DNA of 24,329 nucleotides from a virus (lineage: Duplodnaviria; Caudoviricetes): the IMG/VR virus record IMGVR_UViG_3300027804_000216, positions 1-24,329 of that record; one strand, given 5' to 3'. A program made the translations under genes and the position numbers. This document shows positions 1 to 24,329 of this stretch, piece by piece. Under the pieces are notes generated by a model. That model had not been told where the DNA came from and did not search any database. It saw only the letters and a program-made list of their open reading frames with translations. Every line of letters begins with the position of its first letter. Within the stretch, counting starts at the first letter, position 1.

Positions 1-13
1 GTTGTTTTCATAA

Positions 14-1174
14 CTACTTTTCTGGCGGTATCGCATCGTTGCCGATGACAGGTGTTGATGACGGTGCTACAAACTCGTTTCCACCATCATAAGGTTCACG
101 ATTTTCTATCTCTCGTGCCTCGTTCGGTGTCAATGTACCAGACAAGATTTGAGTTTGTTGTGCTTTAACACGGGTCATCAGATCGGCTCGCAAAAACTCT
201 GACGCATTAAAACGAACCTGTTGTGTTAATGGCAGCATTTCGCTGAACGCTGTTTCTAATCTGCGAACCCAACCAAGAAGCGTGTATTGATAAAACGCCG
301 AACCGACTGCTTCAAGGTTTTGATATGTCTGACTGTCGCCACCTGTGCCAATAATCAAATGAAGCGGTATGCGATACACACGGGCGATATCTCGAACGAT
401 TGATTCTTTGTGTTCTAACATTTGCATATCGGCTGCACTAGTTGTTATTGGTCGCCACTTTAAACCGCCTTGAAGCACGGCGGGCTTGCGATGTTTGTAG
501 TGTGCTTCTTCCCACGAGTCACGAATCTGTCGTGCCTGATCAGGTGTTAGCGCACCATCTGTTTCAAGAACCGATGACGGTGTTGCGCCTTCGCCGTAGA
601 ACTGTGCCAAGAATCTGTCCATCGCTAAACCCATACCGATAGTGTTTCGCATTGTTTCAATCGGTGAAACGCCTCGCACCTGATTAGGCAAGATCAGCCA
701 GTGAATAGCACGAATGTCTTTGCTTGTGTATTGAACTTTGCCAAGATCATACATTGTGTCCGTGTCTGCGTAAACAATTTTTTTGATTGCGTGTGGGTGA
801 ATGTTTCGCATCTCTACAGGCAAACCGTTCGCACCTTTCGGCGCATAGATATAAGCGTTGCCATGCAAAGCAAGTGTCGCCATAGTTTGATGAACGAACT
901 CAAACATATTCTGTCTATCGTTCGGGCGTTGCAGAACTGAAGGCGTTGGCAGTTTCTCTATGCGACCCCCACGAGTGCGAGTAAGTTCAAGAGGCATCGC
1001 AGCAATCGAATCGGCAAGAATAGTTACAGCAGACAGCACCGCACTATGAGCGAACGCAGTAAGTTCGGTGACGATCTCGCCTGTGTAGTTTGGATAATAT
1101 GGGCGAGCAGTTATTTGATACGGGTCGATAGAAGTTGGCAAGGCTCGCTGTTCGGACCTGCGAAACAAACTCAT
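14..1174 (-). CDS. Phage portal protein, HK97 family
   Basis: 386 aa with HK97-portal motifs (SAVLSAVTILADSIAAMPL, LALHGNAY, GVSPI, IARVYRIPLHLIG, GTLTPNEAREIEN); follows TerL. Confidence 0.95.
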   Translation of the reverse strand: MSLFRRSEQRALPTSIDPYQITARPYYPNYTGEIVTELTAFAHSAVLSAVTILADSIAAMPLELTRTRGGRIEKLPTPSVLQRPNDRQNMFEFVHQTMATLALHGNAYIYAPKGANGLPVEMRNIHPHAIKKIVYADTDTMYDLGKVQYTSKDIRAIHWLILPNQVRGVSPIETMRNTIGMGLAMDRFLAQFYGEGATPSSVLETDGALTPDQARQIRDSWEEAHYKHRKPAVLQGGLKWRPITTSAADMQMLEHKESIVRDIARVYRIPLHLIIGTGGDSQTYQNLEAVGSAFYQYTLLGWVRRLETAFSEMLPLTQQVRFNASEFLRADLMTRVKAQQTQILSGTLTPNEAREIENREPYDGGNEFVAPSSTPVIGNDAIPPEK

Positions 1175-1314
1175 ACTGCTAGACCTCCAGCAACAATCAA
1201 AAGAACTCCAGCAACAATAACACTAATCGGCACACTAAACGCTGAGATACCTAACACGATTAAAACACCGCCAACAATTTCCATCGCTGTCGTTACTGTT
1301 TCTTTGTTTATCAT
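1171..1314 (-). CDS. Small membrane protein between TerL and portal (47 aa, not in ORF track)
   Basis: Hand translation MINKETVTTAMEIVGGVLIVLGISAFSVPISVIVAGVLLIVAGGLAV; ATGA overlaps with both the TerL stop and the portal start. Confidence 0.8.
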   Translation of the reverse strand: MINKETVTTAMEIVGGVLIVLGISAFSVPISVIVAGVLLIVAGGLAV

Positions 1315-2831
1315 TTCCAAATATCCAATACTGCTGGTTCGATTACTGTTGTTGCTCTAGTTGTCGCACGATCTAATGCCATAACCATAGCAATACAAGC
1401 GTCAATCTTTCTTTTGCTCTTGCCTTTGCTTAATCGCCAACCTGTATCAGTCATTCGTTGCGCTGCTGAGAGAACTTGATCTGTAAAAGTCGGTGAGCCA
1501 TCGTGCGCCACTTTCTTGTTTACGATCATCTCGTAGGCGTTACCGCAGGCTGGAATCATTCGTGCTGCTGATTGCCCGAACTCCACCATTGGTAGCCCGT
1601 CATCGCTTAACGCTTCTGCGCTTCGCATAAAATATGCTGGGTCAAAGGCGAACTCTTGCACCTGATAAGTGCGATGCAATTCCCGTAGGTGTGCTTCAAC
1701 ATCTGCAACATCTACGCCTTCGAGAGATGGCTGCCAAATCTTTGATCGAACAACAGTCTGGTCGTCTTGAGGCTGAGCGATAACGACACCGATGCTGTCG
1801 TGCTTCAATGCCATATCAATCCCCACCCACACAGGCAACTCTGAATCTAACTGGCGATCTGACACGCATTGTTCCCACGCACCGACAGGCAGCCACGATT
1901 CTTGAGAGCGAACCCACTGATTCAAACGCCAACGCCTCATACCCATTTCACTCGTTTGTTTTACCGCTACAGCGAGGTCATCGGGGTCGAGAAGTTTCTC
2001 TGCAAGGTTTGGATTAGCGACACGCCATGCCTGACGGTCATCAATTCGGCAATCTTCAGGTGCTTCCCACCACCAAAAACCAAAAGAATCATCGCTAATT
2101 TCGCCCGAAGCAACCTGTTTTCCATACTGATAGAGCCTGCCTGCGAGCGAATCTAGGTCATATCCAGCCGTTGTGATGCTGATTGTTAATGGTTCTATTC
2201 GTGCGCCCGAACCTAAAGTCATTTGATCATAGAGATCGTGGCTTGCCTGACCCCATAATTCGTCAAATAACACTAGCGAAGGATTTAATCCAGCTTGACC
2301 TTTAAAGTCTGATGAGAGAACACGGAACACAGAACCAAAGCGAGGCATCTCAATAGCGTCACGATAAATCTTGGACTCGGCATTAAGCATCGGACTATTA
2401 ACGATCTGTTGCTTGGCTTCGTTGAAAATAATTCGTGCTTGCTGCCTATCGTTCGCTACTGCATACACCTCTGAGCCTGCTTCGCCAGCGATCATTCCAT
2501 AAACACCTACAGCCGACAGCATCAAACTCTTGCCTTGCTTTCGAGGCAAACCAATAAGCGCACGGCGATAACGCAAACGCCCCGTAGCATCGTCACGCTC
2601 ATAGAGTGAGCGCAATAACCATTTTTGCCAAGTGGTAAACCTCAGAGGTTCGCCTGCTCGAAAACCTTTCAAAACATTAAAATAGTTTTGAGCGAAGTTA
2701 ATTATTTCATCGCCATCAGTAGAACGATTTTTGCGCTGCGTATAAAATGCTGGCTTCCATTTATCGGCTGGCTGAACGCTTTTTGGCAATACGCTTGTTG
2801 AGGTCGTTAAAGTCGTGTTTGGTGTTTTCAT
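1311..2831 (-). CDS. terL: Terminase large subunit
   Basis: WQKW adenine-binding region, Walker A (LPRKQGKS), Walker B (LVLFDE), ITTAG motif, RuvC-like nuclease (VGIDMA...D, KIDACIAMVMA). True start may be the TTG at 2789. Confidence 0.97.
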   Translation of the reverse strand: MKTPNTTLTTSTSVLPKSVQPADKWKPAFYTQRKNRSTDGDEIINFAQNYFNVLKGFRAGEPLRFTTWQKWLLRSLYERDDATGRLRYRRALIGLPRKQGKSLMLSAVGVYGMIAGEAGSEVYAVANDRQQARIIFNEAKQQIVNSPMLNAESKIYRDAIEMPRFGSVFRVLSSDFKGQAGLNPSLVLFDELWGQASHDLYDQMTLGSGARIEPLTISITTAGYDLDSLAGRLYQYGKQVASGEISDDSFGFWWWEAPEDCRIDDRQAWRVANPNLAEKLLDPDDLAVAVKQTSEMGMRRWRLNQWVRSQESWLPVGAWEQCVSDRQLDSELPVWVGIDMALKHDSIGVVIAQPQDDQTVVRSKIWQPSLEGVDVADVEAHLRELHRTYQVQEFAFDPAYFMRSAEALSDDGLPMVEFGQSAARMIPACGNAYEMIVNKKVAHDGSPTFTDQVLSAAQRMTDTGWRLSKGKSKRKIDACIAMVMALDRATTRATTVIEPAVLDIWK

Positions 2832-3243
2832 CTGCCGTTAATAATCCTCTCTCAGATGGACTGAATCCTAACTGACCTAACAGTGTAATGATCTGCCGAT
2901 CTACCTCACGCAAAGCACGGCGTTCTCGCCAAAGACTTTGATCGTTTTGTAATATCAGTTTCAAAATAATTCGTTCTTGCATAGCCTCGCAAACCATCAA
3001 AACTAATTCTGTATCCATATTTTGTTTCAGCCAACCAGCCCCTGACGACCAAATCTGATTCCACAATCTCAAACCATATTCTTCCTCGAGTTTTCGATGA
3101 GGTTCTGGAATATGAGTATTGGGAAGTGAAGTTATTTCAGCCATAGCGACCACCTGCGATAATTTTCTACCACCTGGATTTCCGATACGGCGTTTGCGTT
3201 CAACAGGTTTCCTGTTATGTCCTCCGCTACCTTTGCCACCCAT
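2761..3243 (-). CDS. terS: Terminase small subunit
   Basis: N-terminal RKPVERKRRIGNPGGRKL and C-terminal LGFSPSER are typical of P27-like/actinophage TerS; directly upstream of TerL. Confidence 0.85.
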   Translation of the reverse strand: MGGKGSGGHNRKPVERKRRIGNPGGRKLSQVVAMAEITSLPNTHIPEPHRKLEEEYGLRLWNQIWSSGAGWLKQNMDTELVLMVCEAMQERIILKLILQNDQSLWRERRALREVDRQIITLLGQLGFSPSERGLLTADENTKHDFNDLNKRIAKKRSASR

Positions 3244-3289
3244 AAAGTTTTAAGCCTCGTATCTAATCGGATACAAAGTATGCCACAAA

Positions 3290-3943
3290 CTAAGCTGCAA
3301 GCGTTTTAACTCTGCGAACTTCCTTGATATGTTTGCACTCAACTTTACGAAAAGTGTTATGCGGACACGAACAAGACCACTGCGAACCAGTAACAGAAAC
3401 CGTATAGAAGCCATCGCCCGAACTAGAAGCAACCTCAAAAATCTGATCGGGTAAAACTTTCACGAACTTCTGTCGGTCAGCAGGTTCAATCCAATCCATG
3501 CCTAGCACATCAGAAACGCCACGCTCAGAACCATCATCAATCTGAACTTTGCCATCAAATAAACCAAACTGCGATAACTTTAAACCCTGTGCCTTTGCCT
3601 TCTGACGCATAATCACATTCAACTCTTTACTGCCCGTGATATACCAAAGAAATGCTCCCCATTGGCAAGGCGTAGCGCACCAAATATCCACGCCGAAAGG
3701 TTGACCGCCTAAATCAAAAACACCGTGAGCAGCCTGCTCGCCTAAACGCTCAAAGAACAACCAGTCAGGCAACAAAACATCGCTCAAAGAATCTGCTTGA
3801 ACCACAATGTCAAGATCGCCCACCTGATCGGCTCGCCTTCGAAACGAACCACCGACTTCACAAATCAAGTTTTGTGCTTTGAACCCAGCTAGCAAATCTT
3901 TAGCAACAGGTTCAATTTTTTCAAAACCTATGCGAACTTTCAT
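3290..3943 (-). CDS. polX: Minimal family X DNA polymerase (palm + thumb) fused to a C-terminal SWIM-type Zn finger
   Basis: GGSFRR...GDLDIVV, third Asp in GVDIW, YITGSKELN...MRQKAK..GLKLSQFGL, ERGVSDVLGMDWIEPADR; then CSCP...CKH. Start reassigned to ATG 3943, which follows a GGAGG RBS. Confidence 0.85.
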   Translation of the reverse strand: MKVRIGFEKIEPVAKDLLAGFKAQNLICEVGGSFRRRADQVGDLDIVVQADSLSDVLLPDWLFFERLGEQAAHGVFDLGGQPFGVDIWCATPCQWGAFLWYITGSKELNVIMRQKAKAQGLKLSQFGLFDGKVQIDDGSERGVSDVLGMDWIEPADRQKFVKVLPDQIFEVASSSGDGFYTVSVTGSQWSCSCPHNTFRKVECKHIKEVRRVKTLAA

Positions 3944-4106
3944 CACAATCCTCCTTTGTAATAAAGACAATTCTACTTCGCAAGACCAGATAGAATTAAA
4001 AATATGACGCACCGAAAAAGTAGTTTTGCCGCCGAATTATACGGCAGGGGGGCACAGGGGTAGTAGGGCAAGCCCTGTAAAAAAAATCGCTTTTGTTTTT
4101 GCGTGT
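3944..4106. other. Intergenic region between HNH and PolX/TerS: probable cos (genome end) plus promoter
   Basis: Lies downstream of an HNH gene and upstream of terminase, as in HK97-like cos phages. Has a GCCG-N7-CGGC dyad (4031-4045, TATAAT on the minus strand), G runs, an A run near 4079-4086 and a TAGAAT -10 candidate at 3970-3975 (minus). Confidence 0.45.
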
Positions 4107-4415
4107 TCAGTTCGAGGTGATCGGTTTGTTTTGTCGGCGTGAGTTGCAAGATCGGTGGGCTGCTGCGAGAGGTGAGTTTGGGTCTGCTGGTATTAGGTGG
4201 TCTGCTGTAAATGGGTCGTTAAGTTTTTTGCCTTGTCCACATATCCAGCAGGCGATAGCAGTGTCTCTGATCTGTTTGGCTCGCCTTCGATAGTCGCCTT
4301 TGTAGTGGGGTCTGTTTGGTTTAGGGTGTTGTTGGTGCCAGAGGGTTTGACAGCGTGTGCAGCGTGTGGCGTTGCTTGTTAAGATTCGACAGTTCAAACA
4401 GGGTTTTTTAATCAT
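4107..4415 (-). CDS. HNH endonuclease (terminase-associated type)
   Basis: N-terminal CLNC..RCTRC, then CWICG...TADHLIP...AAHRSCNSRR; located upstream of the packaging genes. Start at 4415 or 4424. Confidence 0.9.
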   Translation of the reverse strand: MIKKPCLNCRILTSNATRCTRCQTLWHQQHPKPNRPHYKGDYRRRAKQIRDTAIACWICGQGKKLNDPFTADHLIPADPNSPLAAAHRSCNSRRQNKPITSN

Positions 4416-5211
4416 TTTTTGCAACAGGTTTTGATAATCGTTGGTGTGTAATTCTTTTTAATCGCAGGTTGGTTATTCCTCCAGCTTTTAAATAGGTGGA
4501 GGCGAGTTCAGAATGTCGATATGCGATGCGTTTTAATTGTTGTGTGTGATCTTTTTGTCGTTCAGCGATTCCTCTTGTTTTAAGTTCTGCGTCAATTCCA
4601 CCGCTAGCAAAATAGTCTGTTTTAGCAGTTATATAATTGAGCCGAACGACGCTGCCGTGGTGTTTAAAACTTTGTAGGGTTGTCTCATAATCGTTACCTG
4701 ATGATGAAAGTAAACGGTTGGGTGTGGTTATGGCGATGTCTTGTGCGTAGGTGCCCCAACAGCAGCCAATAATGTAACGCAAACCAACAACGATTTCATC
4801 GCTCATGTAAAATGCGTTTCGCACTGGGTAGATTCCCCACATTCGGCTTTTTGTTTTTTCGCAAATATCAAAACCGACTGCAACCAAATTATCTAAGTTG
4901 CCGTCATATTCGCTAAGTTGATCGCCCTGTTTTTGTTCAAGCGCAGCAATGTCGTCATCAAGTATTAACAACGGCGTGTTGGGTGCATATGTCATATGTG
5001 CTGCTTTTATTGATTGGAAATGACCCAGTGTTGTAATTTTCAATTTAATTGTGTGTGGAACGAATTGTTTGTAAATTTGATATTGTTCTTCGTTCGCAAC
5101 GAACACTGTAATTCGAGAGTGGTCGGCGTGGTAACGATCTAAAGTTTTAAGGGTCAAATCACGCAGACGCTCAGGTCTGGCATAAGACATAATAGCAATT
5201 TGATAATCCAT
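4408..5211 (-). CDS. GT-A fold glycosyltransferase, TET-associated / GREB1-like
   Basis: YQIAIMSYARP...TLKTL, ITVFVANEEQYQIY, LILDDDI metal-binding motif, NDYETTLQ, GSVVRLN...YFASGG; adjacent to a TET/JBP gene. Confidence 0.85.
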   Translation of the reverse strand: MDYQIAIMSYARPERLRDLTLKTLDRYHADHSRITVFVANEEQYQIYKQFVPHTIKLKITTLGHFQSIKAAHMTYAPNTPLLILDDDIAALEQKQGDQLSEYDGNLDNLVAVGFDICEKTKSRMWGIYPVRNAFYMSDEIVVGLRYIIGCCWGTYAQDIAITTPNRLLSSSGNDYETTLQSFKHHGSVVRLNYITAKTDYFASGGIDAELKTRGIAERQKDHTQQLKRIAYRHSELASTYLKAGGITNLRLKRITHQRLSKPVAKND

Positions 5212-5219
5212 TTTGTGAT

Positions 5220-6035
5220 CTATTGTGAAGCCTTAATCGCTGCCCTGTTGGTTTCTTGTTCTCGACAACCGCATTGTTTTATTTTGTTTTTGGCATACCA
5301 AACTATTGTAAATCTGTAAGCATCTTTTTTCTTGGGCGTCAATGGGGTAACGCCGTGCCATAGTTCTTGACCATTGAAGATAAGAATTGAGTTGTTTGGC
5401 ACTCCGAGAACCAAATCATATTCTGGTAAGTGTAAGTGTCCACCTTCTAGATTTTTTCTAAGCGACAGCATCATTGACCACGAACCTGTGAAGTTTCCAG
5501 AATCTTTGTGATAAGGCAAAGCAGACCAGTTGTTAATGATTCCCGAAGTAAAAGGGGTTTCGCCAAGTAGCCAATCTGGGTGCGCTTGGCTTGTAACTAT
5601 TTGTTTGTGTGATTCGGCTCGGTGCGGGTCAATACTTGCGAACAGCTCGTAACTGTGTTTTGCGATTTCTGATAAAAGTTTATTGAGCGTGGGTTGTTCT
5701 TCGTTTAGTTTCGCCGTTGAGCAGCCGTAACGTTTACGCAATTTTTCTGGTGCGAGTGTTCCGAATACTCTGTTCGAAGCGATGATGCCCGACAAGCGTG
5801 ATACTCCTCCGTTATCCCATTTGATCGAATGTCGCAAAATCTTTTCAACTTCTTTGCTTAACGGTTTTTTGTCGTCAGACAAACTTATTTGTATCGCAAC
5901 GATCGCTTGGTGTTTTTTGTCAATGACAATCACATCTTCGTTAATTTCGTTTTCAAGATTTGGGGCGTGGAGTTTTTTTCTAGCAGGTTTCCAATCTTTG
6001 TATGACGCTTCAATTATTTTTGTCATAGTTTTCAA
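5220..6035 (-). CDS. TET/JBP-family 2-oxoglutarate-Fe(II) dioxygenase
   Basis: PFTSGIIN..SALPYHKDSGN (HxD), GGHLHLPEY, WHGVTP (distal His), RFTIVWY (2OG-binding Arg). Confidence 0.88.
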   Translation of the reverse strand: MKTMTKIIEASYKDWKPARKKLHAPNLENEINEDVIVIDKKHQAIVAIQISLSDDKKPLSKEVEKILRHSIKWDNGGVSRLSGIIASNRVFGTLAPEKLRKRYGCSTAKLNEEQPTLNKLLSEIAKHSYELFASIDPHRAESHKQIVTSQAHPDWLLGETPFTSGIINNWSALPYHKDSGNFTGSWSMMLSLRKNLEGGHLHLPEYDLVLGVPNNSILIFNGQELWHGVTPLTPKKKDAYRFTIVWYAKNKIKQCGCREQETNRAAIKASQ

Positions 6036-6633
6036 TTAGATACAACACTATCTCAGAATATGATTGTTTGGCTAAATCTTTCATTAGTTCGTTTAATCGT
6101 TGTTTGACGATTTCTATGTTTTGTTTCGTAAAAGGTAGAACGAGGTTTCTTGTATCAGTGAGATCGAAGTTTGCAAGTTGTTCGCTTGCGTCTGGAACAT
6201 CTTTGATAAAACCGAGCGAGCCGTTCAACTTGTAGATGAGATCGTCAAGGTCATCACCGTCATATAATGTTCCTGCGAAACCTTCATCGCTTCCAGAAAG
6301 ACTTTTAAGCAGTTCTGCTAAACCATCATCGTTATACATCGCAAGGTCTGTTGTTCTGTTGTCTGCTAACAAAATACGCACGGCTTCATTTTCGTTTTTC
6401 GTTTCGATAAATCCTGCGCTAATTTTTGACCAGCCGAGAGACTTGGCTGCTTTCCAAGTATGGTTTCCTGCCAAAATAAAGTTGGTGCGCCTATCAACAA
6501 CTATCGGGCGATACTGTCCGTGTGCTTTGAGCGATTCTGAGATTGCGCCGATATCGCCTTGACGCACATTCTTTGGGTGAGCCTCGATCGAATCGATATC
6601 TACGGTTGTGTATTCAATTTTGCGTTGTTCCAT
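6010..6633 (-). CDS. ParB/Sulfiredoxin N-terminal domain protein
   Basis: HPKNVRQGD...ESLKAHGQYRPIVV...ILAGNHTWKAAKSLG...LADNRT. Start reassigned to ATG 6633. Confidence 0.9.
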   Translation of the reverse strand: MEQRKIEYTTVDIDSIEAHPKNVRQGDIGAISESLKAHGQYRPIVVDRRTNFILAGNHTWKAAKSLGWSKISAGFIETKNENEAVRILLADNRTTDLAMYNDDGLAELLKSLSGSDEGFAGTLYDGDDLDDLIYKLNGSLGFIKDVPDASEQLANFDLTDTRNLVLPFTKQNIEIVKQRLNELMKDLAKQSYSEIVLYLIENYDKNN

Positions 6634-6634
6634 C

Positions 6635-6796
6635 TCAATCCTTTTCGATTTGATAATTGGCATAACTCATTGTAATTAACTTGCCATCAGAGGCTACACC
6701 AATCCAAGTGGGTGCGTCACTATCACATAAACAGCCAACTGTTCTTTTAGGGTCGGGTTCGAAAGAGTGTAAACAGTTTAAGCATCTGATTTTCAT
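6635..6796 (-). CDS. Small Cys-rich (Zn-ribbon-like) protein, 53 aa (not in ORF track)
   Basis: Hand translation MKIRCLNCLHSFEPDPKRTVGCLCDSDAPTWIGVASDGKLITMSYANYQIEKD; ATGA-coupled to the gp88-like gene and fills the gap. Confidence 0.7.
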   Translation of the reverse strand: MKIRCLNCLHSFEPDPKRTVGCLCDSDAPTWIGVASDGKLITMSYANYQIEKD

Positions 6797-7530
6797 AGTT
6801 CGCTAAACCTTCTGCCAGATATTTTTTTATTGAAGTGCTTTATGTTATTGGCTGGTATCCCGACAAGGTTAGTTTTAAGCAATATTGCTAATAGATCTGT
6901 TGCGTCTTGGCTTGTGTATCCAGCGTCAGTAATGGCTTGTTCGTTTGGGAATACATCTGCTCTACGGTCATCGTCAGTAATTAAATGATCTTGTAATCCT
7001 CCTGTTGAGTAAAGCCACCTAAAGTTGATTGGTGCTTTCTTGCCGTGTTGTTTAAGCATCGCTACTTCTTTTGTGTAAGCGTAAAACAACACTTGAGGGT
7101 TATCCGCTGCGATAGCGAACCAAAGATACAAATATTGTTCAGAGTAAAAGTCGCCTGAGTCGTGTATTCGAATTGCTGCACCCCCGTTTCGTATCCAAGT
7201 GTTTAGCCAAGCGTCATCGGTAACTTCTACATTGTTTGGTAATTCTCGAGGCTTAAAAGTTGGTTGAAATCGTTTTTGAGTTAATTCTTTATTAATTAAA
7301 GCACGAAACAAAATAGGTTCGTCCAGAGTTAGTCGCAAGTTTTTTGTGTGTGCTGCTAAAACATTTGGAAACAAATATGTGCCATTTCGGGCGTAACAAA
7401 CTTGGGCGCAAGCCCCAGCGTTCGGGCAGGTCTTGAATACTTTGTTATCGAGCCGAACAAACCATGCTGGTATAGCGAAGTTGTAAATGCGATGCGGTTT
7501 GAGTTCGCTGTTTTGTGTCAGCAACGGCAT
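6793..7530 (-). CDS. Gp88-like protein (radical-SAM-related Fe-S motif)
   Basis: TCPNAGACAQVCYA, IRIHDSGDFYS and FYAYTK motifs, which I recognise as the mycobacteriophage Gp88 family. Confidence 0.85.
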   Translation of the reverse strand: MPLLTQNSELKPHRIYNFAIPAWFVRLDNKVFKTCPNAGACAQVCYARNGTYLFPNVLAAHTKNLRLTLDEPILFRALINKELTQKRFQPTFKPRELPNNVEVTDDAWLNTWIRNGGAAIRIHDSGDFYSEQYLYLWFAIAADNPQVLFYAYTKEVAMLKQHGKKAPINFRWLYSTGGLQDHLITDDDRRADVFPNEQAITDAGYTSQDATDLLAILLKTNLVGIPANNIKHFNKKISGRRFSEL

Positions 7531-7536
7531 TAGTTT

Positions 7537-7752
7537 TTATAGTTCTGCGCCTTGAGACATAGCGATTCGCATTCGATCCACCATCTGCTTATACATCGCC
7601 AACTCTTGAACTGCTTTAGCGTAAGCCTCGCTTAAAGTCTCTTTTTCAGCCTTCAAAGAATCACGATCTTCTCGCATATGGTCAAGCGCAACTTGTAAAT
7701 CATCTGTTCGTGCTTGCCAATGTTGCAGTTCGGCGTTCAAACTTTCGCTCAT
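7537..7752 (-). CDS. Coiled-coil hypothetical protein
   Basis: 71 aa heptad-rich ORF with GGAGG RBS, coupled to the upstream gene. Confidence 0.75.
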   Translation of the reverse strand: MSESLNAELQHWQARTDDLQVALDHMREDRDSLKAEKETLSEAYAKAVQELAMYKQMVDRMRIAMSQGAEL

Positions 7753-7883
7753 TTCTTCTGCCTCCGTTTCTTAATCTCTGCCTCTAACGCTTCGACAGTC
7801 GCAATCAAATCATCTGCTTCCATCTGACCAACACTCAACCTTCGTAAGAATGCTACAGCATTCTGTAAGTCTCTCAATGTCAT
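7749..7883 (-). CDS. Hypothetical protein, 44 aa (not in ORF track)
   Basis: Hand translation MTLRDLQNAVAFLRRLSVGQMEADDLIATVEALEAEIKKRRQKK; ATGA overlap with the next gene. Confidence 0.7.
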   Translation of the reverse strand: MTLRDLQNAVAFLRRLSVGQMEADDLIATVEALEAEIKKRRQKK

Positions 7884-7910
7884 AACACTCTGCTTTCCTA
7901 ATCATTAAAC

Positions 7911-7989
7911 ATTCCCTGTGCCATCATTACAGATGGGGCTTCACGCTCAAGAGGGGAAAGAAAGCGAAGCGCAGATTGCCACAGGAAAC
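7911..7989 (-). ncRNA. Candidate three-way-junction RNA with a pyrimidine-rich anti-Shine-Dalgarno-like loop
   Basis: P1 GTTTCCTGTG/CACAGGGAAT; P2 GCTTCGCT/AGCGTGAAGC around loop TTCTTTCCCCTCTTG; P3 CCATC-TGTAAT-GATGG; wholly intergenic. Confidence 0.5.
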
Positions 7990-7999
7990 GACCTTGAGC

Positions 8000-8218
8000 C
8001 TAACGGCTGCGAGTGTTGAAAGTCTTGCGCCTCTTGTAACTGGTTTGGTAACTAATGATGCTGATTGCTCGAAATACCGTTCTAAGCAGTAGCCCAATGA
8101 TGATGCCGTAGCCGACCCAGCCGAGAGGCGTAGATTCGGTTTCTGCTGGCAGTAACGCCATCGCAAGCAGGCACACGATCAGCCCGAGCGAGATGCCTAG
8201 TTTAAATTGTATGGTCAT
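8000..8218 (-). CDS. Small two-TM membrane protein
   Basis: Two hydrophobic segments and a basic C-terminal tail; ATGA-coupled. Confidence 0.75.
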   Translation of the reverse strand: MTIQFKLGISLGLIVCLLAMALLPAETESTPLGWVGYGIIIGLLLRTVFRAISIISYQTSYKRRKTFNTRSR

Positions 8219-8514
8219 TTTGTTCCCTCCTCGTTCATAGAGATTCGTTCAACCCGTGCTAGATAAACCCGTTGTTCATCGAGAGTCATCATCGCTCTCA
8301 AAAATGCTTCTGCGCCAGTTTTAATATCTTCGCCCTGCGCTGCAAGATGAAGCAGGTTCATCAGCCAGCCGAGCGCACCGATCTCATCGAAGCCTGCATC
8401 GGCTTCGTCATCTGACCAGTCTTGCATCGCCACAATAAGCCTGACTTCAAACAGGGCTGTGTCGCCCGATGCGATCAGTTCTATGTGATCTAGTGAGTGT
8501 TTAGTAATTTTCAT
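8215..8514 (-). CDS. Hypothetical protein
   Basis: 99 aa, GGAGG RBS, ATGA overlaps at both ends. Confidence 0.75.
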   Translation of the reverse strand: MKITKHSLDHIELIASGDTALFEVRLIVAMQDWSDDEADAGFDEIGALGWLMNLLHLAAQGEDIKTGAEAFLRAMMTLDEQRVYLARVERISMNEEGTK

Positions 8515-8675
8515 TTTGCCTCCTCTAATCGTGATGAAAGAATTGACTCTGCGATTAAAGCCAACTGCTGGCTTCGCTCATTGTGTAACGCTTTCAGGTT
8601 AATTATTAGTGTTGATAATTTTTGATTGTTCATTAGTCGAAAACGATTTGCTTCTTGCTTAATGCTTTTCAACAT
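8511..8675 (-). CDS. Hypothetical protein (start reassigned, MLKSIKQ...)
   Basis: GAGGAGG RBS before ATG 8675; coupled to neighbours. Confidence 0.7.
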   Translation of the reverse strand: MLKSIKQEANRFRLMNNQKLSTLIINLKALHNERSQQLALIAESILSSRLEEAK

Positions 8676-8676
8676 T

Positions 8677-8991
8677 TTACGCCTCCTCTGCTTGAATAAG
8701 TTTTTTGACTGCTGATATCGCTTGCGCTTTCGAAGTGTATTGGCAGAACTCGCCAACGGTTTCAACCTTCAGACCGCCTTCATATTTTCTGATGGTGTAA
8801 AAGCGTGGGTTGCTATCTGCGTAGTTATCTCGTTCGCTGGTGATGAAGTAGCAGCCACCGTAGATTTCGCTATGGATTCGGCTGCTAAAAAACCTCATTG
8901 TAGATTTGCTGAAGAAGTGTGAACCTGCTTTTTCTGCTTCGCTGATGATCTGATTGATACTTGTGTATTGCGTTTTGTTTATTGTATTCAT
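8677..8991 (-). CDS. Phage hypothetical protein (HFFSKSTMRFFSSR motif)
   Basis: AAGAGGAGG RBS before ATG 8991; the motif resembles small early proteins of other actinophages (recalled, not searched). Confidence 0.8.
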   Translation of the reverse strand: MNTINKTQYTSINQIISEAEKAGSHFFSKSTMRFFSSRIHSEIYGGCYFITSERDNYADSNPRFYTIRKYEGGLKVETVGEFCQYTSKAQAISAVKKLIQAEEA

Positions 8992-9022
8992 TTTTGTTCC
9001 TCCTCTTGTTTGAATGTTTCTA

Positions 9023-9283
9023 TTACTTTGCATAATCAGAAATCATTTCGTGTAACCCGATTTCTGACCATTTTACGGAAGCGATCAAACTTTTAATCTG
9101 TTCCAAGATTTCTGAGTGATCAGTTCCTAAATCGTTATCAATCATCTTCAGTGTCTCTCGAGCCATTCTTATCCCAGCCAAAGCCTGCTTATATTGTTTG
9201 TGCAAAACCATCATTTGGTCTTGTATTTCTTTGTCTTGCTCTTTCAAGATTAAATCGATAACTGTCTTGCTGTGTAAATTCAT
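9023..9283 (-). CDS. Helical hypothetical protein (start reassigned, MNLHSK...)
   Basis: Preceded by the conserved leader AGTTCAAGAGGAGGACT. Confidence 0.75.
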   Translation of the reverse strand: MNLHSKTVIDLILKEQDKEIQDQMMVLHKQYKQALAGIRMARETLKMIDNDLGTDHSEILEQIKSLIASVKWSEIGLHEMISDYAK

Positions 9284-9288
9284 TTCTA

Positions 9289-9305
9289 AGTCCTCCTCTT
9301 GAACT
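9289..9305 (-). repeat. 17-bp leader repeat AGTTCAAGAGGAGGACT (other exact copies at 9522-9538 and 16116-16132)
   Basis: Three exact copies, each just upstream of a start codon. This copy has a TATAAT shortly upstream. Confidence 0.85.
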
Positions 9306-9313
9306 TTGATCAT

Positions 9314-9520
9314 TTAATTATATTGTTTGATTACATTGATACGATGTTTTTCACGGATTATTGATTCTTGTTTCGCTGTCAGATTTTGTGTTTGAATACT
9401 GTCCATTATTCCAGCAGCCATACACTTAACACATCGAAATTGATTTGACGGTAGATCTGTTGCTGGTTTAAAATCGTGTTTGCACATAATTTTAAACTTT
9501 CTTTTCTGTTCTTCGTTCAT
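9314..9520 (-). CDS. Small Zn-binding-like hypothetical protein, first gene of an early operon
   Basis: CKH...CVKC; preceded by the conserved leader and promoter cassette. Confidence 0.7.
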   Translation of the reverse strand: MNEEQKRKFKIMCKHDFKPATDLPSNQFRCVKCMAAGIMDSIQTQNLTAKQESIIREKHRINVIKQYN

Positions 9521-9620
9521 CAGTCCTCCTCTTGAACTATCGGTTCACCCGATAACTCAAGTATAGAACCATCATAAGCCAAATACTAAACTTATTTAAG
9601 CCTTATTTGATAAGGGTTTT
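9521..9620 (-). promoter_or_regulatory. Conserved promoter cassette, copy A
   Basis: Minus strand: AAAACCCTTATCAAATAAGGCTT (9620-9598), 32 nt, TATACT (9565-9560), hairpin TTGAGTTATCGG-GTGAA-CCGATAGTTCAA, then GAGGAGG RBS. Confidence 0.8.
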
Positions 9621-9638
9621 GGGGCGTCCAGCCTTCGT

Positions 9639-10163
9639 TTAACAGCCAAGCCACGCTGACCAGCCACATTTGCCCTTCGCCCTGTCATAGCTGATCAACG
9701 CCTGCGCTGCGTCAATCGTTACAGCAACATCGAATAAATCTGCTGGCACAAGATCACGCCCTAGAACCGTTTGAAGATATCCGTTCGGATAATAAGTAGT
9801 GCGCTGAATCCAAAACAAATTGATCTGAAACAAGCCAAGCGAACCCTTTACGCCCTGCACAGTGTTTGGGTCATTCTTATTATGTGCCGAAGCAATACAA
9901 CGAGACTCTCGCCAAACAATCTGATCTGCTTTAACTACATCTTTCTCGAGCCAACCAGCATCACGCAAACGACCCCACAATTCAGGGCATTTAGCCCAAA
10001 CGGGGATATCACGCTTCAAAGTTGGAACGAAATCAAACGGATGTTTGGCCATTTGAACTTGATCTATCTTTCGAGGTGCTTCAGCAGCGTCAGCGATACT
10101 GACCCAACCGATACAACTTGCTGCTAATAAAACAAAAATCTTTTTCACATTAACTCCAATCAC
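9639..10163 (-). CDS. Secreted lytic transglycosylase (SLT/lysozyme-like fold)
   Basis: Signal peptide (KKIFVLLAASCIGWVSIADA), catalytic WRESRC, GLFQIN, C-terminal GWSAW. Start reassigned to GTG 10163 after AGAAGGAGG. Confidence 0.85.
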   Translation of the reverse strand: MIGVNVKKIFVLLAASCIGWVSIADAAEAPRKIDQVQMAKHPFDFVPTLKRDIPVWAKCPELWGRLRDAGWLEKDVVKADQIVWRESRCIASAHNKNDPNTVQGVKGSLGLFQINLFWIQRTTYYPNGYLQTVLGRDLVPADLFDVAVTIDAAQALISYDRAKGKCGWSAWLGC

Positions 10164-10184
10164 CTTGTCCTCCTTCTGAACTTG

Positions 10185-10520
10185 GTTATAGGTTTTTAGT
10201 TTTCTTTGGTCTGTCCTTGACAGGTCGTGGCGTAATCGCTCATCGTTCGCCTTAGTCGGCGTATATCTCAACCCTAGCATTACTCTGAGAGCGTGTGTGA
10301 GTTTTAATTTTATTTACACGCACACTGAACGCTACTGTTTGGCGACTTAAAGAGATTATGAAACCCCCCTATCGCTCTGCCTCACTGCGATACCCAAATC
10401 ATTTTTCGCAAACGCCGTAATTGCTTGCAGCGTTTTCTACCCTCGTTGCCGAGTGTCACCAACTACCTTGCGAAGGGTTTAGGTCTAAATGAGTATTCTC
10501 TAGTTTTCGTTTATTGCTTA
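10185..10520 (-). ncRNA. Candidate structured ncRNA / replication-origin region
   Basis: Longest non-coding stretch in the window. Stacked hairpins, two with clear GCAA tetraloops on the minus strand, a closing stem, a G6 tract and an AT-rich bubble. Confidence 0.55.
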
Positions 10521-10521
10521 A

Positions 10522-10923
10522 CTACGCTGCGCCGAACTCCCGACATTTACAAGGCACGACATACGAATATGTGCGCCCCATAACGATCTTGGTGAATCCT
10601 TCGCAAATCAATTCTTTAGCGTTGTAATTCCATCGCCTGCCGTTATCCCAACCATTTCCATCGCAAATCTCGCAAACAACAATCGTTTGTTCTGTCGCAG
10701 GCTTACGAAGTAGCCTAAACGCTTTATGAACTTCTTTAAGACTTGGGAACTTGTCGTGAAGTTCCATAATCAATGGCACGACTTTTCGAGCATCTTCAAC
10801 ACTTTGAAGTAATAAAAAATCGTCAGCAGTCCAAGCGTGTTTCGCTTTCGCTAACGAAACTTGTTGCGATGGATAGATTCCACAAATACGATCTATAAAG
10901 CCTTCTATTTGTGCTGGTGTCAT
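10522..10923 (-). CDS. Putative helicase loader/inhibitor-like replication accessory protein with Zn finger
   Basis: Helical N-terminal domain ending KFPSLKEV (G39P-like pattern), then CEICDGNGW...PCKC. Function is inferred. Confidence 0.55.
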   Translation of the reverse strand: MTPAQIEGFIDRICGIYPSQQVSLAKAKHAWTADDFLLLQSVEDARKVVPLIMELHDKFPSLKEVHKAFRLLRKPATEQTIVVCEICDGNGWDNGRRWNYNAKELICEGFTKIVMGRTYSYVVPCKCREFGAA

Positions 10924-11354
10924 TTTGCCTCCTCTTTCAAGTCTCTGAATATAGCCCATTGAATATCAACCGAGACGAATGCTTCATTTTGCGAGTATTT
11001 AGTGTCCTTATTTGCTATCGGTGCAGCCAAAATATGCTCGCCGTCTATAAGCAAAGCGTGTGTTCTTTTGTGATTTAACATCACGAACCAAGTCTCAACA
11101 TCTAGCGCAACAAACTTGCGTTTACGAGCAGAGAAATGAATCTGCTCATACGGAAAATATTTGCCACGCCAGTTATGTTTAACTTCTACTTCAAAAGCGA
11201 ACTGTCTACCCCAGCGTGTAGCCAAAATATCTATGCCGAACTTGTCGGGATTAACCCACGCTTCGTAGCCTTTGCTTTCTAACCATTCGATGATCTGATA
11301 CTTCGCCCAGTCATCTTGCTCGTAATGCTCTTGACTAAATACCTTGCTCATCAT
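10920..11354 (-). CDS. PD-(D/E)xK nuclease-fold protein
   Basis: FGIDILA...AFEVEVK motif. Start reassigned to ATG 11354 (ATGA overlap). Confidence 0.75.
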   Translation of the reverse strand: MMSKVFSQEHYEQDDWAKYQIIEWLESKGYEAWVNPDKFGIDILATRWGRQFAFEVEVKHNWRGKYFPYEQIHFSARKRKFVALDVETWFVMLNHKRTHALLIDGEHILAAPIANKDTKYSQNEAFVSVDIQWAIFRDLKEEAK

Positions 11355-11842
11355 TGTCCTCCTTCGTAGTATTCGTGCATCGCAGGTCGCACAAGTTCTT
11401 CCCAAGTGCTTAACCTAATCATCACTAAACCTTCTTTGCCCCAATCATCAGGCATCAGAATCGCCCGTGTAGGTTTACGCCTAGACCCGTAATCAGCCTC
11501 GTTAGAACGCACCTGAGCCTCTATACGAAGCCAAGCAGTGACTGCTGCCCCAATCTGCTTGCCTGCTTTAACCTCGTTGGCGAACAGAACATCTTGCCAC
11601 ATCTCCTCGTTACCGTCACCGAACTTGTTAGACGGTGCGACACCTAGACGCTTTCGAGCGACACGCTGCTTGCTTAATCCTTTCGTGCGTGATCGCTTCC
11701 CTCGTGCTGTCGGGTCAGCGCAACCCTTAACACGCCTGCTGCCATCTCGTGACGGTCTGCCTAGTGTGCCGAACTTCGGGCAATCCTTAAGGTTGCATTT
11801 GTCTCGATTGCCTTGACATTCGCCTTTGCGATCATCGCTCAT
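11351..11842 (-). CDS. Cys-rich N-terminus plus PD-(D/E)xK-like domain (Holliday junction resolvase-like)
   Basis: RGKRSRTKG helix, NEVKAG, LVMIRLSTWEEL resemble phage archaeal-type resolvases, but the catalytic residues look divergent. Confidence 0.5.
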   Translation of the reverse strand: MSDDRKGECQGNRDKCNLKDCPKFGTLGRPSRDGSRRVKGCADPTARGKRSRTKGLSKQRVARKRLGVAPSNKFGDGNEEMWQDVLFANEVKAGKQIGAAVTAWLRIEAQVRSNEADYGSRRKPTRAILMPDDWGKEGLVMIRLSTWEELVRPAMHEYYEGGQ

Positions 11843-12146
11843 AATCGACCACTTCATCATTGTTGGTTTTTTTGCCACGATTTAAGCAATCTTTTTTTAA
11901 TGCGCCAATCATTGAATGACGCAAAATTTCAACCATAGAGATTAAAACTTGTCTATTTTGAAAGTTCAATGGCGTTTTATGTAATTCGTTTTCTAAAACA
12001 TCAAACAAGAACTCGTGATAATCAACGAATGCTGGCTGCATTTCGCTAGTCATAAATTCGTTTAAGTAATAGTTATAAACACGATGTAAGTTCCATTTTT
12101 CATCAACTTCGTTGTAATTGACTTCATTATCTATTTCACTCATCAT
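11832..12146 (-). CDS. Hypothetical protein (AT-rich)
   Basis: Start reassigned to MMSEID; no family recognised. Confidence 0.65.
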   Translation of the reverse strand: MMSEIDNEVNYNEVDEKWNLHRVYNYYLNEFMTSEMQPAFVDYHEFLFDVLENELHKTPLNFQNRQVLISMVEILRHSMIGALKKDCLNRGKKTNNDEVVDYER

Positions 12147-12222
12147 CTTCTTCTTTCTCGCCGCACACAGGTTTTTGTGGTAGCAATCGGTTCGGAATAC
12201 AAGCACACAACTTTGCTCTCAT
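12136..12222 (-). CDS. Mini-protein, 28 aa (not in ORF track)
   Basis: MRAKLCACIPNRLLPQKPVCGEKEEDDE; ATGA overlap with the whiB stop and bridges to the next gene. Confidence 0.5.
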   Translation of the reverse strand: MRAKLCACIPNRLLPQKPVCGEKEEDDE

Positions 12223-12461
12223 ACTTTCTGCCTCCTTAACTCTCGGCGTTCCTCAGGCGTAAGCCCACCAAACATACCCCACTTATCATCTGTATATTCG
12301 AAGCGCATTACAAGAGCCAAACACTGTTCCTTTACTTCGCAACTTGCACAGATTTCTCTAGCCATTAGCCAGCGACTATCCGAATGAGAAAACGGAGGAA
12401 AGAAAATAGAACTCGGTTTGCCTTTACATTTTGCGTCATCAGACCAATGATCACGACTCAT
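12219..12461 (-). CDS. whiB: WhiB family Fe-S transcription factor
   Basis: W...AKC...FFP...AREICASCEVKEQCL...WGMFGGLTPEERR. Confidence 0.95.
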   Translation of the reverse strand: MSRDHWSDDAKCKGKPSSIFFPPFSHSDSRWLMAREICASCEVKEQCLALVMRFEYTDDKWGMFGGLTPEERRELRRQKV

Positions 12462-12646
12462 AACTCTCCTCTAAAAAACTGTGCAATCAAATCGTTTACT
12501 TCACCAAACTTGAAGATCGCTTCTCGAAGATCATCAAGCGACTGTCTATCTGTGCCGTCAAAGACTACGACCTTTCGGGCGCAATCAATGACGACACCAA
12601 TAGCAAACTCGTATGCCATCTGTAATTCTTCAGAAGGGTTCTTCAT
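12458..12646 (-). CDS. Hypothetical protein
   Basis: 62 aa, overlaps both neighbours in operon fashion. Confidence 0.7.
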   Translation of the reverse strand: MKNPSEELQMAYEFAIGVVIDCARKVVVFDGTDRQSLDDLREAIFKFGEVNDLIAQFFRGEL

Positions 12647-13397
12647 TTGTTTTCTTCTGGCGCATACTCATCAAATGTTTGATCAGGTCAGAACCTTCTT
12701 TGGTTGTAAGCGTGTTTAAGTTTGCTTTATCGAACAGTTGCTTCAAGATCGAACCGATATCGCCATCAGCAACTTCTTTCGCTAACGATGACACCAAGCC
12801 TTTCTGCTTGTCTGATATCAGGCTGCCGATCTTCGCAGTTGGTTTCGGGGGTGTAGAGAACGACTGTTCTATTTGCTCGTCACTCAACGCTTCCTGCTGG
12901 CTGCTTTTTGGCTGAACATTTGCTGGGTGCGCCTGTTTGCTCTTTTCAACCTCAACTTGGCTCATCGGGTAACTCGTATAGACGCTGCTCACATTCGTTC
13001 GAGGTGCTTCCCAATCTTGTTTAGACCAAAGCGAAAGACAAATACCGAATCGCATCGCAGCGTTTCGCAAGAAGTCTCCGACAAGTTCTTTGTCAAGATC
13101 AGGTTTGTCTGCCCTTACCGAACCGACACCGACAAGCGACTTGCCTAACAAAGTAAGTGTTCCCCACATTGTCGCTACGCCGTTTGCTTCGTGTATTGCT
13201 GGTCTACCATCGACCCAAGCGACAGGTTGCCAATTCCACATCGGGTCAATCTCAATCAAGATGCGAGTGATTTCTGCGTGACTCACATAGGCGAGGTTGA
13301 TTCCGTTGCGTGGTATCGTGCCGACAATTTTCGGGTCGGGTGTTGCGTATTGCTCTAACACTGCTTTAAGCAGTAGTGCTTCTGTTTCATTACTCAT
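12630..13397 (-). CDS. Rad52/Sak-like single-strand annealing protein
   Basis: LAYVSHAEITRIL..IDPMWNW and KELVGDFLRNAAMRFGICLSLW; paired with a YqaJ exonuclease; low-complexity linker and short C-terminal helical domain. Confidence 0.8.
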   Translation of the reverse strand: MSNETEALLLKAVLEQYATPDPKIVGTIPRNGINLAYVSHAEITRILIEIDPMWNWQPVAWVDGRPAIHEANGVATMWGTLTLLGKSLVGVGSVRADKPDLDKELVGDFLRNAAMRFGICLSLWSKQDWEAPRTNVSSVYTSYPMSQVEVEKSKQAHPANVQPKSSQQEALSDEQIEQSFSTPPKPTAKIGSLISDKQKGLVSSLAKEVADGDIGSILKQLFDKANLNTLTTKEGSDLIKHLMSMRQKKTNEEPF

Positions 13398-14341
13398 TAC
13401 TTAACCTTCTTTCTGTGTGTTCTCATCACACGGTATGGGTTTCCTTGCTTCTCATATTGCTTAACTAACTCTGGGTGATCGGCTCGAAGTCTCGCCGTAT
13501 CTAACGCTGTCTTGCCTGCTTGCTGAGTCCACGAAACAATCTTCTGCCCGTTAAACATACCAATTTCGTGATTCAACATCATCTGAGCAAGAGCATCTTT
13601 GATTCGTGCCTCAGCATCGCTCGCCTCTTTCGAAGTCGCCCGTGCTTTCTCAAGATCAATCACCAACTGCGCTGCTGTCGCATCTAACTCAACCATTGTC
13701 GGTGTAGCCCTAAAGATACGAGCAATATCATCTGCACTGAAGTTATTGATCTCGTCAAGCGGTGGCGTGTTGTTATCAACCCATTCACCAAACACTTCTG
13801 CCTCTAATCGCAGAGCGTCAATCGCTACCTCGTTTCTAGGTAACTCGACCACGCTGATCTTTAAATCACGGTCAAGCACTGAGAACCAAACAGGGCAATC
13901 AAGCACCGCTTGTTGCGCCCAGCCCTGCCAACACCACTCCGTAGGCAAATCGTTTTGGTCATAAATTGAATAGCGTGTAGTCGTTTTCGCCTCAACTACT
14001 AATTCGGGTTGAATTGAATTATCTACACCGTCAAGCGACACTGAGAGTCTGCCATCACGGTAGATCGTGTCAGGTGTAAAGAATGTGTAGCCCAATTCTT
14101 CTGACGCTGCTTCTAGCAACGGCTTCTCAAGCAAGTTTCCACGCCGAAAGATTGCCGACTCTGCCTGTTCTTGAGGCTCATTCAGTTTGTCTGCAAACAG
14201 TTCAGCTCTCGTCTTGTATGGCGAAGCGTTCATTAGCGCAGGGATATCGGAAGCCCCGAACACGCATCTGCCTAAATCATCTCGCCATCTAGTCAGTAGC
14301 CATTCTTTGCTTCCGTGTTTCGGTTTTGATATTCGTTCCAT
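13397..14341 (-). CDS. YqaJ/lambda-exonuclease-like recombination nuclease
   Basis: EWL..R...FGASD...SPYKT, RRGNLLE, SLDG, VEAKT, WQGWAQ; C-terminal LDTARLRADHPEL..QY. Confidence 0.92.
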   Translation of the reverse strand: MERISKPKHGSKEWLLTRWRDDLGRCVFGASDIPALMNASPYKTRAELFADKLNEPQEQAESAIFRRGNLLEKPLLEAASEELGYTFFTPDTIYRDGRLSVSLDGVDNSIQPELVVEAKTTTRYSIYDQNDLPTEWCWQGWAQQAVLDCPVWFSVLDRDLKISVVELPRNEVAIDALRLEAEVFGEWVDNNTPPLDEINNFSADDIARIFRATPTMVELDATAAQLVIDLEKARATSKEASDAEARIKDALAQMMLNHEIGMFNGQKIVSWTQQAGKTALDTARLRADHPELVKQYEKQGNPYRVMRTHRKKVK

Positions 14342-14382
14342 CTCTGTCCTTCTTTCTTTGTTCGTTTATGTTGATCTAATTA

Positions 14383-15282
14383 TTACTTAGGGGTGTAACG
14401 AAGTTTCATTACTTGTTCGCCTACCCATTGAGCGACAGGCGCAGTGACTCCATTTCCGCACTGTTGGTATCGATAAACGTCTTTTTGCTCTCGCCCATCT
14501 GCACCCCATCTAGTCCAGTCATCAGGATATCCCTGCAACCTTTCGGATTCGATAGGTGTCAGTTTTCGAGGTTTAAGTGTTTCGCTAACAACACAGCAAG
14601 CAGCGATCTTTTTGAGTGGGTTGGTAAATCCAACATTGAACTGATCTTGCACTCCGTGTGATTGATAGAAACTGACTTCATTTCCCTTTTGTATATACCT
14701 AAAATCGCTTTCGTTGATAGGAAATATCTTGACGGTATCAAGTTCTGATCGATCAAAATTGAAGCCAGCGACAACGAACACACGCCTTCTTGCTTGGGGG
14801 ATTCCAAAGTATTTCGTGTCCAGCAATTTCCATTCAATGACCATCGCCCCTGCTTCTGCCATTGCGTCGAGGATCGCCCCAAAGTCATCGCCTTTGTTGG
14901 AATTAAGTGCGCCTGCGACATTTTCCCAAATAGAGAATCTTGGATATTTGTCATTTGTTAATCCTCTCAGTTCTTTAATGATTCTTATTCCTTCATAGAA
15001 CAAAACTGATCTGCCACCTTCAAGCCCTGCCCGTTTGCCTGCTTGTGATAAATCTTGGCAAGGCGAACCCCAAGCCACAACATCAATATCGGGTGCGTGA
15101 TCAAGAATATATTTGCCCGTCAGAGTAGAAACATCAGACCACTTAGGAACATCAGCCCAATGACGATCAAGAACGCTGCGACAATGTTTATCCCACTCGC
15201 ATTGAAACACCGTTTGCATTCCTGATGCTTCAAGCCCCATATCAAAACCGCCAACACCGCTAAACAGCGAAAGAACTTTCAC
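14383..15282 (-). CDS. DNA (cytosine-5) methyltransferase, main chain
   Basis: Motif I LFSGVGG, IV GSPCQDLS, VI WENV, VIII QARRRVF, IX RKLTPIESERLQGYP, X RYQQCGNGV. Start reassigned to GTG 15282 (GTGA overlap). Confidence 0.95.
   Translation of the reverse strand: MKVLSLFSGVGGFDMGLEASGMQTVFQCEWDKHCRSVLDRHWADVPKWSDVSTLTGKYILDHAPDIDVVAWGSPCQDLSQAGKRAGLEGGRSVLFYEGIRIIKELRGLTNDKYPRFSIWENVAGALNSNKGDDFGAILDAMAEAGAMVIEWKLLDTKYFGIPQARRRVFVVAGFNFDRSELDTVKIFPINESDFRYIQKGNEVSFYQSHGVQDQFNVGFTNPLKKIAACCVVSETLKPRKLTPIESERLQGYPDDWTRWGADGREQKDVYRYQQCGNGVTAPVAQWVGEQVMKLRYTPK
14559..14954 (-). CDS. Nested alternative-frame ORF, probable second (beta-type) polypeptide of the C5 MTase
   Basis: 131 aa on the same strand within the MTase gene; contains ESPKQEGVCSLSLASILIDQNLIPSRYFLSTKAILGIYKR; GAGGA RBS-like sequence upstream of its ATG. 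Confidence 0.65.
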   Translation of the reverse strand: MTNIQDSLFGKMSQAHLIPTKAMTLGRSSTQWQKQGRWSLNGNCWTRNTLESPKQEGVCSLSLASILIDQNLIPSRYFLSTKAILGIYKREMKSVSINHTECKISSMLDLPTHSKRSLLAVLLAKHLNLEN

Positions 15283-15416
15283 CTTTTCGCCCAATACCTT
15301 TTTCGAGCAAGATCATTTCTCGCCTTTTCATCTGCTTTAAGTTTTGCGTCATGTTTGAGACATTCGTTTATCCAATACGCAACAACTTCTTCAGGCGTAC
15401 CATCTTTGTTTGGCAT
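15279..15416 (-). CDS. Hypothetical protein, 45 aa (not in ORF track)
   Basis: MPNKDGTPEEVVAYWINECLKHDAKLKADEKARNDLARKRYWAKR; its stop overlaps the MTase GTG. Confidence 0.65.
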   Translation of the reverse strand: MPNKDGTPEEVVAYWINECLKHDAKLKADEKARNDLARKRYWAKR

Positions 15417-15432
15417 TACTTCCCGTTTATTA

Positions 15433-15648
15433 TTATTCATTTATTGACCAATGCCTTCGACCACATTCACAAATAAGATCGGGCGTTTTAATTTGCTTTA
15501 AGCAAACGCAAGTGACCGAACGCCTGCGCCTGTCCTTCTGTTCTTTGTAACCATCATCGTGTTCTTTCATATAATGCAGCATATGATCGGTAATGTTTTT
15601 GAACTGCTTTTCGCAAACTGAACAAATGCAAGTCTCTTTAGTTTTCAT
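15433..15648 (-). CDS. C2H2-type Zn finger protein with additional Cys pairs
   Basis: CSVCEKQF...HMLHYMKEH, then CVC and CEC. Confidence 0.75.
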   Translation of the reverse strand: MKTKETCICSVCEKQFKNITDHMLHYMKEHDDGYKEQKDRRRRSVTCVCLKQIKTPDLICECGRRHWSINE

Positions 15649-15881
15649 CTGACCTCCACAAGTTGAACAAGAGAATCTTTAGGCAACTTGCGCTCTTTGA
15701 TTATCCTTGTAGAGCAACCAACAGTAACAACAACCCAAGTGTTCCCGTTCTTGCGTGTCGAAGGTTTAATCTCTGTAATCAAATAATTCTCTTTGTGCAT
15801 ATACCAAGTAAAAACATCGCCAACTTGCAGATTCATAACGGCGTTACGCTTATTCTTGTTTACCCCAACCATATAACCCAT
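15645..15881 (-). CDS. Hypothetical beta-rich protein
   Basis: GGAGGAGG RBS; LQVGDVF pattern suggests an SH3-like barrel. Confidence 0.7.
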   Translation of the reverse strand: MGYMVGVNKNKRNAVMNLQVGDVFTWYMHKENYLITEIKPSTRKNGNTWVVVTVGCSTRIIKERKLPKDSLVQLVEVR

Positions 15882-15895
15882 CTTCAGTCCTCCTC

Positions 15896-16114
15896 CTAGA
15901 ACTCGAACTCATTTACAATTTTATTGTTAGTCAGATCCCAAGTTTGAGCCAAGACAATAATTCCACCCGCATATTCTCTGCCTAAAAAGTCTTTCGCTAT
16001 GATTTCTGCTTCTAACAAATTAGGTGCGTCGAGCGTAAAATTATATTCGACTTGATTTTCATCTAATGCGGTAAAAATAACTTTAATAGATATTTTTTTG
16101 GTTTTAGTTTTCAT
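15896..16114 (-). CDS. Hypothetical protein, first gene of an early operon
   Basis: Follows the conserved promoter/leader cassette. Confidence 0.75.
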   Translation of the reverse strand: MKTKTKKISIKVIFTALDENQVEYNFTLDAPNLLEAEIIAKDFLGREYAGGIIVLAQTWDLTNNKIVNEFEF

Positions 16115-16217
16115 AAGTCCTCCTCTTGAACTATTGGGCGTTTACCCAATACCTCAATTATATCCCATAGCCAGCCCTGAACCTAATCATTAAAAAGCCC
16201 TATTTTGTAAAGGTTTT
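16115..16217 (-). promoter_or_regulatory. Conserved promoter cassette, copy B
   Basis: Minus strand: AAAACCTTTACAAAATAGGGCTT (16217-16195), 32 nt, TATAAT (16162-16157), hairpin TATTGGGT-AAAC-GCCCAATA, then GTTCAAGAGGAGGACTTATG. Confidence 0.8.
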
Positions 16218-16222
16218 ACGAG

Positions 16223-16254
16223 GAGTTGCCCCAGCATTCCTGCTGGGGCAACTC
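16223..16254. terminator. Perfect 14-bp inverted repeat, probable terminator of the late/lysis transcript
   Basis: GAGTTGCCCCAGCA-TTCC-TGCTGGGGCAACTC; no U-tract, which is common in actinobacterial terminators. Confidence 0.65.
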
Positions 16255-16299
16255 AACTCGTATGCGCAGGCGGAGAAGGAGAACGCCTCGCACAACTTT

Positions 16300-16545
16300 T
16301 CACTGTAACAAATCCGTGAACAAAGTTCTCATCTCACGAACCATACCAACAGGGATAGCAAGAATGTGATCGCCCTCATCACCGAGAATTGATTGCGCTA
16401 AAACAATATGATCGGCTATCGCATCAGGGACAAGCCAGCCAACAGATTCAACTACCGCAGGCTCATTAACGATGTCGTCAAGCGCAACCCAAGACGGTGC
16501 GACAGCGTGAGCATCGTGCCACTTCACATACACAACCGAAGCCAT
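16300..16545 (-). CDS. Phage hypothetical protein (VYVKWHDA...SVGWL...IP pattern)
   Basis: Pattern recalled from other phage proteins; coupled to the phosphoesterase stop. Confidence 0.75.
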   Translation of the reverse strand: MASVVYVKWHDAHAVAPSWVALDDIVNEPAVVESVGWLVPDAIADHIVLAQSILGDEGDHILAIPVGMVREMRTLFTDLLQ

Positions 16546-17600
16546 CACCAACCTTCTTTCTTTCGATCTAAACAAAACACGGGTGCTTGAATCGTAATGT
16601 TTCTCTCGGGCGTAATAATCGCTAATGCTTGTTGTGGTTGTTCGTGACCAAAACCCATCAACATCGCATACTCATCGAAACCTTTAAGGCTGCCGTTCAC
16701 GATCATTGAAGGCGTAGAAATATATTGATGCCAATGACCAAGCCACAAAGTTTGAAACGATTTACCTGTAGCCAAATATCGTGCCTGCTTTCTTGCTCGC
16801 ATACGCATAATCGGTGGATAGATACCGCCGATGCCACCGCCACCAGATACTTGATCGCCGTGAGTAATCAAATGCCCGTGATCATAAATCTTTATCAACG
16901 CATCAGCAGATTCAGGGATATCAAACGACACCCGTTTATCTGTTCTGAAATGTCGTTCAACCATTTTCGCTAACAGATAATCGAAGTTTGTTTTGACCCG
17001 TTGCTTCATACGAGGCTTGCGAGTTGTTCGCCCGTGATTACCGACCACGCTAACCACATAACATTTCTTGAACTCGTCAGTCAATAGTTGTATCGCAGCA
17101 GCAACCTGCTCAGACCAAAACAGCAACGAACCAATCATTGTGTCCTCGTTAGTCAAAGCAAGTTCCTCGTGAATGTCGCCAGTAAAAATGTCGCCACCGA
17201 GAATCACTACAACACCGTCATAAGAAACACCCGACAAATAATGCCTAGAAAGTTTCACAACATTCTGCGCCCACTTCTCTAAACGCATAACAGCGATCTC
17301 ACGGTTATAACAATTCAAACCTTCCATCTCGTGCAGATTTACTACTTCGTCAAAGTGTGTATCGCTTAACATCACAACCAATGTTGCTGCCGATCTTTTC
17401 GGTTTCGCTGGTGCAAGCCAAGACGGAGGCGAAATGCTTACACCTTCGGCGTGTTCAACAATCGCCAAACATTTCTCGACCTGTTCAAGCTGCTCGGTCA
17501 GCCGTGCGTTCTGATTAGCGAAACTATCTCGCTGCCTGCGTAAACGAACTAGATCAGTTTCGGCAGCAACCTCGTTACCTATCTCGTCTTTAAGACTCAT
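16545..17600 (-). CDS. Calcineurin-like metallophosphoesterase with N-terminal coiled coil
   Basis: SDTH, GGD, GNHGR, THGD and GHWH motifs. Confidence 0.92.
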   Translation of the reverse strand: MSLKDEIGNEVAAETDLVRLRRQRDSFANQNARLTEQLEQVEKCLAIVEHAEGVSISPPSWLAPAKPKRSAATLVVMLSDTHFDEVVNLHEMEGLNCYNREIAVMRLEKWAQNVVKLSRHYLSGVSYDGVVVILGGDIFTGDIHEELALTNEDTMIGSLLFWSEQVAAAIQLLTDEFKKCYVVSVVGNHGRTTRKPRMKQRVKTNFDYLLAKMVERHFRTDKRVSFDIPESADALIKIYDHGHLITHGDQVSGGGGIGGIYPPIMRMRARKQARYLATGKSFQTLWLGHWHQYISTPSMIVNGSLKGFDEYAMLMGFGHEQPQQALAIITPERNITIQAPVFCLDRKKEGW

Positions 17601-17820
17601 ACAAGCCTCTGTAGCGTTGCACTGAACCTCGTGTTATCTGAAACCCTTTGTTGCATAACACCCGTGAAATAACCGAAGGCGAAATGCTGTGATCGTTTAT
17701 TGCTTCAAGCAGATCAATTCGGTCTTGTTTGTTTAACTTTTCTAGAACTAAATCAATTTTGCGTGGCGGTTTGCCTGTGCGAATTGGTGTTTGTTTAATT
17801 TCTTCTAGCAATTTTCCCAT
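17590..17820 (-). CDS. Small HTH-like protein
   Basis: ISPSVISRVL...GFQITRGSVQRYR; upstream of the phosphoesterase. Confidence 0.7.
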   Translation of the reverse strand: MGKLLEEIKQTPIRTGKPPRKIDLVLEKLNKQDRIDLLEAINDHSISPSVISRVLCNKGFQITRGSVQRYRGLYES

Positions 17821-18046
17821 TAGTTGTTCCTTCTGCGTGTTGGTCTAAATGTTTTTCTAACTTGTCATCTACCCTGTTCACCGTCTTAAATATCATTCGC
17901 AACTGCTGTTGAACAATGGCGTGATCTTGACGGTTTTCAATCGCTGCTTCTCTCGCTTCCTTCTTAAACAACTGCATTAACCCGACAATAATTACGCCAA
18001 TCGTGCTGATCAGCGCAACAACAATGGTAGCGAAAGCGTCAGACAT
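17795..18046 (-). CDS. Single-TM + coiled-coil lysis-cassette membrane protein
   Basis: N-terminal TM, then RVDDKLEKHLDQH; immediately after the endolysin. Confidence 0.75.
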   Translation of the reverse strand: MSDAFATIVVALISTIGVIIVGLMQLFKKEAREAAIENRQDHAIVQQQLRMIFKTVNRVDDKLEKHLDQHAEGTTNGKIARRN

Positions 18047-18540
18047 TATGCGACAGGCTTTACTGCTTGAGCGAACGCTTCACGCATCGCATCAGGGTTA
18101 TCAGCCATTGCTGGCGAAATCTCGGCGTGAAACCAATCACCCATAGGCGCACCAGTAATAGTTTTTGTGTTGTAGATAGTCCACGAACTGCGATCACATC
18201 GCCAACCTCTACCGTGAGGCATCGGGAAATAATCCAAGATTGCTTCGAGTCCGAAAGCGTCAGCGTTCTTCACAAGAAAATCCATCGCTTCCATCGCTTG
18301 TTTTCTTCCGCCTTCAGGTATGCCACGCTTTTCTTTTGCCATAAAACGGTAAGACAAATCAACTGCTCGCCCTGTTGCGTGAACACTTAAATCTTTTTTG
18401 CCTCGCATCGGGCGATTCACATAACTGCCGTTATTCCAAATCGCAGGATATAAAGCGCACAACTGTTTAATAAAAACTGTTAGACCTTTACGCTCGCCTG
18501 CTGCGAGTCCGTCTTTGTTGCCCGTGTATGGGCGTTTCAT
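18046..18540 (-). CDS. Endolysin, peptidase M15-like Zn peptidase
   Basis: R...SVHATGRAVD...WFHAE; flanked by membrane protein genes. Confidence 0.8.
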   Translation of the reverse strand: MKRPYTGNKDGLAAGERKGLTVFIKQLCALYPAIWNNGSYVNRPMRGKKDLSVHATGRAVDLSYRFMAKEKRGIPEGGRKQAMEAMDFLVKNADAFGLEAILDYFPMPHGRGWRCDRSSWTIYNTKTITGAPMGDWFHAEISPAMADNPDAMREAFAQAVKPVA

Positions 18541-18794
18541 TTTGCTACTCGCTTCTTAGCGATCTTCTTGCCGTTGCCACCGAACGCATCAGAGATTTCT
18601 TGAGCGGTTAGGTTGCCATCAACAGATGCTTTTGCAAGCCGTTCCGCAACTTGAGCGACAGCCGTAAAGCCTGCAAGTGCTGCTGCCTTCCAAACGGGGA
18701 TACCCCCAACGATTGCGCTGCCAGTAACTATCGCTAGTGCGTTCGCCATAAACAATGCGATCAATCTTTGTGCGATGTCTTGTGCCTTTTTCAT
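18537..18794 (-). CDS. Putative holin
   Basis: 85 aa, two hydrophobic helices and a basic C-terminus; coupled to the endolysin. Confidence 0.7.
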   Translation of the reverse strand: MKKAQDIAQRLIALFMANALAIVTGSAIVGGIPVWKAAALAGFTAVAQVAERLAKASVDGNLTAQEISDAFGGNGKKIAKKRVAK

Positions 18795-18797
18795 AAA

Positions 18798-18959
18798 TCA
18801 TTCCTTTGAACCGAGTGAGAGAACCGAGTGTATAACAATGCCGATACCTGTAAGCATTAACGCCTGCCGAAAAGTTGTGCCAGAAAGCGTAATCAAAACA
18901 AGCCCTGTGCCAACCCAAGTCCAAGTGTTATCTACAAAATAATCTTTAATCTTTTTCAT
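18798..18959 (-). CDS. Small two-TM membrane protein, 53 aa (not in ORF track)
   Basis: MKKIKDYFVDNTWTWVGTGLVLITLSGTTFRQALMLTGIGIVIHSVLSLGSKE; ATGA overlap with the PA14 gene. Confidence 0.75.
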   Translation of the reverse strand: MKKIKDYFVDNTWTWVGTGLVLITLSGTTFRQALMLTGIGIVIHSVLSLGSKE

Positions 18960-20494
18960 CTGCTAATCCTTGTAGTCGGCATTGGAAGCATAGTCAAAAG
19001 ACCGCCAATGGCAACAAGGCTTCTACGCTGCGAAACAGGGATATTAGAACCATTCGGCACATACTGTTCAAACTGTGAACCGAAAATATCTATAACTTTC
19101 TCAAAAGTTTTCTTCACCTTGCTTGGTGCTTCACTTAACACTTCGCTCATCTGTGCAGCCTGCTCAGCCGACAATTCCTCAACCACAACAGATTCAAAGA
19201 TCTGCTCTGCCTGTTCTTCTGTTATCGCTTCAAGCACTACAGGCGACACTACGAGTTCAATCGCCTGCGACTGCGTAATGTTCGTTGTCAAAATCGCCTC
19301 AACTATTGCCACCACTTTTTCAGGTTCGGCTTCAGCGATCTCGTCAAGTATCTGCTCAAACACTTCTTCGCTAATTTCGCCTGTTTCAGTAGTTTCTATC
19401 TCAATAACACGCTCTAGGATCGCATTAGACGCTTCAGAATTGTCAGTTTGAGGTAAGGGTAGGGTCGTTGCCGAATCGTCTAATACAGTTGAATTAGGAG
19501 CGTCTAATAGAGGCTCGCTAGATGTAGTCGTATCAACAGGCTCAAGCACGGTAGTCTGAACCGATGTTTCTACTTCTATCGGCTCTTGTGTGGTATCTGG
19601 CAGGCTGGTCGTGGGGTCTGTGGTTTCTGATGTGGTTTCTGTTGTCGTGGTCTCGTCTTGTTGCTCAGGTAGAGGCTCGGAAACAGGTGCGGAAGTATTG
19701 GGAACAGCAACGGGCTGATCGGTTGTAGTGGTGGTTTGCGGGGGAGTGTAGGGTGCTTGCGTTGTTGTCGGGGCTGGTTGAGTTGTTGTGGTCGTGGTTG
19801 TCGTTGTACTTTCAACTAATGTGGTTGTGCTTGTCTGAACTGGCTCGCTGGTTGTGGTCGTTGATGTGGGAAGGGTTGTCGTAGATGCGCTGGTTGTTGT
19901 TTCGGGCAAAGTTGTCGTGGAAGTGGTTGTCGTGGAAGTGGTGCTTGTTGAAGTTGTGGTGGTGGATACGCCGTTCGTAGTAAACGCTTCATCGGGAACA
20001 ATCGCCCAGCCTTCGTCATCAATGTTCCAAGCCAACATATAGCAACTGCCTCCGCCGTGTTCGTAGAACCAGCCGTCAAGCGGATAGATGCCAGCGTTAA
20101 AAGAATCTGTGGTGATCTCTGACCACAAGCAGCCTTTATCGTTCCAAGTGCCAAACTCTGTCAAACCGATCTTTACTGTGCCACCGTCATCGGCTGCGAC
20201 CATAAACTGAATCGTGTCGTTCTCAGGGATTGTGATGAACCCTGTGTAGTGAATCATAAACAAATCATTACCGCATTGTTGGAATGGTTCGCCGTTGAAG
20301 TTTCGGTTGATGTTGTTTTCTGTTTCGCTTCCGCAGGTCTGATATGCAGTGTCTGATTTGGTTGGCGGTATCTCGCTGATCGTGTAACCGACAGCGTTCA
20401 AACCGTAAACAGGTTCAGCGTTCGCTGTTTGTGGGAAGAACGAAAACAGGATTGCTGGTAGCGGTATAAGCCACCTTGTTAGATTGCGACCCAC
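18956..20494 (-). CDS. Secreted/surface protein: signal peptide, PA14 domain, Thr/Pro-rich stalk, acidic helical domain, hydrophobic C-terminus
   Basis: Signal ending ANA; PA14 motifs FMIHYTGFI..P, F..AADDG, WFYEHGGG; long T-rich tract. Confidence 0.8.
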   Translation of the reverse strand: MGRNLTRWLIPLPAILFSFFPQTANAEPVYGLNAVGYTISEIPPTKSDTAYQTCGSETENNINRNFNGEPFQQCGNDLFMIHYTGFITIPENDTIQFMVAADDGGTVKIGLTEFGTWNDKGCLWSEITTDSFNAGIYPLDGWFYEHGGGSCYMLAWNIDDEGWAIVPDEAFTTNGVSTTTTSTSTTSTTTTSTTTLPETTTSASTTTLPTSTTTTSEPVQTSTTTLVESTTTTTTTTTQPAPTTTQAPYTPPQTTTTTDQPVAVPNTSAPVSEPLPEQQDETTTTETTSETTDPTTSLPDTTQEPIEVETSVQTTVLEPVDTTTSSEPLLDAPNSTVLDDSATTLPLPQTDNSEASNAILERVIEIETTETGEISEEVFEQILDEIAEAEPEKVVAIVEAILTTNITQSQAIELVVSPVVLEAITEEQAEQIFESVVVEELSAEQAAQMSEVLSEAPSKVKKTFEKVIDIFGSQFEQYVPNGSNIPVSQRRSLVAIGGLLTMLPMPTTRISR

Positions 20495-20811
20495 ACAAGT
20501 TCTTCTTCATTCCAGATGTAGTCACCATCAGGTTTCGGTGTCGGCGGTTGCCAATCATTGTTTTCATCAAGAGTCCAAGAAGAATACGGCTGTGGTGCAA
20601 CAAACACATCATTCACTTCATCGTAGGTGTAGCCGATGCCTGCGTATTGTTTGCGAATGTTCCCGTTGTAACTTGTGCGAACACACGGCTGTCCACGAAA
20701 GTTGCCATACCAAGTTTCAGGGTCAAGACCTTCAATTAGTTCTGTTTCGTCAATGCCTGTAATCACTTCGGTTACAACATTGTTTGTATCAATAAATGCG
20801 TAGTGTGCCAT
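20479..20811 (-). CDS. Small partner of glycine-rich tail protein (putative assembly chaperone)
   Basis: MAHYAFIDTNNVVTEV...RKQYAGIGYTYD...FVAP; paralog of 21728-21955. Confidence 0.8.
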   Translation of the reverse strand: MAHYAFIDTNNVVTEVITGIDETELIEGLDPETWYGNFRGQPCVRTSYNGNIRKQYAGIGYTYDEVNDVFVAPQPYSSWTLDENNDWQPPTPKPDGDYIWNEEELVWVAI

Positions 20812-21725
20812 TATGACCATCTCACATTTCCTGTGCCAGCAGTAATTGTTGCGACTGTATCTCCGCCGTCTACTGCTGTTGAACCTGTTAAACCTGCACC
20901 GATAGTGATTGTGTAAGAAGAATTGTAACGCAAAATGACTATACCGCTACCACCTGCTGAACCCGATTGACCTTGTGCTGCTTGACGGCTTCCACCACCA
21001 CCGCCACCACCTGTATTTACTGTGCCAGCAACATCATCATCTGCACCGTACGAACAGCCACGACCACCACCGCCAACCCCACCTGCACCGCCGTTCCCAG
21101 TTCCTGGCACTCCCGAATTGTTTGTTCCGCCACCGCCACCGCCACGAGTTACTGATGAACCTGTAATTGTTGAAGCCAATCCTGCACCACCAGCAGTTCC
21201 GCCAGAGGAAACAGTTTGGTCAACGCCTTGCGCACCTGCACCACCACCACCTGATGAAGCATTGTTCTGTGTACCACCTGTACCACCTTTGAAACCTTGT
21301 AACGGAGATAATACAGGCGTAGTGCCAGCAGTAGATGTGTTTGAATTACCGCCAGATGAACCACCCGTTCTTCCAACCTGCTCCATATAAGCACCACCGC
21401 CACCGCCAATAGATGTAATGATATAAAACTGTGAATTACTGCCATCAGAACCGAAGTTTGAACCAGTACCGCCTGCGCCACCACCGCCAACAGTAATCGT
21501 GTAGTTAATTCCTGTTACAAGAGGTAGAGAAGTTTCAGCAGAACCACCGCCACCTGTTGTGCCGTGCGAGTTACGGTATCCACCTGCGCCACCGCCACCA
21601 CCGAGTGTTCCGCCTCCGCCACCACCACCTGCGACGACAAGATAATCGACTGTTAAGGATTGAGTACCAAGCACGATTGTTGGTGTGTTACTAGCCGAAA
21701 CATAACCAGTCAGTCTTGCAGCCAC
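20811..21725 (-). CDS. Glycine-rich domain minor tail protein / adhesin
   Basis: VDYLVVAGGGGGG, YTITVGGGG, NTGGGGGG and GGSGIVILRY. Confidence 0.8.
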   Translation of the reverse strand: MAARLTGYVSASNTPTIVLGTQSLTVDYLVVAGGGGGGGTLGGGGGAGGYRNSHGTTGGGGSAETSLPLVTGINYTITVGGGGAGGTGSNFGSDGSNSQFYIITSIGGGGGAYMEQVGRTGGSSGGNSNTSTAGTTPVLSPLQGFKGGTGGTQNNASSGGGGAGAQGVDQTVSSGGTAGGAGLASTITGSSVTRGGGGGGTNNSGVPGTGNGGAGGVGGGGRGCSYGADDDVAGTVNTGGGGGGGSRQAAQGQSGSAGGSGIVILRYNSSYTITIGAGLTGSTAVDGGDTVATITAGTGNVRWS

Positions 21726-21727
21726 GA

Positions 21728-21955
21728 TTAAACTTCTTCCTCAATCTCAGGGCTAACAGGCGCAACAAAATCCTGTGATGCCTCATCGTAAGTGAAACCG
21801 ATCCCAGCATAAGTTTTACCCTCAGTATCAAAAAAGGTTTCAACCCAACGACCCGTGTAGCGTTGAGGGTTCGCTTCAAGGAACTCTCGTTGCACTACAG
21901 CGACATGGGTTACTACATTGTTGTCGTCTAGTTGTGCGAAGTATTGTGCTGACAT
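21728..21955 (-). CDS. Small partner of glycine-rich tail protein
   Basis: YFAQLDDNNVVTHV...YAGIGFTYD...FVAP. Confidence 0.8.
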   Translation of the reverse strand: MSAQYFAQLDDNNVVTHVAVVQREFLEANPQRYTGRWVETFFDTEGKTYAGIGFTYDEASQDFVAPVSPEIEEEV

Positions 21956-21979
21956 TGTTTATTCTCCTGTTTGCTTTAT

Positions 21980-23668
21980 TTAGATTTTAAACCTAACGAA
22001 TATGCGACCACTACCGCCCGCACCTGACTGAGTGCCTGCCCCACCATTACCGCCACCGCCACCTGTACCAGTATTAGCACTAGCAGCCGTTCCATCAGTT
22101 CCAGCGTTACCGTTGCCACCTACGCCACCTAAACCGATTGTTGTTGTAAATGTGCCACCAGTAAATGTGCTTGGTGATGCGCCAGCACCAGCAGTTCCAG
22201 CAGTTGTTGTAGTTGTGTTTCCGCCAGCACCACCTTGACCGCCACCGCCACCGCCACCAATGTTTGAACCTGACACGCTCGTGCCACCAGCAAAACCAAT
22301 CGGCGTTGAAGGCGAACCAGCCGTTTGACTGCCTTGACCTTGACCGCCACCATTACCGCCCGTTTTGCCATTGACGTTTTGTGAACCACCGCCACCGCCA
22401 CCAGCGGCAGCAATGTAATTTGTGCCTGTCCCTATGCAAGAACCAAAACCGTTATTGCCAACGCTTGATACACCTGATGAGAACGCTGCGGCACCCGCCC
22501 CAATATCAACTGCGTAGGTTGCGGCAGTTAAATAAATTGTGGCTTGCAATAATTCGCCTGCGCCACCACCACCGCCACCGCCATTAGTGCTACCGCCACC
22601 ACCTGACGCACCGCCACCAACCATATAGACATCAAAAATGCCACCCGTGCTAACAGTCAAATTCGCATCTGAAGTAAACGACAACAGCGTGTAACTCTGA
22701 CCGCCAACAGTAATCGTTGAAGAACTACCACCAGAAGCAACACCGTAACCACTCAAAGTTGCTACAGCACTCGTCTTAGATCTGATAAAGACAATGCCTG
22801 AACCACCGTTACCACCAGCAACACTTGATGTGCCATATCCACCGCCACCGCCACCCGATGCCGTATTAGCACTTGCTGAAGTTCCTGCCGTTGATGTTCC
22901 GCCACCTGCACCACCAACTGACGAACCACCAGCACCACCAGTAGCACCACCACCACCACCGCCACCGCCTTTATAAAGTGCGCTACCAGCGATAAATGCG
23001 CTAACATCATAACCAGCACCACCAGCGCCACCCGTTGTGGTTACTGCGTTTGCGCCTACGGCTGTAGCACCGCCACCGCCACCTGAACCTTGCGACAAAG
23101 TAAAAATGCCTTGACCGCCTGCGAAACCTTGCACACTTGGCGCAACTGACGGAACTGATGCAACAGGATTACTGTCGTTATAACTTGCGCCGCCACCACT
23201 ACCACCAGTCTGTGCGCTAAAAACGCCTACCGTTGGAATATCTGCACCGCCACGACCACCACCCGCTGCCGAAATACTGCGAGCACCTGTGCCAATGCTT
23301 GATGTTAAACCGCTCGTGTTACCTGCCGTAGCACCACTACCACCTGCGCCAACATCAATAGGATATGTTCCTGCTTCAAGGTAAATGCTTTGTTGAAGCA
23401 CTCCACCTGCACCACCGCCACCACCAGAAACATTGTTGCGACCACCGCCACCACCGCCACCACCAGCAAACATTAAAACATCAAACAGACCTGCTGTAGT
23501 TACAACAAAGTTGCCGTCAGAAGTAAAAGTGTAAAGGTTGTAGTCAGAGCCACCAACAGTAGTAGTGGTCGCCGTGCCACCCGAACCAACACCGTAAGCA
23601 CCATACTGCCCAACAATAGTTTGGGTATTACCGCTACTTACATATCCGAGTTCACGCCTGTTCGGCAT
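21980..23668 (-). CDS. Tandem double glycine-rich domain tail protein / adhesin
   Basis: Two repeats, each YGV.SGG...FTSD...FDV...GGG...Y.IDVGAG-like...ANT..GGGG...GGSG..F.R. Confidence 0.8.
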   Translation of the reverse strand: MPNRRELGYVSSGNTQTIVGQYGAYGVGSGGTATTTTVGGSDYNLYTFTSDGNFVVTTAGLFDVLMFAGGGGGGGGRNNVSGGGGGAGGVLQQSIYLEAGTYPIDVGAGGSGATAGNTSGLTSSIGTGARSISAAGGGRGGADIPTVGVFSAQTGGSGGGASYNDSNPVASVPSVAPSVQGFAGGQGIFTLSQGSGGGGGATAVGANAVTTTGGAGGAGYDVSAFIAGSALYKGGGGGGGGATGGAGGSSVGGAGGGTSTAGTSASANTASGGGGGGYGTSSVAGGNGGSGIVFIRSKTSAVATLSGYGVASGGSSSTITVGGQSYTLLSFTSDANLTVSTGGIFDVYMVGGGASGGGGSTNGGGGGGGAGELLQATIYLTAATYAVDIGAGAAAFSSGVSSVGNNGFGSCIGTGTNYIAAAGGGGGGSQNVNGKTGGNGGGQGQGSQTAGSPSTPIGFAGGTSVSGSNIGGGGGGGQGGAGGNTTTTTAGTAGAGASPSTFTGGTFTTTIGLGGVGGNGNAGTDGTAASANTGTGGGGGNGGAGTQSGAGGSGRIFVRFKI

Positions 23669-23670
23669 AG

Positions 23671-24033
23671 TTAAACCGTAATCTGATTAACGAAACCGTG
23701 AATACAAATCACATTCGCTGTCGCAGCAAACGCCTTAACCACAAGCGCAGTCGCATTACCTTTAATCAACAAACCAGGAATCACAGTCACCAAACCAGCC
23801 TCAGGTTGAACAGTAACCTCAATGTTGCCATCAGGTGCTGTAGCCTCGCCCCACTCAATCGTCAATTTTACTGATGACGCAGAAGTGTTTACTGCATACA
23901 ACCAGATCTCATCAAGGGTGGTGGTTGTTGTTGAGCCAGTATGAATTGTTGTGCCAGCAGTAGCAGTAGCAGCGACTTTGATTGCTTTGCCGTCTGTACT
24001 TCCTGAGAGAATCTTTTTAGTAAATGTTGCCAT
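23671..24033 (-). CDS. Minor tail/structural protein
   Basis: 120 aa beta-rich (DEIWLYAVN...LTIEWG...HGFVN); located among tail genes. Confidence 0.7.
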   Translation of the reverse strand: MATFTKKILSGSTDGKAIKVAATATAGTTIHTGSTTTTTLDEIWLYAVNTSASSVKLTIEWGEATAPDGNIEVTVQPEAGLVTVIPGLLIKGNATALVVKAFAATANVICIHGFVNQITV

Positions 24034-24042
24034 TGTTTTCCT

Positions 24043-24329
24043 TTAACTAAATACTTGTGAACCTAAAACTAACTGATCGCTGTCGCCTGCTACACCGCCT
24101 GAAACTTCTGCCCATACACTACCGTCATAAAAATATAGTGTGTCATCGGCTTCTACATAAGCGAATTGTCCTTCAGCCAAAAGTTTCTCACCAGCACCAC
24201 CAAACGCTGCGTCACGAGTAGTAGTTGTTGCAAACACAGGGATTCCTGTGCCTGCACTGATGTTCATATTCGCTGCGGTCAAAACCTCTGCTGCTGCGAA
24301 CAACGGAACTTTAGTCTGCGTATTTGCCA
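24043..24329 (-). CDS. Minor tail protein (5' truncated by the window edge)
   Basis: Frame stays open to the edge: (M)ANTQTKVPLFAAAEVLTAANMN...FATTTTRDAA...EGQFAYV...YDGSVW. The A of the ATG would be at 24330. Confidence 0.75.
   Translation of the reverse strand, partial: ANTQTKVPLFAAAEVLTAANMNISAGTGIPVFATTTTRDAAFGGAGEKLLAEGQFAYVEADDTLYFYDGSVWAEVSGGVAGDSDQLVLGSQVFS

Follow-up and report, generated by a model that had tools for sequence, protein, structure and literature searches.

What does a phage keep in a stretch of 340 nt that separates two of its genes? The question is raised by positions 10,185-10,520 of a freshwater phage sequence, a region that a sequence-only reading had taken for one highly structured minus-strand RNA and possibly an RNA-primed replication origin. 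The genes of the window, that is the whole 24.3-kb piece of phage DNA that was analysed, include those for portal, terminase, WhiB, YqaJ exonuclease and single-strand annealing and lie, with few exceptions, on the minus strand; its complete relatives (G006 and G007) measure about 32 kb. WhiB is an actinophage marker according to PMC6802176. No tRNA was found in the window.

The region is flanked by an upstream gene coding for a protein of 133 aa and by a downstream lysozyme-like gene (Table 1). The structure of the 133-aa protein was modelled with a pLDDT of 82.6, and its comparison with Pfam, PHROG and PDB sequences returned zero matches; it is at most a putative helicase loader (G39P / lambda-P-type), a label that follows from its general pattern. 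Since this gene is absent from three loci that carry the RNA described below (L049, L063 and L072), the RNA is independent of it. In another genome (G166), a gene resembling it is located about 5 kb away from each RNA copy.

Elsewhere in the window, at 4408-6663 (minus strand), TET/JBP-like oxygenase, TET-associated glycosyltransferase and ParB-like genes likely form a DNA base-modification cassette; instead of it, G006 contains a set made of amino acid:DNA transferase and kinase. At 3290-4012 (minus strand), flanked by the HNH-like gene and the small terminase gene, lies the gene of a PolX-like protein (palm and thumb) that has a SWIM zinc finger.

Table 1. Features of the 340-nt region and its flanking genes (positions in the window)
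Feature	Position	Strand	Basis or remark
Upstream gene (133 aa), N-terminal domain helical, CxxC..CxC module at the C-terminus	10522..10923	-	
Element A, predicted conserved structured RNA core (P1-P2-P3, pseudoknot, P4, G tail)	10362..10489	-	model R1 match (the window belongs to the R1 seed); covariation
P1	10458..10484	-	two-sided changes at inner pairs
P2, 6-bp stem with A.G mismatch, GNRA loop, then AG	10439..10456	-	
P3, long hairpin, GCAA loop in the window	10410..10435	-	294/296 cells paired (27 close homologs)
Pseudoknot 3' strand GCG, 3 bp with the P1 loop	10407..10409	-	
P4, 5-bp stem, conserved GGCA-containing loop	10371..10391	-	
G6 tail	10364..10369	-	G-rich in 211/215 members vs 46/169 upstream control windows
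AT-centred low-complexity palindrome	10290..10326	.	variable sequence, poly-T in part of the relatives
Extended -10 element (TG.TAGGGT) of the promoter of the downstream operon	10271..10279	-	comparison of relatives
Element B, three-hairpin 5' leader of the lysozyme-like gene	10211..10264	-	observed in the 32-kb family
Downstream lysozyme-like (SLT_3) gene	9639..10163	-	E 2e-4, weaker than the curated cut-off; also the G006 ortholog

A region made of three parts

Homolog loci were collected through the upstream 133-aa protein. The region was matched in 32 of the 34 loci obtained, nearly at full length in 29, the two other contigs ending short of it. In their alignment, two conserved blocks, one 5' and one 3', are separated by a variable middle that is AT-rich. 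As judged from this sequence comparison, the region is composed of element A, an AT-rich palindrome with a promoter, and a separate leader referred to as element B. It is not the single 340-nt RNA that had been proposed, since the conserved promoter cuts it in two. What stands of that proposal is a putative novel structured RNA of the minus strand restricted to the 5' 130 nt, for which covariation, G-U/G-C swaps on the minus strand and the lack of a corresponding Rfam family argue.

The motifs quoted in the sequence-only reading are present where it had placed them, and its stems were scored on 27 close homologs (alignment A1). The CTCG/CGAG hairpin was paired in 108/108 cells and the ATCGC/GCGAT hairpin in 135/135; the long GCAA hairpin was likewise upheld, and the G6 tract was kept as a G-rich tail (Table 1). 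The CGCC/GGCG (104/106) and CTGTC/GACAG (135/135) stems also hold, but not as parts of the same RNA, given that the promoter stands before them. On the contrary, the CCTT/AAGG hairpin was paired in only 57/106 cells and its loop is that of the pseudoknot, and the sequence of the GTGTG/CACAC bubble, which sits upstream of the promoter, gives way in relatives to TA, GT or CT repeats or to poly-T. The 7-bp closing stem did not survive as drawn (144/185 cells paired, the outer pair in 5/27), but its 3-bp core CCT/GGG, with per-pair counts of 52, 54 and 62 of 63, may form as an alternative fold. The folding energy of the region was no better than that of shuffled sequences (z -1.37 on the minus strand and -1.32 on the plus strand), nor was that of element A alone (z -1.30), none of these values being significant; what supports the claim of a highly structured region is the part of the fold that the homologs uphold.

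The promoter, which was absent from the sequence-only reading, has the form TGnTAnnnT and occurs at a fixed spacing from the 3' block in 41/42 distinct relatives. Its -10 lies at 10276-10271 in the window, where a generic promoter scan overlooked the extended -10 and reported zero promoters on either strand. Because the variable middle ends in this conserved promoter, the AT bubble is best seen as promoter-side DNA, and the AT-centred palindrome is a candidate unwinding zone or promoter-upstream DNA. In the same way, the small 3' hairpins are located downstream of the promoter and would thus form a separate element, the leader of the next operon. This element B directly follows the promoter in the 32-kb family, its stems change between relatives, and it is a candidate late-operon regulator. 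As regards expression, four runs were considered at the level of contigs only: in the sole metatranscriptome, element B is covered at depth 3 and element A is not, and the remaining runs probably represent DNA.

Element A, a predicted pseudoknotted RNA

In P1, the ACC at 10484-10482, formerly assigned to the closing stem, pairs locally with GGT 10460-10458; an internal loop follows, which by its look may be a GNRA receptor, and then ACC 10478-10476 pairs with GGT 10467-10465. The inner pairs show two-sided changes in 7, 2 and 7 of 28 sequences, and the 8-nt loop contains the pseudoknot triplet CGC 10472-10470. P2 is the best-conserved part of element A, although its conservation and the GNRA loops are partly built in, the P2 stem having served as the search pattern; the G-U/G-C swaps were not imposed. 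One of its pairs is UA in 14 sequences, AU in 13 and GC in 1. P3 ranges from 19 to 67 nt in relatives. Its tip carries a conserved 10-nt loop in many of them (among which L093, L096, L099, L100, L161 and L198), which the window lacks and which looks like two adjacent T-loops. Finally, a long subtype has a larger 3' domain in place of P4, the window being of the short subtype with the P4 hairpin.

The pseudoknot, the other feature that had been missed, joins the P1 loop to the bases immediately 3' of P3. It was complementary in 126/161 automatically parsed members, whereas 10,000 permutations averaged 58 and never exceeded 77, a count from which six loci were skipped and in which many of the 35 misses look like parse errors. 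The triplets were CGC/GCG (69), TGC/GCA (53), TGG/CCA (2), TGT/ACA (1) and AGC/GCT (1), and TGA/TCA pairs were likewise observed. Visual inspection gave no sign of a further pseudoknot linking the P4 loop to P3.

Over 28 sequences, the four-helix model had 88.3% of cells paired vs 75.0% in shuffles, and 31-44% in slid controls. Two-sided changes were present at 17/28 pairs, a level of covariation reached by 0/500 shuffles. When the Rfam 15 covariance models were run against the window, the region alone and 20 homolog loci, no family matched, the best E values of 1.2-2.4 being far under the gathering score. Literature searches yielded no description of the motif, although it may stand, without a function, among the 10,000 phage RNA candidates of PMC10690425. 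Element A apparently represents a real and undescribed class of RNA in freshwater phages.

Distribution and genomic contexts

The element A family is estimated at roughly 1,100 stretches in IMG/VR, three variants of the P2 pattern giving about 650 and about 370 (both estimates) and 83 stretches. Model R1 confirmed 96/96 candidate sources, which partly include the 28 seeds, at E < 0.001, and 0/4 chance loci; it may miss divergent members, and those of the long subtype score 15-35 bits. Eight extra matches to a P4 pattern were judged to be due to chance. In Acidimicrobiia host chromosomes, 1/151 genomes matched and that match is a phage contig (L158), while among genome contigs the remaining true matches were phage-like contigs in MAGs and the others chance. 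Cultured phages gave no real match, and terminase relatives among them are less than 30% identical.

The carriers are freshwater phages of 14-46 kb that follow several genome plans: they include phages of 14-15 kb, one type of 19.6 kb, the 32-kb family and, with another virion module, phages of 38-46 kb. Most of them have a single copy of the RNA, whose presence is independent of neighbours and strand. The gene upstream of the RNA may code for a VRR-NUC protein, an annealing protein, a methylase or, as in the window, the 133-aa protein. In many carriers the RNA lies at an operon end. In several lineages it stands alone, antisense to every flanking gene, with its own -10 and sometimes with a U-run past the G tail (G168 group and L040). 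Such a -10, 5-11 nt ahead of a conserved ACAAY, was detected in 19/114 members vs a shuffle mean of 3 and a maximum of 8. As the window is devoid of this promoter, its RNA would be the 3' end of an early transcript.

Three genomes (G166, G169 and G170) each contain two different copies about 11 kb apart; these belong to different subtypes, flank the early gene block and are both antisense (G166:C1:2149-2316 and 13378-13500). A G tail is missing from 4/215 members by regex, and also from L312. The DNA past the tail is AT-rich, poly-T or A/C-rich, and T drops to 13-16% at 50-200 nt beyond it. In G004 (L300:12200-12560), the strand 3' of the RNA is A/C-rich at first and gives way, over some 300 nt at most, to G/T-rich repeats. 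A DpdA-like gene (L306:10570-11568, plus strand) is divergent from the RNA in G013.

The 14-15 kb carriers display a further peculiarity. HNH and large terminase are joined in one frame of 570-650 aa (L161, L163, L168, L175, L177, L180 and others; L291:4004-5737), and no small terminase gene was seen. Most of the 23 contig ends inspected lie about 15-25 nt past a conserved T-run just beyond the HNH domain, and a cos-like genome end may be situated inside the fused frame.

Replication genes of the carriers and of their sisters

Sixty-four of the 102 listed carrier records, 59 of them at least 90% complete, were screened for four families (Prim-Pol, DnaB_C, DNA_pol_A and HTH_36). Prim-Pol and DnaB_C were each found in 0/64, DNA_pol_A gave one weak match and none over the cut-off, and an HTH_36 initiator was present in 2/64 records and in 1/59 near-complete ones. 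Pfam and PHROG comparisons of non-structural ORFs chosen from the window and from eight complete genomes yielded zero initiators, primases or replicative polymerases.

The reverse search, starting from the HTH_36 initiator, is a stronger test than the carrier screen. The RNA was found in 10/80 loci of initiator relatives whose flanks were fetched, in 2/29 longer records chosen from these 80, and in 1/11 near-complete ones. Across these records, as far as their sequences tell, the RNA and the initiator nearly exclude each other. Six initiator genomes of 18-20 kb are sisters of carrier G168 (capsid 49-55%, portal 56-59%, terminase 46-54%), and another, G237, is close to the family of the window (capsid 68%, terminase 62%, portal 58%). 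In G237, the initiator gene is inserted with no gap between resolvase-like and lysozyme-like genes, in a slot that holds in the window a nuclease, the upstream gene, the RNA and the promoter. With filters off, R1 gave zero matches on these seven sister genomes and recovered both positive controls. These comparisons represent only two independent cases, the G168 sisters and G237.

The RNA and an initiator gene occur together in G004, G011, G219 and their kin, the gene being directly upstream of the RNA in most. The initiator gene of G004 and G011 contains internal direct repeats with an iteron-like look. This lineage may be transitional, or the RNA may have another role in it. Strand skew at fourfold sites was uninformative, as the coding-strand skew did not track the direction of the RNA.

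Relation to known RNA systems

In ColE1 plasmids, replication starts from RNA II, a transcript of about 550 nt with a G-rich stretch near the primer 3' end, through R-loop, RNase H and Pol I steps. Element A shares the G-rich stretch near its 3' end, but ColE1 is a plasmid, whereas element A belongs to phages, spans 130-250 nt and has a different fold. It has no Rfam RNAI match, the homolog L262 matches no plasmid, and no counterpart of the antisense RNA I was seen on the opposite strand, as covered by the generic promoter scan. As described in PMC3035462, ColE1 encodes no initiator of its own and relies on an origin-proximal primer RNA whose fold matters; here, 58/59 near-complete carriers, screened for four families, have no HTH_36. 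On balance, element A is somewhat more likely than not to be ColE1-like in its logic; in structure it is unrelated.

At T4 R-loop origins, a transcript primes the replication of a phage that brings a replisome of its own, and a conserved folded RNA is not known to be involved, whereas the carriers of element A are devoid of the replisome families screened. Other parallels in plasmids are the marine RNA-based (MRB) replicons and the PAGEV motif, which are Rep-free and run by RNA according to PMC3035462 and PMC5737381; MRB replicons are Vibrionaceae plasmids with an antisense pair, whereas element A has no Rfam match and L262 no plasmid match. The ARRPOF motif, about 255 nt long and likewise pseudoknotted, belongs to a region that replicates without the rep gene, and it coexists with that gene much as the RNA does with the initiator in G004 and G011 (PMC5737381 and PMC12990946). 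It is found in a Fusobacterium plasmid and has eight helices and four pseudoknots, and no Rfam model matched element A. GOLLD and ROOL are, like element A, structured RNAs of lake or gut phages without a known function (PMC5737381), but they are far larger and tRNA-associated, whereas the window has neither a tRNA nor an Rfam match. Element A works at best like ColE1, MRB and ARRPOF and is a member of none.

A proposed RNA-based origin and its alternatives

The origin proposed by the sequence-only reading gains comparative support from carriers without replication families, from sisters that have the initiator and not the RNA, and from the initiator gene found in the slot of the RNA. We infer that element A is an RNA-based replication origin standing in for a protein initiator, a function that we would put a little above an even chance. 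The RNA is also mostly single-copy, independent of neighbours and strand, and followed after its G tail by AT- or A/C-rich DNA, and Rep-free RNA replicons exist in plasmids (PMC3035462 and PMC5737381). Most of this probability, by itself somewhat short of even, falls to a primer mechanism; the rest goes to an origin working in some other way, for example through recruitment of host replication proteins by the RNA.

By the primer mechanism, element A would be transcribed by host RNA polymerase, as part of the early operon in the window and, in other carriers, under its own promoter. With the 5' domain folded, the G-rich 3' tail would remain available for pairing again with its template, so that the G6 tail would be the start of an RNA:DNA hybrid and of an R-loop that persists. 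Downstream of it, the AT-rich or A/C-rich DNA would be kept unpaired. The 3' end of the RNA would then serve host DNA polymerase as a primer, and the loading of the host helicase would fall to host restart proteins. In G166 and G168, the RNA opposes all called genes of the stretch examined, hence one-way replication from it would be head-on. Several observations weigh against an origin, namely this head-on orientation, the lineage in which RNA and initiator occur together, the three genomes with two copies, the U-run of the G168 group and L040, such as a discrete small RNA would have, and the few members without a G tail.

The same U-run, together with stand-alone antisense genes, the -10 ahead of ACAAY, duplicated copies and a compact tertiary-type anatomy, would suit a free small RNA acting in trans during infection, which might for instance scaffold a host protein, RNA polymerase or the ribosome or act as their decoy. 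This explanation is rather unlikely, albeit worth keeping in mind, and it accounts neither for the absence of the RNA from initiator-bearing sisters nor for the slot swap in G237. A ribozyme that cleaves itself or processes RNA, and trims the early transcript at its 3' end, is improbable: the short covarying pseudoknot, the conserved junction bases and the operon-end position in many carriers are what one would expect of it, but it matches no Rfam ribozyme, the subtypes differ in their 3' domain and the stand-alone antisense copies have no mRNA to trim.

The link with missing initiators would equally be explained if the fold were that of single-stranded DNA, acting on the displaced strand as a priming or helicase-loading signal, and comparable plasmid motifs may act as ssDNA (PMC5737381). 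The one-strand G-U/G-C swaps and the promoter just 5' of stand-alone copies point to a transcript instead, which makes this reading slightly more improbable still than the ribozyme. A packaging RNA similar to phi29 pRNA, or a terminase partner, comes to mind for the 14-15 kb carriers, where the RNA lies about 250 nt ahead of the HNH-terminase frame and no small terminase subunit was seen. It is nevertheless very improbable, as the family of the window has a TerS-like gene about 7 kb from the RNA and sisters with similar portal and terminase have no RNA. Despite an aptamer-like size and a pseudoknot, a riboswitch, leader or antiterminator of a neighbouring gene is scarcely credible and is largely excluded by context: the promoter separates the RNA from the downstream gene, and variable neighbours, with no consistent gene class 3' and with copies antisense to all flanking genes in several lineages, argue against it.

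Significance

Small phages of about 15 kb, the 'miniphages', abound in freshwater, and actinophages are among them (PMC6802176). The carriers examined here encode no recognisable means of starting DNA replication, and element A offers a specific and testable answer to how they do so. Two families with RNA-mediated initiation, the ColE1 and MRB plasmids, were counted as of 2010 (PMC3035462). Element A may tentatively be regarded, at a likelihood not quite even, as a widespread third family of replicons primed by RNA and, among tailed phages, the first, one that would let freshwater actinophages of 14-46 kb start replication with host enzymes alone and that would be exchanged with a lambda-O-like initiator gene. 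Should the origin reading fail, a new class of structured RNA with about a thousand natural variants would still be at hand. If it is true, RNA-primed and protein-free initiation would no longer be confined to two plasmid families but would reach a large group of phages, and actinobacteria could be provided with a minimal replicon.
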